This document shows, in pieces, positions 1 to 64,000 of a stretch of 64,000 nucleotides of DNA. How positions within the stretch are numbered: the stretch's first letter is position 1; the number at the start of each line of letters is the position of its first letter. Under the pieces are notes generated by a model. That model searched no databases. It had not been told where the DNA came from and worked only from the letters and a program-made list of their open reading frames with translations. The position numbers were made by a program, and so were the translations under genes. Source of the stretch: a virus; IMG/VR virus record IMGVR_UViG_3300026097_000805, positions 115,648 to 179,647 of that record, one strand, 5' to 3'.

Positions 1-219
1 AAAAGTGTCTTTATTGCCAAAAAACACATCACCCAAGTGGTATACAATATCACCGGGCTTGACAACACGGTTCCAGTTTTCGATCATTGTTTCGTCCATT
101 TCTTCAACAGAACTAAAACGATCGCCACGAACTAACTTACCTGTGCGTGAATCCACAAAGTTAAGGATATTGGCATGTTGAAAGTGTGTATCACTAATTA
201 ACCAAATATCTCTAGACAT
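1..219 (-). CDS. Calcineurin-like metallophosphoesterase, N-terminal part (runs off window)
   Basis: Manual translation MSRDIWLISDTHFQHANILNF...VVKPGDIVYHLGDVFFG shows the DxH and GD metallophosphoesterase motifs; RBS GGAGG upstream. Confidence 0.85.
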   Translation of the reverse strand, partial: MSRDIWLISDTHFQHANILNFVDSRTGKLVRGDRFSSVEEMDETMIENWNRVVKPGDIVYHLGDVFFGNKDTF

Positions 220-248
220 GTTGCCCTCCTTTCTTAAGTGTTAATAGT

Positions 249-277
249 ATTATATGTGTATTTAACTTGTTTGTCAA
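249..277 (-). promoter_or_regulatory. Sigma70-type promoter
   Basis: TTGACA-17bp-TATAAT upstream of the phosphoesterase gene. Confidence 0.8.
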
Positions 278-284
278 CCAATAG

Positions 285-360
285 TGGTGCTAGAGGACGG
301 AATCGAACCGCCGACACGAGAATCTTCAATACCCTGCTCTACCGACTGAGCTACTCTAGC
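285..360 (-). tRNA. tRNA-Phe(GAA)
   Basis: 76-nt cloverleaf, loop TT-GAA-GA, encoded CCA. Confidence 0.92.
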
Positions 361-364
361 ATTA

Positions 365-435
365 TGGTAGTAAATGATAGAATCGAACTATCTCTTCAGG
401 CTTATGAGACCCGAGTCCGGACCACCGGATTTACT
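365..435 (-). tRNA. Atypical CAT-anticodon tRNA (Met or Ile2)
   Basis: Acceptor AGTAAAT/ATTTACT, loop CT-CAT-AA, T-arm GATAG-TTCGATT-CTATC, CCA; D-arm non-canonical. Confidence 0.7.
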
Positions 436-436
436 A

Positions 437-519
437 TGGAGTGCAAGACAGGACTCGAACCTGCATAGTCTTACGACACGGATTTGCAATCCGATGCATA
501 ACCATTCTGCCACTTGCAC
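437..519 (-). tRNA. tRNA-Cys(GCA) with long variable arm
   Basis: 83 nt, loop TT-GCA-AA, discriminator U73, extra hairpin GTC-GTAA-GAC. Confidence 0.88.
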
Positions 520-520
520 A

Positions 521-596
521 TGGCTGGGGCGGAAGGACTCGAACCTCCAATCGACAGAATCAAAATCTGTTGCATTACCAATTATGCTACACCCCA
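521..596 (-). tRNA. tRNA-Gln(TTG)
   Basis: Cloverleaf, TTG anticodon, CCA. Confidence 0.93.
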
Positions 597-601
597 AAAC
601 T

Positions 602-677
602 TGGTGGACTCGCTCGGATTCGAACCGAGGACCAATTGATTAAAAGTCAACTGCTCTACCAACTGAGCTACGAGTCC
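602..677 (-). tRNA. tRNA-Lys(TTT)
   Basis: Cloverleaf, loop CT-TTT-AA, CCA. Confidence 0.95.
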
Positions 678-678
678 A

Positions 679-762
679 TGGTGGGGAAGGTAGGATTCGA
701 ACCTACTCACTTTACGAACTGATTTACAGTCAGCCGCGCCTCTCCAACTGCGCCGCTTCCCC
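679..762 (-). tRNA. tRNA-Tyr(GTA)
   Basis: 84-nt type II cloverleaf, CT-GTA-AA, CCA. Confidence 0.95.
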
Positions 763-763
763 A

Positions 764-839
764 TGGTGTCAAAGGATGGACTTGAACCATCGACCTAACG
801 GTTATCAGCCGTTTGCTCTACCAACTGAGCTACATTGAC
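764..839 (-). tRNA. tRNA-Ile(GAT)
   Basis: Cloverleaf, CT-GAT-AA, CCA. Confidence 0.95.
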
Positions 840-844
840 AAACT

Positions 845-918
845 TGGCACCGGTCCAGGGAATCGAACCCCGAGTTTCAGTTTTGGAGACTGACGTGTTG
901 CCATTACACTAGACCGAT
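845..918 (-). tRNA. tRNA-Trp(CCA)
   Basis: Cloverleaf, CT-CCA-AA, CCA end; first tRNA after attenuator 1. Confidence 0.93.
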
Positions 919-939
919 ATAAAACTTTTTCCTCCTACT

Positions 940-980
940 AAAAATAAAAAACCCCTGCTAATATCTCTACTAGCAGGGGT
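940..980 (-). terminator. Intrinsic terminator / attenuator 1
   Basis: ACCCCTGCTA-10nt-TAGCAGGGGT followed by TTTTTATTTTT; lies between the leader ORF and tRNA-Trp. Confidence 0.85.
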
Positions 981-1004
981 GCGTTAAATAACTTTTCTTG
1001 ACTA

Positions 1005-1082
1005 CTATGTCAAAAGCACACTCCTGCCTTCGCTAAACCAGCGAATGCAATATTGTTGAATATGTTTCATCATTGTAGTCAT
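1005..1082 (-). CDS. Putative attenuator leader peptide 1, MTTMMKHIQQYCIRWFSEGRSVLLT (25 aa)
   Basis: Manual translation; purine-rich AAAGAGA upstream, promoter ~40 nt upstream, double TAG stop, then terminator; codons match the downstream tRNAs. Confidence 0.75.
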   Translation of the reverse strand: MTTMMKHIQQYCIRWFSEGRSVLLT

Positions 1083-1119
1083 TTCTATTTCTCTTTGTTT
1101 AATTTCTTAGTATGTGTAT

Positions 1120-1148
1120 ACTATACACGTTTATTTATCTTCTGTCAA
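1120..1148 (-). promoter_or_regulatory. Sigma70-type promoter driving leader 1; spacer also contains GATAAATA late-type motif
   Basis: TTGACA-GAAGATAAATAAACGTG(17)-TATAGT. Confidence 0.8.
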
Positions 1149-1163
1149 CCGTTTATTTTACTT

Positions 1164-1187
1164 TTTGACAATTTAGATACAATATTT
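1164..1187. repeat. 24-bp inverted repeat copy A (pairs with 2564-2587)
   Basis: TTTGACAATTTAGATACAATATTT is the exact reverse complement of 2564-2587. Confidence 0.95.
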
Positions 1188-1191
1188 TAAA

Positions 1192-1266
1192 TGGTACACC
1201 GTAGGGGAATCGAACCCCTCTTTCCTGCGTGAAAGGCAAGCGTCCTAACCGATAGACGAACGGTGC
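1192..1266 (-). tRNA. tRNA-Glu(TTC)
   Basis: Cloverleaf, CT-TTC-AC, CCA. Confidence 0.94.
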
Positions 1267-1271
1267 ATATA

Positions 1272-1348
<77 letters not shown>

Positions 1349-1354
1349 AATAAT

Positions 1355-1447
1355 TGGCGGTGAGGGTGGGATTTGAACCCACGGAACGCTATTAACGTTC
1401 GTCTGTTTTCAAGACAGGTGCAATAAGCCGGACTCTGCCACCTCACC
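1355..1447 (-). tRNA. tRNA-Ser(TGA)
   Basis: 93-nt type II cloverleaf, CT-TGA-AA, CCA. Confidence 0.94.
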
Positions 1448-1454
1448 AATAAAT

Positions 1455-1740
1455 TGGCAGCCCGTTAGCCACACACCGTTGGAATGATGCTTGTGACCCC
1501 TACACTGTAATAGCCCTGCTGTCTAGTTTATCAGTCTAGGGCACAAACTATTGTTTAGGTATAGGACTTTTGCTTCTCACTAAAGACCGCCACGGACCAA
1601 CGGACGGCACTCTTTAGAACTAACACTAATGCAAAGAGCAAGTGGTTAACCAATGCATCGACCTAGTTACTTGATAGACTATATCATATCTTTCGCTACT
1701 ATCGGGCGGTTCAGGCCCTTATCGCCGTCTCTTTCGAGCT
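1455..1740 (-). ncRNA. Unknown ~286-nt structured RNA with acceptor-like stem and CCA end
   Basis: 5' AGCTCG pairs with 3' CGGGCT-G-CCA; several internal hairpins; occupies a tRNA slot in the array; no T-arm, no ORF. Confidence 0.6.
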
Positions 1741-1750
1741 AGTGTGTAGT

Positions 1751-1826
1751 TGGTAGCGGGAGCAGGAATCGAACCTACCTCAGTCCGGCTTATGAGACCA
1801 GTGAGTTCCCAGAACTCTATCCCGCA
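1751..1826 (-). tRNA. tRNA-fMet(CAT), initiator-like
   Basis: CT-CAT-AA loop, 1:72 mismatch (T/T), CCA. Confidence 0.85.
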
Positions 1827-1829
1827 ACT

Positions 1830-1903
1830 TGGAGCGGATACCGAGAATCGAACTCGGACGATCACGTTGGCAACGTGAGAGGCTACCTTTACATCATATC
1901 CGC
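1830..1903 (-). tRNA. tRNA-Gly(GCC)
   Basis: Cloverleaf, TT-GCC-AA, U73, CCA. Confidence 0.92.
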
Positions 1904-1907
1904 AATA

Positions 1908-1983
1908 TGGTGGAGATACGCGGGATCGAACCGCGGACCTGAAGCTTGCAAAGCTACTGCTCTCCCATCTGAGCTATATCCCC
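1908..1983 (-). tRNA. tRNA-Ala(TGC)
   Basis: Cloverleaf, TGC anticodon, G3:U70, CCA. Confidence 0.95.
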
Positions 1984-1988
1984 ATTAA

Positions 1989-2065
<77 letters not shown>

Positions 2066-2072
2066 TTTAATA

Positions 2073-2155
2073 TGGTGCCCTGGGGGAGACTCGAACTCCC
2101 ACTCCGAAGAACTGGTACCTAAAACCAGCGTGTCTACCAATTCCACCACCAGGGC
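2073..2155 (-). tRNA. tRNA-Leu(TAG)
   Basis: Type II cloverleaf, TT-TAG-GT, CCA. Confidence 0.94.
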
Positions 2156-2161
2156 AATTTA

Positions 2162-2236
2162 TGGTGCTGATGGAGAGAATCGAACTCCCAATCTACGCAT
2201 TACAAGTGCGTTGCCTTACCATTCGGCCACATCAGC
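2162..2236 (-). tRNA. tRNA-Thr(TGT)
   Basis: Cloverleaf, CT-TGT-AA, CCA. Confidence 0.93.
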
Positions 2237-2242
2237 AATATT

Positions 2243-2317
2243 TGGAGCGGGTGGACGGGATCGAACCGACGACACCTGACTTGGAAGGACAGTGCTCTAC
2301 CACTGAGCTACACCCGC
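2243..2317 (-). tRNA. tRNA-Gly(TCC)
   Basis: Cloverleaf, CT-TCC-AA, T-T mismatch in anticodon stem, CCA. Confidence 0.92.
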
Positions 2318-2321
2318 AATA

Positions 2322-2410
2322 TGGCGGAGCGACTGGGAGTCGAACCCAGTGAACGCGGTTAGCGTTCTACGGATTAGCAATCCGCTGCATTACCATCCTG
2401 CCCCCGCTCC
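2322..2410 (-). tRNA. tRNA-Ser(GCT)
   Basis: Type II cloverleaf, TT-GCT-AA, CCA. Confidence 0.94.
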
Positions 2411-2419
2411 GTATGTGTT

Positions 2420-2475
2420 TGGCTCTACCCTCCCCTCTGGGCGATTTAACTAACGAGGCATCTTGCGTTAGTACC
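2420..2475 (-). ncRNA. ~56-nt CCA-ending hairpin element (mini-RNA or tRNA remnant)
   Basis: ACTAACG/CGTTAGT hairpin, ends GCCA, flanked by the same short spacers as neighbouring tRNAs. Confidence 0.3.
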
Positions 2476-2480
2476 ATGTT

Positions 2481-2555
2481 TGGCTCCCGGTGTTGGAATC
2501 GAACCAACCAATGACGGATTAACAGTCCGCTCCCCCACCTTGGGGGCAACCGGGA
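2481..2555 (-). tRNA. tRNA-Asn(GTT)
   Basis: CT-GTT-AA loop, CCA; unusual C5/G5 D-stem. Confidence 0.9.
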
Positions 2556-2563
2556 ATAAACCT

Positions 2564-2614
2564 AAATATTGTATCTAAATTGTCAAAGAGCGTGTAGCAA
2601 GTTCTTCTTGCTAC
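2564..2614 (-). promoter_or_regulatory. rrn-like leader: boxB-like hairpin, boxA-like GCTCTTTGACAATTTA and inverted repeat copy B (2564-2587)
   Basis: GTAGCAAG-AAGAA-CTTGCTAC hairpin followed by a sequence resembling rrn boxA (TGCTCTTTAACAATTTA). Confidence 0.6.
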
Positions 2615-2625
2615 GTTATGTATAT

Positions 2626-2654
2626 ACTATACTACTTTATTCTGTGCCTGTCAA
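2626..2654 (-). promoter_or_regulatory. Sigma70-type promoter for tRNA array 2
   Basis: TTGACA-17bp-TATAGT. Confidence 0.8.
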
Positions 2655-2674
2655 CTACTATTTTGCCTTAAACC

Positions 2675-2713
2675 AAAAAAAAACCTTCCTTGCTGTGTGC
2701 TTGGAAGGTTTTT
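2675..2713 (-). terminator. Intrinsic terminator / attenuator 2
   Basis: AAAAACCTTCC-13nt-GGAAGG followed by T9. Confidence 0.85.
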
Positions 2714-2737
2714 GGAATCTTGTTAGCTAATGCTCGC

Positions 2738-2827
2738 TTACGTTCCGCAACCCTCCAGGCATAGACTACCCGCTGGATTTTCCGATCCAGGTGTCCATGT
2801 ATCTAATGTGAGTACGAATGTAAACAT
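2738..2827 (-). CDS. Putative attenuator leader peptide 2, MFTFVLTLDTWTPGSENPAGSLCLEGCGT (29 aa)
   Basis: Manual translation; AAGGA RBS and GATAAATA motif upstream; terminator 25 nt after stop; codons match array 2. Confidence 0.75.
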   Translation of the reverse strand: MFTFVLTLDTWTPGSENPAGSLCLEGCGT

Positions 2828-2916
2828 TGAAAGTTTTTTCCTTATTAACTATGCATTTATTTATCATCTAGATAAAAAACACGCACATATTGGCTTATTT
2901 TTGGAACTTTGCTGTG

Positions 2917-3513
2917 TTAATATCTCTTAGGATGAATAAATGAAGAAATAGAAAATCTACCATCTATTGCATCATCCGACTGCATTTTTACCGGTTCTAC
3001 ATTATGTATTAAACAACTGGGAAATAGCACAGTTCTTGCATTCTTCAGTTGAATATTGTTGCCTGCAATATTAAAATCTCCACCTGTAAACTTTTTTGGT
3101 TCCTTAAATAACCATGTAATACACGACATCAAAGCTGTATCTGCATGAGGCTTGTAATAGTCGCCTTCATTGTACCTTGATAACAACACGTCATACTCGA
3201 ACTCACAAAATAAGAATTCAAAAAAATTACTTTTGCTTGCTAAACTTTGCTTTATCTGTAGATCATAAAGTTTTTTATGAACATTAATAATATCACTATA
3301 TTCCGGATTTATCACTTGATGAATCCAGATTCCTTTATTCTTTTTTAAATCTTGGCCTGTTAGATCAATTGCTGACCCAGTATTATTAGGGTTAAGCAAC
3401 TTTGAAGACAAAAATGATACTTCTTTCCAAATTGCAGAAATTTCTTTGTCGTCAAAAAAATTGTCTATAATAGCAACAGGTAAGTCTTTTACTTTAAGGA
3501 TTTGTAAATGCAT
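2917..3513 (-). CDS. 2OG-Fe(II) oxygenase (prolyl-4-hydroxylase-like)
   Basis: HxD (YYKPHAD), GGDF, H...R-x-S motifs. Confidence 0.85.
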   Translation of the reverse strand: MHLQILKVKDLPVAIIDNFFDDKEISAIWKEVSFLSSKLLNPNNTGSAIDLTGQDLKKNKGIWIHQVINPEYSDIINVHKKLYDLQIKQSLASKSNFFEFLFCEFEYDVLLSRYNEGDYYKPHADTALMSCITWLFKEPKKFTGGDFNIAGNNIQLKNARTVLFPSCLIHNVEPVKMQSDDAIDGRFSISSFIHPKRY

Positions 3514-3518
3514 TTGAT

Positions 3519-3965
3519 TTACTTACTAAATTTTAGCGTATAAGTCTTACCATTGTTCCAAAACTTAATTGTGCTATGACTATAAACTTCTCGCTGGCGT
3601 TCTTCATATCGTGTTTCGATCGAGCATTGACGCTCCGTACGATAGCCTGTGACGCTTTGCTTGGACTGATTTTTATCAGCGGCAATCATACCTCCAATAA
3701 CGGCGCCAGCTGCCGCACCTTTGTCGTCACCCGAAGCACCTTTGCCAATAAGGCCACCAATAATCATACCACCTAGTACATCTCCTGCACTAGCACCACT
3801 TCCAGTCTGGCCGTACACAGGTACCTGTACATCCTTGCATACCTCTACACGATATGGCTCTTGTTCGATTACAGTTTTATAATGATCTTGTGTGACACCA
3901 CGAACATTTTCTGCAAGTGCAGGAGTTGCAATTAACATACACGAAGCAACAATAAATTTTCTCAT
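3519..3965 (-). CDS. Secreted glycine-zipper protein
   Basis: Signal peptide and GAAAGAVIGG repeats. Confidence 0.75.
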   Translation of the reverse strand: MRKFIVASCMLIATPALAENVRGVTQDHYKTVIEQEPYRVEVCKDVQVPVYGQTGSGASAGDVLGGMIIGGLIGKGASGDDKGAAAGAVIGGMIAADKNQSKQSVTGYRTERQCSIETRYEERQREVYSHSTIKFWNNGKTYTLKFSK

Positions 3966-4315
3966 TTTATATCCTCTCTATACCATCCAGTATTGTATTC
4001 ATCTACAATGTTTACATTATTTACACGATCATAACGGAAACTGCGCCATCCTTTAGCATTTACGTCCCATACACTCACAACAGCATCTGAGACTTTTCGA
4101 ACAGCTTTTTGAGTCATAGGATCTTTCTTAGTTGCTGGCGGTTTCATGTCTTCACGCAAGGTACAGGTCATAACACGCTTGTCACCGTCTAATTTAGTAA
4201 AGTCAACTACGAGCACATTTTGTTCTAGTAATCTTTCTAAATCTTCACGTACAGGAATACCTTTGAGTGTTGCTACTGTCTCAGCGACTTGAGACGACTT
4301 TATCTGCGAATCCAT
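3962..4315 (-). CDS. SH3-fold/WYL-like phage protein
   Basis: [15 protein letters not shown]...[15 protein letters not shown] pattern; start uncertain. Confidence 0.6.
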
Positions 4316-4898
4316 TTTCTACTGCTTCCTCTGCTGTTAAGAACGTATCAAACTTCATAGTTTCAAACAGTTCTTCATAAGACTTGTTTGCTGTGTTGTG
4401 TTTAACATACAGCTCTGTAAGACGCTTGTTGATCTTCTGCGACTCTTCGTAATGACGTTTTGCATCTTCAAACTGTAGCTCTTGAACATGCACACTGCCA
4501 CTTGTACCTGGAGTACCTGAGCTTACACGATGGATCATCGTACGGCTTTCTGGCAATACAACTCGCTTTCCTGGCGTGCCTGCTTGTGCAAGGAACGAAC
4601 CCATTGAACATGCTTGGCCCATTACAATAGTGCGTATATCGGGCTTAATAAACTGCATAGTGTCGTAAATAGCAAGTCCTGCTGTGACAGCGCCTCCGGG
4701 CGAGTTAATGTACAAACTAATTTCTTTGTCACTGTTTTGACTTTCTAGATATAGCAACTGTGCTACAATCAAATTGGCCATATTATCTTCTACTGGACCG
4801 TTCAACATCACAATACGGTCTTTCATCAATCGGCTGTAAATATCGTATGAACGTTCGCCGCGACTTTCTTGTTCTACTACCATTGGAATTAGTGGCAT
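4281..4898 (-). CDS. clpP: ATP-dependent Clp protease proteolytic subunit
   Basis: [25 protein letters not shown] (catalytic Ser), [19 protein letters not shown]. Confidence 0.96.
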
Positions 4899-5122
4899 TA
4901 TCGGCCCTCCTTAATATATTGTACTTTTGGACCTTTTGAAGTAAACTCCATTCCGGCCATATTTCCTACATAAATCTTACCGTTCCAGCTCATGCGTATT
5001 CTGTTGCCTGCTACAAAAGCATCAAATTTTTGTTCTTCTTTGAAGTTATCTACTTCCGCTTCGACGCTTACATCACTCTTTGTATTTGTAAGCATCACTT
5101 TATCATCTACTATAGTTCTCAT
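4898..5122 (-). CDS. Hypothetical protein
   Basis: 74-aa ORF abutting neighbours. Confidence 0.7.
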
Positions 5123-5373
5123 TTCTTTCCTAACAATTTAAGATTCAGTACAAAGTTTTCTACTAGTAGTTTAACAATGATTGCGCCGTCTGTCAATGGA
5201 TTTCTTTCCATTTCAAGCACATGAGTTGCCATCATTATGTAGGCTTGTTCTTCGGTAATGTTTAGTTCGCTCCAATCAATAGGGTCTATTGACTCGCCTT
5301 CTTTTGCTAGAATAACCAGGTTTCTAACTGCCTCGTCATCTACTTCGAACATATCAGTCATCTGTATTTTCAA
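5119..5373 (-). CDS. Hypothetical protein
   Basis: 84-aa ORF, ATGA overlap. Confidence 0.7.
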   Translation of the reverse strand: MKIQMTDMFEVDDEAVRNLVILAKEGESIDPIDWSELNITEEQAYIMMATHVLEMERNPLTDGAIIVKLLVENFVLNLKLLGKK

Positions 5374-5755
5374 ACCCTATATTTAGAAGACTGTCTGCTA
5401 AAATAATATCATCTTCGATGTCGTCTTTCTTTGCTTTAATTGCTGCCATGTCTGCGGCAGTAAATTTTACGTCTTTGCCACTAACTCGTAGTTCTTCTTC
5501 TAAACGAAAAATCTTTTCTAAGCTTCCTGGTCCTTCCCAAATATCATTCATTACTTGGTTTATTTTTTCTAAAGGCACTCTACGAATTCTATATTGTCCA
5601 AAATACCTCTGTAGAAATCCGTGAAATACACTTGGAATTAAATCGTGTGCAGAGAAGTTAAATGTCCCATTAAATCCATTTGGATGAAAAGGATCTTCTA
5701 AATACTTTGGATTGTTATAAAATTCAATTGTGCTTTCAATATTAGTTTGATACAT
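5354..5755 (-). CDS. Hypothetical protein
   Basis: 133-aa ORF with AGGA RBS. Confidence 0.7.
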   Translation of the reverse strand: MYQTNIESTIEFYNNPKYLEDPFHPNGFNGTFNFSAHDLIPSVFHGFLQRYFGQYRIRRVPLEKINQVMNDIWEGPGSLEKIFRLEEELRVSGKDVKFTAADMAAIKAKKDDIEDDIILADSLLNIGFENTDD

Positions 5756-5763
5756 AGGTTTCC

Positions 5764-6168
5764 TTAATTTACTAGTTGTGATACTAAATTCATTGCTACT
5801 GCTGTGCCTGTGATGCTCGAGCCAATCATAATAGCTCTGTCACTCCACGCCATGCCCACATATACCCATGCCATACTGGCTACAAGATATGCAAACTGTC
5901 CATACATGCCTAGTCCTGCTGAGATAAGAAATACTCCAGCTACTGCTAAAATTGTAGCAGTCCACTTAACATACCAGTCCGGTGTTCCTGTAGGCGTAGT
6001 AGGTGTTAGATCCTCTACTTCTGTTTGTAGTTCTGCAAGTTCTTCTTTGAGGCGTTTGCGTTCTTTAGAAAGTTCCATTGCAAGATTGCGAGCTCTACTT
6101 TCAGAACTTGCTTCCTTGTATTCTTCTTTAGCTATTTCTTGTGTTTCAGACAATTTGTTCGATCTCAT
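5764..6168 (-). CDS. Membrane protein (coiled coil plus 3 TM)
   Basis: N-terminal coiled coil, hydrophobic C-terminal half. Confidence 0.7.
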   Translation of the reverse strand: MRSNKLSETQEIAKEEYKEASSESRARNLAMELSKERKRLKEELAELQTEVEDLTPTTPTGTPDWYVKWTATILAVAGVFLISAGLGMYGQFAYLVASMAWVYVGMAWSDRAIMIGSSITGTAVAMNLVSQLVN

Positions 6169-6982
6169 ATTTTGCGCCTAGTGCGTAGACATTGTAATCA
6201 TAACCTATAACTTTTGTTATACTGCCGGTTTCGCTTTTAATATTAACTTTACCTTGTTGTGCAAGAAACTGCCAAGCAGCCAATCCCATGTCAGTCAGCG
6301 GAAACTGTAGCCTTACAAGATAGTTGTCGGGTGTACGCCAATACTGTATGTCCAGCTTGCTACGGCTGCTTCTACGCTTTACTGTGCCTACATATTCAAT
6401 AGTAGTATGCAAGCCGTGTTGCTGTTTATTGGGCAAGCTGGTGTGTGCATTAAAGATAGCTTCTGTTGCCTTGTCTTCTTCATAGAAGTCAGGCAGCTTC
6501 AACAACGGACTAACACTGTCCTTGTTGACGCGACGAGGCGATTCAATCAAGTCATCCACAGCCAACATAAACTTTGAAATACGTGTATTCTGTAGGCGCC
6601 GCATTAGAATCTTGTTGCGAAAGTGCTTGCGCACAACAATAGCTCGTTCTCTATCTTCTGCTTCGATAGTATCTTTAATAGAGGTATAGCCATGCAATAC
6701 TTCTGCAATCTCACTATATTGGTTGCCTGTGCGAAGCATAGCACACACTATTGCCAGAGGATCGTTATCAAACTCTAGATACACGGGCTCTGAAAGGCCT
6801 GCCTGTGCTTGATTACAATCCCACTCAGTCCACTCGTCTATCGCGACTGTGTTCATTTTAGTCCCAAAGATTTTCGTAGTATTTGCCAAAGAGCCTAAAG
6901 CCATTTGAAATCCTTTCTTGATATTTCTTTCTACCTTCCCAATCATACTCTTTGGTATCATTAGGTCCACGAACCATTTCAC
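6146..6982 (-). CDS. Hypothetical protein
   Basis: 278-aa ORF in operon. Confidence 0.7.
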   Translation of the reverse strand: MKWFVDLMIPKSMIGKVERNIKKGFQMALGSLANTTKIFGTKMNTVAIDEWTEWDCNQAQAGLSEPVYLEFDNDPLAIVCAMLRTGNQYSEIAEVLHGYTSIKDTIEAEDRERAIVVRKHFRNKILMRRLQNTRISKFMLAVDDLIESPRRVNKDSVSPLLKLPDFYEEDKATEAIFNAHTSLPNKQQHGLHTTIEYVGTVKRRSSRSKLDIQYWRTPDNYLVRLQFPLTDMGLAAWQFLAQQGKVNIKSETGSITKVIGYDYNVYALGAKYEIEQIV

Positions 6983-7577
6983 TCATACCACCTTTAAGTG
7001 TCTTGAACTGAATATCACTTTCGCCTGTTTCAAACTGATCTTCCCAACTATCATCTAGTTTGCTTTCAAACGCAAAAATCATTTCGTCCAGTACCCAGTC
7101 CCAACGTTCAAAGAACTTTTCGTCTGTAGTACCGTCGTACTCGTATTTCCTCGTATCAATCTCGTTAGCTCTCAAAGACTCAGGCACATCTTCCATATCT
7201 ACGTTAGGAGCACCGTGCTTGGTTGCTTTTAGCTGTACAAGCATGGGCAAGATAATGTGTGCAAGTGTTTCATCCATGCTCCAAGTGTCCCAGCGATCAA
7301 TATGCACTTGAATCTTACGCTGCTTCTTTGAGTGTGCCCAGCTTAGGAAACGTGCTAGCAGAGTTTCGTGACGATTACGATCCCACCCATGTATTTCACC
7401 TACTTTAGGATCTGGCTCTACACTACCGTGAGCCAGCCATTCACCAAAGTTGTGTACCCAGTCTGGCTTACGGGGAATGCCATATTCGTCTTCTACTGGC
7501 TTTGCCCAAAAGCAAAGTTTTTCAGCGAGCTGATATGGGCCGATCCAGTTTGTGTATGGTCCTATACGTACTTTCAT
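6858..7577 (-). CDS. Conserved phage hypothetical protein
   Basis: Start revised to MKVRIGPY; WDTWSMD...WDWVLDEMIFAF...GFRLFGKY. Confidence 0.7.
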   Translation of the reverse strand: MKVRIGPYTNWIGPYQLAEKLCFWAKPVEDEYGIPRKPDWVHNFGEWLAHGSVEPDPKVGEIHGWDRNRHETLLARFLSWAHSKKQRKIQVHIDRWDTWSMDETLAHIILPMLVQLKATKHGAPNVDMEDVPESLRANEIDTRKYEYDGTTDEKFFERWDWVLDEMIFAFESKLDDSWEDQFETGESDIQFKTLKGGMSEMVRGPNDTKEYDWEGRKKYQERISNGFRLFGKYYENLWD

Positions 7578-7741
7578 TTCTTGTTCCTTGTTGTACACTT
7601 GCCGCTCATGCACATTGAACAATAGTGCTTGCGGTCTTCATGCTCGAATCCATAAGCTATTATAACATCACATCCGTCACAGAGCAAGGCCCCACGGCCT
7701 CCATTAAATTTAACTTGTGCAACTTTATATTGCTTCGTCAT
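7574..7741 (-). CDS. Small zinc-finger-like protein (55 aa)
   Basis: Manual translation MTKQ...LLCDGCDV...HYCSMCMSGKC; two CxxC; ATGA overlap with next gene. Confidence 0.6.
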   Translation of the reverse strand: MTKQYKVAQVKFNGGRGALLCDGCDVIIAYGFEHEDRKHYCSMCMSGKCTTRNKK

Positions 7742-7949
7742 AATTAACTACCTTGACATTGCGTTCTTTGCCTTCGATGGTAAATGTTCTTGCATACTCT
7801 AATGCATCGTTGATGTCGTCAAACAACACAGGACGCAGGTCCCACATGTCACACGACCCTGTGTCTTCTGTGACAAAGATCCAATCGTCTTTGCCGTCCA
7901 AACATACCATTATCGCCCAAGGTTGATCTGTGTAATCTTCAAGACTCAT
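7725..7949 (-). CDS. Hypothetical protein
   Basis: Start revised to MSLEDY. Confidence 0.6.
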   Translation of the reverse strand: MSLEDYTDQPWAIMVCLDGKDDWIFVTEDTGSCDMWDLRPVLFDDINDALEYARTFTIEGKERNVKVVNYDEAI

Positions 7950-8094
7950 TCCAGGTAAATCCACAAAAATAATCGCCTCTAGGGCATTGTCCGTTATTAA
8001 ATCCAATATCTCGATTCTCGCCGCCACCTAGAAATGCAAATACACCTCCAGTTGCGCCAAACATCAATACCATTCCAATTATTACTTCTTTCAT
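7939..8094 (-). CDS. Small membrane-anchored protein (51 aa)
   Basis: Manual translation MKEVIIGMVLMFGATGG...CPRGDYFC. Confidence 0.55.
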   Translation of the reverse strand: MKEVIIGMVLMFGATGGVFAFLGGGENRDIGFNNGQCPRGDYFCGFTWNES

Positions 8095-8246
8095 ACGCCT
8101 GCCTCTTTTCTCAGTTCTTCTGCTCGTTCCATTAGGAAACTGTACTGCTTGATGTCACCGTTTCGCTGTGCCTTTTGAGCAACTTCCAGTGTTTCCAAAT
8201 ACTTTTTCTTTGCTTTTTCTTTAGGCGATTTAAATAGTCCAAACAT
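8091..8246 (-). CDS. Small basic protein (DUF6435/Lacal_2735-like, 51 aa)
   Basis: MFGLFKSPKEKAKKKY...AQKAQRNGDIKQYS. Confidence 0.6.
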   Translation of the reverse strand: MFGLFKSPKEKAKKKYLETLEVAQKAQRNGDIKQYSFLMERAEELRKEAGV

Positions 8247-8545
8247 TATCCTTCCTTCTCTAAATCCCACTGTACCTTATTAGGTGGTGCTGGAGGAGTT
8301 CTTGACTTCTCCTTGGTGAATACATAAAAAGTAAAGAACAAACAAGTAAGAAGCACGGTGTGTCCAATAATGTTGTATCCAATAAACAGTAGTTCTGCTG
8401 TGTAGATACCAAAGCCGATACACCACATTGCCGCAAGTAGATTGCTTGCTAAGAACTTGTATTCCATAGGACTGTTGCGTAGTCCGTTCTTTGTAGCATC
8501 CAAGATGCCGTAGGCAAAAGTGCCCAAGTTAATCCAACCTCTCAT
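8246..8545 (-). CDS. Membrane protein
   Basis: Two hydrophobic segments. Confidence 0.7.
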   Translation of the reverse strand: MRGWINLGTFAYGILDATKNGLRNSPMEYKFLASNLLAAMWCIGFGIYTAELLFIGYNIIGHTVLLTCLFFTFYVFTKEKSRTPPAPPNKVQWDLEKEG

Positions 8546-9681
8546 TTTAAAATCTCCACGATTCTTTCTGCTAATTGTTTAAACCATTCAGCATCCTTGC
8601 CCCGTGTAGTCTCTGCGGCTGTGCCAATTCTAATACCACTTGTTTCTACAAACGAACGTGGATCATTTGGTACGCCATTCTTGTTTACTGTGATGCCATT
8701 CTCTTCCAATAAGTCTGCGGCTTCACGACCTGAATGTTTACTTTCACTCAAGTCAAGTAATAGTATATGCGAATCCGTGCCTCCTGTCAAGAGTTTAAAG
8801 CCATTATCTACAAATACTCTTGCCATTGCTTGTGCATTGTGTACAACACGACTTGCATAGTCAATAAACTCGTCTGTGTTTGCTTCTGCGAATGCCTGTG
8901 CTTTTGCGGCAACAATGTTCATCAATGGTCCGCCCTGTGTGCCTGGGAAGATTGCTGAGTTTATCTTTTTAGTAAAGAACTCATCGTTCCAAAGAATAAT
9001 GCCGCCGCGAGGCCCACGCAAAGTTTTGTGTGTTGTGCTTGTGACAACATCTGCATAATCACAGGGATTAGGATATGCTTTGCCAGCAATCAAGCCACTG
9101 TAATGTGCCATATCAACCATAAAGATTGCGCCTACTTGATCTGCAATATGACGCATTTCTTCCCAGTCAATGCGGCGTGGATATGCACTTGCCCCTGCAA
9201 TAATCATAGCAGGTTCTACTTCCAGTGCTTGTTTCATAATAGCATCATAGTCTAACCAACCTTCATCGTTTACACCATAACTGTGTGCTTCAAACCATTT
9301 GCCACTTACATTCGCTGGTGATCCGTGTGATAAATGTCCACCACTTGCCAAGTCCATTCCTAGGATTTTATCACCTGGTTGTAAAAATGCTTTGAACACA
9401 GCAAGGTTAGCGTTAGCACCTGAATGCGGTTGAACATTGGCAAATTCACATCCATACAGTTCTTTGAGTTCGTCAATGGCAAGTTGCTCAACCTCATCCA
9501 TGTGCTCGCAACCATTGTAGTATCGCTTGCCTGGATAACCTTCTGCATACTTGTTGGTAAACACACTACCGCACAATTGCATAACTGCTTCACTTGCAAA
9601 GTTTTCACTGGCAATAAGTTCTACTGTTTGATACTGTCTGTCTGTTTCTTTTGCAAGAATGTTATTGATTCTTTGATCCAT
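8542..9681 (-). CDS. glyA: Serine hydroxymethyltransferase
   Basis: ELIASENF, NKYAEGYPGKRYY, TTHKTLRGPRGG (PLP Lys), SGIRIGT; start MDQR. Confidence 0.97.
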   Translation of the reverse strand: MDQRINNILAKETDRQYQTVELIASENFASEAVMQLCGSVFTNKYAEGYPGKRYYNGCEHMDEVEQLAIDELKELYGCEFANVQPHSGANANLAVFKAFLQPGDKILGMDLASGGHLSHGSPANVSGKWFEAHSYGVNDEGWLDYDAIMKQALEVEPAMIIAGASAYPRRIDWEEMRHIADQVGAIFMVDMAHYSGLIAGKAYPNPCDYADVVTSTTHKTLRGPRGGIILWNDEFFTKKINSAIFPGTQGGPLMNIVAAKAQAFAEANTDEFIDYASRVVHNAQAMARVFVDNGFKLLTGGTDSHILLLDLSESKHSGREAADLLEENGITVNKNGVPNDPRSFVETSGIRIGTAAETTRGKDAEWFKQLAERIVEILK

Positions 9682-9931
9682 TGTTTTTCCTTTGTTCATA
9701 GTCGTGCATTAGTACAGTTAGCTCATCTAACTCATTGCCGCTTTGTATTACTTCTGGACACTTCCTTGATATCATGTCTAAATCGTAAGGACGGGGATAA
9801 TGTCGCAGACAACTACGTGCCATGTTTCTAACTTCTCTAGACACTCGCGGTGTCTTCTTAGGATCGCACAAGTCCAACAGAAACTTTTCTGTGTACCGTA
9901 AACTGTTGTAGCGTTCACATGGCAATGTCAT
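9662..9931 (-). CDS. Conserved phage hypothetical protein
   Basis: MTLPCERYNSL...TPRVSREVR...CLRHYP. Confidence 0.7.
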   Translation of the reverse strand: MTLPCERYNSLRYTEKFLLDLCDPKKTPRVSREVRNMARSCLRHYPRPYDLDMISRKCPEVIQSGNELDELTVLMHDYEQRKNNGSKNQ

Positions 9932-10259
9932 ATGATGTATTCCTTGTAGTGTCAAATTTTAGACTCATAAAAGTATAGTCTTTAGGGCGTAAATATCCTG
10001 TGAGGACATATTTAGCAGTATAGCCTGACATATTTTTAATCAGAGCCCATTCATGTTCGCGAGCACGATCCATCACAAACTGTGCCAGTTCTGGATATCT
10101 GATAAAGAATTCTTCTACTGCTCGCCGTTCGTTATTCTTTTTTACTTGATCTATATATGTCTCTGGATCTTCGTTATGAAATATTTCTAGAGGTAGTGAA
10201 ATACTGCGGTACAATATACGCTGTTCATACACTTCATCGTTGATGATTTTACATCTCAT
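9915..10259 (-). CDS. Hypothetical protein
   Basis: ORF in operon. Confidence 0.6.
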   Translation of the reverse strand: MRCKIINDEVYEQRILYRSISLPLEIFHNEDPETYIDQVKKNNERRAVEEFFIRYPELAQFVMDRAREHEWALIKNMSGYTAKYVLTGYLRPKDYTFMSLKFDTTRNTSYDIAM

Positions 10260-10440
10260 TGCTTTTGCTATTCTTCATCCAATCCATAAACAACTTGTAA
10301 GCCTCGCCTGCATCGTCAATGGTCTCGCCTTTGTAATGGAAGCCCTTGTCGTCTAATCGTAGAACTTCTGTTTTGTCTTTGAAAAATCTAAACTCATTTT
10401 TTGGTTCAATGTGAAATGTATATACTTCTTCATTACTCAT
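10249..10440 (-). CDS. Hypothetical protein
   Basis: 63-aa ORF, ATGA overlap. Confidence 0.6.
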   Translation of the reverse strand: MSNEEVYTFHIEPKNEFRFFKDKTEVLRLDDKGFHYKGETIDDAGEAYKLFMDWMKNSKSNEM

Positions 10441-10640
10441 TGTTTATCTCCTGTTCGAGCACAAAAAATTCCCTCACCAACACGACCACATTCAATCTTA
10501 CCTTGCCAATGCTGTGCCGCACCGTAGTTGATGTAGCGTTGTTTGCTATTAAATTCGCCAGCCTTGTAAGAAAGTAAAGCGGCAACTATTACCGCAGGTG
10601 CGGCGATAGCGACAATCTGTAACTTACTAATTGTTTCCAT
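10437..10640 (-). CDS. Small membrane-anchored protein
   Basis: N-terminal TM segment. Confidence 0.6.
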   Translation of the reverse strand: METISKLQIVAIAAPAVIVAALLSYKAGEFNSKQRYINYGAAQHWQGKIECGRVGEGIFCARTGDKQ

Positions 10641-10644
10641 TACT

Positions 10645-11031
10645 TTAAGATAACCCCGCGATTAATTTGTAGTTATTCCACGCCTTTTGTGCCGCAGGAT
10701 TTGTAGCAATTTCTTCTTCTGGAGCAAATGTATCTAACCAGTAGTAGGGCAAGCGTCTAGGATGAGCACCAAACTGTCGTGGCTGATGCAGTTTACCGCC
10801 TTCGTAAAGTTCAACAAGAATGTCTCGCATCGCTTGCTCTTGTTCTTCTAAGCCTGCCCACTCTGGGTTGCTCATGCCACCATAGAGATAGCCTTGCCAA
10901 AGACCGTCCCAGTGACTTTCATTATGCGGGTCTACATCTGTGCGAGCAACGATTACTAGCACATCTTCAATGTCTACCTTTTCCTCTAATATGTCTCGCA
11001 TACAACGTGATAGGCTCAATCCAATTTTCAT
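10645..11031 (-). CDS. Hypothetical protein
   Basis: 128-aa ORF. Confidence 0.7.
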   Translation of the reverse strand: MKIGLSLSRCMRDILEEKVDIEDVLVIVARTDVDPHNESHWDGLWQGYLYGGMSNPEWAGLEEQEQAMRDILVELYEGGKLHQPRQFGAHPRRLPYYWLDTFAPEEEIATNPAAQKAWNNYKLIAGLS

Positions 11032-11330
11032 GACTTCTTCCTTTTGGGATTATTGTTGGCGATAAGGTCCCCCAATCCAGCTTCCTGTGCCATACTACTT
11101 TTGTAGCCATTCTTCAAACTGTTAAGTCTAGAATAGTCTACACCTTTTTTAGTTTCAATGGCTTTTTGTACAGCGAACAATTCGTTGTCACGTTCTTGTC
11201 CGTTGCGTTTTTGCTTTTGCTCTAGTACAATTTCATACAACTTATAAAGTTCTGCATCAGAAAGTTTGCGAATCATTTCGTATGCTTCTTTGTCGTAGTT
11301 GCGTGTATCTACGTGTACTGCTCGTCTCAT
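11028..11330 (-). CDS. Hypothetical protein
   Basis: 100-aa ORF. Confidence 0.65.
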   Translation of the reverse strand: MRRAVHVDTRNYDKEAYEMIRKLSDAELYKLYEIVLEQKQKRNGQERDNELFAVQKAIETKKGVDYSRLNSLKNGYKSSMAQEAGLGDLIANNNPKRKKS

Positions 11331-11821
11331 ACGTCATCTCGTTTGTCAATAAACACTTTTAGTGTGCGATCGTCATCTTGAAGATTATACTTGATCCTTT
11401 CGCCTTGATCTTTGTGTAAGTACTTTACATATGCTCGCCCAGAGTCGTCAATCACTTCAAAGCGAGTCACACCTTTCATACGCTGTAATTCTTCACCGTC
11501 AAAGATAGCATTGTGAATAGCCATATAACCACAGTTCATACCATGCATATACATGCCTGGATCAAAGCCAAACACATCGTACAGTGCCCAACGATACGTG
11601 CCGTTATCTATGCCATCTGCCTGCCATATACGCTTACACACAGCATAAAACGCATCTTCACGTTCTTTCTCAGAGAGTCCATTCCACCAGGCATCATTGT
11701 CTGCTTCATGTTTTTTGCGAGACTTTTCCATTTCTTGCTGTAATTTTGCAAGACCGTCTAGTGCTCGTTCTTGCTTTTCGTGTTCATCTGCCATTTCGTT
11801 AAGATCCACCATCTTGTTCAC
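11327..11821 (-). CDS. Hypothetical protein
   Basis: 164-aa ORF; true start may be MVDLNE. Confidence 0.65.
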   Translation of the reverse strand: MNKMVDLNEMADEHEKQERALDGLAKLQQEMEKSRKKHEADNDAWWNGLSEKEREDAFYAVCKRIWQADGIDNGTYRWALYDVFGFDPGMYMHGMNCGYMAIHNAIFDGEELQRMKGVTRFEVIDDSGRAYVKYLHKDQGERIKYNLQDDDRTLKVFIDKRDDV

Positions 11822-11951
11822 GTTCCTTAAAATATGCAGTTCCTTCTACTACTAGTATGGTCATCCCTGCTACTATAAGAAATACATTGTCGTATGTCCA
11901 GCCTGTAAACAATCCTAAATAACCTACAAGCATACCTGTTGTTCTAGTCAT
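11799..11951 (-). CDS. Small membrane protein (50 aa)
   Basis: Manual translation MTRTTGMLVGYLGLFTGW... Confidence 0.5.
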   Translation of the reverse strand: MTRTTGMLVGYLGLFTGWTYDNVFLIVAGMTILVVEGTAYFKEREQDGGS

Positions 11952-12223
11952 TTGCTTTTACCTACATCAACCCAATCACGAAACTTGTGTGCAAATTCCT
12001 TTGCATGTAAGTCGTGTTCAAAGTAGAAACTGTGACTGTACACATCTGTGTATGTGTCCATGCTCCACTCCCAGCGATTTAGATTTCCTCTACACCAATG
12101 TTTACATTGTACATCCAAATCACTGTGTACGTCAACCTGATAGGAATTGGGCTTCCAACGATTTTTATATTCAAATATTTCTTGCGGTGTCATTTTCATT
12201 AAGTCAGTGAAAGGTCGGTTCAT
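11948..12223 (-). CDS. Hypothetical protein
   Basis: Start revised to MNRPF. Confidence 0.65.
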   Translation of the reverse strand: MNRPFTDLMKMTPQEIFEYKNRWKPNSYQVDVHSDLDVQCKHWCRGNLNRWEWSMDTYTDVYSHSFYFEHDLHAKEFAHKFRDWVDVGKSK

Positions 12224-12416
12224 TATCTTCCTCGTTAGGATCAATACCAAAAAATTCCATACAAATATCTGCAATAGAATCAGGTATTGTTTCTTCGTCT
12301 ACTCCTTCAGGTATCCAAATACCTTTAAGTTTTCCTGTTTTCCCGCATACTATAAATCCGTAATCGGTTTCTTCTAGAGAATCTTCAAAACCAATGTGTA
12401 CTTTATTATTACTCAT
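12204..12416 (-). CDS. Hypothetical acidic protein
   Basis: Start revised to MSNNK. Confidence 0.65.
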   Translation of the reverse strand: MSNNKVHIGFEDSLEETDYGFIVCGKTGKLKGIWIPEGVDEETIPDSIADICMEFFGIDPNEEDNEPTFH

Positions 12417-12491
12417 CGTTCTTCTCCTGTTCTTTAACCCATAGCCATAGCAAAAATAATACTGATATTCCTGCAATCAAAACTAGGTCGT

Positions 12492-12971
12492 TCATACTTG
12501 ACAGTCGCCGCCTGGATAAACGTATTCTTTCTTTTCGCTAATATTCATTAAATCTTCTACGTCCTTGGCAATAAATTTGCCGTTGATAATACGCATTACA
12601 GCATCACATCCTCTGTTAGAGCGAATGTATGCTCGGCCGCCGTCAATCATCTTACCATTATCTAAAACCTTATAGTCGTGATGACTTTGACTGTAATAGT
12701 ACTTACCATCCCATTCTACCATACCAAACTCAAATGACTCCACAATGTCAGCGTTTGTAATCATTGTACAATCTCTGACATGATCCCAGTAAATGCCAAA
12801 GTAGTGATTACCAAACTGTGGGTGCGGAGTAGGTCGATAGAACACATCTACAGGAACATCACTTGCTCGTAGATCTGTAGTGCAGACATACTTTACTTCT
12901 ACACCATCTTTTTCTGTGTAGATTTTTTCTACTTCTTCAGTGTTAAACAAATTCTCGTGTACAATGTTCAT
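12492..12971 (-). CDS. Conserved phage hypothetical protein
   Basis: YSQSHHDY...MIDGGRAY motif. Confidence 0.7.
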   Translation of the reverse strand: MNIVHENLFNTEEVEKIYTEKDGVEVKYVCTTDLRASDVPVDVFYRPTPHPQFGNHYFGIYWDHVRDCTMITNADIVESFEFGMVEWDGKYYYSQSHHDYKVLDNGKMIDGGRAYIRSNRGCDAVMRIINGKFIAKDVEDLMNISEKKEYVYPGGDCQV

Positions 12972-13569
12972 CTTCTTTTACCTTTTTAGCGATGACTTTG
13001 TGAATCCCAGGATTGACCCTGAGTACGTGTGGCATCATCTCATGCCTTATATAGTTTCTAGTATAACAGGTATCTGCATTGCTGTCATCCTCTACATAAG
13101 GTACATTGTGCATTGCTGCCCATAATTCGAAGTCTCTTTTGCGTGTTTGTCTAAACGGACGAAAAATGTCACCTCGAATGTAGGGCACAATTTTTCCTGT
13201 GCCGTGCATGCTTGACCAAATCCAAGTTTCAACACAGTCATCCAAGTGATGACAGGTAATCAAAGGTAGGACTGTGCTTGCAAACATGTCCATCCATTCA
13301 TAACGTGCTTGTCGCCAATAATCTTCTTGACTCATGCCCTTGGGTTTGTGAGGTTTACTAATACCTCTAATATGAAATGACAAGTCGTGTTTGTTCACAT
13401 AACGTCTTACACAATCTTCTGCTTGATCACTGTGTTTTGTGCCATGATTAAAATGAAAAACTTCTACTTCATGTGAACGACGGAGGAAATCCAATGCTGC
13501 CATTGAATCTACTCCGCCACTTACTGCAACTATTACCTGCCGCGGAATTTTTCCTTGTATCTTAATCAT
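12943..13569 (-). CDS. tilS: tRNA(Ile)-lysidine synthetase, compact catalytic-domain form
   Basis: AVSGGVDSM PP-loop, RQARY, TCHHLDD-VET, RPF, DDSN...RNYIRH. Confidence 0.88.
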   Translation of the reverse strand: MIKIQGKIPRQVIVAVSGGVDSMAALDFLRRSHEVEVFHFNHGTKHSDQAEDCVRRYVNKHDLSFHIRGISKPHKPKGMSQEDYWRQARYEWMDMFASTVLPLITCHHLDDCVETWIWSSMHGTGKIVPYIRGDIFRPFRQTRKRDFELWAAMHNVPYVEDDSNADTCYTRNYIRHEMMPHVLRVNPGIHKVIAKKVKEDEHCTREFV

Positions 13570-13768
13570 CTTGCCATTCAGTGTGCTTTAGGATTTCCAT
13601 ATTGTCATCATGGCCACGAGTCTTTAAATACTTCTGTTCGATAAGGCTGTCAATGACTGCTTCTGAAACATTCTTTACTTGTCCTTTGAAGCCCATATAC
13701 CAACCAAAGGCTGTGCCTACTGCATAAGCAAAAAATAACCAACCCAAGTCTGCTGTAAACATTTCCAT
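13562..13768 (-). CDS. Small membrane protein
   Basis: Start MEMFTAD; one TM. Confidence 0.6.
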   Translation of the reverse strand: MEMFTADLGWLFFAYAVGTAFGWYMGFKGQVKNVSEAVIDSLIEQKYLKTRGHDDNMEILKHTEWQDD

Positions 13769-13938
13769 ATTATCCTCCAAAAAACCAAATTGCAACCGCT
13801 ACCGCAAGGATATAAGGTGCAAATTTCCAACCAATCTTAATGCTGCCTGCCAAAATAGCAATTACTACACCTGCACTTACTCCTGCAATTATAAGAGGTT
13901 GTAGTACATCCCATGCAAATTGTAAATCGCCACCCATA

Positions 13939-14190
13939 TCAGTCTCCTTTAATATTACGCATTAGTTCACGGTTTTCCCATTCGACTTTGCGTTTAGCAT
14001 CACGCCACATGTCGCGGATCATATAAACTAGTATAGGCAATGCTATAAACACCAGTGCAACAAGAGCACCGCCTCCTTCATAGATGTTTTTTTCCACGTA
14101 AACTGCTAATGCGACTACACTCCACACATATACAGCAATGCTCACGGGCCATGCTAGATTCTTAAGAAATTGTTTCCATACTCGACTCAT
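13939..14190 (-). CDS. Two-TM membrane protein
   Basis: Hydrophobic hairpin. Confidence 0.65.
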   Translation of the reverse strand: MSRVWKQFLKNLAWPVSIAVYVWSVVALAVYVEKNIYEGGGALVALVFIALPILVYMIRDMWRDAKRKVEWENRELMRNIKGD

Positions 14191-14200
14191 CTCTATCTCC

Positions 14201-15037
14201 TTATACCTTATAGAGTTTTACATAGTTTAAACGTGTTTCATTTGCACTAAAAAATTTATTTTTACTTAGTGCTTTTATTTTAGCTTTAATACGTTTACGA
14301 TCACCTACTGTGTGTTCGAACTTGTTCATAAAACTAACAAGGTTGCCTTCTGTAGTTACTGCTACATAATTGTAGCTTTCCCACTGATTGCTATAACGCT
14401 TATCAAGGATTTTAACAACAGATTCTACTAGGTCTTTTTCCTTGCCTAAGTGCTTACTATCACGGTATTCTACACGGATCTCTTTTTTCAATCCTGTTTC
14501 GTGTTGATCGCGAGTAATAAACTCTGGAGCAAACGCAATGCGGCCTTGGCTTACTACAGCCACTTCGTCCTTGGATAGTTCTTTAACCATGTCAGCTTTG
14601 AAGCCGTCAAGCTCGCCCAATCCCAGCATCACATAACGCTTCATCCACTTGAGTGCTTCTTGTACACTAGCATAATCTGCTTCAGTGGGCTCAAACATTT
14701 CAAAGTCGCTAGGCAAGTACTGTGTATCACGAGTGCCTAGTTTCTTTTCCCAGTAGAAGCGTACAAGACTCTTGTTGTCAAACTGTGTCTTGTTTTCATC
14801 ACAACTGAAGCGACGAGTGTCTTTGATATAGGTATTGCCGTTGATGCGATATGCCGCATATGCTACAGCCAGTGCGTCTGTGAGTGGAACAGTTTTCAAC
14901 GGAATTGTCCTCGCCGTTAGTTTCTGTTCTACAAACTGGGGTTCTTCATCTTGAAGTTCATAAGCAAGTTCGGTTCGTTTAAACTCACGCTTGCTCATGT
15001 TTCCCCAATCAAGTGTGTTTGGATCTGGAAGTGTCAT
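14201..15037 (-). CDS. Hypothetical protein with C-terminal OB-fold-like region
   Basis: Start revised to MTLPD, downstream of promoter 15072-15100. Confidence 0.7.
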   Translation of the reverse strand: MTLPDPNTLDWGNMSKREFKRTELAYELQDEEPQFVEQKLTARTIPLKTVPLTDALAVAYAAYRINGNTYIKDTRRFSCDENKTQFDNKSLVRFYWEKKLGTRDTQYLPSDFEMFEPTEADYASVQEALKWMKRYVMLGLGELDGFKADMVKELSKDEVAVVSQGRIAFAPEFITRDQHETGLKKEIRVEYRDSKHLGKEKDLVESVVKILDKRYSNQWESYNYVAVTTEGNLVSFMNKFEHTVGDRKRIKAKIKALSKNKFFSANETRLNYVKLYKV

Positions 15038-15071
15038 GTGTGCCTCTATGTGTTTGCCTAAGTATGTATAT

Positions 15072-15100
15072 ACTATAGCATCAAGGAACGAACTTGTCAA
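15072..15100 (-). promoter_or_regulatory. Sigma70-type promoter
   Basis: TTGACA-17bp-TATAGT. Confidence 0.75.
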
Positions 15101-15104
15101 CCCT

Positions 15105-16115
15105 TTATTGATCGTCGAATAAAGCATTAATAGGCTTATGCATCTCATTCAATGTATTTTCAATGCGACCTTTTGCAAAATTTAAATAGTTTTGGTCAAT
15201 ATCAGTTCCGATACTTACCATCTCTAACTTAACAGCACTTACAATAGTTGTACCTGTTCCAATAAAAGGATCATATACAACACTACCTTCAGGTATGCCG
15301 CTATATTTAATACACTGTGTAGACAATCCTTCTGGATATGTTGCAGGGTGGCCGCCTCGGCCTTTTTCTCTTGATCCGCTATCATTCTCAGCGCCAGCTT
15401 CTTTTGCTAACTTTGAAGTAGGTGTATATGGAATAAACCAAGCATTGCCTATGCATTTTTTCTTATCAGGATCGTACGGATTCTTCTTCAACATATCGTC
15501 TAGTAATTCTTCAAATTTTCCTATCTGTTCAGGAGTACCGTTTTCTTGTATATCTTTCCAATTTGTAAATCCTAAGCGTCTGCTAGCTTTACGGCGTTGT
15601 GTAGCAATGTGTCGGCTTTCACTGTATAGTTCAGGATACTTGTATCCTTCTCCTTTGTTCCTTTGCCCAATAGCAAGTCGGTCTACTTTAACTTTGCCAT
15701 CTTTAGTAAAATGAAAAATACTTTCTGTTGTAGCACTAGAAAATCTGTCACTGCTAATAGGTTTATACTGCCCGTACCCTTGATCATTTACAGCAATATG
15801 TTTTACCCATGTAAAATTATTCTGTAAAACAAACACGTTTCTAAATACTTGTGCAACATCCATGGCTACCCAAGGATCTATATTAGAATATCCAACATTT
15901 AAAAATAACTGACCATCATCAGTCAATACTCGTTTCATTGCTACTGCAACGTCGTGCAGCCATTTAAGATAACTATCTCTTGGTAAGTCGTCTTCATACT
16001 TACCATATTTAATATCTAAATTATACGGGGGACTAGTTATAATGCAGTCGACTGATTTTTCTGCTTGATTATTCATCCAATCAATGCAGTCTTGTAGATG
16101 TAATGTATATGACAT
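15105..16115 (-). CDS. DNA N4-cytosine/N6-adenine methyltransferase, beta class
   Basis: Motif IV TSPPY precedes motif I DPFIGTGTT; HPATYP. Confidence 0.92.
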   Translation of the reverse strand: MSYTLHLQDCIDWMNNQAEKSVDCIITSPPYNLDIKYGKYEDDLPRDSYLKWLHDVAVAMKRVLTDDGQLFLNVGYSNIDPWVAMDVAQVFRNVFVLQNNFTWVKHIAVNDQGYGQYKPISSDRFSSATTESIFHFTKDGKVKVDRLAIGQRNKGEGYKYPELYSESRHIATQRRKASRRLGFTNWKDIQENGTPEQIGKFEELLDDMLKKNPYDPDKKKCIGNAWFIPYTPTSKLAKEAGAENDSGSREKGRGGHPATYPEGLSTQCIKYSGIPEGSVVYDPFIGTGTTIVSAVKLEMVSIGTDIDQNYLNFAKGRIENTLNEMHKPINALFDDQ

Positions 16116-16172
16116 GTTCGTTCCTTTTTCAGTATACTATCAGGCATTTCCAGCAAGTTGATAGTAATGTAT

Positions 16173-17018
16173 TTACTTAGAATTGATCCAATCAATAATG
16201 GATTCGGTATTGCCAACAAATACTCTATCTTCGTAGCCTGTCAATAGTTCGCGATGTTCGTCGATAAATTTTTCTGCATAGCCGCCGTCTAAGGTATCTA
16301 CGAAGTAAGTTTTTTCGTTTGGATGCTTGTCAATATATTTTCTAACTTCTGCAAGGAAATATTTTGATTCTTTGATCTGGTGGCCTTGTCCGCCACCTGC
16401 AACGTGCGCAAATTTAGCAAAGTCCATAATTGTAATATCTCCTTTAGTCATTCTAAAGTCAATACTACGTGCCTTTGTATATTCATCCGAAGCAACATCT
16501 GATGCATTGTCATAAACCCACTCACCGTCTTTAAGAGTTAAGTGTCCGGCTGCTAAATTTTCTACATTCCAATCTGGCAGATATTTTTGACGAATAGCAA
16601 ATTGTACTCGCTCATCTGAAGTTTGTCTATTTGGCTCACGACACAATTGAAGTTGCAGTTCAAGTGGCCCATCCACTACAGTTTTTGCTAAACGAGAAAT
16701 CATATCCAATGTGACGGATGCCTCGTCGTCAGTTGCTGCTTCGTAGCCTGGATATCCTTGATACAATCTTATTATTTGCGCTGTTAATTTATCTCCGCGA
16801 GCCCATACTTCTTTCAAAGATGTGTCTACTACCTCCTTTGTATTACCATTTTTATAAACTTTGGTTTTTGTAGGTTTATTTAAGGAATTCATAGGATGGT
16901 CAATAAGGACTTTAAATAAATCCATATCAGCTTGTCGATTCTCTTCTCGAGATTTGCGTCTAATCCGCATAATCTCTTTTTCACCGTGTTTACTTTCTAT
17001 AATAAGCTGGTTAGACAT
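16173..17018 (-). CDS. Hypothetical protein, possible type II restriction endonuclease
   Basis: Directly upstream of the MTase; SIDF...FAK and GGGQGHQ are reminiscent of PD-(D/E)xK nucleases. Confidence 0.4.
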   Translation of the reverse strand: MSNQLIIESKHGEKEIMRIRRKSREENRQADMDLFKVLIDHPMNSLNKPTKTKVYKNGNTKEVVDTSLKEVWARGDKLTAQIIRLYQGYPGYEAATDDEASVTLDMISRLAKTVVDGPLELQLQLCREPNRQTSDERVQFAIRQKYLPDWNVENLAAGHLTLKDGEWVYDNASDVASDEYTKARSIDFRMTKGDITIMDFAKFAHVAGGGQGHQIKESKYFLAEVRKYIDKHPNEKTYFVDTLDGGYAEKFIDEHRELLTGYEDRVFVGNTESIIDWINSK

Positions 17019-17070
17019 TAGATTCTCTTTTCTTTAGTGTGTTTACAGTATAACACTTATTTGGTATCTG

Positions 17071-17505
17071 TCAACCTACTTGTGTCCATTTTAGATGTCC
17101 GAGACGTTCTTGTTCAGCCCAACGGATAAAAAGACCAACTTCGCGTCCGTGTGCTTCGATCTCCCAAGGAAGATCCCAGTAGCTTACTTTCTTAGGATTG
17201 TATGTTTTACCCATCCAAATATTAGCGTCTGGGTGTAGTTCACGCCTAGCATACTGCTTTACATGTACCATTTCGTGTGCAACTGTTTCTAGCAATTTCC
17301 GCAGTCTAAGTGTGCGATCTACTTCGATCTCAAACTCACGGTTGCTGTCTAGCTCTAGGCAATAGCCCATTGCACCTTTGGGAGAACATAGTTTTACAGT
17401 GATGTCTAGTGTGCGCATACGTGGCATCATTGTGGTAATACAAAAGTTTACCATGCTTTCTACGTATTTGCGTTGTTTGAGTTTTCCGCCAACTACTGTA
17501 ATCAT
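17071..17505 (-). CDS. Zinc metallopeptidase-like protein
   Basis: AHEMVHVKQ (HExxH) and PWEIEA. Confidence 0.8.
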   Translation of the reverse strand: MITVVGGKLKQRKYVESMVNFCITTMMPRMRTLDITVKLCSPKGAMGYCLELDSNREFEIEVDRTLRLRKLLETVAHEMVHVKQYARRELHPDANIWMGKTYNPKKVSYWDLPWEIEAHGREVGLFIRWAEQERLGHLKWTQVG

Positions 17506-17574
17506 TTTGTGCCCTTTGTTGCTACATCTACTATTATAGCTTCTGCAGTTATTTTGTCAAGCACTAAATTAGCA

Positions 17575-17793
17575 TTACATTCTAAAAATTATTCTGCCTC
17601 TTTCGAGGTCATACGGGCTCATTTCTACTTTTACCCGATCGCCTTGTACTAATCGTATTTTGAATTTCTTCATTTTACCACCAGTATATGCTGTTATAAT
17701 ATGATCATTATCAAACTTTACTTTGAACATTTGGTTAGGGAGAATATCTATTATTTCTCCCTCGTATTCTATAAGGTCTTTATCCTTCGCCAT
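17575..17793 (-). CDS. infA: Translation initiation factor IF-1
   Basis: [19 protein letters not shown]...[33 protein letters not shown]. Confidence 0.95.
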
Positions 17794-17992
17794 CCGACTC
17801 CTCTTCTTCGATAACCTTTTCTATTACTACAGTACCTTTATCTCCCCACAAAATCCTAATATTATCACCAGGTTCAAGTCCTGCTTCTTTTGCGATTTCA
17901 TCTGGAATTTTCATATTGACATTTTTTGGATCATCAGGGATGTCTTCAAATATTTCTTCTGCTTTATAGATAAATCTTTTAGCTTCGCTCAT
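17780..17992 (-). CDS. AbrB/MazE-like small DNA-binding protein
   Basis: [17 protein letters not shown]. Confidence 0.6.
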
Positions 17993-18018
17993 TGGTTTCT
18001 CCTATGCTAAATATTTAT

Positions 18019-18444
18019 ATGAAGGACGCATATACTACAGCCTTCTATGATGTTGTAAAAGATACTCAAGCAACCAGCGGTATGGATTTACCACATCACG
18101 TAGAGGCCTATATTGTGATGTTGTTAAGCGACTATATAGATCGTTTTGACATTCCACCTGAATCAACATTTGCGGAGATGTTCCTTACTCTTCGCGACAG
18201 TCAGCAAGCCAAACAATTGGGCGATACTTGTCTTATTGTAAGCGGAGCATTTCCTCGCCTTAAAGCACGTCACGGTCTTAATCGTAGATACTATCAAGAT
18301 ATCGGTTCCACATCATACGAAATGGCTAGTGGGATGAACGAAGAACTGTTCCCTGTACTAGCCAAACATTTTGTATTTCTAAGTGAGTTCATAGAGCTTG
18401 CTGTTAATTCGCCCAAACTGCCGCAGAATAACCTTTTCCGTTAG
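18019..18444 (+). CDS. Conserved hypothetical protein (lone plus-strand gene)
   Basis: Start MKDAY; LGDTCLIVSG...YYQDIGSTSY. Confidence 0.7.
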   Translation: MKDAYTTAFYDVVKDTQATSGMDLPHHVEAYIVMLLSDYIDRFDIPPESTFAEMFLTLRDSQQAKQLGDTCLIVSGAFPRLKARHGLNRRYYQDIGSTSYEMASGMNEELFPVLAKHFVFLSEFIELAVNSPKLPQNNLFR

Positions 18445-19123
18445 TATCGCCGCCGTAGTTTTCTACTTCGACACCGTCGTAGTGTACTTCAGTAATAGTG
18501 TCTTCACCGTTTAGATATTCCGTAGTATAGACCATTAGCTTCTTAGGATCAAAGTCTCCCACAGTTTCAATCACGCCGTCAAAGAATCCACCTTTCTCTG
18601 CTGAGTACAACTGTGCAATATATTCTACACCTTCTGGATCATCGTCACAACAGCCCATTTCAATAATTTCGACTGTGTCGTCTGATTCTTCCAAAACACG
18701 CTCGTTAAGCTCTGATATATCTTCGTTGTAGATAACGTCTGCAATGTGATCTGAATCGTGCGAAACTTCGTCTACTGTAATATATGCACTGCCGTAAGAT
18801 GCACCATAGGTGTGTTCAAACTCTGTGTGTGATTCATACCAAGGACGCTTGTACATCTCATCTTCTGGATCGTTTAGAAACTGTGCTTCTTCTGGCACAG
18901 TGTCAATACCTTCAAAATCACACTCGTCTACGTGATCAGATACCATATACTCTACAAGATCATGGTCGCCATGCTCTTCTACAATAGGTTGCCAAAAGTC
19001 GTGTGCGGCTTTTGAAATACTCATGTAGGCACCTTCACCACCGTATCCGCCAATTGTGACACGATAGTAGCGAGGACCGCTCAGTGTATCTACTAGTTCT
19101 TGTTTCTCTTCTGATGTTGCCAT
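18404..19123 (-). CDS. Acidic hypothetical protein
   Basis: Start MATSEE. Confidence 0.7.
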   Translation of the reverse strand: MATSEEKQELVDTLSGPRYYRVTIGGYGGEGAYMSISKAAHDFWQPIVEEHGDHDLVEYMVSDHVDECDFEGIDTVPEEAQFLNDPEDEMYKRPWYESHTEFEHTYGASYGSAYITVDEVSHDSDHIADVIYNEDISELNERVLEESDDTVEIIEMGCCDDDPEGVEYIAQLYSAEKGGFFDGVIETVGDFDPKKLMVYTTEYLNGEDTITEVHYDGVEVENYGGDTNGKGYSAAVWAN

Positions 19124-19124
19124 C

Positions 19125-19664
19125 TTATAACTCCATATCAGCGGCGACAATATATCGCCATTCTTTCTTTTCTAAAATACCTGGACGATGCCAGCTCTTG
19201 CCAGGGAATATAATCCACTGGCCTAGTTTTGCAGGAGCATAGAAGTGTCCATCACTTTCTGGCCCCATGAGTGCAAATTCTGTGCCTGATGTTTCTAGAT
19301 CGGTACCTTCAGGAATATGTAGATAGTATACGCCGCTTAATACTAAACTGTCTTGTCTAATATGTTGATGCCAGTATGTGTTGCGGTCTTCTTGTGTGTC
19401 AACGTTGGTTTTGTATCCCCAACTCTTGATGGTTTTAATTTGACGCTCTTGCTTCATGTATGCAAAAGCACTCCAGATAAAACTCATCTTTAGATTGTTC
19501 CAGTCCTCACCTGGTAAGCCAAACACATTTACATCTGTTTGATAAGGTGGGCTGTTCTTCCAATACTTGCCCTGTTCTACAAGGCTGTGTATATCCTGTG
19601 CCATACGCTCTCTTGCGCTAGCATTGATAAGAGAAGTCCAGTCGTAGTATTCATATTCAATCAT
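19125..19664 (-). CDS. Putative 2OG-Fe(II) oxygenase
   Basis: WHQH, LSGVYYL, GT.F, IIFPG..WH.P. Confidence 0.75.
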   Translation of the reverse strand: MIEYEYYDWTSLINASARERMAQDIHSLVEQGKYWKNSPPYQTDVNVFGLPGEDWNNLKMSFIWSAFAYMKQERQIKTIKSWGYKTNVDTQEDRNTYWHQHIRQDSLVLSGVYYLHIPEGTDLETSGTEFALMGPESDGHFYAPAKLGQWIIFPGKSWHRPGILEKKEWRYIVAADMEL

Positions 19665-19703
19665 AATATTATACTAACAGACTGGACTAGATTTGTCAAC
19701 CGT

Positions 19704-20249
19704 TTATTTTAAATGTTGTGCTGACTGTAGATATGCTACCATATTTTCTGGAGTAGTTTCTCCGTACGGATCTTCGTCTGTGCCTTCGTTGTTGATACCA
19801 GGTTCCTGCCACCACTTCTCTACAACGCCGTCATTGAACACTGCCATGTAGCGCCATGAACGCAATCCAAAGCCCAAGTGGTTCTTACCAATCAACATAC
19901 CCATAAAGCGAGTAAAGTTGCCTGATCCATCTGGAATAACTTTTACGTTTTGAATATCCTGTTGCTTGGCCCATGCATTCATAACAAAAGCATCGTTTAC
20001 ACTGATACAATAGACTTCGTCAACACCCATTGATTTAATTTCTTCGTACTTTTCTTCAAAGCCTGGAAGTTGGTATGTTGAGCAAGTTGGAGTAAATGCA
20101 CCTGGTAGGCTGAATACTGCTACACGCTTGCCTTTTAAAATGCTATCGCTGGTCACGTCTTCCCAACGAAATGGGTTAGGTCCGCCAATGCTTTCATCGC
20201 GAACACGAGTTTTGAACACCACACATGGTGCCTTAAATCCTTCAATCAT
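19704..20249 (-). CDS. Peroxiredoxin (Prx5/AhpC-TSA family)
   Basis: FSLPGAFTPTCS, SVNDAFVM, RSWRY. Confidence 0.95.
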   Translation of the reverse strand: MIEGFKAPCVVFKTRVRDESIGGPNPFRWEDVTSDSILKGKRVAVFSLPGAFTPTCSTYQLPGFEEKYEEIKSMGVDEVYCISVNDAFVMNAWAKQQDIQNVKVIPDGSGNFTRFMGMLIGKNHLGFGLRSWRYMAVFNDGVVEKWWQEPGINNEGTDEDPYGETTPENMVAYLQSAQHLK

Positions 20250-20296
20250 ACTGTGTGTCTCCTTGAGTTAGTGGACATCCTTGTCCACATTGTATG

Positions 20297-20731
20297 CTAT
20301 GCGTTTTCTTCTTTGTAGGCTGCTAATGTTTTAGTAAACTTATTAGCATGAGAACGTTCTGCTTTGGCTAGTGTTTCAAACCAATCTGCGATCTCATCAT
20401 ACCCTTCGTCACGAGCTGTCTTAGCCATTCCTGGGTACATGTCTGTATATTCATGTGTCTCTCCTGAAATAGCACTTTCAAGAGCTTCTTCTACAGACTT
20501 AGCTGGAAGCCCAGTTTCTGGATCACCAGAACCACCTTCAATTAGGTATTCCATGTGACCGTGTGCGTGACCAGTCTCGCCTTCTGCTGTATTACGAAAT
20601 ACATTGGCTACATCTGGTGCGCCTTGAATATCTGCTTCGTTTGCAAAGTAGAGATAACGACGATTGGCTTTTGATTCGCCTGCGAAAGCATCTTTCAATG
20701 CCTGTTCTGTTTTAGTACCTTTTAGGCTCAT
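20297..20731 (-). CDS. Rubrerythrin (short ferritin-like form)
   Basis: [38 protein letters not shown]. Confidence 0.95.
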
Positions 20732-20764
20732 AGTTTCCTCCTTTTGTTGTAAAACTACATGTAT

Positions 20765-20851
20765 ATTATACAGAGTATTTACATAGAAATCAACTATAAA
20801 ATGCGTGGTTTATAATGTTATTTTTAAATAGACCTAATAGACTAAATCTAT
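20765..20851 (-). promoter_or_regulatory. Promoter with two ATAG-N7-CTAT (OxyR/LysR-type) boxes
   Basis: TTGATT-17bp-TATAAT; ATAG-N7-CTAT at 20783-20797 and 20837-20851. Confidence 0.5.
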
Positions 20852-21285
20852 TTTGCAAAAGCAACCAGTCCCCAAATGCCAAATCCTATCAGCGCAACCA
20901 CGCCCACAACTGCACCAACTATGATCAAAGTGTTTTGAAGTGCAGCTTTTCTTTTCATCTTGGCACGCTTCTTTTGTTTCTCTTCTTCTTCACGAGATTT
21001 TTTCATGTCTGATTGAAACTTTAACCAATCATCCCACATGCCGCCGCGACCTTGATAGATCATCATGTTCTTCAACTCTTCTTCTTGTTTCTTGAGTTGT
21101 TCAGCGGCCATGAACGCTTGCAGATCACTTTTGTATCCGTGTTCATGTGCTTTCTTTTGTATTTCGGTTTTCAGTCCGAAGTATTCCGCGACTGCTTCAC
21201 CAGCCTCGTATATTTCTTTGCCGTTCTGTATGCTTTGTTTGATGACGTCAAACGCGGCATTAGCGGCTGCTAATTCAGCGATCAT
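20848..21285 (-). CDS. Hypothetical protein with C-terminal TM anchor
   Basis: Start MIAELAAA after GGAGG. Confidence 0.75.
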   Translation of the reverse strand: MIAELAAANAAFDVIKQSIQNGKEIYEAGEAVAEYFGLKTEIQKKAHEHGYKSDLQAFMAAEQLKKQEEELKNMMIYQGRGGMWDDWLKFQSDMKKSREEEEKQKKRAKMKRKAALQNTLIIVGAVVGVVALIGFGIWGLVAFAK

Positions 21286-21316
21286 AGTGGTGCCCTCCTC
21301 CACTAATACTATTTAT

Positions 21317-21853
21317 CTACACACTGCTCTCTCTACGAATGCTCAAAGCACGATGAGCAGGATATAGCTCTATGCTAACCTTGTTGTTTTGATTGCCGCC
21401 TAGTATCCTATAATACTTTACGTTTCCAATAATAACCTCGCCAAAATAAAATCCAACATGCCCCTGCCAAGATACATTACCTCTGGGGAATACTACAATG
21501 TCTCCTGTGCGAGGTTCATCAACTTCTGTGCCCCAATGGAGGAAGCTTCTAGCTGTAAGAGGATATTCACTTACACTACTACTTCCATCTATGCCGCTGT
21601 CACGCAACACCGCATTTACGAATGCCGCACACCACTCTGTGCGCACAGGATCTACTCCAGTGAGATCTTTCAATTCTGTTCTATGGCTGTATTCTCCATA
21701 GTCCAAATATTGAAATGCTATCATTGCGGTATGTAGTGCAGGTTCAGGCTTTTCAAAAAAAGGACGACTCTGCGGGAAAGGTATTTGGTCGCTAGGAGCT
21801 TCAGCGGAGCTACATCCTGCCAACAGCATCAATGATAAAAGTAAAGACCTCAT
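21317..21853 (-). CDS. NlpC/P60-CHAP-like peptidoglycan hydrolase lipoprotein (TIGR02594-like)
   Basis: Lipobox LAGC; WCAAFV, GDIVVF, GHVGF, LGGNQ. Confidence 0.88.
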   Translation of the reverse strand: MRSLLLSLMLLAGCSSAEAPSDQIPFPQSRPFFEKPEPALHTAMIAFQYLDYGEYSHRTELKDLTGVDPVRTEWCAAFVNAVLRDSGIDGSSSVSEYPLTARSFLHWGTEVDEPRTGDIVVFPRGNVSWQGHVGFYFGEVIIGNVKYYRILGGNQNNKVSIELYPAHRALSIRRESSV

Positions 21854-21864
21854 TATTCAATCCT

Positions 21865-22500
21865 TTACATATCATTCAAAGGATTATCAAGTGCTTCTTG
21901 TAGCAACTCTCTAATGTCTTTGTCCAGCTGACGCATGTCTTCGTCTATACGACCTTCAGTTGTTCGCATTGTATCACGCACATCTTTTTCAGTTTCTCTG
22001 TTAAGACTTTCAACTTCACGGATGCTTTGTGCAACATCCTTCTCAACTTGATTCATATCGTTGCGTACACCTTCAAGTGTTGCTTCAATGCTTGCCTGTG
22101 CTGCTTTTACGCGAGCTTCTGACTCATCTACTTTGTCTTCCATTCTGTCTACTGCTTGTTCAGTTTTTAGAATATCATCACGTAGTCCGTCTTTGATGTC
22201 GCGAGTGTAATCAACTGCTTCTTCCAATTTGATTTCAATTAGAGACATTCTTTCATCGTAGCTTGCCATAAGCTCTTGATACTCTTGCTGTTGATCAACA
22301 AACGCTATTGCTTCTTCAATTTTTTGATACATCAAGAAGCCCCCATATAGTGAACCAATTACAGCACCAATTACACTTACAAGTGCTGTTGCACTTACGA
22401 ACGTCACTTTTATACCAAACACACGAAACTCTTTGTTCTTTAGATTTTCTATGCCCTCTTCCATATTTTCTAGGCTTTCACCTAAGTCTTTGTCAGCCAT
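21865..22500 (-). CDS. Membrane-anchored coiled-coil protein
   Basis: TM at ~30-55 aa followed by long heptads. Confidence 0.75.
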   Translation of the reverse strand: MADKDLGESLENMEEGIENLKNKEFRVFGIKVTFVSATALVSVIGAVIGSLYGGFLMYQKIEEAIAFVDQQQEYQELMASYDERMSLIEIKLEEAVDYTRDIKDGLRDDILKTEQAVDRMEDKVDESEARVKAAQASIEATLEGVRNDMNQVEKDVAQSIREVESLNRETEKDVRDTMRTTEGRIDEDMRQLDKDIRELLQEALDNPLNDM

Positions 22501-22515
22501 TGCCCTCTCCTTAAA

Positions 22516-22893
22516 TTAGAAACGCTTTTGTGTTCCTATAACAATTCCTCTATCAAAACTGCCATCTGGTTGTACTTGTCCACCTGGCATTGCCCATATA
22601 GTTAAACTATCTGTGACTTCATACCCTAAACGCACAAATGGTGTCATAGGTATATCAAATTCTTCTTGTATTCCATCGTAGCCAGTTGCCCATCCTAGCT
22701 CAATAAAACTGTCATCTGTAAAGTTCCAACTCTTTTTAGCATACAAACTAACATTGCTTTCGCTGTTGTATGTGACACCAACAGCATAATGACTCTGCGT
22801 TTCATATTCTACAAAAGGATGATACTTGTTAAATTCAGCGTCATTAAAGCCTGCGTGTATGCTTAGTGCTAGTCCAAAACTAATAGGATCCAT
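22516..22893 (-). CDS. Putative outer-membrane beta-barrel-like protein
   Basis: Alternating beta-strand pattern, C-terminal Phe. Confidence 0.5.
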   Translation of the reverse strand: MDPISFGLALSIHAGFNDAEFNKYHPFVEYETQSHYAVGVTYNSESNVSLYAKKSWNFTDDSFIELGWATGYDGIQEEFDIPMTPFVRLGYEVTDSLTIWAMPGGQVQPDGSFDRGIVIGTQKRF

Positions 22894-23053
22894 TTTTCAT
22901 TCCTTTATATTCTTTATTTAATTCGCCCTTAAGAATACGCTTTTCTACTTTAAAGGCAGTGTTGTCCTTTGTACTGCGTGTTTCGTATTCGCCAGTATTT
23001 ACCCATTCGCTGGTCCAATAAACCACAGGAGATTTTTTAGTTTTGTTTCTCAT
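22880..23053 (-). CDS. Hypothetical protein
   Basis: Start MRNKTKK. Confidence 0.55.
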   Translation of the reverse strand: MRNKTKKSPVVYWTSEWVNTGEYETRSTKDNTAFKVEKRILKGELNKEYKGMKNGSY

Positions 23054-23199
23054 TGATAGTTCCTTGTCCAAGCTGGTGTTCTGCCAAGATCTTTATAATC
23101 AGATACCGCTATACCTATCCATCCCCAAGCATGTCCTACAGCTACGCCGCCAAGTAAGCCTACTATTACAATAATCAGAGCCAGTAAATTAGTTCTCAT
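23050..23199 (-). CDS. Small membrane protein (49 aa)
   Basis: Manual translation MRTNLLALII... Confidence 0.5.
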   Translation of the reverse strand: MRTNLLALIIVIVGLLGGVAVGHAWGWIGIAVSDYKDLGRTPAWTRNYQ

Positions 23200-25447
23200 A
23201 CTGACTCCTCACCATTTGTCTGTGTAGTGCATCACTTGCACCATTAAACAGTCCTGCTCTTGGGTTGTCATATGTTTTTTGATCTTCGTACACACCTTGA
23301 TCATTGTATATGTCGCCACCTGGCATTTGTGGCTGTTGATATGCTCTAAAGTTTGGATTGTATCCTAGCAGTGCTGCTTGTGCATCTTCGTCATCTGATC
23401 CTGCTAGTGCTTCTGCTACCAGTGCATCCTCTTGTGCGTTCTGCGATTCAACTGATGCTTCAGCACTTTCTTCTGCTGTTTCCTCTGCGTCTGCTACAGC
23501 TTGTGTAATCAAAGTTGATGTTATATCATTTATTATTTGATTGATAGGGTTAGTAGGATCGTTAAGCATTGCCAGTTGTGTTAGTGCTTCATTTGATGTA
23601 GCAAGGTCTTGTTCGCCTGTGATGTCATTGGTTTCAACTGCGCCGCCGCTTGCTAATGGATTGCTGTCTTGTGCAGTTTGTCCTGTGCTTGCGAAGTCAG
23701 TAGAGCCAAACGAATCATTTGACTGCGATCCGTTGTTTGATCCTGTTGCACCATTTTGTGATTCACCATTGTCTGACCCACTGGCAAAACTTTGTCCACC
23801 GTTTGAGTTAGAACCAAACTCAAAGTTGCTTCCGCCTTGAATGCCGCCATTTGCACTTGTGCTGCCCGTAGGATCTACACTTGTTAGTGTGCTGCTTACA
23901 CCGCCAGACTCAGACAAGCCAATGCCTGCGCTTGCTTGTGCCGCTGCTGTGCTTGATGATACAGCACTGTTGGCTACATTGTTAGCCGCATCTAATGCAC
24001 TTAACTGTGTTGCGTTTAATCCTGTGCCCGCTGACTTTGTTTCGTCTGATGCTTCTGTGGTTGCTTGTTCAGTTGTTTCTTGTACAGGATCTGGTGTTGC
24101 TTCTGCTACTGCTTCTTGTACAGGATCTGGTTCTCCTGTTGCTTCTGCTACTGGATCTGACATTCCGTTGTCTGAGCCCGTATCTGAACCGTCATCTATA
24201 ACTGCACCAGTTGCGTCAGCAAGTTGTTCAGTGGTTCCCGTAGTATCGTCAAATGTTCCTGTACTACCATCGTTTGCAGTAGTTTGCACACTTGCGACTG
24301 CTCCAGTGTTTACATCATCTATTGTGTTGGTGCTTGCAATCTGTGCCATCATAGCATCATTGTATCCAGGACATGCAGGATCGTATAGCGGATCTGCAAT
24401 GCACTGACTGGTTAACAAAGTATCTTCAACCGTAGTATCTTCTGCCGCAGGATTGCCTGTGTATCTGTAATTCAGTTTGATTGAAGGATTTGCAAACTCT
24501 GGACCATAGTATCCTGCCCAGTATCCCAAATCTCTACCAGTCACGCTCAGTTCAATCTCTGACAGCGTATTTACATCAAACGGGTTAGCGAATGTTTCTT
24601 CTCCACTAACAGTTGTCCATTGTTCTATATATTGACTGTAGTCATAGGTTTTAGAAAAAACTGCGTTTCCTTGTGTATCACGGATAACAACTTCCACATA
24701 AAAAGTATCAGGAGTGTTTCTACCATTACCACTGTCTTTGTAGCCAGCATCTATGTTCTTCACGCTCCACGAATAGTTGTAGCCTGTTGCTTCTACGCCT
24801 GCTTCTTCTAGTGCGATGTTTATTGCGGCGAGGTTTGTTAGCGTTTGTTGGACATATCCAAAGTTAATCTGTCCATCCGCCGCACCAACGTATTGATCGT
24901 TAATAGTAGGACATGATCCGCCTGAAGTTCCGCCCCATCCTTGATTGAGAGTATAACATCCATCCCAATACTGAGAAGTGTCGCCCATTAAGTCACCTGT
25001 CTGCATTACTATTTGATCTGGAAAGCCGTTGGTCCAGTCCATTTTGTCAATTTGTACATATGAGTAAGTTGAGTCCACTGCTCTATCTTTACAGATATCT
25101 GAACGACCTATATATACTTGGTTTACATCATCACGAATGCAGATGTATTCATTTCCTAGCACACCGTCTGTGCCAGTTGTAAATCCTTCACTATAAAAAT
25201 ACTCACCAACCTCATATCCTTGTTTGATCAACAGTTCAGTTAGGTCAGCAAGGTCTGTGTATTGACTATTTGCAAACGGGTTTTCTTTAGAATAAGTAGG
25301 AGTTGGCTCAGCAGTCTGAGTCGTAGTAGGCTCAGCCATAGCAGGTTCTTGGTAAGTCTCTTGCGCTAGTGCAGGATTATATGCCCAGAAGCAGAGTAAG
25401 CAAGCCAGCAGCAAGGATACCTTGGACTGCACCTTCAACTTTATCAT
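23189..25447 (-). CDS. Large secreted/virion protein with Ala/Thr/Ser/Gly-rich low-complexity half
   Basis: Signal-peptide-like N-terminus; carbohydrate-binding-like central region; PVQEAVAEAT repeats. Confidence 0.75.
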   Translation of the reverse strand: MIKLKVQSKVSLLLACLLCFWAYNPALAQETYQEPAMAEPTTTQTAEPTPTYSKENPFANSQYTDLADLTELLIKQGYEVGEYFYSEGFTTGTDGVLGNEYICIRDDVNQVYIGRSDICKDRAVDSTYSYVQIDKMDWTNGFPDQIVMQTGDLMGDTSQYWDGCYTLNQGWGGTSGGSCPTINDQYVGAADGQINFGYVQQTLTNLAAINIALEEAGVEATGYNYSWSVKNIDAGYKDSGNGRNTPDTFYVEVVIRDTQGNAVFSKTYDYSQYIEQWTTVSGEETFANPFDVNTLSEIELSVTGRDLGYWAGYYGPEFANPSIKLNYRYTGNPAAEDTTVEDTLLTSQCIADPLYDPACPGYNDAMMAQIASTNTIDDVNTGAVASVQTTANDGSTGTFDDTTGTTEQLADATGAVIDDGSDTGSDNGMSDPVAEATGEPDPVQEAVAEATPDPVQETTEQATTEASDETKSAGTGLNATQLSALDAANNVANSAVSSSTAAAQASAGIGLSESGGVSSTLTSVDPTGSTSANGGIQGGSNFEFGSNSNGGQSFASGSDNGESQNGATGSNNGSQSNDSFGSTDFASTGQTAQDSNPLASGGAVETNDITGEQDLATSNEALTQLAMLNDPTNPINQIINDITSTLITQAVADAEETAEESAEASVESQNAQEDALVAEALAGSDDEDAQAALLGYNPNFRAYQQPQMPGGDIYNDQGVYEDQKTYDNPRAGLFNGASDALHRQMVRSQYEN

Positions 25448-26426
25448 TGCGTCTTGTCTCCTGTTCTATGTTGGTTGGTTGCATCTCAGGATTTGCTTCC
25501 CATTGTGCTCTGGCTTCTGCGCCAATTGAACCATCAAACGGACAAGGTGTTCCTGCCATTTCCATAGCACGATATACGTTAGGATCTTGACACATCAAAC
25601 TAACCGCCGCAACTTTCATGCCCATATTGTAGAGTGTTTTGGAGTTCTTTAGTCGCTCACAGTTCATATCGCGAACATGTCCGCCGCCTGATGCACCTAA
25701 TATCTGTGTTTGTACAGCCGCTGAATATGTCACAGTACAAGTGTCATTGCCACCCATTTGCACAGTAGGAGCAATAGCAGTTGGAGGTGGTGATTTGATA
25801 GTCTGTGTGATCTCACTAGTGTTATTATTGTTGTTGTTATTGGTATTGGTGTTTTCTGATGTACTGTCTACAGTTGTATTATTAGTATTGTTGTTTGTGT
25901 TGGTATTTGTGTTATTACTAGTCACATTACTGTTTACATTTTGATCAATAGTTTGATCAATTGTGCTGTCAGTGGTTTGATTGATTGTGCTATCGTTGGT
26001 ACTGTTGATAGTGCTGTTGTTGGTATTATTGGTGGTCTGATCAATTGTGCTGGTATTAACATTTGTGTTGGTATTGGTATTGTTTGTACCCCCACTTAAA
26101 ATATTATTATTAGTATTAATATTCGTGTTGGTGCTAGTACTATCAACGGTTGTGTTGTTAGTATTTAGATTAGTATTTGTGTTCGTGTTGGTATTTGTAC
26201 TGTTTATAGTGCTAGTATTGACATTAGTGTTGGTGTTTGTACTGTCAATAGTAGTATTGTTTGTGTTTGTGTTTGTAGAATTTACTGTACTGTTTGTTGT
26301 AGTATTGCTGTCTGTACCTACATAGCTAGAGCTGTCGTAGGTGACGCCGTCCACAACAGTCTCTGCAACTGCCGTAGTACCGTAAGTAAGTGTGATGGCT
26401 GCGACCATCCATAGCATCTTTTTCAT
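25377..26426 (-). CDS. Secreted protein with Asn/Thr-rich repeats and Cys-containing C-terminal domain
   Basis: NTNTN repeats; APT...C...C...KTL..MGMKVAAVSLMCQD...GTPCP. Confidence 0.8.
   Translation of the reverse strand: MKKMLWMVAAITLTYGTTAVAETVVDGVTYDSSSYVGTDSNTTTNSTVNSTNTNTNNTTIDSTNTNTNVNTSTINSTNTNTNTNTNLNTNNTTVDSTSTNTNINTNNNILSGGTNNTNTNTNVNTSTIDQTTNNTNNSTINSTNDSTINQTTDSTIDQTIDQNVNSNVTSNNTNTNTNNNTNNTTVDSTSENTNTNNNNNNNTSEITQTIKSPPPTAIAPTVQMGGNDTCTVTYSAAVQTQILGASGGGHVRDMNCERLKNSKTLYNMGMKVAAVSLMCQDPNVYRAMEMAGTPCPFDGSIGAEARAQWEANPEMQPTNIEQETRRNDKVEGAVQGILAAGLLTLLLGI
25830..26320 (-). repeat. Low-complexity (AAC/AAT/ACA)n coding repeats
   Basis: Imperfect NTNTNxNxxTIDST units. Confidence 0.85.
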
Positions 26427-26505
26427 CTGAAGCCCCCGAATTATAGAAGAACGCCCTCACGCTCTACTATTAGTATTTATAGCCAGAGATTGAAAATATA
26501 TAAGA

Positions 26506-28200
26506 CTATTTAATTTTGAAATTAAATCCTGCAGGGGGTTTAGTAGCGTAGAAATAACTTCCTGCTTCTAGTTTGATATCTCCGTCGAACACAGGCGGAT
26601 AAATTACATCAAACTTACTAAAACTTGCTTGATCACCTTTGGCTGTCAGTGTAGTCATAACTTGAATCATGTTAGAACTTTCAAGGACTGTGGCAAAGAA
26701 GCTGTAGGTTTGTTCTTTGTCTTCGTTGAATTTGTCAGCTACCATTCTTGCAAGGCTTGCTGTTGAATGATAGCTTACTCTATACAAAGGATGATCTGTT
26801 TTTGGTTTATAACCTGGATAATTTATGGTCATCTCGTAGAATTTGCCATTATCTATAGCCATTAATGCTTCGGCATCATTTGGATTACTTGTTAATACTT
26901 CGTATGCTTGATTAGCAACTTCTGCAGTAATTAATCCCATATCAGCTGCTAAATCAAATGCAACCTTTTTACCTGATGAAGCTTCAATAACTCTTAGTCT
27001 TGAAATGTATTCTGCATATCGTTCTTCAAAGTCTGGCACACGTTCCTTTATCACTTCTAGCTTATTATTAATAGTATCAATGATGCTTGAAATACTTGCC
27101 GCGGCACCGCCTCCCTTATCTTTTGAACTTACTCCAATTCTACTACCGTTTGGTGTGATTAAATAACTATCAACTAGTTTTTCTGCAATGTCTTCAGGAA
27201 ATTCAACCTGTGTAATACTAGTAAATTTAGTGCCTGGGTCTAACAGTCCTAATAATTGTTCTTCCGCGGCTTGAATTGAACCTGTGACATTAATACCTCT
27301 AGTGATAGCAAGGGGTGCTGCTACTTCGCCAAATTCTACTTCATAATTTGCTTTGTATTCAGGATTGATAGTAGTAGGTGCACCTCCTAAATTTTCTAGT
27401 AGTTCAACAAGCGTTGTTTGATCTTCTGGAGCAATCTTATCTTGTACACCTCTTTGAACTTCTGAAATAAGATTGTTAATAGAAATAACACGATCAGTAA
27501 TACCTACTTCTAATGGGCCAAAGTTTACATTTCCTGATCTACCTGTAGCTCCTGCCGCTCGTTTTTGTTCTAGTTCAATGCCTACAGCTTTACAATCTCT
27601 AACGAAATGCGATACCTGCCAAAAAATATGCCCGTCTGTCTTTTTAGCCGCATAGTATTTTCCGACCCATTCGCGACCTTTTTCACTTGTTAGTTCAACT
27701 ACTAGAGCAGCGAAGCCCGTGCTAGGTTTTTGGCCTCCTGTCCACTTAATAGTGTCAACATTCATACCAGTTGCTTCTTTTAGTTCTGCGGCAAATTGTT
27801 CTTCTGGATCTGCTGATGACACACCTTTGTTTTCTAATTCTTGTAGTGCAGCATCTGAAAGGAAGTTAATATTGCTAGTTGCAATTTTTTGTAAATCGCT
27901 AGGATTGCTAGTTTGTAGGATATTATCTATTTCGCTTTGTAGTGCTGAATCTAGTTCTGTTGCATTGTTAAACTTTGCTTGTAGTTGTTTGATATATCCT
28001 GGCGATAGTGTAGAAGACGCATACTTTAATGTTCTTTCGTCAGTAGGAAATTTCCATGCATTAGTTGCTTGCACAACAGTACCATCTGGCTTAGTAAAGC
28101 TAGCACCGCGGCCGCCTTGTGTATCAATAACTGTGCCTATGATACCACGATTGGCTTCAAAAAGTTTCTGTTCTACTAATCTAAATTCACGATAACGCAT
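26506..28200 (-). CDS. Large putative internal head protein
   Basis: N-terminus MRYREFRLVE resembles a capsid-targeting sequence; late-type promoter motif upstream. Confidence 0.6.
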   Translation of the reverse strand: MRYREFRLVEQKLFEANRGIIGTVIDTQGGRGASFTKPDGTVVQATNAWKFPTDERTLKYASSTLSPGYIKQLQAKFNNATELDSALQSEIDNILQTSNPSDLQKIATSNINFLSDAALQELENKGVSSADPEEQFAAELKEATGMNVDTIKWTGGQKPSTGFAALVVELTSEKGREWVGKYYAAKKTDGHIFWQVSHFVRDCKAVGIELEQKRAAGATGRSGNVNFGPLEVGITDRVISINNLISEVQRGVQDKIAPEDQTTLVELLENLGGAPTTINPEYKANYEVEFGEVAAPLAITRGINVTGSIQAAEEQLLGLLDPGTKFTSITQVEFPEDIAEKLVDSYLITPNGSRIGVSSKDKGGGAAASISSIIDTINNKLEVIKERVPDFEERYAEYISRLRVIEASSGKKVAFDLAADMGLITAEVANQAYEVLTSNPNDAEALMAIDNGKFYEMTINYPGYKPKTDHPLYRVSYHSTASLARMVADKFNEDKEQTYSFFATVLESSNMIQVMTTLTAKGDQASFSKFDVIYPPVFDGDIKLEAGSYFYATKPPAGFNFKIK

Positions 28201-28223
28201 ACTAATTCCCTACTTTGAAGTAT

Positions 28224-28916
28224 TTATGCTACTTTAGGAAACAACATGTCTCTACAGAACAAGTCAACGTCCTCTTCTGGCAAGCCTAGGCTTTTCATTG
28301 TACGAGGAGTGTGCGGATTTTGTTGCTGGTTGTGTGCATAATAGTTTTGTGATGCAATAACTAAGTCTCTATCCCCAAAGCCCACAAACTCAGGTGCTTC
28401 TTCGAGGTAAGCACGTAGATTATCTAGTGCTAGTTCTATAATTGCAACTGCTTCTTCTTCAGTGTTTACATTGCCTGCGGCTAGCATATGATCTGAAAAG
28501 ATGTTGCGAGCCCATTCAGGTAGTTCACGCTTTTTCTTTGGAATAAACTCTGCTACACTTTCTGCATAACCTTCCATCATAGGATGTTCTGGGTTTGCAC
28601 TTGCACTAAAGTCAAGGAATGCCCCTGTCATTTTGTTCTTACCAGCGATAACATCAAATCCAAAGATAGGTGCATCACTGTTTAGCACAGGCATACAAGT
28701 CACATGCATCATCCAAAGGCCCTTTGAATCTCTTGCGTCAACTACATCGATGTGTGCTCGTCTCACACTATTGTTTTGCCATGTACGATTGATCCAACCA
28801 CTGCCTGGCTTGTTAAAATTTTCCAGTCCTGGCTCTTTATATTCTACAGCATAGTGGTCAAACAGATTGATAATTTCTTTCTGGCATTCTATAAGCTTAG
28901 TCCAGATAATGCTCAA
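28224..28916 (-). CDS. pcyX: Ferredoxin-dependent bilin reductase (PcyA/PcyX family)
   Basis: WINRTW, RRAHIDVVDAR, LWMMH, PIFGFDVIAG, QQQNPHTPRTM. Confidence 0.85.
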   Translation of the reverse strand: MSIIWTKLIECQKEIINLFDHYAVEYKEPGLENFNKPGSGWINRTWQNNSVRRAHIDVVDARDSKGLWMMHVTCMPVLNSDAPIFGFDVIAGKNKMTGAFLDFSASANPEHPMMEGYAESVAEFIPKKKRELPEWARNIFSDHMLAAGNVNTEEEAVAIIELALDNLRAYLEEAPEFVGFGDRDLVIASQNYYAHNQQQNPHTPRTMKSLGLPEEDVDLFCRDMLFPKVA

Positions 28917-29457
28917 TGTCTAACTCCATTAGTTCTTGAAATAATTTTGTGCTAAATTCAAAACATCTACGAGCTTCGTCTGCCATGCCGTCGTGTGTTT
29001 TTGCTCTGATTGCTTCTTTTGTACTAGCAATATCACCTTCGAACTTGTACATACGTCCTTCACCTGGAGCCTTGCGAGCAATCATTTGTCCGCCGCTTAG
29101 ATCGCCCATATGTAGAACATAAATGTGTGCCATAATAGCATCAGGATCTTGTAATTTGTCTTTCATATGAGTCATAAATTCGTCAGTGCTCGGCAATACT
29201 ACAGGTGCTTCTTTTCGGTTCCATAGTTCAAGAAAATCTTGCTCAATAGCTATTTTCCTACGTATGTCAATTGGCAAGTCTGCTAGTAATCCGTGTGCTG
29301 TTGCAAGCGCCTCGATTAAATCATATTTTTTATGTTGGTTCCAAAGATATGTAGCATAAAATTCAGGGTTAATGCGGCCGCTCATTAACACCTTAACAAA
29401 TGCCTGCCGTTCTGCATCTGTGTGTTGTTCTTTAGTAAGTTCTTTTAAATTACTCAT
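28897..29457 (-). CDS. Heme oxygenase (HemO/Ho1-like)
   Basis: LKELTKEQHTDAE, AHIYVLHMGDLSGGQMI. Confidence 0.92.
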   Translation of the reverse strand: MSNLKELTKEQHTDAERQAFVKVLMSGRINPEFYATYLWNQHKKYDLIEALATAHGLLADLPIDIRRKIAIEQDFLELWNRKEAPVVLPSTDEFMTHMKDKLQDPDAIMAHIYVLHMGDLSGGQMIARKAPGEGRMYKFEGDIASTKEAIRAKTHDGMADEARRCFEFSTKLFQELMELDIEHYLD

Positions 29458-29768
29458 TCTGTTTCCATTTTAATTACAAGAGGAAAGCCATTTTCTCTAC
29501 TAGCTGTAATTGCTTCTGCTGTTTTTTGTTCTGCTATTTCGTATGTATACACACCTACTACTCCAGAACCTTCATTGTGAATCGTAAGAGTAATTTTTTC
29601 AGCAGTCTCTTGACTGTGTTTAAAAATAGTTGTTAATAGACCGATTACCCATTCCATTGGAGTTTTTTCATCGTTAAGCATTATAATTTTATATTTTTTT
29701 GGTTCTTCAATATCTTTTTCAATCTTTTCATCTATCTTGATATCTTCTAAAATATCTACATCACTCAT
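29454..29768 (-). CDS. clpS: ATP-dependent Clp protease adaptor
   Basis: MLNDEKTPMEWV, IHNEGSGVVG, FPL. Confidence 0.93.
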   Translation of the reverse strand: MSDVDILEDIKIDEKIEKDIEEPKKYKIIMLNDEKTPMEWVIGLLTTIFKHSQETAEKITLTIHNEGSGVVGVYTYEIAEQKTAEAITASRENGFPLVIKMETE

Positions 29769-29787
29769 TGTTATCCCCTTTAGTGCA

Positions 29788-29812
29788 AAAAATGGGGGAG
29801 CTTAACTCCCCC
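29788..29812 (-). terminator. Intrinsic terminator after hsp20
   Basis: GGGGGAG-TTAAG-CTCCCCC followed by ATTTTTT. Confidence 0.75.
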
Positions 29813-29821
29813 TAGACTCGA

Positions 29822-30292
29822 TTACTCGCCGTCGGTGTCAATTGCTTCTTGTACATGACCATTCCAGTCAGTAATAGCAATCTTTTTAGGTTGTAGTTCT
29901 TCTGGTACTTCACGCTTAAGGTGTACATTAAGCATACCTAAGTCAAGGCCAGCACTTACTACTTCTACATGGTCAGCTAGTGTAAACTCTCTACGGAAGT
30001 TGCGTCCACCGATTCCTTTGTGTAGATAGTTTACATGTTCATCGCCTTTCGGAGATGTACCTTCAATACGAAGAATGTTCTTATCTTTAGTCACGTCTAA
30101 ATTATCCATACCAAAGCCTGCGACAGCTATACTAATCATGTATTCGTCGTCGTTAATTTGCGCTATGTTGTATGGTGGATAACCGTTTGACTGTGAATTA
30201 GCAAAGTTTCTTTCTAATTCGTCGAACATTCTATCAAAGCCAATAGTTGCTCTGTGGAATTGAGGTAGGTCTAGAGTTGTTAGTCTTGTCAT
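29822..30292 (-). CDS. ibpA: Small heat-shock protein (Hsp20/IbpA)
   Basis: IGFDRMF, YPPYNI, AVAGF, YLHKGI..R.F.R.F.LA. Confidence 0.93.
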   Translation of the reverse strand: MTRLTTLDLPQFHRATIGFDRMFDELERNFANSQSNGYPPYNIAQINDDEYMISIAVAGFGMDNLDVTKDKNILRIEGTSPKGDEHVNYLHKGIGGRNFRREFTLADHVEVVSAGLDLGMLNVHLKREVPEELQPKKIAITDWNGHVQEAIDTDGE

Positions 30293-30357
30293 TTTGTTTC
30301 TCCTTTATAAAAGCAAGATTAATGTAATGTAGAACCCTTTCGGCATCCTACATTACT
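30293..30357 (-). promoter_or_regulatory. ROSE-like RNA thermometer in hsp20 5' UTR
   Basis: UCUUGCUU pairs over AAGGAGA (SD) with bulged G; a second hairpin lies upstream. Confidence 0.7.
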
Positions 30358-30394
30358 ATTTATACACAGAATTATCTAAACTGTCAAGTTTTGA

Positions 30395-31450
30395 CTAGAC
30401 AATCAGTGTAATTCCGCCAGCGCCTACTAGCAACACTGCCCATAATCCTAGGGCACTAAGATAACGCTTCCACGGTGTACCAAAGTATAGTTTACCGATT
30501 GCCATGCACTTGTGGGCAGGCGATATCAAGTATCCTACATAGTCGAGAGCAAAGAACCATACAAAGTATTCTATACCGTAAATAAGTGATAGAATGGTAG
30601 TAATGGCTGCAAATCTACTAGAAGAGCCAAACGCAAATGCAGCTCCAAAAGAGAACGCACTTAGTGTTAAAAAACCTTCTAGGGTGTTAATATCTAACAT
30701 TGTGTTTTCGAAGTACGAATTAACATCATCAGTATATTGTCTAGTAACATTTGCCAAGACAATAATAACACCTACCCAAGCAATCATTTTCCAATCAACA
30801 TACGAGAACAACTTTTTATAGTCCCATGTTGTAGTGAGTGTCATGTAATATATCAATAACCCTCCAAATGCCATCCATGGGTCAACACCTGCTACAGGTT
30901 TAAGTGCTAGCGCAATCGCAATCAAGAAGGGAAATACATTTCTAATTATATTAGAAATCTTATAGTGTCCTTTTTGGACATTTAATTGTATGTCGTCTTC
31001 TTTTACTGCAAACATAATATAACAGAACACTAATCCTAGTGATACTATCAACAATGGCAATAATTGAAATACTACAGCACCGTAGCCTATACCAAACGCA
31101 GCCATTGGGATAAGAATAGTCTTTTCCAAAGGCGACCACACATAGTAGTGGTGTGTTGATAGGTAATCAATAATACCAAATTTCTCTCGTCCTGGTTGTC
31201 CTTTGGGAGGAGCCAGTGTGTCTAGCATGCCAGCTGAAACTGTAACACGGCCGCTAATGGGGAGAATACCTGTAAATGCGCTCATTAGTGCAACAATTAC
31301 TCGCTTTGATTTAAACACCTTTTGAATGTAGGCATATGCACCTGCAAACAATTGATATTCTTTAATCAATCCAACAATCATCATAATAAACACAAAAAAC
31401 AGAAGATATTCTTGCCCCTTGTACAGCAAGTTTATATTTTCCAAGGTCAT
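30395..31450 (-). CDS. Polytopic membrane transporter-like protein
   Basis: About 9-10 TM segments; LPISGR motif. Confidence 0.7.
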   Translation of the reverse strand: MTLENINLLYKGQEYLLFFVFIMMIVGLIKEYQLFAGAYAYIQKVFKSKRVIVALMSAFTGILPISGRVTVSAGMLDTLAPPKGQPGREKFGIIDYLSTHHYYVWSPLEKTILIPMAAFGIGYGAVVFQLLPLLIVSLGLVFCYIMFAVKEDDIQLNVQKGHYKISNIIRNVFPFLIAIALALKPVAGVDPWMAFGGLLIYYMTLTTTWDYKKLFSYVDWKMIAWVGVIIVLANVTRQYTDDVNSYFENTMLDINTLEGFLTLSAFSFGAAFAFGSSSRFAAITTILSLIYGIEYFVWFFALDYVGYLISPAHKCMAIGKLYFGTPWKRYLSALGLWAVLLVGAGGITLIV

Positions 31451-31461
31451 TTTATTTCCTT

Positions 31462-32610
31462 CTATTTTCCTATTGTATTAGACTCATAAACCCTATTATG
31501 AGTCTGAGTACAACGAACAAACGTTGTACACTTACTTAGATGCTTCAATTTGATAGCACCCGCATACGTACAAGTACTGCGTACTCCACCGAGTACATCT
31601 TGTACAGTATTCTCTACTGCGCCGCGATATGGTACTAGCACAGTTCGTCCTTCTGACGAGCGATAATCTTTTAACCCGCCAAAATGCTTTTCATTTGCAC
31701 TTTCACTACTCATACCGTAGAACTGTACAAACTGTTTTTCTTCAATCTTACGATGCCATTTAGTTTGACTGATAGGATTGCGTTCAAGTTCGTTGGTCTT
31801 GTAGCGTTTTGTAATCACTTCGCCGCCGCCTTCATCGTGTCCGGCCAGCATACCGCCTAACATTACAAAGTCTGCACCTGCGGCAAACGCCTTAGCAACA
31901 TCGCCAGGGCAAGTGCAACCGCCGTCAGCGATAATGTGGCCACCCAAACCGTGGGCTGCATCGGCACACTCAATGACAGCTGATAGCTGAGGATAACCAA
32001 CCCCAGTTTGAATCCGTGTAGTACATACACTCCCAGGGCCAATACCCACTTTAACAATATCTGCACCAGCAAGAATAAGTTCCTCCGTCATTTCGCCTGT
32101 CACAACATTTCCAGCGATGATTACAATATGTGGATACTGTTGTCTAAAACGTGCTACAAAGTCACGGAATCTGTTGCTGTATCCATTAGCAACATCAATG
32201 CAAACATATTTTAGATTACCGTCTGCTTGCTCGTATACACTACGAAACTTCATTTCGTCTTTGTCAGTAATACCAATACTCATAGCAACATGATTGGTGC
32301 GTAGATACTCGTCTGTGTCGTAGAAGTCCACAAGCTCGTCTACCGTATAAGTTTTAACTAGACATGTAAACATACCCAATCGTGCTAGATCGTCTGCCAT
32401 AGCAAACGTACCAACACCGTCCATGTTAGCAGCCATAATCGGAATGCCACGCCAGTGTTCGTCTTCAATATTGTCAGGAAAGTCTGGTGTCCAATTGCGC
32501 CAAGCATAACCTCTGTGTAGTTGCACTTCTTTACGACTACCTAAAGTGCTACGCTTTGGGCGGATCAGTACATCCTTGTAATCTAATTTGATATCTTCTT
32601 CTAGTCTCAT
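31462..32610 (-). CDS. guaC: GMP reductase
   Basis: [46 protein letters not shown]. Confidence 0.96.
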
Positions 32611-33185
32611 GTTTTTTCACCATAATTAAACGAAATACTAATTCTGTCTGTATTAGATCTATTACCTTCAACACTATGCTTTAACCAACTAGGAAAAACA
32701 TAAAGAGCGCCAGTTTTACAAGCATAGGTTGCCCGAGTGCTTGTATAATAAGTCGCCTTTTCTACATAATCTGGAATATGATATTCAGCACCGTCGGATC
32801 TTTCAAACTGTATGTTGCCTTGATGATTGCTAGCATCTACATAATAAACTCCGCTGAACACACTACCTACATGATTATGTAGATGATTGTATGCTCCAGG
32901 AGGATTAATGTTTAACCAAATATTATAAAGTTCAACTTCTGGTAATCCTACTTGTTTTGCACAAGCGGCCAGTTCTTTATCTAGATGTTCAACTAATTTG
33001 TCAATTTCTTCGCATTGATTAGGCATGATATCAGAGCTTTGAAAGCCGTTGTAATTACTTACAGTTCGACCAATATCGTTCTTTTTTCTATCATAGGCCC
33101 AATGTTTTAGAGCTTTATTGTCAATCATATGTATAACAGCACTCCAAATTACACTTGGAAACCACAACTCTGTGTGCATGGCCAT
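32607..33185 (-). CDS. 2OG-Fe(II) oxygenase (TIGR02466-like)
   Basis: [32 protein letters not shown]. Confidence 0.85.
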
Positions 33186-33428
33186 TTACTTGATCCCGCG
33201 ATCTTGTTCCATTTTGCGTTGTTTTTTGAGCCAACGAGCGCGACCGGCAGCCTTTTCTTTTTTACGTCTTTCACTTGGCTTTACATAAGCCTGACGCTCA
33301 CGGATTTCCTGAATGACTCCTGCTTCTTGGACAATTTTTTTAAATCGTCTAAGAGCGCCATTAAAGTCTCCGTTGCGGACTTCTACCGATAGTCCTTTAA
33401 TAATATCGTTATTCTGCTTGCGTTTCAA
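33186..33428 (-). CDS. rpsU: Ribosomal protein bS21
   Basis: GALRRFKK...YVKPSERRKKEKAAGRAR; TTG start after GGAGG. Confidence 0.9.
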   Translation of the reverse strand: MKRKQNNDIIKGLSVEVRNGDFNGALRRFKKIVQEAGVIQEIRERQAYVKPSERRKKEKAAGRARWLKKQRKMEQDRGIK

Positions 33429-33810
33429 GGTTGCCTCCAATTTTATCTGCAAAGTAATCCAAGCTATATATTCTTTTATTACTAATCTTAGTATAAAACA
33501 TCTGCTCGGCATTTGTCAACCAGTAAGTTTTAGGATCAGCAATAAAATACGAAACAAGATCCTTTATCTCTGCAGGACAATTGTCTACATCGAGTATAGT
33601 ATAATCTGCAATCTTATGTGTACTAAGTAGCCAGTCTATTTCATGTACGTCAGATAGACTTTCGTACAAGTATACATTAAAAGATTGTGTGTTATTTTGG
33701 AGTAAAAAGTTAAATTGTTCTTTTATAACTTTACTAGGATAAATTAACAAAAAACTTATTGCATTATTAAAAAGTCTGTCGGGTGCGGTGATAAGATTAA
33801 TATCAGCCAT
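33409..33810 (-). CDS. Hypothetical protein
   Basis: 133-aa ORF. Confidence 0.7.
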   Translation of the reverse strand: MADINLITAPDRLFNNAISFLLIYPSKVIKEQFNFLLQNNTQSFNVYLYESLSDVHEIDWLLSTHKIADYTILDVDNCPAEIKDLVSYFIADPKTYWLTNAEQMFYTKISNKRIYSLDYFADKIGGNLETQAE

Positions 33811-33897
33811 TACGTATCCTACTCCATATACTATTGGGATTTTGTTCGCTGTTTTGTATATAACCGTCTGGCTCTATAACTTCTGTGAGATCTGGTT

Positions 33898-35640
33898 TTA
33901 CTCTGAAGTTTTGCGTATTTGATGATTGCCCTGTTTCATTATGTAAGTCTTTTTTTTAGAGTCAACACGATCTTCCCAGGGCAGGCTGTCTATTTCGCCA
34001 TTTATATAAAGATCTTTATATTCTTTAAGAGTCTCATTAGGATTATCTTCTTTCCATGAACGTTTGGCTTCGCTCCAAGTAATATCGTTCTCCTGAGCTT
34101 GTAATTCTTGAGTTCTAACTTCTTTTAACTCTTCCGATAACTCTATATCTTTTTTTTCGACAGAGTCTTCTTGAATATATTGCTGTGCTATTTCGGATTT
34201 TTCATCTTGCGTAAGATCGTCTTCTTGGTCCATTGGAACTGGTTTCGTATCTCCCGGATCCTCTCCAGGAGTAAATCCGTCTCCGTCACTTGTTTCTGTG
34301 GTATCACCGGAGCCCTCTTTCTCGGTGGTAGCATCTACTTCCTCCTCTTCCTCAATATCATCAGACGTATTGTCCTTATCCGTAGATACAGGATCATCAA
34401 ATGTAAATCCATGATTGTCAACTATGCGCTGTGCCCTTGCTTGCTCGTATTCTTGCCGAAGACTTTCACCGTCGTCATCTTTGCGGGATTTCCTCCACTC
34501 AAAGGTATATTGGCTAGCAATAAGTAATAAGACTGCTAGCGGATCAAATACTATAATAATTACAATAATAACCCAGCGTACTGCTTCTTCTAGTAGATTG
34601 TTGTCAGCAGTTTCGCCATAGATAAATTCTGCAATATATTTTACAGGTCCAACTTCTGCTTCTAGTTTTCTATACTCTGCTTCTAGTTGGAACTTTTGCT
34701 CAAACAGTGCGTCAATCTCAGATGATGCGGTTCGAACACGTTCGTTTTGTTCATCCAGCATCGCTTGGAGATCGTTTCCATCATTGGACTTCAATTGATT
34801 GCGTAGGTTGTTGATCAGTGCATTTGATTCTGCAATCTGTTCGTCTGCGCCTGCACGTAGTCTTGTGATTTCTTCACGTGCCGCTAATACTGTAGTGCTT
34901 TGTGCGGCATCTTGTATCTTCTGGAGCCATTCGTTGCGCTCTGCACGTTTGTCTTCTTGGAACTGTGTGAATGCTCTTGCTGTAGCAGGACCATAGTCTC
35001 CATCAACTGCTGTACCCACCATTGCTTGGGCTCGTTCAATTTCGTCATTGTCAATAAAGCCTTGCAGTCTAGCAAGCTCCTCGTCAATGCGATCTAGTTC
35101 TGTTTGGAATAGTGCAGTCACACCTGCAATGATTTGATTCTGCTCATCAATAGCAGGTTGAATACGATCATATGCTCCTGCAATACGCTCTTGTTCTCTA
35201 TCAATTTGCGTTTGCAGTTGATTGGTTGCACCTGTACCACTGGTTTCAAGTTCTTCAATTTTAGTTTCTGCTCGTGCAATAATTTGCTCGTTGCGATTGA
35301 TTTCTGCTTCGATACGCTCTAGCTGTGCTACGCCTTCACCTGCACTTGCTGTTTGTTCAATGTGTGCTTTTGATAGGAAGCCGAAGATACCCATGCTTGT
35401 GATAAACATAAGCACAACCACTGCTGTTGTTAGGTAAGTCTTTAACCACCATGTTGCTTGCTTCCAATACTTGTGTAGCCAAACTGCTGTGACAAGTTTG
35501 CCTATCTCAAGTGCGCCACCCATAATCATAATGGGGATAGCTGCCGCGGCAAAAATAGTCATAAGACCTGCCACGGAGTAATATATTGCTACAGCACTGA
35601 TCGCTAGTGCTGTTATTAGTGTGAGTATACCTAAAAACAT
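33898..35640 (-). CDS. Membrane coiled-coil protein with peptidoglycan-binding-like motif
   Basis: N-terminal TMs, VDGDYGPAT motif, acidic tail; start MFLGIL. Confidence 0.75.
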   Translation of the reverse strand: MFLGILTLITALAISAVAIYYSVAGLMTIFAAAAIPIMIMGGALEIGKLVTAVWLHKYWKQATWWLKTYLTTAVVVLMFITSMGIFGFLSKAHIEQTASAGEGVAQLERIEAEINRNEQIIARAETKIEELETSGTGATNQLQTQIDREQERIAGAYDRIQPAIDEQNQIIAGVTALFQTELDRIDEELARLQGFIDNDEIERAQAMVGTAVDGDYGPATARAFTQFQEDKRAERNEWLQKIQDAAQSTTVLAAREEITRLRAGADEQIAESNALINNLRNQLKSNDGNDLQAMLDEQNERVRTASSEIDALFEQKFQLEAEYRKLEAEVGPVKYIAEFIYGETADNNLLEEAVRWVIIVIIIVFDPLAVLLLIASQYTFEWRKSRKDDDGESLRQEYEQARAQRIVDNHGFTFDDPVSTDKDNTSDDIEEEEEVDATTEKEGSGDTTETSDGDGFTPGEDPGDTKPVPMDQEDDLTQDEKSEIAQQYIQEDSVEKKDIELSEELKEVRTQELQAQENDITWSEAKRSWKEDNPNETLKEYKDLYINGEIDSLPWEDRVDSKKKTYIMKQGNHQIRKTSE

Positions 35641-35674
35641 AACGTATTTATTGCCTTTGCTATCGATAATGCAC

Positions 35675-36052
35675 CTAACTGTGTGCTTTAAACCAATCAC
35701 CAGAACTACGCTGACAATAGATTTCTTGGAAATATTTTGGTTTATTTTTGTAGTATAGAGTGTTCAGCATAGTATGACATCCGTTGCTATCAATCTTGGC
35801 CAGTTTTACAATGCCAATAGCACTCCGTGTCTGCCACTTGCATTCTTCTCCTGCAGACATTTCTCTAAGAGCAAAGTCAACACAGCGTTGATGTTCTCGC
35901 ATACTATTACGAGGAACCGTATAATATAAATCTCTAGATAGATTTACACCTAAGTCTACGACACTACCCGTGTGTTGATACTTTGAATTTACAGTCATGC
36001 CACTTCCACATGCTGTCAAACTAATTAAAATTGGGATAAGCAAAAGCCTCAT
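35675..36052 (-). CDS. Lipoprotein
   Basis: Lipobox LTAC. Confidence 0.65.
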   Translation of the reverse strand: MRLLLIPILISLTACGSGMTVNSKYQHTGSVVDLGVNLSRDLYYTVPRNSMREHQRCVDFALREMSAGEECKWQTRSAIGIVKLAKIDSNGCHTMLNTLYYKNKPKYFQEIYCQRSSGDWFKAHS

Positions 36053-36392
36053 TTACTGGCCTCCATACTGTTTTACCCATAGGGTCTGTGAATCTACACA
36101 GTAAAGTTTCACCATATTTTGGATTAGATCTATTAGAATTTAAAGGTCTACTAATCCTGCAATCACTTGCTATACCCGCATCTTTCACTACATGCTCCAC
36201 ACGCGGTTTATCTGTGCATTGCACTTTTGTTCGAGACTTAACTTGTGTTCGATCTTCCATTTCGATAATCTCATCAGTATAGCAATACTGATGTTGATCT
36301 GCACTAGATGCAACTTGAGGGGTGCTTGAACACCCCGCAAGAATACTAGTTAGCAGGAGTAGGGGAAACGACAACTTGAGGTGCGTTTTCAT
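36021..36392 (-). CDS. Lipoprotein
   Basis: Lipobox LAGC; start MKTHLK. Confidence 0.65.
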   Translation of the reverse strand: MKTHLKLSFPLLLLTSILAGCSSTPQVASSADQHQYCYTDEIIEMEDRTQVKSRTKVQCTDKPRVEHVVKDAGIASDCRISRPLNSNRSNPKYGETLLCRFTDPMGKTVWRPVNEAFAYPNFN

Positions 36393-36885
36393 TCTTAGCC
36401 TCTTGCAATAAACCATTAAACACTTCTAGCGGCATTTTAATACGCACATAAGTGTGTACGCGACCAGTGCTTGCTAGCTCATAAGAATAACGTTTAACTT
36501 CTAAATGTTCGCGAATACTTGTTTTACGCACGGCATGCTCAACATATGTGCGAGTATTGCGCATTTCATTAGCATCGTTGCCTATGATATCAATTGTAGT
36601 AGAGCTATTAACTTCACCGTTGATACGTTCTGCAAATGCTTTAACAGCAAATGCATACGCTTGTGCCTCACTTGCTTGTTCGTATCGGCTTTCGCCCATG
36701 CCGCATGCATAAGCATAGTCCTGACGATTGAAGAAAATAAATCCTTCAGTACCAATTTGTTCACAGTCTACATACCAATTAGGATGTGCCTTAGTGTCGC
36801 GCACTGTGATCTCTTGTACACTAGAACAGCCTGCAAGTGTTGCAATACCTGTTGCGAGTGCAATTGCCTTAATTGTGCCTTTCAT
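36346..36885 (-). CDS. LPP20-like lipoprotein
   Basis: Lipobox LAGC; A..QA...A..AFAERI pattern. Confidence 0.7.
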   Translation of the reverse strand: MKGTIKAIALATGIATLAGCSSVQEITVRDTKAHPNWYVDCEQIGTEGFIFFNRQDYAYACGMGESRYEQASEAQAYAFAVKAFAERINGEVNSSTTIDIIGNDANEMRNTRTYVEHAVRKTSIREHLEVKRYSYELASTGRVHTYVRIKMPLEVFNGLLQEAKNENAPQVVVSPTPAN

Positions 36886-36917
36886 TGTTGCCTCCTAGGC
36901 GTTGTTTCAGTTTTTAT

Positions 36918-36946
36918 AGTATAAGATAGTTTAAGATGTTTGTCAA
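36918..36946 (-). promoter_or_regulatory. Sigma70-type promoter
   Basis: TTGACA-17bp-TATACT. Confidence 0.75.
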
Positions 36947-36951
36947 CCATT

Positions 36952-37443
36952 TTATTCCCAGCGATAGAATACATGTACACCGATGCGTCCTACCAGCTGA
37001 AGTTCACGTGCCCATTGCGGCTTTACGTAGTCTGCGTGATAATGATCAGCGCCTTCTGTAAGTCCACGGCCTTGATTGTATTGTAGCATATTGTATGCGA
37101 TCATCTGTGCATCTACCCATGCATCTGTATCACGGGGCCAATCGCTCTTGCCGTCACAGTACCATGAGAACTGACATGCATTACGCTTCATACTACCGTC
37201 AGCAAGTTTTTTGCCTTGGCGTACCACATCACAAATAGTATCAGGATAACGAGTGTCTTGCACACGATTGAGTACTACGTCTGCAACAGCAATACGATCT
37301 GCTCGATTACTGCCGCGAGATTCATAGTATATGTTTTGTGCTAGACACCATGCTTCAGGATTTTCTTCTGCGGTGTACAGACCCTTTGCATTTGCTACTG
37401 ACGCTGACATCAATAGCACTACTGCTATTAGTAAATTTTTCAT
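36952..37443 (-). CDS. Cell-wall hydrolase (SleB/Hydrolase_2 family)
   Basis: CLAQNIYYESRG, VVLNRV, CQFSWYCDGK, HYHADYVKP.W, H.FY. Confidence 0.92.
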   Translation of the reverse strand: MKNLLIAVVLLMSASVANAKGLYTAEENPEAWCLAQNIYYESRGSNRADRIAVADVVLNRVQDTRYPDTICDVVRQGKKLADGSMKRNACQFSWYCDGKSDWPRDTDAWVDAQMIAYNMLQYNQGRGLTEGADHYHADYVKPQWARELQLVGRIGVHVFYRWE

Positions 37444-37462
37444 GATTTTGCCCTCTTGGTAT

Positions 37463-37912
37463 TTAGTTGCGGCGCATTTGCGCGATTTCTATTGCTTCTT
37501 CTTTTTTATCAGCAAACACAGGAACCATATTACTCTTATGAAGTGTTGCTATTCCAAGGAGTTGTCTTTCTCCTGAGTAGACTTGGGTTTCTTTTTTGGC
37601 TGCGAATCCTGGGACTTGATCCGACGTTTCGAGGCTTCGATACTCCTTTGTGTCGCGGACATACGGTTGGGTTGGCGCATAGGTTTTGAACTCCTTTTCT
37701 TCCTTGCGGTTGGATTTGTACTCGCCACGAATGTATGCTAGATAATCATCGAACTCTTTAAATTGTAGGCTGTGATTGTTGTTGCGGCGCATGCGTTTGT
37801 TGTACTGACGCCATTCAAGTTGTAGCCGCTCAGTGTCCTTTTGAGTCAGCTTTTTTGCTTTAGGTTTTTTAGTATTGATTGTTGTAAGCCCTCGGGCTAG
37901 CGACATCGTCAT
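37463..37912 (-). CDS. Conserved phage hypothetical protein
   Basis: YSGERQLLGIATLHKSNMVPVF motif. Confidence 0.75.
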   Translation of the reverse strand: MTMSLARGLTTINTKKPKAKKLTQKDTERLQLEWRQYNKRMRRNNNHSLQFKEFDDYLAYIRGEYKSNRKEEKEFKTYAPTQPYVRDTKEYRSLETSDQVPGFAAKKETQVYSGERQLLGIATLHKSNMVPVFADKKEEAIEIAQMRRN

Positions 37913-37917
37913 AAAAA

Positions 37918-37975
37918 AAACTCCTGCTTATTTACGTTATGTATTAACTATAGCAGGAGTTTATTACGGTGTCAA
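37918..37975 (-). promoter_or_regulatory. Sigma70 promoter overlapped by an RBS-sequestering hairpin/terminator
   Basis: TTGACA-17bp-TATAGT; AAACTCCTGCT (in promoter) is complementary to AGCAGGAGTTT (RBS). Confidence 0.65.
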
Positions 37976-37979
37976 CCGA

Positions 37980-38450
37980 TTATTTGCCTTCCATTAGCTT
38001 TACGGCTGCATCATAGTCTTCTTGTGCTATCACGCCTTCGCGTAGTAGTTTCTGTCTGTTGACCATATGCTTGGCTTGGATTTCTTCTTTGCTTCCGCCA
38101 AAGTATGCGACTGCATGACCTTCTTCAATAAGAATGTCTGTTACTTTTTTATCGCCTACTTTGAAGTCGCCCAGTATACGTCCGAACTTGCCTTTCATGT
38201 CTTCGCCGTGCTTGTTTTCTGTTGTGATAAGTTTTGCGCCTTCTGACATAAGTTCTTTGAGTCTTGCTTTGGCTGCTTCTCCAAAGAGGTCCTCCACTTT
38301 GTCTCTAGTTCTGCTCTCTGGCGTGTCAATGCCCATAATTCTAACTCGTTCATCTCTTAGTGTTACTCCAAAGCCCAAGTCAATGTCTACATCTACTGTG
38401 TCGCCATCAATTACTTTGACGACAACTACGTCATATTCATTTGTGTTCAT
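37980..38450 (-). CDS. Staphylococcal-nuclease-like (SNase) protein
   Basis: VIDGDTVDV, RVRIMGIDTPE, GKFGRILG. Confidence 0.9.
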   Translation of the reverse strand: MNTNEYDVVVVKVIDGDTVDVDIDLGFGVTLRDERVRIMGIDTPESRTRDKVEDLFGEAAKARLKELMSEGAKLITTENKHGEDMKGKFGRILGDFKVGDKKVTDILIEEGHAVAYFGGSKEEIQAKHMVNRQKLLREGVIAQEDYDAAVKLMEGK

Positions 38451-38493
38451 TTTTTATTCCCTCTAAGTTATATGCCCATAATATTTAGTCAAG

Positions 38494-38521
38494 AAAAAAG
38501 GGCGATGTCACCACCGCCCTT
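38494..38521 (-). terminator. Intrinsic terminator
   Basis: AAGGGCG-10nt-CGCCCTT followed by T-run. Confidence 0.7.
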
Positions 38522-38545
38522 GTTGCCGTTTTGTTTTGTATCAAC

Positions 38546-38947
38546 TTAAAAGTTAAGTGCTACACCGATTTCGATTTCGCCACGCTTCTCTGTGTTGAAG
38601 TCCCATGATGTTTCGCCATATGCTTGCACAGTTTGAGTAACATCATAATATGCACCCAGATCCAGTGTTGGATAACTGCCGTCTGTAAATGTATCAGCTA
38701 GTGTAAAACTGTCTGTTGCTGTCGAGTCATATACGCTGATCAATGCTCCTGCGGTTAGGTTGATTGGACCATCGACAATAGGCTGCCAATTTAGTTCTGG
38801 CTCAACTGTTGCATGTGTTGATTCTGCGTCAGCTTTGTAAAAAGCTTTTGCTTCTGTGTTGAGTTGTAGTCCTGGCACAGGCAAGTCCATTGCTGTTGCA
38901 GATGTTGCAGCCATTGCGGCTACCATTGTTAGTACGAATGTACGCAT
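38546..38947 (-). CDS. Small outer-membrane beta-barrel-like protein
   Basis: Signal peptide MRTFVLTMVAAMAATSATA, amphipathic strands, terminal Phe. Confidence 0.65.
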   Translation of the reverse strand: MRTFVLTMVAAMAATSATAMDLPVPGLQLNTEAKAFYKADAESTHATVEPELNWQPIVDGPINLTAGALISVYDSTATDSFTLADTFTDGSYPTLDLGAYYDVTQTVQAYGETSWDFNTEKRGEIEIGVALNF

Positions 38948-39063
38948 ATAAAATATTCCTTTTTTCTTATTTGGAGTGAGTTTGTTGCCCACTTAGTAAT
39001 TATAGATATGCCGAGTATTTTGCACTTGTTCTAGAGCGGATTTAAGTTGATTTTGAGTATAAT

Positions 39064-39097
39064 AAAAAAGAGTGTTGCATCGCTACAACACTCTTTT
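39064..39097 (-). terminator. Terminator after tmRNA
   Basis: AAAAGAGTGTTG-8nt-CAACACTCTTTTTT. Confidence 0.8.
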
Positions 39098-39104
39098 GCT
39101 ATGT

Positions 39105-39393
39105 TTGATAACAAGGTCTAACTACCTCGTAGCGATTAAGCCGCTAATGCCGTTTCTGGCGCATAATTGTCGTTTGCAATTATAGTTTTCGTTCGCGTTA
39201 ACCGAGCTTACATCCGGACAACTCCACTTACCTATTAAACGTCAATCGATCCTATCTCAGCCCCATCATAAACACATGCCCGACGTTTCTTATGTCTCAA
39301 TATGCTATCTGCATATCCAGCACATGTGCTTATGGTGGAGCTGCCGGGATTCGCACCCGGGTCTTGTCCGTCGTTGAGTTTGCTTCAACGTTG
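39105..39393 (-). ncRNA. ssrA: Two-piece circularly permuted tmRNA, tag ANDNYAPETALAA
   Basis: Acceptor piece ...CCGGGTGCGAATCCCGGCAGCTCCACCA (CCA ends 39333), spacer, coding piece from GGGGCTG (39264), G3:U70, tag ORF 39136-39177; outer ends approximate. Confidence 0.92.
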
Positions 39394-39424
39394 TAGTATA
39401 TTTATAACACAATTCTAAAATGTG

Positions 39425-39598
39425 TCAACCTAAAAATACCAAACCCCAGCCGTGATTGGCAATTGCATTCAGTATAATAGCAAGACAGGTAGCAATGTGT
39501 AAAAGTATCCACACTGTGCGGATCATTGCTACCTTATCTGCTTTGCGGTCGTCGTCATAGGCTTTGTGACCTATAGCTTTACACCACAGTTCCCACAT
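39425..39598 (-). CDS. Small membrane protein (57 aa)
   Basis: Manual translation MWELWCKAIG.KA..DD..ADKVAMIRT. Confidence 0.6.
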   Translation of the reverse strand: MWELWCKAIGHKAYDDDRKADKVAMIRTVWILLHIATCLAIILNAIANHGWGLVFLG

Positions 39599-39780
39599 TA
39601 CATTTCGTTTTTCTTTTCTTGGATTTCCTTACGGCGATCCTTTGTAAGTTTGCCTAGGTCACCTAGTGCTTTACGAGCACGAGCGGCAGCGGCTTTTACA
39701 CCTTTTTCGTCAAACGTTTCTGCTTCTGCAAGGTAGTTATTAAATGCTTGAACAATCTGTTCATGTGTTGTATTACTCAT
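39598..39780 (-). CDS. Small basic histone-like (Hc1-like) protein
   Basis: KGVKAAAARARKALGDLGKL.K.RRKEIQ. Confidence 0.7.
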   Translation of the reverse strand: MSNTTHEQIVQAFNNYLAEAETFDEKGVKAAAARARKALGDLGKLTKDRRKEIQEKKNEM

Positions 39781-40360
39781 TGTTTTCTCCTGTGATAATA
39801 TTATAAATTTCTTTCCAGTTCTTAACTACTTTAGCCGAACCGGTATAATTTGTATTGTGGTCGTGGCTAACAAGTATACCGTCAAGACCTAATCTAATTC
39901 CAGTATCTACATTTTCTGGTTTATCTTCTACCCAGTAGCATCCACTGTCTTTGTAAACTTCTAATTCAGCATCTTTATCTGCACCAGTGTCTAGATAAAC
40001 GTATTTTTCGAATACGCTGTTTCCAAACATTTCACGTAGGTTTTTAGTACGTAAATGCTGAGAGTAAACATCATTACTTAAACTTGTAATTGCATGAAAA
40101 ATATATCCGTGATCGGTATGTAGTTTCTTCACATATTTAATAGCATCACGAAGTGGAGGAAGTTTGCGAATCCAAGCACTTTCATTGAACATACGAATTA
40201 ACCGTTTGGTTTCATTATATTCAAGTCCGTACTTGATGTCCATCATATAGTTGCCTGTTTCCACGACTGTATAACCATGTCGTTTCATCCACTGATCAAA
40301 AGCGTATTCCCAATCGAATAATACACCGTCACAGTCTACTAGAATTAATTTGTCTTTCAT
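39773..40360 (-). CDS. HAD-family 5'(3')-deoxyribonucleotidase-like protein
   Basis: DCDGVL, WVEDKPEN. Confidence 0.8.
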   Translation of the reverse strand: MKDKLILVDCDGVLFDWEYAFDQWMKRHGYTVVETGNYMMDIKYGLEYNETKRLIRMFNESAWIRKLPPLRDAIKYVKKLHTDHGYIFHAITSLSNDVYSQHLRTKNLREMFGNSVFEKYVYLDTGADKDAELEVYKDSGCYWVEDKPENVDTGIRLGLDGILVSHDHNTNYTGSAKVVKNWKEIYNIITGENNE

Positions 40361-40390
40361 TAGAGCCTCTTATTGCCTTGTTGTGTTTAT

Positions 40391-40419
40391 ATTATAATGC
40401 CTAAGTTTTGTTTTGTCAA
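40391..40419 (-). promoter_or_regulatory. Sigma70-type promoter
   Basis: TTGACA-17bp-TATAAT. Confidence 0.8.
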
Positions 40420-40422
40420 GTC

Positions 40423-40713
40423 CTAAGGACCTGCAAATACATCAGGCGAACCTTCTGCTACACTGGTACAACCAGTAATAGCGTCTCCTACTCTCCCGCA
40501 TCCTAAGTTGTTTATAAAAACAGTTGTAGATCCTGTTGTAATAGGTGCATTATGACTAGGACACGGACTACCTGGAAGTAAATGTCCTGTGTTAACGTCT
40601 GTTTGCCTACTTACTGGAATATTGTTTACGAATACATTTCCAGAACCTTGTGCTCTGACCATTCCAGAACAATGCGGAACATCTGCATCTCCTATTCTTG
40701 TTACTGCTGGCAT
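40423..40713 (-). CDS. PAAR-repeat spike-tip protein
   Basis: MPAVTRIGD..PHC, GS.NVFVN, GRVGD. Confidence 0.9.
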   Translation of the reverse strand: MPAVTRIGDADVPHCSGMVRAQGSGNVFVNNIPVSRQTDVNTGHLLPGSPCPSHNAPITTGSTTVFINNLGCGRVGDAITGCTSVAEGSPDVFAGP

Positions 40714-40714
40714 A

Positions 40715-41194
40715 TTATCCTCCTGTACCGTTATAATTATAATTATCCATATAATATCTAATGGCTTCCCAGTCATTGTTTACATCATGCGGCACAGTTA
40801 TTGTCGTAGTTCCACTACTCATGGTATCCGTGTCATAATATGATACGGTAACACTGTATGTCTTAGTTACGATTGCAGCCATATCTTGCGTTAGATCGAA
40901 TAAATTTTTATTATCGGGCATATTTGCAATATTGATTGCTGTTTGTGTGGGTGCAGTTCCTACACTTTCTCCTGCTTCCACATAAGAAAACACATCTGAC
41001 CAACCAGAAAGATATCTTCCTGATATAGTAAATGAATTACTACTGTTGGCTACTTCAATCTCATCACCTTCGTCATTATATACTGCGTTTACAGATGTAA
41101 TTGATCCAGAACTGTGACTGAATGTTAATGTTTGGCTAAAAGGCACACCTCTTAGCGCAGGATTTACAGGATCTGGTGAATAAGAAACTGACAT
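40715..41194 (-). CDS. Hypothetical (likely virion) protein
   Basis: Beta-rich, next to PAAR. Confidence 0.6.
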   Translation of the reverse strand: MSVSYSPDPVNPALRGVPFSQTLTFSHSSGSITSVNAVYNDEGDEIEVANSSNSFTISGRYLSGWSDVFSYVEAGESVGTAPTQTAINIANMPDNKNLFDLTQDMAAIVTKTYSVTVSYYDTDTMSSGTTTITVPHDVNNDWEAIRYYMDNYNYNGTGG

Positions 41195-41391
41195 TAAAAT
41201 TTAGCTCTAGTCATGAGTTCTTGAAGACGTGCGTTCCAAGTATCCATTTCTTTATGCTGTGCTTCAGAATGAGGAGGTTCAGGGACTTCTGGTTTGAATT
41301 TTATTATATGATCAAAATCGAGAGGAATGTCTTCATAATTTTGATAGGTTTCCAAAATACCATTACGCTTTATCACAAATTCGTGCGGCAT
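41194..41391 (-). CDS. Hypothetical protein
   Basis: IIKFKPEVPEPPH motif. Confidence 0.65.
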   Translation of the reverse strand: MPHEFVIKRNGILETYQNYEDIPLDFDHIIKFKPEVPEPPHSEAQHKEMDTWNARLQELMTRAKF

Positions 41392-41679
41392 TTATACAGC
41401 TATTCCAGTAGTGCTTTGCATATATTGTTTACCCATTTCTTCATCAGTCTTATGAATGAACAAAACAGCATCTTTATTAAATTTAAATTTACTATCCGGA
41501 CTTACTGTAAAACAAAATGGACCTAATCCAATGCCTTGTTGAGTTGCCTGGAGAGCAAGCGGTTTAGTCACAGTTATCGTCTTAGCATCTTCTTCTATAA
41601 AACGTGCTACGACTTCTTCTCCTGCTGTTGTTCTTACTGTAATCGGGTCTTGTGTCTTATATGGTGTTTCAATAATCAT
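41392..41679 (-). CDS. Hypothetical Sm/SH3-like protein
   Basis: GEEVVARF...KPL. Confidence 0.65.
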   Translation of the reverse strand: MIIETPYKTQDPITVRTTAGEEVVARFIEEDAKTITVTKPLALQATQQGIGLGPFCFTVSPDSKFKFNKDAVLFIHKTDEEMGKQYMQSTTGIAV

Positions 41680-41927
41680 AATGTATGTCCTGTTCCGTTA
41701 TAGCCTGTTTCTTCTACGTATGTTCTAAGTTGATCCCAGCCGCCGATCTTTTCGCCGTTGACTACAATCTGTGGAAATGTTCTTGCACCTGGAAAGTGTT
41801 CAAGAACTTCTTCTCGAGTAAAGTCAACATCAAGTTGACGATACTCAAAGTTAAATTTGTTTTGTTCACAAAATGTCTTTGCTTGTTCGCAGTGAGGACA
41901 CTGTGCTTTACCCCAAATCTGTATCAT
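41676..41927 (-). CDS. Glutaredoxin
   Basis: CPHC, RTFPQI, IGG. Confidence 0.93.
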   Translation of the reverse strand: MIQIWGKAQCPHCEQAKTFCEQNKFNFEYRQLDVDFTREEVLEHFPGARTFPQIVVNGEKIGGWDQLRTYVEETGYNGTGHTL

Positions 41928-43051
41928 AAACTAAATCCTTTAAATGTATCAGCACTTACGTCCTGCTTTGTACCGCCTTGTATGTAGCTAGTAATCTCAG
42001 TTTCTTGCGGAGCAACTTGTACATCTGCACCTGAGATCCACTTTTGTGTCCAAGGAAGTGGATTATTTTTAATATTGAAGGGACTCTTTAGCCCTACATT
42101 TGTCATACGACGAGTTGCAATAAATTCTACATATTGCGATAAAAGCTCTGTGTTTAGACCAATCATTGATCCGTCTTTGAACAAATATTCTGCCCAACTT
42201 TTTTCTTGATTGACTGCATCAACAAACATTTGTACACTTTCGGCTTCTGTTTCTTCTGCGATCTTCGCAAACATCGGGTCGTCTTTCTTAAGAACTTTTA
42301 GAAGTGCTTGTGTACTTGCAAGGTGCAAGTTCTCATCGCGAGCAATTAGCTTAATAATCTTAGCATTGCCTTCCATCTTTTTAAGTTCTGCAAACGCCCA
42401 ACTACATGCAAAGCTCACATAGAAACGAACGCCTTCTAAAATATTAACACTCATTAGAGCAAGCCATAACTTCTTTTTAAGTTCGTACTCATCAACAACA
42501 ATTTCTTTTCCATTAACAGTATGAGTGCCATATCCCAACAAGTTATAATAACCTGCTGTTTCAATCAAGTCGTCGTAGTATTCGCTGATGCTGTCTGCAC
42601 AATCTACAATTTCTCCTACATCCATGAGTTCGTCAAATACTTTGCTAGGATTTGAGAATACATTGCGGATGATATGAGTGTAGCTACGACTGTGAATAGT
42701 TTCACTAAATGTCCAAGTAATAATCCAGTTTTCAAGTTCAGGCAAACTTACAATGCTGCCGAAACTTTCTGCTGGCGCACGGCCTTGTACACTGTCTAAT
42801 AGGATTTGACGTTTAAGATTAGATGTAAAGATATGGCGTTCATGTTCGGTTAGACCCTTGAAGTCTTTTGCATCCTGATAGATGTCGACCTCTTCTGGAC
42901 GCCAGAAAAACCCTAACTGTTTATCAGTCAATCCGTCAAATTGTTTATATTTTAGCGTGTCATAACGCTGGATAGTTGGGCCTCCGGTTGGATCAAGAAA
43001 GGCTTTTACCTTTGTATGATCTGCACGGTTATCTACTGCAAAAACGCTCAT
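41924..43051 (-). CDS. nrdB: Class Ia ribonucleotide reductase beta subunit
   Basis: FFWRPEE, LLDSVQ, ETIHSRSY, EGVRFYVSF, DENLH, QETEITSY. Confidence 0.97.
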   Translation of the reverse strand: MSVFAVDNRADHTKVKAFLDPTGGPTIQRYDTLKYKQFDGLTDKQLGFFWRPEEVDIYQDAKDFKGLTEHERHIFTSNLKRQILLDSVQGRAPAESFGSIVSLPELENWIITWTFSETIHSRSYTHIIRNVFSNPSKVFDELMDVGEIVDCADSISEYYDDLIETAGYYNLLGYGTHTVNGKEIVVDEYELKKKLWLALMSVNILEGVRFYVSFACSWAFAELKKMEGNAKIIKLIARDENLHLASTQALLKVLKKDDPMFAKIAEETEAESVQMFVDAVNQEKSWAEYLFKDGSMIGLNTELLSQYVEFIATRRMTNVGLKSPFNIKNNPLPWTQKWISGADVQVAPQETEITSYIQGGTKQDVSADTFKGFSL

Positions 43052-43079
43052 TATTTTATCATCCTTATTTTATCTGTCT

Positions 43080-43108
43080 ATTATATTGTACTCTATATTC
43101 GTTGTCAA
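43080..43108 (-). promoter_or_regulatory. Sigma70-type promoter for nrdB
   Basis: TTGACA-17bp-TATAAT. Confidence 0.8.
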
Positions 43109-43111
43109 CTA

Positions 43112-45439
43112 CTAAATTGTACAACTATCACATGCCTCGTCATCTGTGTGAGCATAACCGTTTGTTTGTACAGAATTTCCGTTGGGTGTTTCTTCTGCTT
43201 CAAACATTTTGTTTACATCCAACTCACCTTGGCCGTCAAAAGTGTTAAAATAGTAAAGTTGCTTGCCACCGTACTTGTAAAACATCAATATGTGCTGTAG
43301 CATAACACTCATTGGAATCTTTTCATCATCGTAGTACGTGGGATTATACGAAGTATTAACACTGATACCTTGATCAATATACTTTTGTAAAACACTTACA
43401 ATTTTGATATAACCTTCTGGACTACGTTGTTCCCACAATAGATCATACATGTTTTTTAAACGTTTATATTCTGGAACAACTTGCTTGAGTACACCGTGTT
43501 TGCTTTGCTTAACAGAGATAAGACTACGTGGCGGTTCAATACCATTAGTTGCATTTGCAATCTGCGCACTTGTTTCGCTTGGCATGAGTGCCATCAGTGT
43601 TGAATTACGAATGCCTGTCTCTTTCAATTGCACACGTAGTCCTTCCCAATCCATGCGCTCAACATGCGGTACAAGTTCGTCTAGTGCTTTTGTATATGTT
43701 TGGTTAGGAGTAATACCATGACCGTACTTTGTTTCCATGTTACCACTTGGCGCACCTTGCTCTGCGGCTAAATCTGCACTTGCTTTGATTAGATAATAAC
43801 TCCAGGCTTCTGCATACTCGTCGATTAATTTTAACCCTTCTGGTGTAATATCTTGATAGGTCAAATGATTTTTTGCCATCCAGTACGCAAAATTAATTAT
43901 TCCGACACCCAAAGGTCTGCGTTTCTCTGTTGATAGTTGTGCAGCCAAGATAGGATAGTCTTGATAAGTAAGGAGAGCATCTAATCCACGAACTGCCAAA
44001 CGACACACCCTTTCAAAGTCTGCTGGTGAACGCACATTGCCCCAATTGATCGCACTAAGCGTACATAGACTAATTTCTCCATCAGGATCATTTATATCAT
44101 TTAAAGGCTTTGTTGGCAAGTCAATTTCTGCACACAAATTACTTTGACGAATTGGAGCAACTTCAGGAAGAAAGCTACCGTGACTGTTTGCATTATCAAC
44201 GTTTTGTAGATAGATACGTCCTGTATTTTTACGTTCTTCCATAAACGAACTAAACAACTGAATTGCAGGAACTGTCTTCTTACGTAATTTTGTATTACGC
44301 TCTGCTGTTTCGTAAATTTCTTTAAACTTGTCTTGGTCAGCATAAAATGCTTCGTATAATCCGGGAACGTCACTAGGCGAGAAAAGGGTAATATCTCCTC
44401 CAGATATAAGTCTTTCATACATTAACTTGTTAAATTGTACACCATAGTCCATATGCCGCACACGGTTGTCTTCTGTGCCTTTGTTGTTCTTTAGCACCAA
44501 CATTTCTTCTGCTTCTAAATGCCAGGCTGGATAGTAAACGGTTGCCGCACCGCCACGCACACCGCCTTGGCTACACGATTTTACAGCTGCCTGGAACATT
44601 TTATAGAAAGGAATGATACCAGTATGATATGCATCTCCTTTACGGATAGGCGACCCAATTGCACGGATAGCTCCGCCGCCAACGCCAATACCTGCCTTTT
44701 GGCTTACATACTTAACAATACTGCTTGAAGTGGCGTTTATACTATCCAAGCTGTCGCCGGCTTCGATGAGCACACAGGAACTAAACTGTCGCTGTGGAGT
44801 GCGTACACCTGCCATGACAGGAGTAGGTAGGCTGATATCATGTAGACTGATAGCATCATAATATTCTTTCACATACTTTAGACGCTCGTCTTTTGGGTAT
44901 GCGTTAAACAATGTAGCCGCGATAAGAACATAGCACATTTGCGGTGTTTCGAAGATTTCGCCACTTACTCTGTTCTGTGCTAGGTACTTGCCACGCAGTT
45001 GCTCCATAGCAACATAAGTTAGGTTTTCATCACGATCGTGTTTTACAAAAGAGTCGATGCGCTCCCACTCATCGTCATCGTAATAAGAAATGAGGTCAGG
45101 ATCGTAAAAGCCTAAACCTATATTCCTTTCAACAAGTTCTTTTACGGTTGTAGGTTCATATCGTCCATAAACCTGCTTGCGAAGTGCATAGTTGATAAGG
45201 CGGCCACCTACATATTGATAGTTGGGAGTTTCTTCGGAAATAAGATCTGCGGCTGCTTTAATTAAAGTTTCTTGAATCTCGTCTGTAGTCATCCCATTGT
45301 AAAATTGGATTTGACTTTTAATTTCTACCTCGCTCGGACTAACTCCAGTAATGTCTTGACATGCATAAAAAACAACTTTGTGTAGTTTTTCAATATCTAG
45401 TGGCTCTTTGCGTCCGTCGCGCTTGGTGACTTGAATCAT
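43112..45439 (-). CDS. nrdA: Class Ia ribonucleotide reductase alpha subunit with ATP-cone
   Basis: VTKRDG cone, QFSSC, SNLCAE, CTLSAIN, MPSETS, C-terminal CxxC. Confidence 0.98.
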   Translation of the reverse strand: MIQVTKRDGRKEPLDIEKLHKVVFYACQDITGVSPSEVEIKSQIQFYNGMTTDEIQETLIKAAADLISEETPNYQYVGGRLINYALRKQVYGRYEPTTVKELVERNIGLGFYDPDLISYYDDDEWERIDSFVKHDRDENLTYVAMEQLRGKYLAQNRVSGEIFETPQMCYVLIAATLFNAYPKDERLKYVKEYYDAISLHDISLPTPVMAGVRTPQRQFSSCVLIEAGDSLDSINATSSSIVKYVSQKAGIGVGGGAIRAIGSPIRKGDAYHTGIIPFYKMFQAAVKSCSQGGVRGGAATVYYPAWHLEAEEMLVLKNNKGTEDNRVRHMDYGVQFNKLMYERLISGGDITLFSPSDVPGLYEAFYADQDKFKEIYETAERNTKLRKKTVPAIQLFSSFMEERKNTGRIYLQNVDNANSHGSFLPEVAPIRQSNLCAEIDLPTKPLNDINDPDGEISLCTLSAINWGNVRSPADFERVCRLAVRGLDALLTYQDYPILAAQLSTEKRRPLGVGIINFAYWMAKNHLTYQDITPEGLKLIDEYAEAWSYYLIKASADLAAEQGAPSGNMETKYGHGITPNQTYTKALDELVPHVERMDWEGLRVQLKETGIRNSTLMALMPSETSAQIANATNGIEPPRSLISVKQSKHGVLKQVVPEYKRLKNMYDLLWEQRSPEGYIKIVSVLQKYIDQGISVNTSYNPTYYDDEKIPMSVMLQHILMFYKYGGKQLYYFNTFDGQGELDVNKMFEAEETPNGNSVQTNGYAHTDDEACDSCTI

Positions 45440-45470
45440 TCTTATTTCCTCTTTTGTTTCTGTTTGATAT

Positions 45471-45896
45471 TTATTGTAAATCAGGCATGGTGTAGATCTT
45501 TTGAGCTACTAGACTTTTTGGTAATTCTTCTACGTTAACATAAGCATCGTTCCATCCCAACACAGTTGAATTGTCTATAATAAGAAGATAACAAGTCCTG
45601 CTTTCTTCCTTATCTATACCTATATGTATCTCGAAAGATGACCCCTTAAAACGGTCTGTTAACTGTAAAGAATAGCATTGTCCTAGTACGGTACAGAAGT
45701 CATCGTATTGGTTTTCAAAAACCAACTCCCAAGGGTTAGGCCACCGTGTTTCGTCCCAAGGATCTGTAGCTATACTTACACGAGGAGCCATGCTATAGAA
45801 GTCAATTACATGTTGTAAGGGATCGTCGGATGTCTCTAAATCTTGCCGAAGACAGCTCCATGATTGTAGCCTATCTTCGTATTTTAGATCAAACAT
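45471..45896 (-). CDS. Hypothetical protein
   Basis: WPNPWEL motif. Confidence 0.7.
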   Translation of the reverse strand: MFDLKYEDRLQSWSCLRQDLETSDDPLQHVIDFYSMAPRVSIATDPWDETRWPNPWELVFENQYDDFCTVLGQCYSLQLTDRFKGSSFEIHIGIDKEESRTCYLLIIDNSTVLGWNDAYVNVEELPKSLVAQKIYTMPDLQ

Positions 45897-47596
45897 TATT
45901 CACCTGTTGCATCAACTAGAGTTTTCTTTAGTTTAACTTTAAATTCCATTTGGCTGTTGTCGTCGCTAGGCATTTGACTAGAAGCTCTTACATCCAACAC
46001 GCTAGGATTTCCACTGAATGTTTGTATTATAGCATCAAAATAAATTGTGTCAAGATATTGATCGCCGCTTGCTCCTATAAAATTATGATCATCATCTACA
46101 AGAACAGTCTTATTATATCCATCTACAATAATAGTCAGCGTACCCGCTCTATGGGCAGCATAACTACGACTTGTGATTATGTAATCTATTTCAAATGTTT
46201 GGTTAGCAATATCAACTTCTGCTGGTAATCTAAATATTTTTGAATAGTTAGGATCACCATTACCATCTACACCAGTGTAAGTGATGCTCACAGTGTGTAC
46301 TTCGCCTAGTGTGGTATTTACAGTGCCTTCAATTTCAGGAGCATAATCATAACTAGTCCAAAACCCAGGAGTAAAACCTAATACTTCTGTTCTTGTAAAA
46401 TAATCATTCTCGCTATGATTGGTATTAGTTTGAAATTTGATTATACTATGTTGTGACACACTTTCGGCGCCGCCGTCATTACCGCAACTTTCAAATCGAT
46501 TATTAATACTCTTATTCCATTCACCGAACTTGACCCAAATTGCCTGACGATCTATATCATTAAAACGACAGCGTTCTATAATGTTATTGTAAGGTCCGTA
46601 GTTTTTACTTGAATATGTATTAGGATCAAGTGTGACAAGATTTGTTCCAAATGCAAACCCGTATCCTAAATCAAATAAGTCACAGTCTATAAAATTGTTT
46701 GTGTTTGTATCCCAGTCAGAACTTACTGCATAAGTAAAACCGTTTACCGTCACGTTTCTAAATGTGTTGTTGCGAGTTTCCACTACACTGGATACTAGAC
46801 TTAGATTGTTTAATTCTAATCCTACATCTGTGCTCAGTGCATCTCCGCTGACCCAAGGACCTTTAATCCTTATATCTTCAAAAATACTATCTCGGCAGCA
46901 ATCTAAGATCAAAGCTTTATTCGACACAGTTGTCTCAATTGTTAGTCCTCGAAGTGTAATATTTGTTGCTTGATTAAGTGTAGTAGTGCTCGAAATATTT
47001 GCAGGTGCACCAGGTGTGCTAGAACTGTTCACAGTTTTAATCATATCAGTACTGGCTGTGCTTGTTCTAATAATAGTTTTATCGGCGCCGGCACCTACAA
47101 TCGTTGTATAAGGAGGAATGTAAATTGTATCATCAATAATATATTCGCCGGCTTCTAAATGCAAAACGACTCTGCTACTTGCGCTACCTTTGGTTGCATC
47201 ATTAATGAATAATTGATCGATCGCTGTTTGTAATTTACTAGTTGCTACTTGCGATGTTTCGCCTGTGAGCCCAAAAGCTCTGCCGCTTACCCTATCATCT
47301 AGTCTTGCTTGTAAAGTCCTTTGGACATCTGCACCGTCGGTGCCGCCTGTAGAGATCGTACCTGCGCCGTCTTTATAGATATAAGTATCTGCAACACTGA
47401 ATAAATCGTCGTACTGTGTAAGAATCTTACTATTTCCAACAGCAGGAGCACCTTCGCTTACACTACCATTACCAATGTATAATTCTCTTGTATCTACAGC
47501 CCAACCAAACTCGCCTGAAGCTAGTTGTGGTATGCCACTACCTTGTTGTGCTTGTCCTCTACGAACTTGTATCCTAGAAATTTGTACTACGGCCAT
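45896..47596 (-). CDS. Tail fiber/baseplate-associated protein with beta-helix
   Basis: MAVVQISRIQVRRG, LASGEFGWAVDTRELYIGNG, beta-helix (LEAGEY...IVGAG). Confidence 0.75.
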   Translation of the reverse strand: MAVVQISRIQVRRGQAQQGSGIPQLASGEFGWAVDTRELYIGNGSVSEGAPAVGNSKILTQYDDLFSVADTYIYKDGAGTISTGGTDGADVQRTLQARLDDRVSGRAFGLTGETSQVATSKLQTAIDQLFINDATKGSASSRVVLHLEAGEYIIDDTIYIPPYTTIVGAGADKTIIRTSTASTDMIKTVNSSSTPGAPANISSTTTLNQATNITLRGLTIETTVSNKALILDCCRDSIFEDIRIKGPWVSGDALSTDVGLELNNLSLVSSVVETRNNTFRNVTVNGFTYAVSSDWDTNTNNFIDCDLFDLGYGFAFGTNLVTLDPNTYSSKNYGPYNNIIERCRFNDIDRQAIWVKFGEWNKSINNRFESCGNDGGAESVSQHSIIKFQTNTNHSENDYFTRTEVLGFTPGFWTSYDYAPEIEGTVNTTLGEVHTVSITYTGVDGNGDPNYSKIFRLPAEVDIANQTFEIDYIITSRSYAAHRAGTLTIIVDGYNKTVLVDDDHNFIGASGDQYLDTIYFDAIIQTFSGNPSVLDVRASSQMPSDDNSQMEFKVKLKKTLVDATGE

Positions 47597-47619
47597 CTAT
47601 ATTCTCCTGCTACGAGTAT

Positions 47620-48297
47620 TTATGCGTATTTCTCGTAATAGGTGTAGACCCTATTGTACCATTCATTTCGCCATTCGTCGTATTCGTCTGGCCATACATC
47701 AAATTGTTGATACTCTCCTGCACGACTGCACATAAACACATGTCCTTCACGTATATCTGTACCGTAAACTTCGTTGTGAGCTTCTGCATATGCAACTAAC
47801 TGCAAGAAATAATCAACTACCCATTCTTCTTTCTTAGGCTTGTTTGTCTGCTTAAAATCCATGATAGCAGGTTCGCCTTTGTATGTTCCTACAAGGTCAG
47901 TTGTACCAGCATACATGTTAGGCATGTATAGATTTACTTCTGAACCCCATACTTCAACATCATCCATTACATTATCTTTGATAACTTGTGCCATGCTGTG
48001 TGCTTGTTGTGCATAAGGATTGCTTCCAGGCTGAGGCCATTCACCAAACTCAATATAGTCTTCAAGATACTTGTGCATCCTTGTGCCTACACCTGCGGCT
48101 TCTGTCACAATCTCTTGTGCTTTCTTTTCGCCTACACGTTTCTTCCAAGCAATAAGATGTGTTTTATCTTTAGTAGCGTCAAGAATAGTTGTCACACTCG
48201 CGACAGCATTGCCGTCTGGTGTTTCATATAATCTCTTGCCGTTAACTTGTTTTCGTGAGATAGGACTATAATTAAATTTATTAACTATTAGAGTCAT
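47620..48297 (-). CDS. PD-(D/E)xK (Cas4-like) exonuclease
   Basis: SVTTIL, GTRMH, AGTTDLVG, IMDFK. Confidence 0.88.
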   Translation of the reverse strand: MTLIVNKFNYSPISRKQVNGKRLYETPDGNAVASVTTILDATKDKTHLIAWKKRVGEKKAQEIVTEAAGVGTRMHKYLEDYIEFGEWPQPGSNPYAQQAHSMAQVIKDNVMDDVEVWGSEVNLYMPNMYAGTTDLVGTYKGEPAIMDFKQTNKPKKEEWVVDYFLQLVAYAEAHNEVYGTDIREGHVFMCSRAGEYQQFDVWPDEYDEWRNEWYNRVYTYYEKYA

Positions 48298-48634
48298 CAG
48301 TGTCCTCACTCTCTACTAAATCAATTGTTTCCCATTCATCGAACATAAAAGGATCTGTATAGTAAGGAGTGACTGTTGAGAAAGGATCGTCCATTGCTTC
48401 AACTGTTTGGATCTCAGGCACAAAATGTTTGAGCATATTTTCAACACCCATCTTTAGTGTCATTGTGCTTCCTGCACATCCTGAACATGCTCCGCCTAAT
48501 TCTAGTAATAAGTGTCCTTCTTCATAGCTGACAAATTCTATTGTGCCGCCGTGGCCAGCAACACCAGGTTTAACTTGCGTTTCGATAAGTTCTTTAATCT
48601 GTGAGATAATTTCTTCATTGGTTCTATCGGTCAT
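48281..48634 (-). CDS. NifU/NfuA C-terminal-domain Fe-S carrier
   Basis: P.V..HGG.IE, GACSGC..S..TLK.GVE. Confidence 0.9.
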   Translation of the reverse strand: MTDRTNEEIISQIKELIETQVKPGVAGHGGTIEFVSYEEGHLLLELGGACSGCAGSTMTLKMGVENMLKHFVPEIQTVEAMDDPFSTVTPYYTDPFMFDEWETIDLVESEDTDDSNS

Positions 48635-48657
48635 AATTATTCCTTTTGTTAATAGCA

Positions 48658-48686
48658 ATTATAGCGTCAAAATATTAACTTGTCAA
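48658..48686 (-). promoter_or_regulatory. Sigma70-type promoter
   Basis: TTGACA-17bp-TATAAT. Confidence 0.8.
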
Positions 48687-48692
48687 GATAAA

Positions 48693-49073
48693 TTATAGAT
48701 CTGCACCAACATCAGTTGCACGTTTTGCCATTGTGCTTACAGTGTCGCCGCCGTCCTGTGTGTCGCCTTGTGGCACTTCGTTTGGATCATCTGTAGCTGT
48801 CTTAGGCTCAATACCTGTTTGGTTAAAGTTCTTAACCATAGTTTTTATACGTGGATCAGTTTCATATGCAGCTACAAATGTGTCATAATCAAACTGTTCA
48901 CCGCCCACGTTTTGCATAAGTTTGTTTAGATCTAAGTTTTTTGAGCCTTGACGGATGTCTTTTGCTTGTGGTTTATCGAAGTGAAGAAAAACGGAGACAC
49001 CTTTTTGATCAGCGTCTCCGATTACTGTGCGTAGAACCTGTACGAGCTTACTAGGCTCGTCAGCCTCTGTCAC
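48693..49073 (-). CDS. Hypothetical protein
   Basis: GTG start overlapping upstream stop. Confidence 0.7.
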   Translation of the reverse strand: MTEADEPSKLVQVLRTVIGDADQKGVSVFLHFDKPQAKDIRQGSKNLDLNKLMQNVGGEQFDYDTFVAAYETDPRIKTMVKNFNQTGIEPKTATDDPNEVPQGDTQDGGDTVSTMAKRATDVGADL

Positions 49074-50029
49074 TTTTTTTTTGAAAGGATTGTACCTAAT
49101 CTGCGAGCTTGTTCTAGCATCGCTTTCTTCTTATACATTCTTGATTCGCGTCTTGCTCTACCTGCTTCTTCTTCGCCGCCGGCTGCTGGTGCCGCAGCAC
49201 CAAACTCGTCGTCCATGGTAGGTTCCATTTCATCTTCTTCTGGCTCAACGTCTGCAGGAATATCGTCTGCCGGTGCTCCCATGTCTGGAGCAGGCATGTC
49301 GCCTTCCCCTGTTAGCATACTAACGCCAGCTGTTAGACTTTCGCGTGTTGTTTCCATAGATGCATATAGTTGCTCTAGTGCAGGCTTAACTGTGTTTACA
49401 AAAGTATCAGAATCTTGCTGACTCATTTCATCACGTATGGCATCTGCTAGTTCGAGCATAGACTCTGACTGCATTTCTGCTGTGTCTTCCATCCATCCAG
49501 TCAAACGATCAACCATATCTTTAGCTGCCATGACTAGTTCTGCTTTGTCTTCAGCACCTTCTTTAACAATGTTTTCGTTTTTCTTTTTCTTGTCTTTAGC
49601 TGCATGCACGGCTTTGCGCTGTGCATCGTTAGCATATTGACCTTCGTTATAATCTTTGTCTTTCACTTTTTTAATTGCATCAGCCTTGCTCATACCACTT
49701 TTTACCATTCTTGCTATCTGTACATCTGCAAAGTCCTTGTCGCCATCTTCGTCTTGGTCTTTGCTTTCTGCAATATCGGCACGTTCTGAAATTGCAGCAT
49801 TTAGGATATCAAGGAAGAGTTTGTTTTTGCTGTAAGTTTCGTTCTTAGGTAAACCACTGAAGCTTTCGTTAGTTTCGATCTGACTTAGTTTGGTTCTAAC
49901 TTTATTGCGAGCATCTTGTAGTTGCTCAAGCGTAAAGTTATCAGTGTCAAGACGTGTACCAAACTTTTTAGCTAGTGTTTCGTTTAAAGTCTTTGAGTTG
50001 ACCGGTTTGTTAATATCTCTAATGTTCAT
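49070..50029 (-). CDS. Prohead core/scaffold-like protein
   Basis: Acidic, helical, several (I/L/V)-x-E putative protease sites, EF-hand-like DQDEDGDKD. Confidence 0.6.
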   Translation of the reverse strand: MNIRDINKPVNSKTLNETLAKKFGTRLDTDNFTLEQLQDARNKVRTKLSQIETNESFSGLPKNETYSKNKLFLDILNAAISERADIAESKDQDEDGDKDFADVQIARMVKSGMSKADAIKKVKDKDYNEGQYANDAQRKAVHAAKDKKKKNENIVKEGAEDKAELVMAAKDMVDRLTGWMEDTAEMQSESMLELADAIRDEMSQQDSDTFVNTVKPALEQLYASMETTRESLTAGVSMLTGEGDMPAPDMGAPADDIPADVEPEEDEMEPTMDDEFGAAAPAAGGEEEAGRARRESRMYKKKAMLEQARRLGTILSKKK

Positions 50030-50073
50030 TTTTTACTCTTCCTAAAAGTATTGTTATATTTATTTATCTGTTT

Positions 50074-50490
50074 CTACGAGAATATATAGCTATCAAGACG
50101 CTGCTTGGCATCTGATGTAATAGATTTTGCTATCTCATAACGTACCGTAGTTATCTCTTTTTTAAAGTCATCTTTGGTTTTCTTTATGGTGTGTCTATAA
50201 AATACACAGTCGTTGTAATGCTTCTCTATAGTCTTATCTAGATCCAAAACTCGGCTAGTATCTTTACCTTTATGTAGACTTTTAGCAAGCGCAACAGCGG
50301 CCGTTTTGCAAAAAGTTTTAGCAATTTGCCTATTTGATTCAATATTGTAAACCAAGTAGCCTGCTCGACTTTGTCTAATTACAAACTTACCTATGCGAAG
50401 AGAATTTCCTTTCTGATAAGGAAACATACTAGGATCGAGATTATCTTCAATTATATCTTGAAGGTCTTTAAGTATCTGTTTGTTGATCAT
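50074..50490 (-). CDS. Hypothetical protein
   Basis: 138-aa ORF. Confidence 0.7.
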   Translation of the reverse strand: MINKQILKDLQDIIEDNLDPSMFPYQKGNSLRIGKFVIRQSRAGYLVYNIESNRQIAKTFCKTAAVALAKSLHKGKDTSRVLDLDKTIEKHYNDCVFYRHTIKKTKDDFKKEITTVRYEIAKSITSDAKQRLDSYIFS

Positions 50491-50683
50491 TCCTGGCTAC
50501 CATAATTTGATTGTTGTGACGTATCTTACTTACCAAACTCTTACGTATGAGATTATTAACTATGACTCTTTGTCTTTCATTAAAACTTATCAGTGGTACG
50601 ACCTGTTCAAGCTGTTCGTACAGAGATCGTTCTTCATTTGTCATGTAGATGTCAAACTCTGTAATAAGCTCGTTCAGTTTCAT
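50468..50683 (-). CDS. Small putative head protein
   Basis: MKLNELITE N-terminus. Confidence 0.65.
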   Translation of the reverse strand: MKLNELITEFDIYMTNEERSLYEQLEQVVPLISFNERQRVIVNNLIRKSLVSKIRHNNQIMVARNDQQTDT

Positions 50684-50976
50684 CTTATAGCTGCCATTTG
50701 CGCTTGTATTGCTTTGACGTTTTCTTTTGCTGCCTTCTCGGCATCTTTAGCTTGCTTTAGCTGAATTCCTAGTTGTTTTTTCTGCTCAATCTTTTGCTTG
50801 TTCTGCTGTGCAGGATCCATAGCTTGACCAGTTTGATTTTGTGCTTGTTGCGTTGCTGTGCTTGCAGGTTGCTGAGGAGTAGTCGGAGAACCTGAAGTGT
50901 TAGTTCCCGGAGCACTGGCACCTGGTTGACCCGGTGCTGTTGACATTGGTTGCTCTAGTAGATCTGTCATCTTCAT
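50680..50976 (-). CDS. Gln/Pro-rich putative head protein
   Basis: MKMTDLLE N-terminus. Confidence 0.65.
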   Translation of the reverse strand: MKMTDLLEQPMSTAPGQPGASAPGTNTSGSPTTPQQPASTATQQAQNQTGQAMDPAQQNKQKIEQKKQLGIQLKQAKDAEKAAKENVKAIQAQMAAIR

Positions 50977-51260
50977 ATCTTTTTCCTTCTAGTACCTGCA
51001 TTCATTCTTGCAATTCTCTTTGAAGCGGGATTGGTTCTTTTTGTTTTTGCAGTTTTAACCTGTATTCTTCCAGCTTTTGCTGCTTTAGTGTGCTTGATTG
51101 TTGCACTCTTTTTAATATTTATCGGAGCCATACAAGCTGCGGCACTTGCCCTGACTTGACCTTTTCTAGGACCAGTAGTGCATCTGTACTTCAAACTAGC
51201 ACCTCCGCCTTTCTTGCCCCAGGCTCTAGTAGTTCCTTCAAATATCTCCGCAACTATCAT
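50973..51260 (-). CDS. Basic protein, paralog A
   Basis: W.KKG...KYRCTTGPRKGQV...C...TKRTNPASK. Confidence 0.7.
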   Translation of the reverse strand: MIVAEIFEGTTRAWGKKGGGASLKYRCTTGPRKGQVRASAAACMAPINIKKSATIKHTKAAKAGRIQVKTAKTKRTNPASKRIARMNAGTRRKKI

Positions 51261-51529
51261 TTGTTTAACCTTTTGAGCATTTTTGATGCTGGATTTATTC
51301 TTTTTGTTCTACGAGCTTTACGTGCCATTTTAGCACCCAATCTTGCTTTTGTTCTTTTAAGTGCGGCTCGTTTTTTAATATCTACAACTTTAAAACACTG
51401 GGTAGGATCAGAAACAACTCGGCCTTTGCGCTGTCCGCCGGCACAACGATACTTGCGAACAATCTTAGTACCTTTGCGGGCCCAAACTTGTTTTTCTTCT
51501 AAAGATGTGAATAACTCGTTTAATAACAT
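51257..51529 (-). CDS. Basic protein, paralog B
   Basis: W.RKG...KYRCAGGQRKGRV...C...TKRINPASK. Confidence 0.7.
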   Translation of the reverse strand: MLLNELFTSLEEKQVWARKGTKIVRKYRCAGGQRKGRVVSDPTQCFKVVDIKKRAALKRTKARLGAKMARKARRTKRINPASKMLKRLNK

Positions 51530-51547
51530 ATAGTTATTTAGTGTTTT

Positions 51548-51790
51548 TTATTGGAAGGAAACTAAAAGAACTACGATAGTGGATAGCAATCCTGCGATAA
51601 TTGTGCCAGTGGCACCAATTAGGACCTTTGTCATTGACTTGTTGCCGTTGGTTATGTCTTCATGGATGTCGTCTACTTTTGATTCTATCTTAGTTAGACG
51701 CTCGTCGAGATTCTTATAACGCAGAGCGCATAGGTCTACGTGTGCTTCTAGACTTTCTTTTTCTAATTCTGTTGTTGGCAAGTCAGCCAT
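51548..51790 (-). CDS. Coiled coil with C-terminal TM (holin/spanin-like architecture)
   Basis: HVDLCALRY, heptads, C-terminal TM. Confidence 0.55.
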   Translation of the reverse strand: MADLPTTELEKESLEAHVDLCALRYKNLDERLTKIESKVDDIHEDITNGNKSMTKVLIGATGTIIAGLLSTIVVLLVSFQ

Positions 51791-51874
51791 TTATATTCTC
51801 CATAAAGTAAACTCGAAGTTGGCCTTTGATGTGTTTAAATTAAATGCCTTGTTATTGCCCTATGCTATTATTTA

Positions 51875-52267
51875 TCAAATGTCTATCATTTCGAACACTA
51901 TATTACAGTCATTTGGGCAAGTAGTGCGAAGGATTTTGTTATGATTATGTACAGTTTCGTCAAGTCCAGTTATTACAGGTATAAGATCGAAATCGGTAGT
52001 TAACATATCTATATTCAACGCACCTTCATATTCTACTTCAAAACAAAATTCCCAATAACGTTGCTTACCTTTAATTGAATCACCAAATCCTATACTATCA
52101 ACTTTATCTACTATACTTTTGACGTACATAGGATTTAGGTTGACTCTCAATCCTATAGTTTGTATCACAGTATTATAGTTGGCCTGTTGACTGAATAATT
52201 TTTTGTCATCGCTTCGCTTGGCACTAGTTTCTGTAATATCGACTACTGTACGTATTTTAAACTGCAT
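51875..52267 (-). CDS. Hypothetical protein
   Basis: TVVDITET..N.NT..Q..GLR. Confidence 0.7.
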   Translation of the reverse strand: MQFKIRTVVDITETSAKRSDDKKLFSQQANYNTVIQTIGLRVNLNPMYVKSIVDKVDSIGFGDSIKGKQRYWEFCFEVEYEGALNIDMLTTDFDLIPVITGLDETVHNHNKILRTTCPNDCNIVFEMIDI

Positions 52268-52284
52268 GTACTATTTAAGATCAT

Positions 52285-52316
52285 AAAAAAAGAGCCACTT
52301 AAAAAGTGACTCTTTT
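52285..52316 (-). terminator. Intrinsic terminator (with two further hairpins at 52320-52363)
   Basis: AAAAGAGTCAC-TTTTTAA-GTGGCTCTTTTTTT. Confidence 0.7.
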
Positions 52317-52363
52317 AATGTGACGCCTGTTATAACGTCACGGTTCCTAAGGTAGTAGGAATC

Positions 52364-52753
52364 TTACATACCAAATAGGTCTGTTTGTGCTGTCACAGTA
52401 GTTGTACCTGTTGTACCGCCGTCTGTGTAAACACCGCCTGATACAGAACCAGGAACACCAGCTGCGTCAAAGTGACGACCAATTTCAGTTGCAATAGTAT
52501 CAACATTTGTTGAGTGTCCATCTGCTACGATGATTGCTTCGCGTCCGTTTGCATCCCACTGGAAGATGTGAACCGGAGCACCCATTGTTTCCATTACTTG
52601 CTGAACACCTGCTGCGTCTAGATCAGTTGTACGACCGCTGTTTGAAAGCACAACTTTGTAAACAACCATTTGATTTGTTTTTACAACAGTGTTTAGTGCT
52701 GTTGCACTTGGGTTTGTACGTGTTACGTCACGTGTAATACTTGAAATAGCCAT
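52364..52753 (-). CDS. Probable virion structural protein
   Basis: Thr/Ala/Gly-rich, strong RBS, own terminator. Confidence 0.6.
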   Translation of the reverse strand: MAISSITRDVTRTNPSATALNTVVKTNQMVVYKVVLSNSGRTTDLDAAGVQQVMETMGAPVHIFQWDANGREAIIVADGHSTNVDTIATEIGRHFDAAGVPGSVSGGVYTDGGTTGTTTVTAQTDLFGM

Positions 52754-52840
52754 TTTTATTCTCCTATACTCTAAATGGCAAATTCACGCTCAGTGAATTT
52801 GTATACTTGTATTTACCATTTTTATAAAAAAACTGCTATA

Positions 52841-53200
52841 TCAGCTTCTTTTTGCTCGTTTATGAAGTACCTTAAGCATTTGCACATAGCCTGGGCCAGC
52901 TGTGACAATATCATCTACCATTTCTATGACTGGTAGATATCCTTCTACAAAAGAACTAGGAATAGTTTTTTCATTCTTTGCAAATTCTAGGAAGTTTTTA
53001 CACTTCATTATATTATTAGCACCTACTATTAGTCTGTAAAGAGCCATGTCCCGTACTTCTACTCGTGCTGCAATTCTATCAAAAGCTGCTTCATCTAATA
53101 GCTCAGAATCTTCAAGATCTTCTAGCTCTTGCAGTAATTTATCTACTTCTTCATCTAGTATAATATCCGAATCGTTTACAATAGATCTAATAAAGTTCAT
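52841..53200 (-). CDS. Hypothetical protein
   Basis: 119-aa ORF. Confidence 0.7.
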   Translation of the reverse strand: MNFIRSIVNDSDIILDEEVDKLLQELEDLEDSELLDEAAFDRIAARVEVRDMALYRLIVGANNIMKCKNFLEFAKNEKTIPSSFVEGYLPVIEMVDDIVTAGPGYVQMLKVLHKRAKRS

Positions 53201-53607
53201 TAAGCTCTCTTTGCTCTTGCTGCGGCATCTGCTTGACGTGCTAGTTCTTCATCATCTGGTTCGTTGAAGTCATCGTCGGTATCGTTGGTATCGTCTAAGC
53301 CACCATCTTCGTGATCTCTTGCAAGGTTTGATTTATTTTTATCTATCTTTTGTGCATATGCAAGAAGTTTTTTAATCACTTCTTCAGTAGCACCCGTCTT
53401 GCGTACAAGATCTCCCATATTACGAGGTCCAAATGTAGCGCCAAAGTTTGTAAGTTCATTGCCTACTGTGGCCATCATATTTGATAGTCCGTCGTCTTTG
53501 GTTGTTGCCGCTTGATCCATTAAGATTCTACCTAAGTTTGCAATCTCTCGTTGTTGCGGTGACAATCCAAAATTATCTGCTTCATTTAAAAGTTCATCTA
53601 TTTTCAT
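53200..53607 (-). CDS. Putative head protein
   Basis: MKIDELLNE N-terminus. Confidence 0.65.
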   Translation of the reverse strand: MKIDELLNEADNFGLSPQQREIANLGRILMDQAATTKDDGLSNMMATVGNELTNFGATFGPRNMGDLVRKTGATEEVIKKLLAYAQKIDKNKSNLARDHEDGGLDDTNDTDDDFNEPDDEELARQADAAARAKRA

Positions 53608-53618
53608 TTTACTATTCC

Positions 53619-54785
53619 TTATCGTTGTACTGCTCTGTTGGCTTGTGTGAACCCGCCTTCGCCTCTATTGACTAATTTAATAGAACCTTCTGGATGATCT
53701 AATACATAACCTTCTCCGCCCGATTGTCCGTTTATGCTTGACCTAACCGGAGCTTCGTGCGAATCAAATTGATTAATAATATTATTCTTTACTTCTTGTA
53801 TACCTCTAACAACTTGCCAAAGTGCATCAAATCCTTTTGCATTAGAACGTGTCCATTCTATGATACGTTTTTTCTTAGATTCACTTAATTTAGAAGTTGC
53901 TACCCAATCTTCAAAATTTCCACCTAGATTAGGATTAGTTCCATTTTGATTTACATAGGTATATAGTATCTTTGAAAAGTCACTCATTTTAAGTTCGGTG
54001 AGTTTTGCTTTGTCTAGTAAAGCATCTATTGCCTGAGCATTCTGTGCAACAACGGCTTTCAAACTGTTAATGTTTTCATCGTCTATTTGTGCCGGCTGTT
54101 GGGCTGTGACTGGAGGTACAACCAAAACTTCGTCACCTTGGAATTGATTAATTATACTAGGATCTACAGCTGTCTCTGTTCCGCTTACAGGATCCATATA
54201 TCTGTGTACAACTACTCCTGTCTTTGATTTACCAATCTGTTGTCCTAGATCACTGTCTTGCGAAACTTCATATGTCACAATGTTAGGTGTAAATTCATAA
54301 TCGCCATTTTCGTTGACAGACGGTGTATTGTAGTATAATAAGTCGCCTTTGAAGAAACCTAACAAATCTTTTGGTACAGCACGTTCATACTCATCAAAGA
54401 TGTCTTTCATATTACCTACAAATTGCAGATAATTATTTCTTTTAGCTTCGTCTGGATTGCTAGCACCTTTGCGATTCATTAGCATTGCTTCTAGGTCGTC
54501 TGCACTTTTTGCCTTGCCATCATAGCCAGAAGCTGAAAACCCACTCTTGTCTGTAAGAAGGAAGTCTCCATTCTCATCACGACCAAATATAATTGCAGGG
54601 CTTCCGTCCCACTTGATTGTGACTTGTTCGTGGCCACCTTTTTCTAGTTCAAACAAACTATCTAATGCACGAACAGCACCCTTTGATCCTTCCCAAAATA
54701 CAATGTCTTCAGCATGGTCTATACGAGGACCTTCTTCGTTTAATTGTACTTTACTTTCTACTAATCTAAACTCTTTGTATCTCAT
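53619..54785 (-). CDS. ATP-dependent ligase-fold protein (DUF6267-like), putative RNA ligase
   Basis: KWDG (motif I), GEGYV (motif IV), IKLV (motif V); N-terminus MRYKEFRLVE. Confidence 0.6.
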   Translation of the reverse strand: MRYKEFRLVESKVQLNEEGPRIDHAEDIVFWEGSKGAVRALDSLFELEKGGHEQVTIKWDGSPAIIFGRDENGDFLLTDKSGFSASGYDGKAKSADDLEAMLMNRKGASNPDEAKRNNYLQFVGNMKDIFDEYERAVPKDLLGFFKGDLLYYNTPSVNENGDYEFTPNIVTYEVSQDSDLGQQIGKSKTGVVVHRYMDPVSGTETAVDPSIINQFQGDEVLVVPPVTAQQPAQIDDENINSLKAVVAQNAQAIDALLDKAKLTELKMSDFSKILYTYVNQNGTNPNLGGNFEDWVATSKLSESKKKRIIEWTRSNAKGFDALWQVVRGIQEVKNNIINQFDSHEAPVRSSINGQSGGEGYVLDHPEGSIKLVNRGEGGFTQANRAVQR

Positions 54786-55666
54786 TGCATAGCTCTCATT
54801 AGTTCTACAATTCTATTGTAATTACGATCGGCTAGACTTTCGCGTTGCACTGCTTGGCTTCTTAGTTCGTTTGGTACACCGATGTCTTGCACTTGTTTGT
54901 TTTGTGCAAATCCATCTAAAATTTTCTGCACCATGTTCTTAGGATAGTTCTTTTCCATAGCCTTTTTCAAGCTTTCATAACTATTTAGATCTTGCGGTCC
55001 ATCTAATCCTAGTGCTTGTGCAATACCTTCTGCATCCTTTATAGGATCGCCAATTATTTCGTTTTTATTTTTCTTAGTATAACCTACTCCATTGGCTTTA
55101 GGTACAGGTGTGCGTTTAATTCTTACAAGTCCGTCAGTTGGCGACCACATCCAACGCTCGCTTTCAACAGCACGGCCATCTTCAATTTTTTCTTCTGAAT
55201 CTTCTCGTTGCCACACTGCGGCAATTGTAGCAATCATAATATTACGGAATACACCTTTGTACTTTGATTCTTTTTCACTCGGGCTGTGATAATAGGTCTT
55301 TAACCAACCCGGATCACCCATCATGAAATCTACTTGTACATATCCTGTTCTAGGCTTTTGTGTTTGCTTTTCTTGATCATAGTTCTGTATTTGAACCTTT
55401 GTCATGATCACAGAACTTTTGTCTATATCTAAAATTGCCGGAGTTGCTTTCAGTCTATCTATAAATGCAGGAATATCATCTGGATCAATCTGTAGTGCAA
55501 CGTCAATATCGCCTGAAAATTCTTTTTTACCAACACTGCCAAGAACATTATTTTTAAGATCAATACCCAATGCTCGTTCTAATACATCAAGAGTAGGATT
55601 AATTTCGTCAATGTGTATTGGCCCTACACCTGGCATTGCTCCGCCTTCAAATAGTTTACTTGTCAT
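54782..55666 (-). CDS. Pol-beta-superfamily nucleotidyltransferase-like protein
   Basis: LGSVGKKEFSGDIDV...VQVDFM. Confidence 0.7.
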   Translation of the reverse strand: MTSKLFEGGAMPGVGPIHIDEINPTLDVLERALGIDLKNNVLGSVGKKEFSGDIDVALQIDPDDIPAFIDRLKATPAILDIDKSSVIMTKVQIQNYDQEKQTQKPRTGYVQVDFMMGDPGWLKTYYHSPSEKESKYKGVFRNIMIATIAAVWQREDSEEKIEDGRAVESERWMWSPTDGLVRIKRTPVPKANGVGYTKKNKNEIIGDPIKDAEGIAQALGLDGPQDLNSYESLKKAMEKNYPKNMVQKILDGFAQNKQVQDIGVPNELRSQAVQRESLADRNYNRIVELMRAMQ

Positions 55667-55916
55667 TAGATTTGCTCTCTATTACTTTTTGTATTCCACG
55701 CTTGAACTTTCTCGGATCGCCACTTTTAATTGAATTAAGAAATCTACGTTCTAATTCACCTGCGGTCGCATCGTCATATGTATTACTGATACGGTTTAAT
55801 AAGTTTATTGCGCTCTCTATAATATTACTAGCAGATGATTCAATCATACGATCAGCATCGCGTGATAAATTCAGACTATTTAATTCTTCTAATATCGATC
55901 GTGTGCGTTTTTTCAT
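55656..55916 (-). CDS. Hypothetical protein
   Basis: 86-aa ORF. Confidence 0.7.
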   Translation of the reverse strand: MKKRTRSILEELNSLNLSRDADRMIESSASNIIESAINLLNRISNTYDDATAGELERRFLNSIKSGDPRKFKRGIQKVIESKSNDK

Positions 55917-55983
55917 TATTACAACTCCGTAATGTATTTAGCAAGTCGATAAATATGATTAGCACACTTGAGGGAGAGGGCTA

Positions 55984-56769
55984 ATGTCAATATCAAAGAT
56001 GAACTTTGCTGATCGTTCTCTATTGTTCGCTAAACTATCTAGTATAGCTTATAATGATAACATCAAAGAAGTGAAAAAACAAGTAAAAGCGTTAGGATTC
56101 ACAACTGTTGAATTCTACGATAGAGATGGCGCACAGGCATATCGTTTCCAAAACGCAGACGATTTAGTAATTGCTTGTCGCGGCACACAACCAACATGCT
56201 GGAACGATGTCAAGGCAGATCTACAAGCAATGCCTGTCGTTGCAGAAACAATTTCAAGGGTACACCAAGGATTTAAAACAGAAGTAGATGACCTGTGGCC
56301 TATGATCGTAGAAGACATCACAAGAACACAGAACTTAGATAATAAACTATGGTTCTGCGGACATAGCCTAGGAGCAGCAATGACTACTATCATGGCAAGT
56401 CGTTGTCATCACGACCCTGAACTACCTGATCCAATTGAAACTTATACGTATGGTTCACCTAGAGTGGGCTGGCCCACATATGTTAAGAGTCTAGGAATGA
56501 CTCATCATCGCTGGGTAAACAACAACGACATTGTGTGCAGAGTGCCGTTAACCATCATGGGCTACAGACACCACGGTGAAGAACATTACATGAATGCGTT
56601 TGGTAATATTCGTAAAGTCACAGGCTGGCAGCGTTTCAAAGATCGTATGCGTGGCATGTGGATGGGTATCAAGCAAGGCAAGATTGACAACTTTGGTGAT
56701 CATGACATGAGTGGCTATATTCATAATTTAGAAATGTATGCACAAGGCAAGGAAAACAGTCAACGCTAG
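55984..56769 (+). CDS. Lipase class 3 (alpha/beta hydrolase)
   Basis: ACRGTQ, GHSLG, TYGSPRVG, NNDIVCRVP, DH. Confidence 0.92.
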   Translation: MSISKMNFADRSLLFAKLSSIAYNDNIKEVKKQVKALGFTTVEFYDRDGAQAYRFQNADDLVIACRGTQPTCWNDVKADLQAMPVVAETISRVHQGFKTEVDDLWPMIVEDITRTQNLDNKLWFCGHSLGAAMTTIMASRCHHDPELPDPIETYTYGSPRVGWPTYVKSLGMTHHRWVNNNDIVCRVPLTIMGYRHHGEEHYMNAFGNIRKVTGWQRFKDRMRGMWMGIKQGKIDNFGDHDMSGYIHNLEMYAQGKENSQR

Positions 56770-57497
56770 GTCTTGCGGACGCGACGATTATATTCAATTG
56801 CTTCTTGCAGTATTGACAGCTCAACGTTTTCTCGTTGAGCTGTTCTTATGAGTGCGCTAGTATCTTTAGGAAAACAATGTCCGCCGAAGCCTCGTTCTTC
56901 TGTAATGAATGTATGACTATCACCGATGCGTTCGTCCATGGTTGTATAGTGTGCAACTGCTGAATATTCTACATCAAGTGCATTACACAAATCATACAGT
57001 TGATTGAAGTATGCAACCTTTAGTGCAAGGAAACTGTTGCGAGCATATTTGGCCAAGACAAGTTCACGAGGCTCTGCGATTTCTGTGCTAACTCCAAACA
57101 CGTCTTTCCAAAAGCAGGTATTGGTTCCGCCGATAAGCATTAAATTCATGTTGGTAATATCTTCCAACCAACTTGCTTCTCTAAGAAACTCTGGACTAAA
57201 ACTTATCATTCGATTGGGGAACGCATCAACCAACATATCCCAACCTTCTACTGAAATTGTGCTTTTGATCAAGATAGGCACATCTGGCGCTGCATCTATA
57301 ACGTTAAACACATTGTCCATTTTGCATCCGCCGCCAGCATTAGGAGGTGTTGCTACACACACAATCACTGCATCGATATCATCGTAAGAATTAGTGTACC
57401 CGAGTGCGGGATCATTGATCACAACATCATGTTTAAACTTTAAGACTTCGTAATGTGCTCTTCCAACAAAGCCGTATCCTGCAATTAATATTTTCAT
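56766..57497 (-). CDS. UDP-glucose/GDP-mannose 6-dehydrogenase family (short form)
   Basis: GYGFVG, VCVATP, IKST, PEFLRE, KYARN, GFGGHCFPKD. Confidence 0.9.
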   Translation of the reverse strand: MKILIAGYGFVGRAHYEVLKFKHDVVINDPALGYTNSYDDIDAVIVCVATPPNAGGGCKMDNVFNVIDAAPDVPILIKSTISVEGWDMLVDAFPNRMISFSPEFLREASWLEDITNMNLMLIGGTNTCFWKDVFGVSTEIAEPRELVLAKYARNSFLALKVAYFNQLYDLCNALDVEYSAVAHYTTMDERIGDSHTFITEERGFGGHCFPKDTSALIRTAQRENVELSILQEAIEYNRRVRKT

Positions 57498-57706
57498 TGT
57501 GTGTTATCTTTCTTGAGTAAGTGATGCATTACTATAATTATTAAGAGTGTGACCATCCAAGCCTGCCATATTGGCAATGCACTGTTGTCTAAGTTTTCTT
57601 TGATCCATGCACGATCAAAAAACGAACCTAAAAAGGACACACTAATTAAAGTTGTAAAGTAGGCTATAAATGGTATTGATATTATTTTATACAATAACTT
57701 TTTCAA
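57494..57706 (-). CDS. Small two-TM membrane protein
   Basis: Hydrophobic; ATGA overlap with dehydrogenase. Confidence 0.6.
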   Translation of the reverse strand: MKKLLYKIISIPFIAYFTTLISVSFLGSFFDRAWIKENLDNSALPIWQAWMVTLLIIIVMHHLLKKDNTQ

Positions 57707-57710
57707 TTTG

Positions 57711-58424
57711 TCAATCCCAATATTTGCTGTAGTCTATATTATCCCAATACTGTTCGTTGTTGCGATTCCAAAAGTTTTTAACCAAATACCAAGCCATGCC
57801 AAAGTATCCCATCTTTTGAAAGCGTCTGCTGTCCTGACCAAAGTGATGTGAGATCAATCTAAACTTTTCTGGGCTGTACAGTTTGCTGAGGAAGAAGTCT
57901 TCTGATGTCACATAACGACAAGGAAAGCAGCCTAGTTCTTCAAATCTATCTCTGCGTGTCAACATAAAAGCACCTACCGCGAATGGAACAAAGTGTTGCA
58001 TCACACTGTTGACCATGTTGAATATACTAAATCCAATCTGTGCTCGCCAGTCTCCGTCATAGCATTTGATATACATGCCCAATAGATCTAAGTTCTGTGA
58101 TTCAAACACTGCCACACTATCCGCGATTTCAGTGTGAGTAAAGAAACGCACGTCTGCATCTATGAATAGAATGTAGGGTGTTTTGGCATGACTGGCGCCA
58201 TTGTTCTTGGCTTCACTTACTGGACCGCCTTGGACTACTTTGATGTTTAACTTGTGTTGACGTTTCTTTTGTGCGATTACTTTACGAGTATCATCGTCAC
58301 TAGCGTCTGCTATTATTATCTGTGTGTCAGGCACCTGTCGTGCTAGATCATCTAGCAGGTGTCCTATGTAGTCTTGCTCGTTCTTAGAGGGTATGACTAT
58401 CGTTATCTTGTTCTTCAAACTCAT
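57711..58424 (-). CDS. Glycosyltransferase family 2
   Basis: IVIPSKNE, IIADAS, FIDAD, SEDF; start MSLKNK. Confidence 0.9.
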   Translation of the reverse strand: MSLKNKITIVIPSKNEQDYIGHLLDDLARQVPDTQIIIADASDDDTRKVIAQKKRQHKLNIKVVQGGPVSEAKNNGASHAKTPYILFIDADVRFFTHTEIADSVAVFESQNLDLLGMYIKCYDGDWRAQIGFSIFNMVNSVMQHFVPFAVGAFMLTRRDRFEELGCFPCRYVTSEDFFLSKLYSPEKFRLISHHFGQDSRRFQKMGYFGMAWYLVKNFWNRNNEQYWDNIDYSKYWD

Positions 58425-59181
58425 CTTCTGTTCCATCGTTGTTGTATTTGTAGAACAGGACTTCCCATTCTCCCGACTCATGTTCTAGTAGTGCTGAACA
58501 ACTCTCAACCCAATCGCCACTGTTCTTGTATTCAATGTCGTTGATTGTTTTCATTTCTGCGGTGTGAATGTGCCCACATATGGCGCCGTCATAGCCTTTT
58601 TTGTAGCAGTAAAGCGCAACATGCTCTTCAAAGCTGTTGATGTAGTTCACAGCACTCTTGGTCTTTGATTTGAGAAACTTGCTCAAACTCCAGTAGGGCA
58701 AGCCTAACCAACCTCTCACTGTGTTGAAGTGTGTGTTTGTCCATATCAGAAAGTTGTAGGCAGCATCACCTAGATGCATGATCCACTTTTTGTTGGGCAT
58801 CATAAGATTGTCAAACATGTCGCCGTGAACCACTAGATACTTCTTGCCGTTTACTGCTCTATAATCATAACGATTTAACACACGTATGCGTCCGATATCA
58901 ATATCAAAGTTTAGATACTTGCGCAGTGCTTCATCGTGATTGCCCAGTATGTAGTACACTTTGGTATCGCGTTTGGCTGCTGTGAATATTCTGCGTATTA
59001 CGTTAGCGTGGCTTTGTGGGAAGTACCAACGGTTCTTTAGTCGCCATCCGTCCACTATGTCGCCAACTAAAAATAAATTTTCGCAAGTATTTTCTTTTAA
59101 AAAAGAACAAAGGGCGTCTGCTTGACAACCCCTTGTCCCTAGATGTATATCTGAAATGAATATACTTTTGTAATGCATCAA
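58384..59181 (-). CDS. plcP: PlcP/LpxH-family metallophosphoesterase (phospholipase C of lipid remodelling)
   Basis: FISDIHLG, VGDIVDGWRL...WYFPQSH, GNHDE, HGD.FD, SLS..LK.K.K, CGHIH, NSGDWVES. Confidence 0.75.
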   Translation of the reverse strand: MMHYKSIFISDIHLGTRGCQADALCSFLKENTCENLFLVGDIVDGWRLKNRWYFPQSHANVIRRIFTAAKRDTKVYYILGNHDEALRKYLNFDIDIGRIRVLNRYDYRAVNGKKYLVVHGDMFDNLMMPNKKWIMHLGDAAYNFLIWTNTHFNTVRGWLGLPYWSLSKFLKSKTKSAVNYINSFEEHVALYCYKKGYDGAICGHIHTAEMKTINDIEYKNSGDWVESCSALLEHESGEWEVLFYKYNNDGTEDEFEEQDNDSHTL

Positions 59182-59197
59182 TTATTTAATCGATTCT

Positions 59198-60133
59198 TTA
59201 CTCAACTGTGATCAATCCGAGATCTTCTAACATGCCACCTGGTGCACTCAATTGCTTAAACTTAGCAATATATTCTTCGATGCCCGGAACTAGTCCAACA
59301 TGCTCTTCTTTCACATAGTAATAAAGTGCTCTTGAAATTGGATATGAACTATCAGCAATTGTTTCAAATGTAGGATTTACACCGTCTACGATTGCACCTT
59401 GTACCACATCAGAATTTTGATCTAAAAACGAGAATCCAAAAACACCGTAACGATTCTTGTCATCACCTAGTTTTTGCACAATTAGGTTATCGTTCTCTGT
59501 CATTTCAACAACATAACCATCTGTTCGAACAGGAGTACATAACTTTTTGTATTCTTTTTTGCTAAGACCGTATTGCTTTTTACAGGTTTGATGCATCACA
59601 AGTTCAACCAATGCATCTCTAGTTCCAGATGTAGTTGGAGGAATCATCATGGCAATTTCCAAATTCGGAAGACTGCTGTCAATCTCATTCCATCTTGTGT
59701 ATGGGTTTTCAATCCAACCGTTGTCACTTGGAATTTGATATGCCATAGCAAGATACAGTTGCTGAAGTGTGACGGTAAGAAGTGTGCCGTCCTTTGAGTT
59801 TGCAATAACAATACCATCATATCCAGCGAGATATTCAACTGGAGTCACACCGTTCTTTTTACAATCGTCAATTTCTTTTTGCTTAATTGCTCTTGAAGCG
59901 TTTGTGATGTCCGGATATGTAGTTCCTAGCCCCGAGCAGAAGATTTTAAGGCCTCCACCTGAACCTGTCGATTCTACAACAGGAGTTTTGAATCTAGAAT
60001 CTTTTCCAAGATTTTCTGCTACTGCTGTTGAAAATGGGAACACTGTTGATGAACCCACAATTGAGATATATTCCCGTGCTTGAGCACCAACGCTCAATAG
60101 AGCAACCAGTGCTCCTACTAACATAGTTTTCAT
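59198..60133 (-). CDS. pstS: Phosphate ABC transporter substrate-binding protein
   Basis: GSSTVFP, ESTGSGGG...FCSG, DITNASR, PPTTSGTRD, YPISR.LY.YVK; start MKTML. Confidence 0.92.
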   Translation of the reverse strand: MKTMLVGALVALLSVGAQAREYISIVGSSTVFPFSTAVAENLGKDSRFKTPVVESTGSGGGLKIFCSGLGTTYPDITNASRAIKQKEIDDCKKNGVTPVEYLAGYDGIVIANSKDGTLLTVTLQQLYLAMAYQIPSDNGWIENPYTRWNEIDSSLPNLEIAMMIPPTTSGTRDALVELVMHQTCKKQYGLSKKEYKKLCTPVRTDGYVVEMTENDNLIVQKLGDDKNRYGVFGFSFLDQNSDVVQGAIVDGVNPTFETIADSSYPISRALYYYVKEEHVGLVPGIEEYIAKFKQLSAPGGMLEDLGLITVE

Positions 60134-60190
60134 AGTTTGATAACCTCCTTTAACTACTAACATTATGTATGATAATGATAGCACATAATT

Positions 60191-60208
60191 ATTACAATTT
60201 TATTACAT
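60191..60208 (-). promoter_or_regulatory. Pho-box-like 11-bp-period direct repeat
   Basis: ATGTAAT-AAAA-TTGTAAT vs consensus CTGTCAT-AAAA-CTGTCAT (14/18), ~60 nt upstream of pstS. Confidence 0.65.
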
Positions 60209-60260
60209 TCAGCAATCTGTGCATTATACATTAGTAGTAGAGATTATATTGTATTTTTAT

Positions 60261-60422
60261 TTAGAAGCCATCAGCCAATGTCCACTTGTGATTAAAAGAC
60301 TTGCCTTTCGCTTTACGTTCTGCAATCTTACGAAACTCTTCCATGCGTAGTTCTTCAATTGCTTGTGCGTTGTGGGAAAGAGAAGCTTTGTACATTTCTT
60401 TGATTAGTTTAGTCTGTTTCAT
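60261..60422 (-). CDS. Small basic protein (53 aa)
   Basis: Manual translation MKQTKLIKEMYKA...; AGGAG RBS. Confidence 0.55.
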   Translation of the reverse strand: MKQTKLIKEMYKASLSHNAQAIEELRMEEFRKIAERKAKGKSFNHKWTLADGF

Positions 60423-60605
60423 AGTTTCTCTCCTTTGTACTATATATAGTATTTACGCAACTTGTGCAGACTATAATATGATTAGTTTATTTTCTGTACA
60501 ATTTCGTGCTTTTAATAAATACTTCGGCAAGATCCGTTCTGGACCTGACAACTTGGTAAGACAAGTCGCGCTCGCGAAAAAAAGCATCATTACAAGGAGA
60601 AAACA

Positions 60606-60779
60606 ATGATCAACCTAGCAAATGCTATTGGTCGTGTAATGATGACTGCGGTCAAACTTCCACGATCAACCAAAGAATCACGTGCTGATTTTAAAAAATG
60701 GGCAGAAACTGAATACCGTAGAGACAAGGATTATGTATATCAATGCATGATCGAGGGTAGGCGTATAGACTTGCGTTAA
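60606..60779 (+). CDS. Small hypothetical protein (57 aa)
   Basis: Manual translation MINLANAIG...KKWAETEYRRD; AAGGAG RBS. Confidence 0.65.
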   Translation: MINLANAIGRVMMTAVKLPRSTKESRADFKKWAETEYRRDKDYVYQCMIEGRRIDLR

Positions 60780-60998
60780 ACGCATGACAGCAATGCACAG
60801 AAACTTGTTGATTTTTGTGCATTGCAATGCTACTATAGTATAAATAAGTTTGTTGTGCAGAGCAACAGAAAGCGTCTTCAGCTTGCAAAAAATGAAGGGC
60901 ATATCCTATGCCATAAAAAGGTGACGCCGGAAGAGACCGGGGTACGTGACAGACCTTATTATCACACACACTATACACACATAACAGGAGAAAGAAGC

Positions 60999-61253
60999 AT
61001 GACTTCAACAACATTTACGGCTGGCACAACTGGCCTAATCAATAGCGTGAGAGAGTTTTTTGTTAACCTAAACGAAAAACGTATCCAACGCAGAAACGCT
61101 CAATATACTATCCGTCAACTATCAGCACTCACAGATCGTGAACTGTGGGACATGGGCATCACTCGTGGTGACATCTACAGTGTTGCACACGGTGATCCAA
61201 GTTTTCGTAGAGCAGGATCAAAAACAAATCCTAATCTAGAGGGGTGGGTGTAA
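60999..61253 (+). CDS. DUF1127 (YjiS-like) small protein
   Basis: TIRQLSALTDRELWDMGITRGDI; start revised using AGGAG RBS. Confidence 0.9.
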   Translation: MTSTTFTAGTTGLINSVREFFVNLNEKRIQRRNAQYTIRQLSALTDRELWDMGITRGDIYSVAHGDPSFRRAGSKTNPNLEGWV

Positions 61254-61462
61254 TGCAAGTATCACTAGAAGCAAAACGCAACGGTGTTGCATTTAGACAG
61301 CCAACTTTCGTTAATCCTTTGCCTAAATTCTTTCGTGCGGTAGGTCGTACTTTTGAAATTGCAGGCTATAGTCGAGCAGCCTCAGAGCTTGCAAGACTGG
61401 GCTATATGGAAGAAGCTAAAAACTGCATGATGCAGATTAAAACGCTAAAGGGGTTAGAGTAA
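61253..61462 (+). CDS. Small hypothetical protein
   Basis: GYSRAASELARLGY.EEA motif; TAATG overlap. Confidence 0.7.
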   Translation: MQVSLEAKRNGVAFRQPTFVNPLPKFFRAVGRTFEIAGYSRAASELARLGYMEEAKNCMMQIKTLKGLE

Positions 61463-61562
61463 GCTCTAATTCGATTTGCAATTCTGCTTCTGTGCTTTGA
61501 TATCATTGCCACAGAAGCATATGCAAAACCCAAAAGAATACCGACACACACAGGAGAAAATT

Positions 61563-61619
61563 ATGTGGCCTTATACACCAGAAGAGTATGATGACTTCTT
61601 CAATCCTAAGAAAGGATAA
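61563..61619 (+). CDS. Short upstream ORF MWPYTPEEYDDFFNPKKG (18 aa)
   Basis: Strong AGGAG RBS; stop 3 nt before AOX start. Confidence 0.55.
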   Translation: MWPYTPEEYDDFFNPKKG

Positions 61620-61622
61620 ACA

Positions 61623-62213
61623 ATGAATATTAGCGATCGTGTAGCCTACGGCTTGACTATGAGCTTTCGCTGGTTTGCGGATACATTCTTCGCCAAACGC
61701 TATGGACACCGTGCTGTTGTACTAGAGACAGTAGCCGGTGTTCCTGGCATGGTAGCAGGCATGTGGAACCACTTGCGCAGTTTGAGAAAGATGCAACCAG
61801 ATGAACGTGGCTGGATCAAAACACTGTTAGATGAAGCAGAGAACGAACGCATGCATCTAATGATCTTTATTGAAATTGCTAAACCAAACATCTTTGAACG
61901 ACTGCTTATTATGTTTGCTCAATTTGTGTTTTGGCATTTCTACTTTGTGTTGTACGTGTTGTTCCCCAAGACAGCACATCGCATGGTAGGATACTTTGAG
62001 GATCAGGCTGTGATCAGTTATACACAATATCTAGAAGAGATTGATAGCGGGCGCATTGAGAACATCGAAGCACCTAACATTGCCAAAGACTACTACGGTC
62101 TACACTACGATGCAACACTGCGTGATGTTGTGATTGCTGTTCGTACAGACGAGCAAGGTCATGCAGATGTAAATCATTCTATGGCAGATCAACTGTTGAC
62201 AAAACATAAATAA
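61623..62213 (+). CDS. aox: Alternative oxidase (ubiquinol oxidase, di-iron)
   Basis: LETVAGVPGMV, EAENERMHL, HRMVGYFE, SYT, VRTDEQGH. Confidence 0.95.
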   Translation: MNISDRVAYGLTMSFRWFADTFFAKRYGHRAVVLETVAGVPGMVAGMWNHLRSLRKMQPDERGWIKTLLDEAENERMHLMIFIEIAKPNIFERLLIMFAQFVFWHFYFVLYVLFPKTAHRMVGYFEDQAVISYTQYLEEIDSGRIENIEAPNIAKDYYGLHYDATLRDVVIAVRTDEQGHADVNHSMADQLLTKHK

Positions 62214-62269
62214 TACGTTACATTAATAAAGTGATGTAACACTACACACAGACACATAGGAGAAACACA

Positions 62270-62593
62270 ATGTCAAAAGTAGAAACTACCTACGGGGAAA
62301 CTATCCTCAAGCAAACACAAGAAATTGCCGACATGTTCAAACAGGCAATGCCCAAAGTAACAATGAATAAAAACGGTTATGAAATTCGCACACAAGTACT
62401 AGAAATGGCCAAAGACAATGTCTGGAGCGATTTCCATGCTAAGTTCGCAGGCTGGGAACAGACTGTAAAGCGTGATCCAGAAAGCGGAGAAGTTGTCTCA
62501 ACTACTACAATGCCTGAAGTACCAGGTGCTGATCAAGTATTAGAAGCAGCTGAAAAGTTTTACGACTTTGTAAACGGCAAGACAAATAAATAA
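62270..62593 (+). CDS. Conserved phage hypothetical protein
   Basis: KNGYEIRTQVLEMAK...A.KFY.FV. Confidence 0.75.
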   Translation: MSKVETTYGETILKQTQEIADMFKQAMPKVTMNKNGYEIRTQVLEMAKDNVWSDFHAKFAGWEQTVKRDPESGEVVSTTTMPEVPGADQVLEAAEKFYDFVNGKTNK

Positions 62594-62660
62594 CTAACAG
62601 TAAAGATAATAATTAGTAGGGACATAGTCCTTTAATAATAAAGTACATTTTAGAACCAGC

Positions 62661-62693
62661 AAGCCCCGGCATTGGAAACAGTGTTCGGGGCTT
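62661..62693. terminator. Hairpin between convergent genes
   Basis: AAGCCCCG...CGGGGCTT. Confidence 0.7.
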
Positions 62694-62699
62694 AATCGT

Positions 62700-64000
62700 T
62701 TATCTAACTTCGGTCCAACCTAGACTTGCCCAGGCATCCTTGTTGCTTGCTATCGCGGCTACGGCAATGATAAATGTTTCTGAAGTGTCGCCTATAGTTG
62801 TGGTTGTGGTTCTCTGTAGCTGTGTGATAGTTCTGTCGGGAAAACGGAATATCTGTCCCATATTGCCGGAGTTAATAAAAGTTGTGGTTAAAACCTCTCC
62901 GTTGGTAAAGCCTGTTGCGGTAAGATTGTATTCAACTGGTGAATCGACACCATAACTAACCCAGGTGCCGCCTGTGACTGTGGCATTCCTGATTGCCCTT
63001 ACAAATATAGAAGTGTTGTCCAGTGTTGCCGCAGAAAACTCATCTGGTAATACTACACCGTTCAATCTGTCTGACTTCAATCTAATCGCAACCACAGGCT
63101 TGAATGTATTGGCGGTGGTGCCAAGATCGTAGCCTGTGAGCGGGCTGGCAACACTCTGCTGTCTGCCCAACAGTTCTGTTCTGCCTTCTGTGGCGAAACT
63201 GTGCGATCCTTGATAGAAGGTGTGTGTGCCAGGTGTGCCTGCTACATTTGTGAGTTCTATTCTCACAGGCAGTGCGGCGGTGCTGGCCCAGGAGTATGGT
63301 AGCACATTGCCTGTTTGTATCTGATGAACAGGATAGGCATTGTTGTTGATAATAAACTTGAACTCCACCATACCAGCCCCATACCATTCGTATTCAATGA
63401 TCATATGCTGTGTGGCTGTAGGGTCTGCCACAATGCCACTTGGTCCTGTGCCGTCCAGTTTATCCACATTCCAGTCTTCTCGGGCTATTCTGGTATCCGC
63501 TGGGCCTGACTCTGTGTTTCTGCGTGTGGCACAATAGTAAGTGCCGTCTCCGCCGTCTTCAAAGTATGCTCCGTTGAGTGCGTCAAATATACCAAAGCGT
63601 CTGCGTATGCCTGTGGTGGGTGTTCCAAATCTCACGGTCATTGCCACTTCGCTCTGTCTGCCTGGAATGTATCTCTGAACACGACGAGTCTGTCTTATAA
63701 CTTCATCGCCAGCGTCCCCGCCCACTTCCAGTTTGACCTTGCCTAGATATTCATCGTGTGTGGCTGAGGCTGTTCCTGTTGTGACTTCATCCCAAATGTC
63801 CGGGTCTTTTGAATATGTAAAGTTTCCAAAGTCTGTGATTTCGTATGTGCTGACCTTCACACGGTTCTTTGAAGTGTGCTGTTTAGTGGTGTCGTCTATG
63901 CGTATAACAGGATAACCATACGGATCGTAGGTCATTGCCTGCACCAAGTCGTTGGTGTTAGGTTCGTGGCTGTGAACGTAGTTGGTTGAGTTGGGATTTA
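62700..64000 (-). CDS. Virion structural-like protein, 5' end outside window
   Basis: Frame stays open to the window edge (..NPNSTNYVHSHEPNTNDLVQAMTYD); beta-rich lectin-like body. Confidence 0.7.
   Translation of the reverse strand, partial: NPNSTNYVHSHEPNTNDLVQAMTYDPYGYPVIRIDDTTKQHTSKNRVKVSTYEITDFGNFTYSKDPDIWDEVTTGTASATHDEYLGKVKLEVGGDAGDEVIRQTRRVQRYIPGRQSEVAMTVRFGTPTTGIRRRFGIFDALNGAYFEDGGDGTYYCATRRNTESGPADTRIAREDWNVDKLDGTGPSGIVADPTATQHMIIEYEWYGAGMVEFKFIINNNAYPVHQIQTGNVLPYSWASTAALPVRIELTNVAGTPGTHTFYQGSHSFATEGRTELLGRQQSVASPLTGYDLGTTANTFKPVVAIRLKSDRLNGVVLPDEFSAATLDNTSIFVRAIRNATVTGGTWVSYGVDSPVEYNLTATGFTNGEVLTTTFINSGNMGQIFRFPDRTITQLQRTTTTTIGDTSETFIIAVAAIASNKDAWASLGWTEVR

Follow-up and report, generated by a model that had tools for sequence, protein, structure and literature searches.

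A putative leader-peptide attenuator in front of a phage tRNA array whose tRNAs match the codons of the leader

Among the enterobacterial attenuators, the multivalent leader of ilvGMEDA carries codons for Ile, Leu and Val and that of thr carries codons for Thr and Ile; further leaders are trpL, hisL, leuL and pheL. In E. coli, the attenuator of pheST, with pheM as the leader, controls phenylalanyl-tRNA synthetase. To our knowledge, the targets of leader-peptide attenuators are all either enzymes of amino-acid biosynthesis or aminoacyl-tRNA synthetases. T-box elements bind one uncharged tRNA directly, via a specifier codon and the T-box sequence, and do so without translation. As for the tRNA genes of phages, their purpose and control have been debated for decades.

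In the present study, a 64,000-nt stretch of viral DNA, referred to as the window, was analysed, in which a short leader unit precedes an array of eight tRNA genes. The closest known anatomy appears to be that of the multivalent ilv and thr leaders. Shared with these are a promoter-proximal short ORF with the control codons in the putative region 1, hairpins 1:2, 2:3 and 3:4 that are predicted to exclude one another, an intrinsic terminator with a U-tract, a stop codon positioned such that the terminating ribosome would sit on region 2, and termination as the expected outcome in the absence of translation. Unlike the ilv and thr type, the phage unit would control tRNA genes and not biosynthetic enzymes, its eight targets thereby falling outside the usual class of biosynthesis enzymes and aminoacyl-tRNA synthetases. 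Its leader holds about one codon for each of 8-10 tRNAs, whereas the leaders of the ilv and thr type hold a run for one to three amino acids. Furthermore, the element is phage-encoded, and the controlled product would be the sensed molecule itself, which would make the feedback direct.

With pheST, the phage unit would have in common that a component of the translation apparatus is subject to leader-peptide attenuation, but pheST has a single amino-acid specificity and a protein-coding target and is chromosomal. With the T-box riboswitches of Gram-positive bacteria, the proposed sensing of the charging state and the terminator/antiterminator switch are shared; in contrast to the T-box, the phage element has a conserved ORF. 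Searches of Rfam revealed no match of the T-box or any other family at the gathering score in the window, and a permissive scan of positions 900-1200 returned only sub-threshold, generic terminator-containing leaders, such as the PyrG leader with 31.5 bits versus a gathering score of 65. A published description of leader-peptide attenuation of tRNA genes or of phage tRNA arrays was not found in the limited literature that was covered.

The tRNA region and the unit preceding array 2

The window comprises the final 64 kb of a single 179,647-bp contig (G+C 38.6%) with phage-like gene content, including ribonucleotide reductase, a virion protein, DNA ligase and a phosphoesterase. Comparison of ten large ORFs with PHROGs revealed ribonucleotide reductase, a methyltransferase and a structural protein, and no clear family. 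Contigs related to the window phage come from marine and other environmental metagenomes.

ARAGORN analysis of the whole 179,647-bp contig showed 20 tRNAs and one tmRNA. The tmRNA is permuted and of the alpha type, which points to an alphaproteobacterial host; its match to Brevundimonas phage tmRNAs was confined to 40 nt. For Sinorhizobium meliloti, the trpE(G) attenuator is reported to be ribosome-dependent, with rnTrpL and peTrpL acting in trans (PMC7298713, PMC7968998). This attenuator shares with the phage unit the proposed dependence on the ribosome and the probable host group, the alphaproteobacteria, showing that the machinery of such hosts supports the mechanism; unlike the phage unit, it has Trp codons only and a biosynthetic target.

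The 20 tRNA genes all share the minus strand, occupy positions 2555 to 285 and are organised in two arrays. Array 1 (2555-1192) contains 12 tRNAs, with Asn being the first and Glu the last. Array 2 (918-285) is composed of Trp(CCA), Ile(GAT), Tyr(GTA), Lys(TTT), Gln(TTG), Cys(GCA), Met(CAT) and Phe(GAA), with intergenic gaps of 1-5 nt. Strong sigma-70-type promoters were found at 2654-2626, 1148-1120 and 277-249, the last one being located 3' of array 2.

The unit in front of array 2, likewise on the minus strand, starts with the sigma-70-type promoter P2 at 1148-1120, which is composed of a -35 element TTGACA (1148-1143) and a -10 element TATAGT (1125-1120) at a distance of 17 nt and scored 11/12. 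P2 is present in relatives of the window type. Its spacer contains the motif GATAAATAA at 1139-1131, of which the genome has eight copies, all on the minus strand. A weak Shine-Dalgarno-like AAGAG motif (1091-1095) is located 8 nt 5' of the ATG, and both motif and distance are the same in relatives. The leader ORF (1005-1082) extends from the ATG at 1082 to the TAG at 1007-1005, with 25 codons plus the stop. Its codons 4-16 (1035-1073), designated the roster block, encode Met-Met-Lys-His-Ile-Gln-Gln-Tyr-Cys-Ile-Arg-Trp-Phe. The ORF is followed by an intrinsic terminator at 941-980, with a 13-bp stem (980-951; -22.1 kcal/mol) and a U-tract at 950-941, and about 23-33 nt past the terminator, at 918, tRNA-Trp starts.

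An earlier note on this DNA had described the promoter, the 25-codon ORF, the terminator and the nearby tRNA-Trp, and all four were located where it had placed them. It had also claimed that no promoter consensus lies between the terminator and tRNA-Trp; in agreement with this, a consensus scan of 950-919 for sigma-70-type sites did not reveal any promoter-like site. A candidate internal promoter, with TTGACA at the end of the ORF and a poor -10 element, was dropped because its transcript would still include the whole terminator.

Codon content of the leaders

Under standard wobble rules, 11 of the 13 codons of the roster block are read by the eight tRNAs of array 2, as had been claimed before, the exceptions being CAT (His) and CGC (Arg). 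When the 10-tRNA array of relatives was taken as the reference, all 13 codons were read and each of the ten tRNAs was represented. For comparison, 181,981 stop-free 13-codon segments from the six frames of the whole 179.6-kb genome were scanned. Coverage of all eight array-2 tRNAs was restricted to two of these, namely the roster block and its neighbour shifted by one codon, and the roster block alone had 13/13 codons inside the 10-tRNA set of the relatives. In random 24-codon peptides drawn with the codon usage of the phage, a 13-codon run inside the set had a probability of 2.5e-6, and none of 2 million such peptides combined the run with coverage of all ten tRNAs. We conclude that the match between the codons of the leader and the tRNAs of the array is not due to chance.

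Based on the two exceptions, the earlier note had predicted tRNA-His(GTG) and tRNA-Arg(ACG) genes to the left of the window. Neither exists in the genome, as evident from ARAGORN, which detected no tRNA-His and no tRNA-Arg in the whole 179,647-bp contig. The part of the idea that held is that both anticodons named occur in the arrays of several relatives, albeit not in the window phage. Array 2 of most relatives with a complete array contains Arg(ACG) or Arg(TCG) together with His(GTG); in the window phage, the two genes are cleanly missing between otherwise near-identical neighbours. Because most relatives with a complete array possess them, this absence is read as a loss of tRNA-Arg and tRNA-His by the window phage, which would make the His and Arg codons of its leader relics. 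In relatives with Arg(TCG), the CGC codon is unreadable by standard wobble.

Via the phosphoesterase gene adjoining the array, 54 related viral contigs were obtained, and the leader unit was retrieved from viral and metagenome contigs with a pattern built on the conserved hairpin described below. This yielded 33 loci with 13 distinct leader-to-terminator sequences and nine leader-and-array combinations. In every one of the 33 loci, the unit is located directly upstream of a tRNA array, the first tRNA of which is Trp, except for the L014 type, which starts with Tyr followed by Trp. In L003, one of the 54 contigs, the same leader as in the window precedes Trp, Ile, Tyr, Lys, Gln, Cys, Met, Arg(ACG), Phe and His(GTG). 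Searching for a cultured relative of leader 2 with positions 1-3000 (near) and 800-1300 (distant) as DNA queries returned matches to tRNA genes only.

None of the 13 distinct variants has a disrupted leader ORF; the start and the frame are kept, the latter even across a 3-nt indel. The peptide sequence varies in codons 4-13, and its composition is conserved. Replacements such as Met to Ile, His to Gln, Gln to Lys and Tyr to His do not leave the tRNA set, and the L058 type has a reordered block of 14 codons that is built solely from Gln, Lys, His, Met, Ile, Cys, Arg, Trp and Phe. Given this confinement to the tRNA set, the variable codons look to be under selection for composition rather than for peptide sequence.

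In all nine combinations, each amino acid of the downstream tRNAs is present in the respective leader. The presence of a Tyr codon and that of a downstream tRNA-Tyr agree in eight of the nine. The L058 and L075 types have neither; for the L058 type, tRNA-Tyr is located in array 1 instead (L087, L124). The L067 type has kept the Tyr codon, and its divergent tRNA-Tyr, overlooked by ARAGORN, is present. In L061, Lys and Tyr are missing from leader and array alike. Exceptions to the match are L082, with a Tyr codon and no tRNA-Tyr; L061, where several orphan codons have been retained after shrinkage of the array; and the L014 leader, with Asn, Thr, Ile and Leu codons for which there is no downstream tRNA.

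A second short ORF (leader 1; 2827-2738), followed by its own terminator at about 2710-2682, is located upstream of array 1. It was analysed for codon content and for bases complementary to the terminator's 5' arm, and its conservation was compared in one relative. Its central block, from 2803 onwards, is unique among the 13-codon segments of the genome in covering 11 of the 12 array-1 tRNAs, and the amino acids are split between leaders 1 and 2 just as they are between arrays 1 and 2. Blastn of 2620-2850 against all retrieved loci revealed no homologue of leader 1. A functional counterpart was recognised by eye in L118, and in L063, L087 and L116 there are promoters in front of array 1 and no leader ORF at that place.

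Comparable leaders were found in the cultured Sphingobium phage Lacusarx (KY629563), retrieved by a match in a tRNA gene, which is unrelated to the window phage, has a GC-rich host and shows no sequence similarity to it. Two gaps of its tRNA region contain a promoter followed by a short ORF (L130:6492-6596 and L130:7864-7932). The first ORF has 13 consecutive codons that are read by the following Lys, Gly, Asp, Glu, Arg and Phe tRNAs. Of the 21 residues encoded by the second ORF, 19 match the following Ser, Leu, Thr, His, Gln, Cys and Trp tRNAs, and all nine tRNAs that follow are covered at the codon level. Hairpins past the Lacusarx ORFs have no clean U-tract, so that a terminator function is less clear there than in the window phage. 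The genome paper of Lacusarx does not mention these ORFs, and the words leader and attenuation are absent from it. Codon-matched leaders thus exist in at least two unrelated phage lineages. In a screen of all retrieved loci, a 41-codon ORF of the distant phage L041 was found to cover seven of eight tRNAs; it was not counted as evidence, because the composition of this ORF is too broad.

Small ORFs between phage tRNA genes are common, and the leader ORF could be an ordinary small phage gene with a promoter and a terminator of its own, its resemblance to the tRNA set being a coincidence. The tRNA region of phage T5 (NC_005859), in which promoters, terminators and small ORFs are scattered among the tRNA genes as in the window, illustrates this; the twelve translated small ORFs there resemble ordinary small proteins and, unlike the phage leader, do not list the neighbouring tRNAs. 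However, a coincidence has to contend with the probability of the 13-codon run and the outcome of the 2 million random peptides given above, with the roster block being the unique maximum of the genome, with a second leader that fits the other array, with the recurrence of codon-matched leaders in Lacusarx and with a composition that is conserved where the peptide sequence is not. We therefore consider an ordinary gene highly improbable.

RNA folding and the proposed switch

The minimum free energy (MFE) fold of the full leader consists of a long hairpin and the terminator. In the long hairpin, ORF nt 2-36 (codons 1-12) pair with nt 56-84, such that the start codon is engaged with the stop region and codons 5-9 with region 2. 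The 5' strand of this hairpin (1047-1081; nt 2-36) is region 1, the proposed anti-antiterminator. It is followed by an apical hairpin (1029-1045; nt 38-54) with 7 bp and a 3-nt loop, by region 2 (1017-1028; nt 55-66), which is the 5' strand of the antiterminator and pairs with region 1 in the long hairpin, and by the remaining 3' strand (999-1016; nt 67-84), which holds the stop codon and pairs with the start-codon region. The 3' strand of the antiterminator is region 3 (972-983), part of which also belongs to the terminator's 5' arm.

The antiterminator claimed before, formed by 1028-1017 with 983-972, was recomputed with the same result, namely 11 of 12 pairs, including two G-U pairs, and covariation in the 13 variants supports the pairing. 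On its own, the duplex of the window is evidence of modest weight, the probability of a partner as strong as -17 kcal/mol occurring by chance in an 85-nt leader being about 0.07. Across the 13 variants, 92.7% of the cells were paired, compared to 34-59% when the partner columns were slid. Three pairs of the antiterminator were changed on both sides, with the observed score being reached by 1 of 500 shuffles, and six pairs of the terminator were changed on both sides among the variants; these counts are small because the 13 variants are closely related and perhaps represent 3-4 independent lineages. One position links three strands, i.e., the leader and both arms of the terminator. It is mostly A-U, G-U in L003 and L083, and G-C in L117, where the 3' arm of the terminator is altered, too.

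MAFFT placed the terminators of L058 and L014 one column out of register, so the antiterminator pairs of these types are undercounted in the covariation analysis, and both types were judged by duplex energies. Region 2 of the window type reached -17.0 to -18.7 kcal/mol with region 3 of the window type and -2.7 to -9.3 kcal/mol with that of the L058/L014 type. In most variants, region 2 strongly prefers its own region 3 over that of the other terminator type, and in L058 and L014, which represent this other type, the final part of the ORF contains a matching G-run.

A short protector helix at 1025-1049, as proposed in the earlier note, could not be upheld in this role: it shares just 4 nt with the antiterminator, and in the predicted folds the antiterminator forms alongside the 7-bp core of the helix (1045-1029). 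According to the fold predictions, the structure that competes with the antiterminator would be the long hairpin. Since this hairpin pairs codons 1-12, the codon block itself would serve as region 1, and, for this reason, even a stall at an early codon could free region 2. Across the variants, 85.7% of the cells of the long hairpin were paired and two pairs were changed on both sides, with the L058 and L014 types deviating; the full L014 leader already has the antiterminated fold as its MFE structure.

To mimic a stalled ribosome, nt 1-36 or 1-48 were masked, upon which the antiterminator formed in the predicted folds. With a ribosome mask at the stop codon, the antiterminator was gone. A mask for stalls at codons 15-16 (Trp and Phe) covered part of region 2 and left an antiterminator of about -9 kcal/mol; the caveat raised before concerning stalls at these codons thus stands. 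The stop codon begins 4 nt past region 2 in 12 of the 13 variants and 10 nt past it in the window, where a 1-nt difference places the stop two codons later than in the other variants. The most conserved stretch of the unit is the apical hairpin, the stem of which is invariant in 12 of the 13 variants, with the loop being changed in L014. As a guess, this hairpin might be a pause hairpin for RNA polymerase.

Taken together, we interpret the unit as a ribosome-mediated, leader-peptide transcription attenuator that controls the entry of transcripts into array 2, and assign a probability of roughly 0.7 to this reading. It is supported by the observed architecture, the unique codon match, the conservation in 13 homologous units and the covariation between antiterminator and terminator. 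In the mechanism that we infer, transcripts would begin at P2, and others would probably come from array 1 by read-through; polymerases that started at the array-1 promoter would likewise have to pass the array-2 terminator. Each tRNA of array 2 is represented by one or two codons in the roster block. If the leader is not translated, the long hairpin would lock the antiterminator strand, the terminator would form and transcription would stop about 25 nt before tRNA-Trp. If translation proceeds smoothly, the ribosome at the stop codon would cover the antiterminator strand, and the terminator would form as well. If a charged tRNA is scarce, the ribosome would be held on a roster codon and occupy region 1, so that region 2 could engage the terminator's 5' arm and the polymerase would enter the array. 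Because the products of the array would speed up decoding of the very same codons, the outcome would be a demand-driven negative feedback on tRNA supply, with slow decoding causing phage tRNAs to be made and abundant tRNAs shutting off the supply.

The weak Shine-Dalgarno match and the long hairpin, which, once formed, occludes the start codon, would also suit an untranslated ORF. In that case, the unit would switch through RNA alone or be no more than a partial terminator, passed by constitutive leaky read-through or by array-1 polymerases modified for antitermination. Yet there would then be no reason for the ATG, the frame across the 3-nt indel and the position of the stop to be kept, nor for substitutions to be limited to codons of the downstream tRNAs, and the uniqueness of the roster block in the genome would stay unexplained. 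We regard such an untranslated switch as quite unlikely.

A different output of a translated roster ORF was also considered, in which the leader RNA of about 140 nt or the peptide acts in trans, or in which the translation capacity is reported to another circuit. The terminated RNA would be a stable, highly structured small RNA, and the nucleotide conservation of the apical hairpin exceeds what coding needs. The likely hosts are alphaproteobacteria, for which trans roles of attenuator RNAs and peptides are documented (PMC7298713, PMC7968998). A product acting in trans does not explain, however, why the unit is constantly positioned directly before the array that it lists, why there is no promoter past the terminator and why covariation links the terminator's 5' arm to the strand in which the ORF ends. 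As the sole output, it thus seems unlikely, but a role in trans could exist alongside attenuation.

Implications for phage tRNA genes

The main roles ascribed to phage tRNAs are codon compensation and, more recently, the replacement of host tRNAs cut by defence nucleases (PMC10264068, PMC11464382, PMC11555353). If the attenuator reading is true, leader-peptide attenuation would be extended from amino-acid biosynthesis and synthetase genes to tRNA genes, and the number of amino acids sensed by one leader would increase from one to three to about ten. We tentatively propose, at somewhat less than even odds, that the leader is a multiplexed meter of decoding speed, in which a 13-codon track polls up to 10 tRNAs and any single failure opens the array, and that leaders of this kind constitute a general, undescribed layer of control across unrelated phage families.

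For the annotation of phage genomes, this would mean that a short ORF in front of a tRNA array is to be regarded as a regulatory part and not as a hypothetical protein, and that orphan codons in such leaders may indicate tRNA genes that the phage has lost. The phage itself would gauge the decoding of exactly the codons listed in its leader and couple the production of tRNAs to the result. Replacement of host tRNAs would, in this manner, occur on demand when the pool of the host decodes the AT-rich codons of the phage poorly, and also upon shutdown of the host or attack by tRNA-cleaving defence nucleases. The question of what phage tRNAs are for would thereby become addressable by simple reporter experiments.

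Second leader and the shared upstream motif

Array 1, one of the two minus-strand tRNA gene arrays, is also preceded by a leader, encoded as a 29-codon ORF on the minus strand (window 2738-2827), whose central block lists the array by naming Asp, Thr, Pro, Gly, Ser, Glu, Asn, Ala and Leu. It is followed by a terminator on the same strand (about 2673-2710), and the 5' arm of this terminator was found to be complementary to the 3' end of the leader. In contrast to the proposed attenuator unit at 940-1148, which precedes array 2, a strong promoter (2654-2626) is located downstream of the second leader's terminator. A counterpart of the second leader was present in the related contig L118, worded differently and including Val codons, with a tRNA-Val in the array of that contig.

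Counting the motif GATAAATAA over the whole genome revealed eight sites on the minus strand, where about two per strand were expected, and none on the plus strand, against the same expectation of about two. Two of the minus-strand sites belong to the leaders, one lying inside the spacer of P2, the promoter of the unit at 940-1148 (window 1131-1139), and one ahead of the second leader (2857-2865); the remaining six are elsewhere in the genome. The motif is conserved among relatives, and in L014 it precedes the leader, with no -35 element seen there. Since the motif is similar to T4-type late promoters, transcription of the leaders may occur in the early as well as the late phase.

Sequences flanking and interrupting the arrays

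A perfect 24-nt inverted repeat, read from the sequence, flanks array 1 (window 1164-1187 and 2564-2587), its 3' half ending 16 nt upstream of the -35 element of P2. Within the array, between tRNA-Met and tRNA-Ser, a 300-nt stretch on the minus strand (1448-1750) was without a tRNA, an Rfam match or a convincing ORF and may be an unknown stable RNA.

The gap from the attenuator terminator to tRNA-Trp contains a strong Shine-Dalgarno-like AGGAGG on the minus strand (window 931-936) with no start codon downstream. The equivalent position in L014 is occupied by a real 18-codon ORF (L014:1441-1497) with a strong ribosome-binding site, immediately 5' of tRNA-Tyr.

Variation among relatives and Lacusarx

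The closest relative by phosphoesterase (L002, 94% identity) carries a different unit ahead of its array (L002:1655-1850), consisting of a promoter, a 34-codon ORF in which 18 of the 20 amino acids are present, and an L058-type terminator whose 5' arm and flank show complementarity to the final part of the ORF. In some L058-type phages (L058:1330-2232; also L063, L064, L068 and L092), the tRNA-Trp behind the attenuator is interrupted after its first ~20 nt by an insert of about 0.8 kb, with the original 3' end of that tRNA and another Trp-like gene at its borders. This insert is missing from the sister contigs L060 and L087.

A tRNA-Tyr(GTA) gene whose T-loop is unusual and which ARAGORN did not detect occupies the 87-88-nt gap from tRNA-Ile to tRNA-Lys in L067 (oriented 2259-2343), L098, L111, L115 and L118. 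Two different relatives share a conserved, structured stretch of about 130 nt in or adjoining their tRNA arrays (L014:831-980 and L004:about 1925-2057); no tRNA was called in it, and it may represent a small stable RNA.

Two unannotated short ORFs, each behind a promoter, were located in the unrelated cultured Sphingobium phage Lacusarx (KY629563; 6492-6596 and 7864-7932). Each spells out the amino acids carried by the tRNAs of the array downstream of it, and the hairpins 3' of the ORFs are without clean U-tracts.

A phage-encoded tmRNA

The phage encodes a permuted, two-piece tmRNA of the alpha type on the minus strand (window 39045-39429), with a tag of 13 residues having Ala-Leu-Ala-Ala as its C-terminal end. 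The same phage possesses its own ribosome-rescue RNA together with a leader proposed to sense stalled ribosomes.

Follow-up and report, generated by a model that had tools for sequence, protein, structure and literature searches.

The element at 1,455–1,621 on the minus strand of the window is probably a member of a conserved family of phage RNAs with a pseudoknotted, acceptor-like end (we estimate the probability at roughly 0.7). By the window we mean the whole 64,000-nucleotide stretch of viral DNA that was analyzed; it forms the final 64 kb of an IMG/VR virus record of 179.6 kb, which is judged to be about 50% complete. On the minus strand of the window, ARAGORN and Rfam identify a permuted tmRNA and two arrays with 20 tRNA genes in total. 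Using search patterns and a covariance model, we found about 46 distinct sequences of the RNA family on over 60 contigs of uncultured phages. Family members range from about 75 to 170 nt, and the element in the window, whose conserved unit is about 165 nt, is a long form. The RNA most likely mimics the acceptor/T-arm half of a tRNA and has no anticodon arm. The features of the element and its surroundings, in 5' to 3' order along the minus strand, are:

1,751–1,826, minus strand: tRNA-Met(CAU), the upstream neighbor of the element (ARAGORN and Rfam)
1,622–1,750, minus strand: lineage-specific 5' spacer, outside the family core; it holds AGCUCG, GACGGC and ACCGCC
1,455–1,621, minus strand: the conserved RNA unit, long form; full-length match to covariance model R1
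1,612–1,617, minus strand: 5' strand of the distal S1 helix, pairing with 1,580–1,585; in long-form members only
1,609–1,611, minus strand: 3-nt bulge after the 5' strand of distal S1
1,603–1,608, minus strand: 5' strand of the S1 stem, 6 nt, pairing with 1,586–1,591
1,599–1,602, minus strand: loop 1 of the pseudoknot, CGUU, with U at −1 and −2 ahead of G+1
1,592–1,598, minus strand: 5' strand of S2, acceptor-like positions 1–7, within the S1 loop
1,586–1,591, minus strand: 3' strand of the S1 stem, directly after S2 with no spacer
1,580–1,585, minus strand: 3' strand of the distal S1 helix, pairing with 1,612–1,617
1,567–1,579, minus strand: joiner J1, ending in a conserved AAR before P2
1,498–1,566, minus strand: variable hairpin P2, with its base at 1,559–1,566 and 1,498–1,505 and an insert at 1,506–1,558
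1,491–1,497, minus strand: linker starting with GUC, which resembles the variable loop of tRNA (GGUC)
1,473–1,490, minus strand: P3, a 5-bp hairpin with an 8-nt T-loop-like loop (1,478–1,485) that includes UUCCA
1,466–1,472, minus strand: joiner J3, with an invariant GCUA at 1,466–1,469
1,459–1,465, minus strand: 3' strand of S2, acceptor-like positions 66–72, pairing with 1,592–1,598
1,455–1,458, minus strand: discriminator G73 and encoded CCA, with the next tRNA 7 nt downstream
1,355–1,447, minus strand: tRNA-Ser(UGA), the downstream neighbor, which starts 7 nt after the element's CCA

As the original prediction had it, the element fills a slot between tRNA-fMet and tRNA-Ser, and it ends in an encoded CCA like its neighbors (G-CCA at 1,458–1,455). 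Neither ARAGORN nor Rfam 15, even at E ≤ 10, calls a tRNA, a tmRNA or another Rfam family within 1,455–1,750. With gathering thresholds, Rfam 15 finds only the tRNAs and the tmRNA in the window, and at E ≤ 10 it finds only the flanking tRNAs in this stretch. For two homologues, Rfam gave only chance-level or neighboring-tRNA matches and no known riboswitch family. The 286-nt stretch that had been proposed as a single RNA has no ORF, as predicted, and blastn with the element against 50,697 phage records gave no match. Its folding energy is ordinary compared to dinucleotide shuffles (z = 0.07), so the evidence for structure is entirely comparative.

To find relatives, we started from an exact 16-mer from the 3' end of the element, which hit two viral contigs, both of them matching the element in two colinear places. 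From these, two conserved motifs were derived, one around the loop of the 5' hairpin and the other before the 3' end, and search patterns were built on both. The motifs UUGGYCCGUGGCG and GCUAACGG retrieved most of the members, so their invariance is partly circular. Pattern scans gave true members from viral contigs and from metagenome contigs. In a scan of 185,579 species genomes, there were just 2 true members, both on MAG contigs (Marivivens and Rhodobacteraceae); the other 17 of the 19 matches to genome contigs were due to chance, as their S2 had no 3' complementarity. One further member (L169) came from a pattern in which the outer stem alone was fixed, with no constraint on the loop. We then had a covariance model, R1, built on 14 long-form members, and with it we found a diverged second copy in each of L149 and L138. 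The window's member matches R1 over the full length of the model (1,455–1,621, 120.3 bits, E = 2.9e-27), and it is the single copy that R1 finds in the whole 179.6-kb record. Other probes were not useful: an exact 16-mer from J1/P2 gave chance matches only, and blastn with two other members against the phage records gave only chance-level matches of 19–29 nt. Two blastn matches were rejected, one in Vibrio phage sm030 because it sits in a coding region, and one in VPs20, which has a similar 5' hairpin without a 3' partner.

The family does not appear to be a host gene, because it is nearly absent from the genomes searched and because the DNA that flanks the carriers' copies varies from 29% to 61% GC, with no protein found that is common to the neighborhoods of all of the lineages. 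Also, R1 has no match in 150 other genomes of the same taxonomic family as the genome with the Marivivens locus (L115). We did not find this RNA family described in Rfam 15 or in the literature that we searched, including motif searches of full texts and supplements. Possibly, it is listed without a name among the 10,006 candidate RNAs that were catalogued in PMC10690425.

The original prediction had named covariation among homologues as a test of the RNA, and we found it to be strong. In a MAFFT alignment of the 14 long forms, pairing holds in 98.2% of the cells, and 11 of 32 pairs have changed on both sides; none of 500 shuffles reach the observed values, and controls with slid partners are 34–48% paired. 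In an alignment of 43 sequences to the model, which is biased towards the model's nested helices, 94.2% of the cells pair, both sides have changed in 23 of 32 pairs, and none of 500 shuffles match on any measure. The S2 pseudoknot helix lies outside the model, and although absent from it, S2 is 99.3% paired in this alignment. Furthermore, four features were demanded by none of the search patterns: the CCA, G73, the UCCA loop, and the helices P2 and P3.

S2 is the helix that makes the element acceptor-like. The strands equivalent to 1,592–1,598 and 1,459–1,465 form 7 of 7 pairs in every member. Pair 3-70 is CG, UA or UG, and pair 2-71 is GC, AU or GU. In two members whose retrieval did not constrain S2, the helix is compensated: L169 has GAUCCGU/ACGGAUC, and the second copy in L149 has GACCCGU/ACGGGUU. 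In a close relative (from runs X2 and X15), G1 is changed to A at window position 1,598, where it faces U72 (window position 1,459). Because the 5' strand of S2 lies within the S1 loop, its pairing with the 3' end forms an H-type pseudoknot; N73 (mostly G) and CCA come next.

The S1 stem has 5–6 bp and loop 1 has 3–4 nt in all 44 pattern-defined members, in one common register. Across these 44, pair 5 of S1 is CG, GC or UG, and pair 6 is GU, AU, CG or GC. Loop 1 is GUU, CUU, CGUU or UGUU in all members; the UU was demanded by most of the search patterns, and L169, which was retrieved with the loop free, has it too. The distal S1 helix of the 14 long forms also covaries: columns 4–8 pair with columns 39–43 as GC/AU, CG/UA and AU/CG/GC/UA, and a relative's A-to-G change at window position 1,581 retains the pair as G-U. 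Two of the internal helices that were originally listed are conserved as well: CUAAAG/CUUUAG is distal S1, and GCCCU/AGGGC lies within P2.

The long third loop of the pseudoknot holds a fixed series of elements. J1 includes AAGUC or AAAUC in 41 of 44 members. The base of P2 has changes on both sides at 7 of its 8 pairs, and its insert varies from a UUCG tetraloop to over 70 nt; the differences among close relatives are mostly in P2. A GGGUC linker is present in 29 of 44 members. All 5 pairs of P3 have changes on both sides. It had been claimed that the RNA has no T-loop, but 1,473–1,490 is a covarying 5-bp hairpin with UUCCA in its loop, and UCCA or UUCCA is found in the P3 loop of 42 of 44 members. 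The GCUA of J3 is present in 44 of 44, though most patterns demanded it; three members that were retrieved without demanding GCUA also have it. This order (P2, the GUC linker, P3 with its UCCA loop, and the GCUA joiner) holds in the window's element.

Given this architecture, it is very unlikely that the element is one 286-nt RNA, closed by a terminal stem of AGCUCG and CGGGCU, with two crossing 6-mer complements (GACGGC/GCCGUC and ACCGCC/GGCGGU) that act as a switch. The 3' strand of the supposed terminal stem is committed to the covarying pseudoknot: in every homologue, it pairs with the hairpin loop, with compensatory changes. The proposed 5' partner is in a segment that no homologue shares, and it folds locally. 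These complements do exist in the sequence, and AGCUCG is also found upstream in L003; however, it is part of a local hairpin both in the window and in L003. As for the crossing 6-mers, the number of six-base complements that link the 5' segment to the core is at chance level (4, versus a mean of 4.3 in 1,000 dinucleotide shuffles). Against the S1/L1/S2 region alone there are 3, versus 0.94, and 9.6% of shuffles reach this. The element does have a pseudoknot, but not the one that was suggested by the crossing 6-mers. The ordinary folding energy of the 286 nt also counts against the larger unit.

The conserved part is instead about 165 nt (1,455–1,621), and the 120–130 nt on the 5' side have no counterpart in homologues: in all other members, the 5' segment is absent or unrelated. 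The spacer at 1,622–1,750 does not resemble the corresponding spacers of L166, L036, L135, L003 or L101, and the longer spacers (those of the window, L166, L036, L003 and L101) are mutually unrelated. What speaks for the 286-nt unit is that the 5' segment is well kept in very close relatives. Among these relatives, from two DNA runs, the spacer has 3 differences in about 124 nt, while the core has 9 differences in about 122 nt, mostly in P2. The spacer may be a lineage-specific extra domain.

The prediction of a non-coding, tRNA-like RNA gene within the array is supported by the family as a whole. The CCA end is under selection, being found exactly at the 3' position in 41 of 44 members without any pattern having demanded it; 33 of 44 have G as N73, and the spacing to flanking tRNAs is tRNA-like. 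Of these members, 22 lie within 400 nt of a tRNA on the same strand. In 10 members, the next tRNA begins 7–8 nt after the CCA. The distance from the end of the upstream tRNA to the UUGG motif (1,597–1,600 in the window's element) is 18–23 nt in 8 members, most of them long forms, which implies that the unit starts a few bases past the preceding CCA.

In its acceptor sequence plus G73, the family most resembles the tRNA-Asp of the phages themselves: the mismatches average 2.1, and one match is exact. This likeness, the GGUC-like linker and the T-like hairpin suggest that the family descends from a tRNA gene, and the sequences hint at a phage tRNA-Asp. (We also noticed that the tRNA-Asp genes of the carriers L136, L142, L146, L169, L081 and L166 have acceptor stems that are unusually near to S2, all with G73; in L166, the 5' strand of S2 is identical to that of the tRNA-Asp at L166:9351–9424.) We considered that the GUC linker might mimic the anticodon of tRNA-Asp. 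This is unlikely because the linker is at a junction about 13 bp from the CCA and not at the tip of an arm; also, GUC is missing in 15 of 44 members. The T arm of a tRNA directly adjoins its acceptor stem. In the family, 5–20 nt separate P3 from the acceptor strand (7 nt in the window's element), so P3 may not serve as a T arm.

The likeness to tRNA-Asp, the GGUC-like linker and the T-loop-like hairpin, along with the lack of any ARAGORN or Rfam call, could be expected of a decayed tRNA gene or a neutral spacer with no function. However, the core motifs are nearly identical, and compensatory changes are maintained, across phages whose flanking DNA varies from 29% to 61% GC. Neutral decay is incompatible with this, and we consider a functionless relic to be extremely improbable.

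We propose that the RNA is a tRNA half-mimic that would work as follows. 

S1 and S2 together have 13 bp with no spacer, which would allow coaxial stacking, and S2 probably stacks on S1 to give one continuous 13-bp helix; the acceptor and T stems of a tRNA add up to a similar 12 bp. The RNA would be transcribed together with the tRNA array and released by the enzymes of tRNA maturation. Because of U(−1), G(+1), R73-CCA and the geometry of the pseudoknot, it is a likely substrate for RNase P, with a candidate cleavage site in loop 1, between window positions 1,599 and 1,598. Bacterial RNase P cleaves an engineered pseudoknot in loop 1, given a 3' RCCA, and prefers U at −1 (PMC12710915). Cleavage at this site would yield a two-piece or 5'-trimmed RNA. 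The mature RNA would then act in trans, by offering its tRNA-like CCA end to a factor that reads acceptor ends.

Which factor this might be is suggested by the distribution of the family. Unrelated phages retain the family, and hardly any of the bacterial genomes that were searched have it, so the partner is expected to be the host's conserved tRNA machinery or something that attacks it. Our first-ranked, tentative suggestion is that the RNA serves as a decoy or competitor against an enzyme or toxin that targets the 3' ends of tRNAs. Roles as a substrate for charging or for CCA metabolism rank below this. A more specific version, which we consider doubtful, is that the putative decoy is matured by RNase P and counters a defense system that attacks the 3' CCA of tRNAs (for example, nucleotidyltransferase or pyrophosphokinase toxins), or else that the RNA is charged and used outside of translation. 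No gene for a CCA-adding enzyme and no Ro/TROVE gene was found in the 179.6-kb record (which is about 50% complete).

The RNA might instead act in cis, as a processing or stability element with no function as a free RNA. It would be a signal for RNase P or an exonuclease that punctuates long transcripts, separating tRNAs, the mRNAs of small ORFs, and late genes, or capping their ends. The ability of RNase P to cut pseudoknots in loop 1 (PMC12710915) fits with this idea, and so does the variety of transcripts that contain the element: tRNA arrays, after a small ORF, upstream of terminase, and beside lysis genes. Outside of tRNA arrays, copies are found upstream of terminase genes (L002, L097 and L100). 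The copies beside lysis genes are in L096, L099, L104 and L109, and copies directly follow an ORF for a small membrane protein in L014, L081, L029, L098 and L101. As that ORF stops a few bases before S1, the short-form element is the 3' untranslated end of the small ORF. Yet the commonest place for the element is the slot between tRNAs, where an extra processing signal is not needed. Conservation also takes in J1, GUC, the UCCA loop and GCUA, which is far more than a cleavage site would need, and some phages keep two diverged copies. Overall, a purely cis-acting role seems rather unlikely.

The diverged second copies are at L149:760–872 and L138:2488–2616 (both on the minus strand), each beside a long-form copy. 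The one in L149 immediately follows a tRNA, and its S1 and S2 sequences differ from those of the first copy, with compensation. As for the small ORF, in one phage lineage it encodes about 55–60 amino acids with two hydrophobic helices and lies within a tRNA array (L014:500–715; also L081, L029, L098, L101, L095 and L133). Scans for promoters and terminators around three stand-alone copies found none. By eye, L002:3874–3960 has a hairpin with a long loop and then a U-rich run, about 40–75 nt past the CCA; this is absent from the terminator scan. Short, low-depth Logan contigs from RNA libraries (contigs, not reads) overlap 1,495–1,607 and 1,610–1,826 of the window, and these could reflect carry-over of DNA.

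Three members lack CCA, and two of these, in L097 and L100, point to another kind of cis-acting role: a riboswitch-like or protein-binding regulatory pseudoknot, in which the 3' strand of S2 sequesters or frees the downstream sequence. Both variants (L097:1076–1168 and L100:185–274, minus strand) lack P3 as well as CCA. The 3' strand of S2 is directly before, or overlaps, the start codon of a gene that we identified as the terminase large subunit from its N-terminal sequence only. In L097, the 7-nt 3' strand of S2 is tandemly duplicated. These variants may be cis-regulatory derivatives of the family. For the family in general, we consider a regulatory pseudoknot to be highly improbable: most members have a tRNA or nothing downstream, the CCA is conserved, and there is no match to known riboswitch families.

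The array holds a second unexplained gap, at 2,420–2,480 of the window (minus strand, about 60 nt), between tRNA-Asn and tRNA-Ser(GCU). It has a 6-bp hairpin (CUAACG/CGUUAG) and a GCCA end that is 9 nt before the next tRNA. Neither ARAGORN, Rfam nor model R1 gives a call there.

Phage tRNA arrays are usually viewed as sets of tRNAs that supply codons or that counter host defenses, and the non-tRNA RNAs in them have been without explanation since RNAC and RNAD of phage T4 were discovered. The persistence of this family in unrelated phages (with flanks of 29–61% GC) points to conserved host tRNA machinery as its target. If the RNA is indeed a decoy or is charged, then this would be a new principle of counter-defense or tRNA mimicry in DNA phages, shared across unrelated lineages. 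The family also provides a natural pseudoknot as a candidate for RNase P, and a compact mimic of half a tRNA. For annotation, the unit should be corrected from 286 nt to about 165 nt.

Several known RNAs can be set aside as identities for the element. It is not a canonical tRNA (RF00005): it has the 7-bp acceptor, the discriminator and the 3' CCA, formed via a pseudoknot instead of by pairing of the 5' and 3' ends, but not the cloverleaf with a D arm, an anticodon arm with a 7-nt loop, and a contiguous T arm. It is not the tmRNA, as had been stated at the outset: the sole tmRNA call is separate, at 39,045–39,446, and the element has no Rfam match at E ≤ 10. (The tmRNA, on the minus strand, is of the permuted, two-piece type, with the tag ANDNYAPETALAA; it scores 111 bits with Rfam's tmRNA_permuted and 86 bits with alpha_tmRNA, which points to a host with the same type of tmRNA.) By eye, AAGUCC/GGCUAA resembles RNase P RNA, but these motifs are accounted for by P2 and J3, and there was no Rfam match at E ≤ 10, which we take to include the RNase P models. 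A group I intron in a tRNA gene would leave tRNA halves, and neither ARAGORN nor Rfam finds any; again there was no Rfam match at E ≤ 10. Resemblances by eye to SRP RNA, 5S RNA, group I introns and tmRNA were dropped because the comparative structure explains the motifs.

Other RNAs are informative as relatives in kind. The TLS elements of plant RNA viruses (of the TYMV, BMV and TMV types) share a pseudoknotted acceptor, a single-stranded NCCA and a T-loop-like element with the family. They mimic tRNA for host enzymes. Plant virus TLS elements are substrates for RNase P in vitro. However, a TLS is at the 3' terminus of a plant RNA virus genome and carries identity elements for a defined synthetase, while the element is a gene in a tRNA array of a DNA phage. 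Also, the pseudoknot of the TLS uses a hairpin near the 3' end, and in the family the unit starts with the hairpin at its 5' end; the family lacks an anticodon-like loop and has no sequence similarity to the TLS.

The tRNA-like domain of tmRNA is another anticodon-less mimic with an acceptor stem, a T arm and CCA, and this phage encodes one. In tmRNA, it is the 5' and 3' ends themselves that pair, and there is a G3-U70 pair and a tag ORF. In contrast, the family's pair 3-70 is C-G, U-A or U-G (U-G in the window), its acceptor forms through a pseudoknot, and an ORF is absent. Among engineered RNAs, the biotin-aptamer pseudoknot, a substrate of bacterial RNase P, is likewise an H-type pseudoknot with a 3' RCCA, and it is cut in loop 1 with a preference for U at −1 (PMC12710915). 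The family, in comparison, is a natural RNA and a candidate substrate. The C4 antisense RNA of phages P1 and P7 and the bacterial YrlA (Y RNA-like) are small RNAs with tRNA-like modules. C4 antisense RNA is processed by RNase P. The element matches no Rfam family at E ≤ 10, which would include C4 and YrlA if that release has models for them.

By position, the closest comparison is to RNAC and RNAD (species 1 and 2 RNAs) of phage T4, which are also small stable non-tRNA RNAs from a cluster of phage tRNA genes. A T arm is present in RNAC and a terminal CCA in RNAD, and the roles of both are still unknown (PMC3014915; PMC9697503). They differ in lacking the family's S2 and GCUA motifs, and at E ≤ 1 model R1 does not hit the tRNA region of T4 (L172). 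The family is nearest in function to the plant-virus TLS and the tRNA-like domain of tmRNA, and nearest in position to RNAC and RNAD, and it is a member of none of these. Mimics of tRNA are already known as a kind of RNA; what is new here is a family of phage tRNA-mimic RNAs with a well-supported structure.

Follow-up and report, generated by a model that had tools for sequence, protein, structure and literature searches.

The 12 tRNA genes of array 2 in an uncultured, T4-like phage are probably preceded by a ribosome-mediated (leader-peptide) transcription attenuator, which would add a conditional and probably late extra input to their expression; in the absence of experimental data, we put the probability of this reading at about 0.7. 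The sequence-level criteria for an attenuator are met, namely a short ORF with a ribosome-binding site, codons that match the tRNAs behind it, an intrinsic terminator and an antiterminator that excludes it. An earlier note on this DNA had proposed such a device, and the computational follow-up reported here supports it through array-specific codons, conservation in a family of relatives and terminator and antiterminator helices with changes on both sides, without transcript or translation data. Against it stands the presence of conserved strong promoters after the terminator, which can express the array without the attenuator.

The leader ORF and the array that it precedes

The window analysed here is the final 64 kb of a 179,647-bp phage contig with a G+C content of about 40% and nearly all of its genes on the minus strand. 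The host group of the phage is not established. Its gene content includes a class Ia ribonucleotide reductase, ClpP, serine hydroxymethyltransferase and a permuted tmRNA. The ClpP (4281–4898, minus strand) is 65% identical to jumbo-phage proteins that carry the annotation ClpP or head maturation protease, and has more than 590 relatives in viral contigs, and the serine hydroxymethyltransferase (8542–9699, minus strand) is full-length (Pfam SHMT, E = 4e-149). The tmRNA (39045–39446, minus strand) is of the permuted alpha type, which may hint at the host group; ARAGORN assigns it a tag peptide of 13 residues ending in ALAA, and it matches the Rfam families RF04321 at 111 bits and RF01849 at 86 bits. 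BLAST of the region revealed no close relatives among GenBank phages (the near mode gave tRNA matches only, the distant mode none), and a search with the 2OG-Fe(II) oxygenase gene upstream of the leader returned only distant cyanophage-like relatives, all without tRNAs. Uncultured relatives are numerous in IMG/VR and in JGI metagenomes.

Array 2 begins with Asn, Ser(gct), Gly(tcc), Thr, Leu(tag), Pro, Ala, Gly(gcc) and tRNA(CAU) and continues, after a 303-nt gap in which neither a tRNA nor an Rfam family match was found, with Ser(tga), Asp and Glu (Table 1). Since the leader lists Ser(tga), Asp and Glu as well, it fits a single transcription unit spanning the gap. Between the internal promoter and tRNA-Asn lie a short hairpin and, after it, the boxA-like sequence GCTCTTTGACAA, which satisfies the rrn-type criterion of a boxA-like sequence after the promoter (without Nus-binding data) and is nearly identical in the relative L103. 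The arms of the inverted repeat that flanks the array are exact reverse complements, and the layout of hairpin, boxA-like sequence and flanking repeat resembles an rrn-like leader–trailer helix. The boxA-like element is part of the transcript of the internal promoter and not of the attenuator.

Table 1. Coordinates of the leader, its regulatory elements and neighbouring features, as positions in the window
Feature	Position	Strand	Basis or remark
2OG-Fe(II) oxygenase gene	3513–2917	minus	upstream neighbour of the leader
Late-type promoter motif GATAAATA (then AA)	2865–2858	minus	motif occurrences, strand bias
Shine-Dalgarno AAGGA, 11 nt before ATG	2843–2839	minus	conserved in relatives with TTCAATG start context
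Leader ORF (leader 2), 29 codons + TAA	2827–2738	minus	ORF; same-frame homologues in all family members
Sensor core, codons 9–22	2803–2762	minus	one or two cognate codons for each of 11 array-2 tRNAs
Central hairpin: CTGGAT, 6-nt loop, ATCCAG	2790–2773	minus	predicted, inside the sensor core
Antiterminator 5' arm, within codons 24–27	2757–2749	minus	ends 8 nt before the stop codon
Intrinsic terminator	2713–2675	minus	A-run + CCTTCC, 13-nt apical region, GGAAGG, 9-U tract at 2683–2675
Shared segment (terminator 5' arm and antiterminator 3' arm)	2710–2702	minus	folding
Internal sigma-70 promoter TTGACA, 17 nt, TATAGT	2654–2626	minus	11/12 consensus positions
Hairpin, 8 bp	2613–2595	minus	read from sequence, between internal promoter and tRNA-Asn
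BoxA-like GCTCTTTGACAA	2591–2580	minus	read from sequence
Inverted repeat, ~22–24 nt	one arm within 2613–2564, partner 1186–1160	minus	partner behind the last array-2 tRNA
tRNA array 2, 12 tRNAs	2555–1192	minus	ARAGORN + Rfam
Gap inside array 2, 303 nt	1750–1448	minus	between tRNA(CAU) and Ser(tga)
Second unit: promoter, leader 1, terminator, 8 tRNAs (array 1)	1148–285	minus
Sibling attenuator of array 1	1148–940	minus	same design as the leader 2 unit

The earlier note had described a 29-codon ORF whose codons 9–22 read GAT ACA TGG ACA CCT GGA TCG GAA AAT CCA GCG GGT AGT CTA, and its coordinates, letters and tRNA anticodons all agree with our analysis. Under strict wobble rules, leader 2 contains a cognate codon for 11 of the 12 array-2 tRNAs, tRNA(CAU) alone being unmatched save for the start codon. 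The description of this match as covering 'all 11 elongator tRNAs' is not supported as it stands, since it assumes, without proof, that tRNA(CAU) is not an elongator. After the start, 19 of the 28 sense codons are cognate to array 2; the other nine are TGG, TGC (twice), TTT, TTC, GTA, CTC, TTA and CCT, of which only TGG and CCT fall in the sensor core. The core encodes 10 different amino acids.

We scanned the 179.6-kb genome in six frames, and only one of 174,219 stop-free 14-codon windows covers all 11 tRNAs: it starts at 2803, which is codon 9 of the leader. At window lengths of 12, 14 and 16 codons, the leader alone holds the genome-wide maximum, and only two of 2,574 short ORFs (15–45 codons) reach 11, one of them being the leader ORF. 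Just 42% of the codons in phage genes are read by the array-2 elongators. The codon match is thus an observed property of this locus for which chance is excluded.

The same design recurs in front of array 1. Leader 1 contains the sole 13-codon window in the genome that covers all 8 array-1 tRNAs (scan position 1073–1070), and its Arg and His codons are explained by Arg and His tRNAs in the ortholog of the relative L007. The order there is promoter, leader 1, terminator and tRNAs, with no promoter after the terminator, which differs from the array-2 unit; the array-1 attenuator can be the sole control of its array. Each leader corresponds to its own array: leader 2 covers 11/12 of array 2 vs 3/8 of array 1, and leader 1 covers 8/8 of array 1 vs 5/12 of array 2. 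General phage codon usage cannot produce this partition of codons between the two leaders. The choice of synonymous codons points the same way, in that, given the amino acid, cognate codons number 38 in three independently found leaders where 28.1 are expected (P = 0.002). Leader 2 also retains one Val codon, GTA, for which array 2 has no tRNA; the corresponding array of L007 has Val(tac), which suggests loss of a Val tRNA in this phage.

Within the sensor core, the stem letters of the central hairpin are identical in this window and in the relatives L078 and L103, the latter two having been found without use of the motif. Later family members were retrieved using the central-hairpin motif, so identity there is forced. 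By inference only, we regard this hairpin as a candidate RNA polymerase pause hairpin. It contains a GATC (2783–2787, minus strand) that is invariant here and in family members. We set aside an origin of the hairpin from a degenerate tRNA or T-arm, considered on its sequence alone, as this would not explain the codon list. A degenerate 12-residue pattern of the leader core had no matches in viral contigs.

Terminator, antiterminator and promoters

The terminator has an 11-bp stem, a 13-nt apical region containing a 2-bp mini-helix and nine U residues, and folds at −13.5 to −17.7 kcal/mol; its unusually large apical region (loop >8 nt) accounts for its absence from a list made by a simple consensus scan. 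The pairing of 2757–2749 with the terminator 5' arm at 2710–2702, claimed earlier as a 9-bp helix, proved real (one of its pairs is G·U): it is predicted by RNAfold, with a duplex energy of −15.6 kcal/mol vs −7.8 ± 2.1 kcal/mol for shuffled arms (z = −3.7). When the terminator 3' arm is left out, RNAfold pairs these two segments around an inner hairpin spanning the stop codon; on the whole sequence, the terminator forms. These alternative structures and their conservation are among the observed features of the locus. Within each of the 11 aligned family sequences, the ORF segment that pairs best with the terminator 5' arm ends 7–10 nt before the stop codon, the position expected of an antiterminator, at −10.6 to −15.6 kcal/mol vs −5.2 to −7.5 kcal/mol for the next best site. 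Across the aligned family, the predicted stability of the antiterminator stem-loop (−18 to −28 kcal/mol) is greater than that of the terminator hairpin (−13 to −18 kcal/mol). The terminator arms vary by type (CCTTCC, CCCTCC, CCCTGG and GCCCTTAGC), and the upstream antiterminator arm changes in step. An RNAalifold consensus, built on an imperfect alignment, has both sides changed in 4/7 pairs of each of the two helices. For L144-type sequences, the antiterminator complementarity is individually non-significant (P 0.2–0.4).

The position of the antiterminator arm relative to the stop codon bears on how the switch could be read by a ribosome. With the usual ribosome footprint, the antiterminator arm would lie beneath a ribosome whose A site holds the stop codon, and would stay accessible during a stall at codons 9 to ~19. 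Stalling at codons 20–22 may mask the nearby arm, and the last three sensor codons are perhaps less effective. The earlier note had also allowed ATCCAG to pair either with the upstream CTGGAT or with a site overlapping the antiterminator. The hairpin of CTGGAT and ATCCAG is predicted and conserved, but the alternative is neither predicted nor conserved in relatives. We rejected a trp-like model with three states, where ATCCAG would mask the antiterminator arm, since RNAfold does not yield it and the partner is absent from the L143 and L144-type leaders. No conserved partner that would mask the antiterminator arm in untranslated RNA was found in the aligned family, and the default of an untranslated transcript is therefore probably read-through, unlike trp.

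We next consider the promoters. The promoter-type motif observed before the leader, GATAAATA, has 16 occurrences on the coding strand and a single one on the opposite strand, usually 24–39 nt before start codons, including those of several virion or tail-fibre-like genes. At the leader, the ATG lies 37 nt downstream from the start of ATAAATA, in the frequent context of GATAAATA, a few bases and TAGTTAA. From its position and strand bias, we infer that GATAAATA is the T4-like late-type promoter motif of this phage; the late-type motif that had been noted before the leader is indeed the phage's own, at its usual distance from a start codon. In the leader family the motif is nearly invariant, its second base being A or C. 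A promoter scan finds no sigma-70 site before the leader, in agreement with the earlier note. Sigma-70 sites upstream of the leader are present in L078 (a good promoter) and L103, and the corresponding promoter in this window has lost its −35 element. For transcription through the attenuator, the late-type motif is the only candidate promoter directly before the leader in this window, and the strong sigma-70 promoter stands after the terminator.

That internal promoter had been raised earlier as a caveat, and rightly so, given that it is conserved across the family members that were read. One to three sigma-70 promoters follow the terminator in these relatives, as does a AGGCAAAA stretch followed by TTGACAG. 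Because the internal promoters are conserved, attenuation can only be an extra input and not the sole control of array 2. Judged from its recurrence in the family sequences, the combination of an attenuated input with unconditional promoters is a designed feature rather than an accident of this genome.

Related leaders in uncultured phages

Relatives were retrieved through the neighbouring phosphatase and ClpP genes, without the leader as a query. This identified homologous elements in L078/L079 and L103, each with the late-type motif, AAGGA, the same ATG context, an ORF of 29–31 codons and a terminator, followed by two or three sigma-70 promoters, a boxA-like sequence and an Asn-led array. 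A pattern made from three shared blocks and run on viral and metagenome contigs added further members as well as four chance matches. Homologous leaders are now found in L078/L143, L103/L144, L146/L153/L170, L151/L161, L157, L155, L160, L163 and L167, and they represent at least six diverged sequence types (that of this window, L160/L163, L167, L155, L143 and the L144 group). L160 is the true ortholog of the element in this window: the two hardly differ in promoter motif, Shine-Dalgarno region and terminator loop, and although most leader positions beyond the central twelve codons have changed, the L160 leader still consists of array-type codons. Throughout the family, the peptides are poorly conserved outside five or six residues.

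Family leaders match their own first arrays. Where the arrays are readable, first-array coverage is 10/11, 13/13, 12/12, 13/14, 11/14, 12/13, 8/9 and 6/6, and coverage of the second arrays is 2/9, 5/13, 2/9 and 2/9, that is, 79–100% vs 22–38%. The full coverage seen in L078 is reached by only 16 of 1.16 million windows of related phages, at least half of which overlap within its own leader, and that of L103 by 85 of 1.33 million windows of related phage DNA, placing both in the 1e-5 to 6e-5 tail. The codons of a leader also vary with the tRNAs of its array: in L078, Val(tac) and a Met tRNA in the array go with two GTA codons and two internal ATG codons in the leader, and for the GAA and TAT codons of the L103-type leader, the corresponding Glu and Tyr tRNAs are encoded in L146, L153 and L161. 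The family members share descent, so these counts are not independent, and the search pattern fixes the central hairpin. The element is also uncommon. In a survey of 28 non-redundant first arrays, 25 have no upstream leader or terminator, including one 9-tRNA array; only L078, L103 and L006 have both, L006 with a different leader type. The first arrays of L078 and L103 contain at least 11 tRNAs, like that of this window.

A second class of leader precedes Trp-led second arrays. In 19 non-redundant relatives these comprise a promoter, a leader of about 20 codons, a strong terminator and tRNAs within 1–93 nt. The leaders cover 64 of 69 array tRNAs vs 56.4 ± 2.0 when arrays are shuffled among leaders (P ~1e-4), and for the variable tRNAs alone 19 of 24 vs 12.1 ± 2.0 (P ~3e-4). 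As the sequences are related by descent, these P values overstate independence; the direction is nevertheless clear. Between L085 and L117, a single Gly-to-Cys change in the leader core is found where the arrays differ in Gly(tcc) vs Cys(gca), and across the class pairs of ATA codons in the leader accompany Ile(tat). The Trp-type leader of L069 had no matches among GenBank phages.

Proposed mechanism, alternatives and known systems

We propose the following mechanism, in which leader translation, ribosome stalling, the direction of the switch and its timing are inferred. Transcripts from the late-type motif, or reading in from the upstream gene, would carry the 29-codon leader. If decoding of the sensor codons is fast, the antiterminator arm would be masked by a ribosome that has arrived at the stop codon, the terminator would form and the array would remain untranscribed. 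When any cognate charged tRNA is short, the ribosome would stall in the sensor core, the antiterminator arm would pair with the shared segment and the polymerase would enter the array. The tRNA products would thereby feed back negatively on their own late transcription, with about 11 inputs to an OR gate. Unconditional, presumably early expression would come from the sigma-70 promoter that follows the terminator, leaving the attenuator as a second, conditional input. A wider extension of this proposal, which we offer only tentatively and consider doubtful, is that such leaders constitute a homeostat of the tRNA pool in a large clade of uncultured T4-like phages: each would be a catalogue that gates its operon by testing, one codon after another, the supply of the phage's own tRNAs, and the late input to array 2 would serve as an alarm that raises the synthesis of replacement tRNAs when particular tRNAs are depleted by anticodon nucleases of the host's defences or by host shut-off.

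The same hardware could instead sense host translation capacity or amino-acid supply, responding to multi-amino-acid starvation rather than giving feedback specific to phage tRNAs. A ribosome reads any charged tRNA, whether of host or phage, the core spans 10 different amino acids, and with conserved internal promoters the switch alone does not set tRNA output, all of which a starvation sensor would accommodate. A general sensor would not, however, need two leaders that split the amino acids exactly as the two arrays do, leaders that follow array content across relatives or a preference for the synonymous codons that phage tRNAs read, and on these grounds we consider it unlikely. The likeness between each leader and its own array also weighs on another explanation, in which the terminator merely ends the upstream late unit or shields the sigma-70 promoter from incoming polymerases, the ORF encodes a small protein or is a remnant that is not translated, and the match reflects inherited composition. 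The terminator does immediately precede a strong promoter in every family member, and most relatives do without the element; yet this leaves unexplained the genome-wide unique coverage, the array-specific partition and the conserved antiterminator 7–10 nt before the stop, and the leaders have retained array-type codons although their peptides vary freely beyond the central hairpin, as the true ortholog L160 shows. We regard this explanation as quite improbable.

We also weighed whether the product of attenuation, either the terminated leader RNA or the 29-residue peptide, itself acts in trans. Precedent comes from Sinorhizobium, where the attenuator products rnTrpL and peTrpL are reported to be trans-acting (PMC7298713, PMC7968998), and the central hairpin of the phage leader is strongly conserved. 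Against this, no target is known, the peptide varies outside its few conserved residues, and the codon list would remain unexplained, so that such activity could only be an added role; we give it very little credence. The attenuator with tRNA-specific feedback remains the best explanation.

Attenuation by leader peptides belongs to the textbook mechanisms, with known targets in amino-acid biosynthesis and among a few synthetase genes. Among enterobacterial leaders, thr (Thr/Ile) and ilvGMEDA (Ile/Leu/Val) are multivalent, and trp, his, phe and leu leaders are also known. The phage element shares with them a short translated leader (here inferred), regulatory codons, an intrinsic terminator, several amino acids per leader, and an antiterminator that shares a terminator segment and is masked (again by inference here) by the ribosome at the leader stop codon. 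It differs in that the enterobacterial leaders control biosynthetic enzymes whereas the phage leader controls tRNA genes, in that about 11 isoacceptors are represented by one or two codons apiece where classical leaders have tandem runs for one to three amino acids, in that no conserved anti-antiterminator (the 1:2 pairing of trp) was found, and in having its terminator succeeded by a strong promoter. In E. coli, pheST with its pheM leader is an attenuator that controls synthetase genes. There too, a gene of the translation apparatus is controlled by the decoding speed of its own cognate leader codons; unlike the phage leader, its target is a synthetase, it responds to one amino acid only and it is not phage-encoded. 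No Rfam leader or riboswitch family matched; Phe_leader scored 14.9 bits vs a threshold of 55.

T-boxes bind uncharged tRNA directly, without translation, and control synthetase and amino-acid genes. They are alike in that the state of a tRNA sets the choice between terminator and antiterminator; as an identity for this element a T-box riboswitch was rejected, since T-box features were not found and a search of Rfam gave no match, either at the gathering threshold or with E up to 10. Among published systems, the closest analogy is the cryptic long tRNA operon of Anabaena sp. PCC 7120, which translational stress induces (PMC8421152) and for which TrcR acts as repressor (PMC10272220). Both are accessory tRNA arrays that impaired translation turns on (in the phage, by our proposal), but the Anabaena operon is bacterial and uses a protein repressor, and leader peptide, attenuation and terminator are not mentioned in PMC8421152 or PMC10272220. 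Full-text literature searches found no published leader-peptide attenuation of tRNA genes. The phage element differs from known attenuators in its tRNA-gene target, its list of about 11 isoacceptors and the placement of a promoter behind the terminator.

If the proposal is true, the product that is sensed is also the product that is made, giving direct feedback control of the tRNA pool, and it would show how phages decide the timing of tRNA-gene expression, which is an open question. As a sensor, the design would be compact and programmable and would report how fast many codons are decoded simultaneously. In addition, the leader is a readable list of the tRNAs meant for its operon and can reveal tRNA genes that were lost or went undetected: for the Val codon of leader 2, as for the His and Arg codons in leader 1, the matching tRNAs persist in relatives.

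Several further features were seen at the arrays of relatives. In L006 (3650–4120), an array of just six tRNAs comes after a promoter, a 34-codon leader in which 18 of the 20 amino acids are represented, and a terminator, with two degenerate, T-arm-like tRNA remnants between the terminator and tRNA-Asn; this leader may have outlived its array. In L007 (231–614), an HNH-endonuclease-like ORF lies directly before tRNA-Asn and is itself preceded by a duplicated 5' tRNA-Asn fragment, an arrangement suggestive of a homing endonuclease having inserted where the array begins. A G+C-rich, apparently structured stretch of about 450 nt in L060 (8900–9345) ends in CCA and adjoins a tRNA-Asn identical to that of this window. 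ARAGORN calls a tRNA-Ser with the anticodon ACT (A34) at the place of Ser(gct) in the first arrays of L063, L066, L071, L074, L076 and L081, and the same call is made in those of L082, L089, L093, L100, L107 and L129. It also identifies an amber-reading tRNA with a CTA anticodon in L124 (13628–13702).
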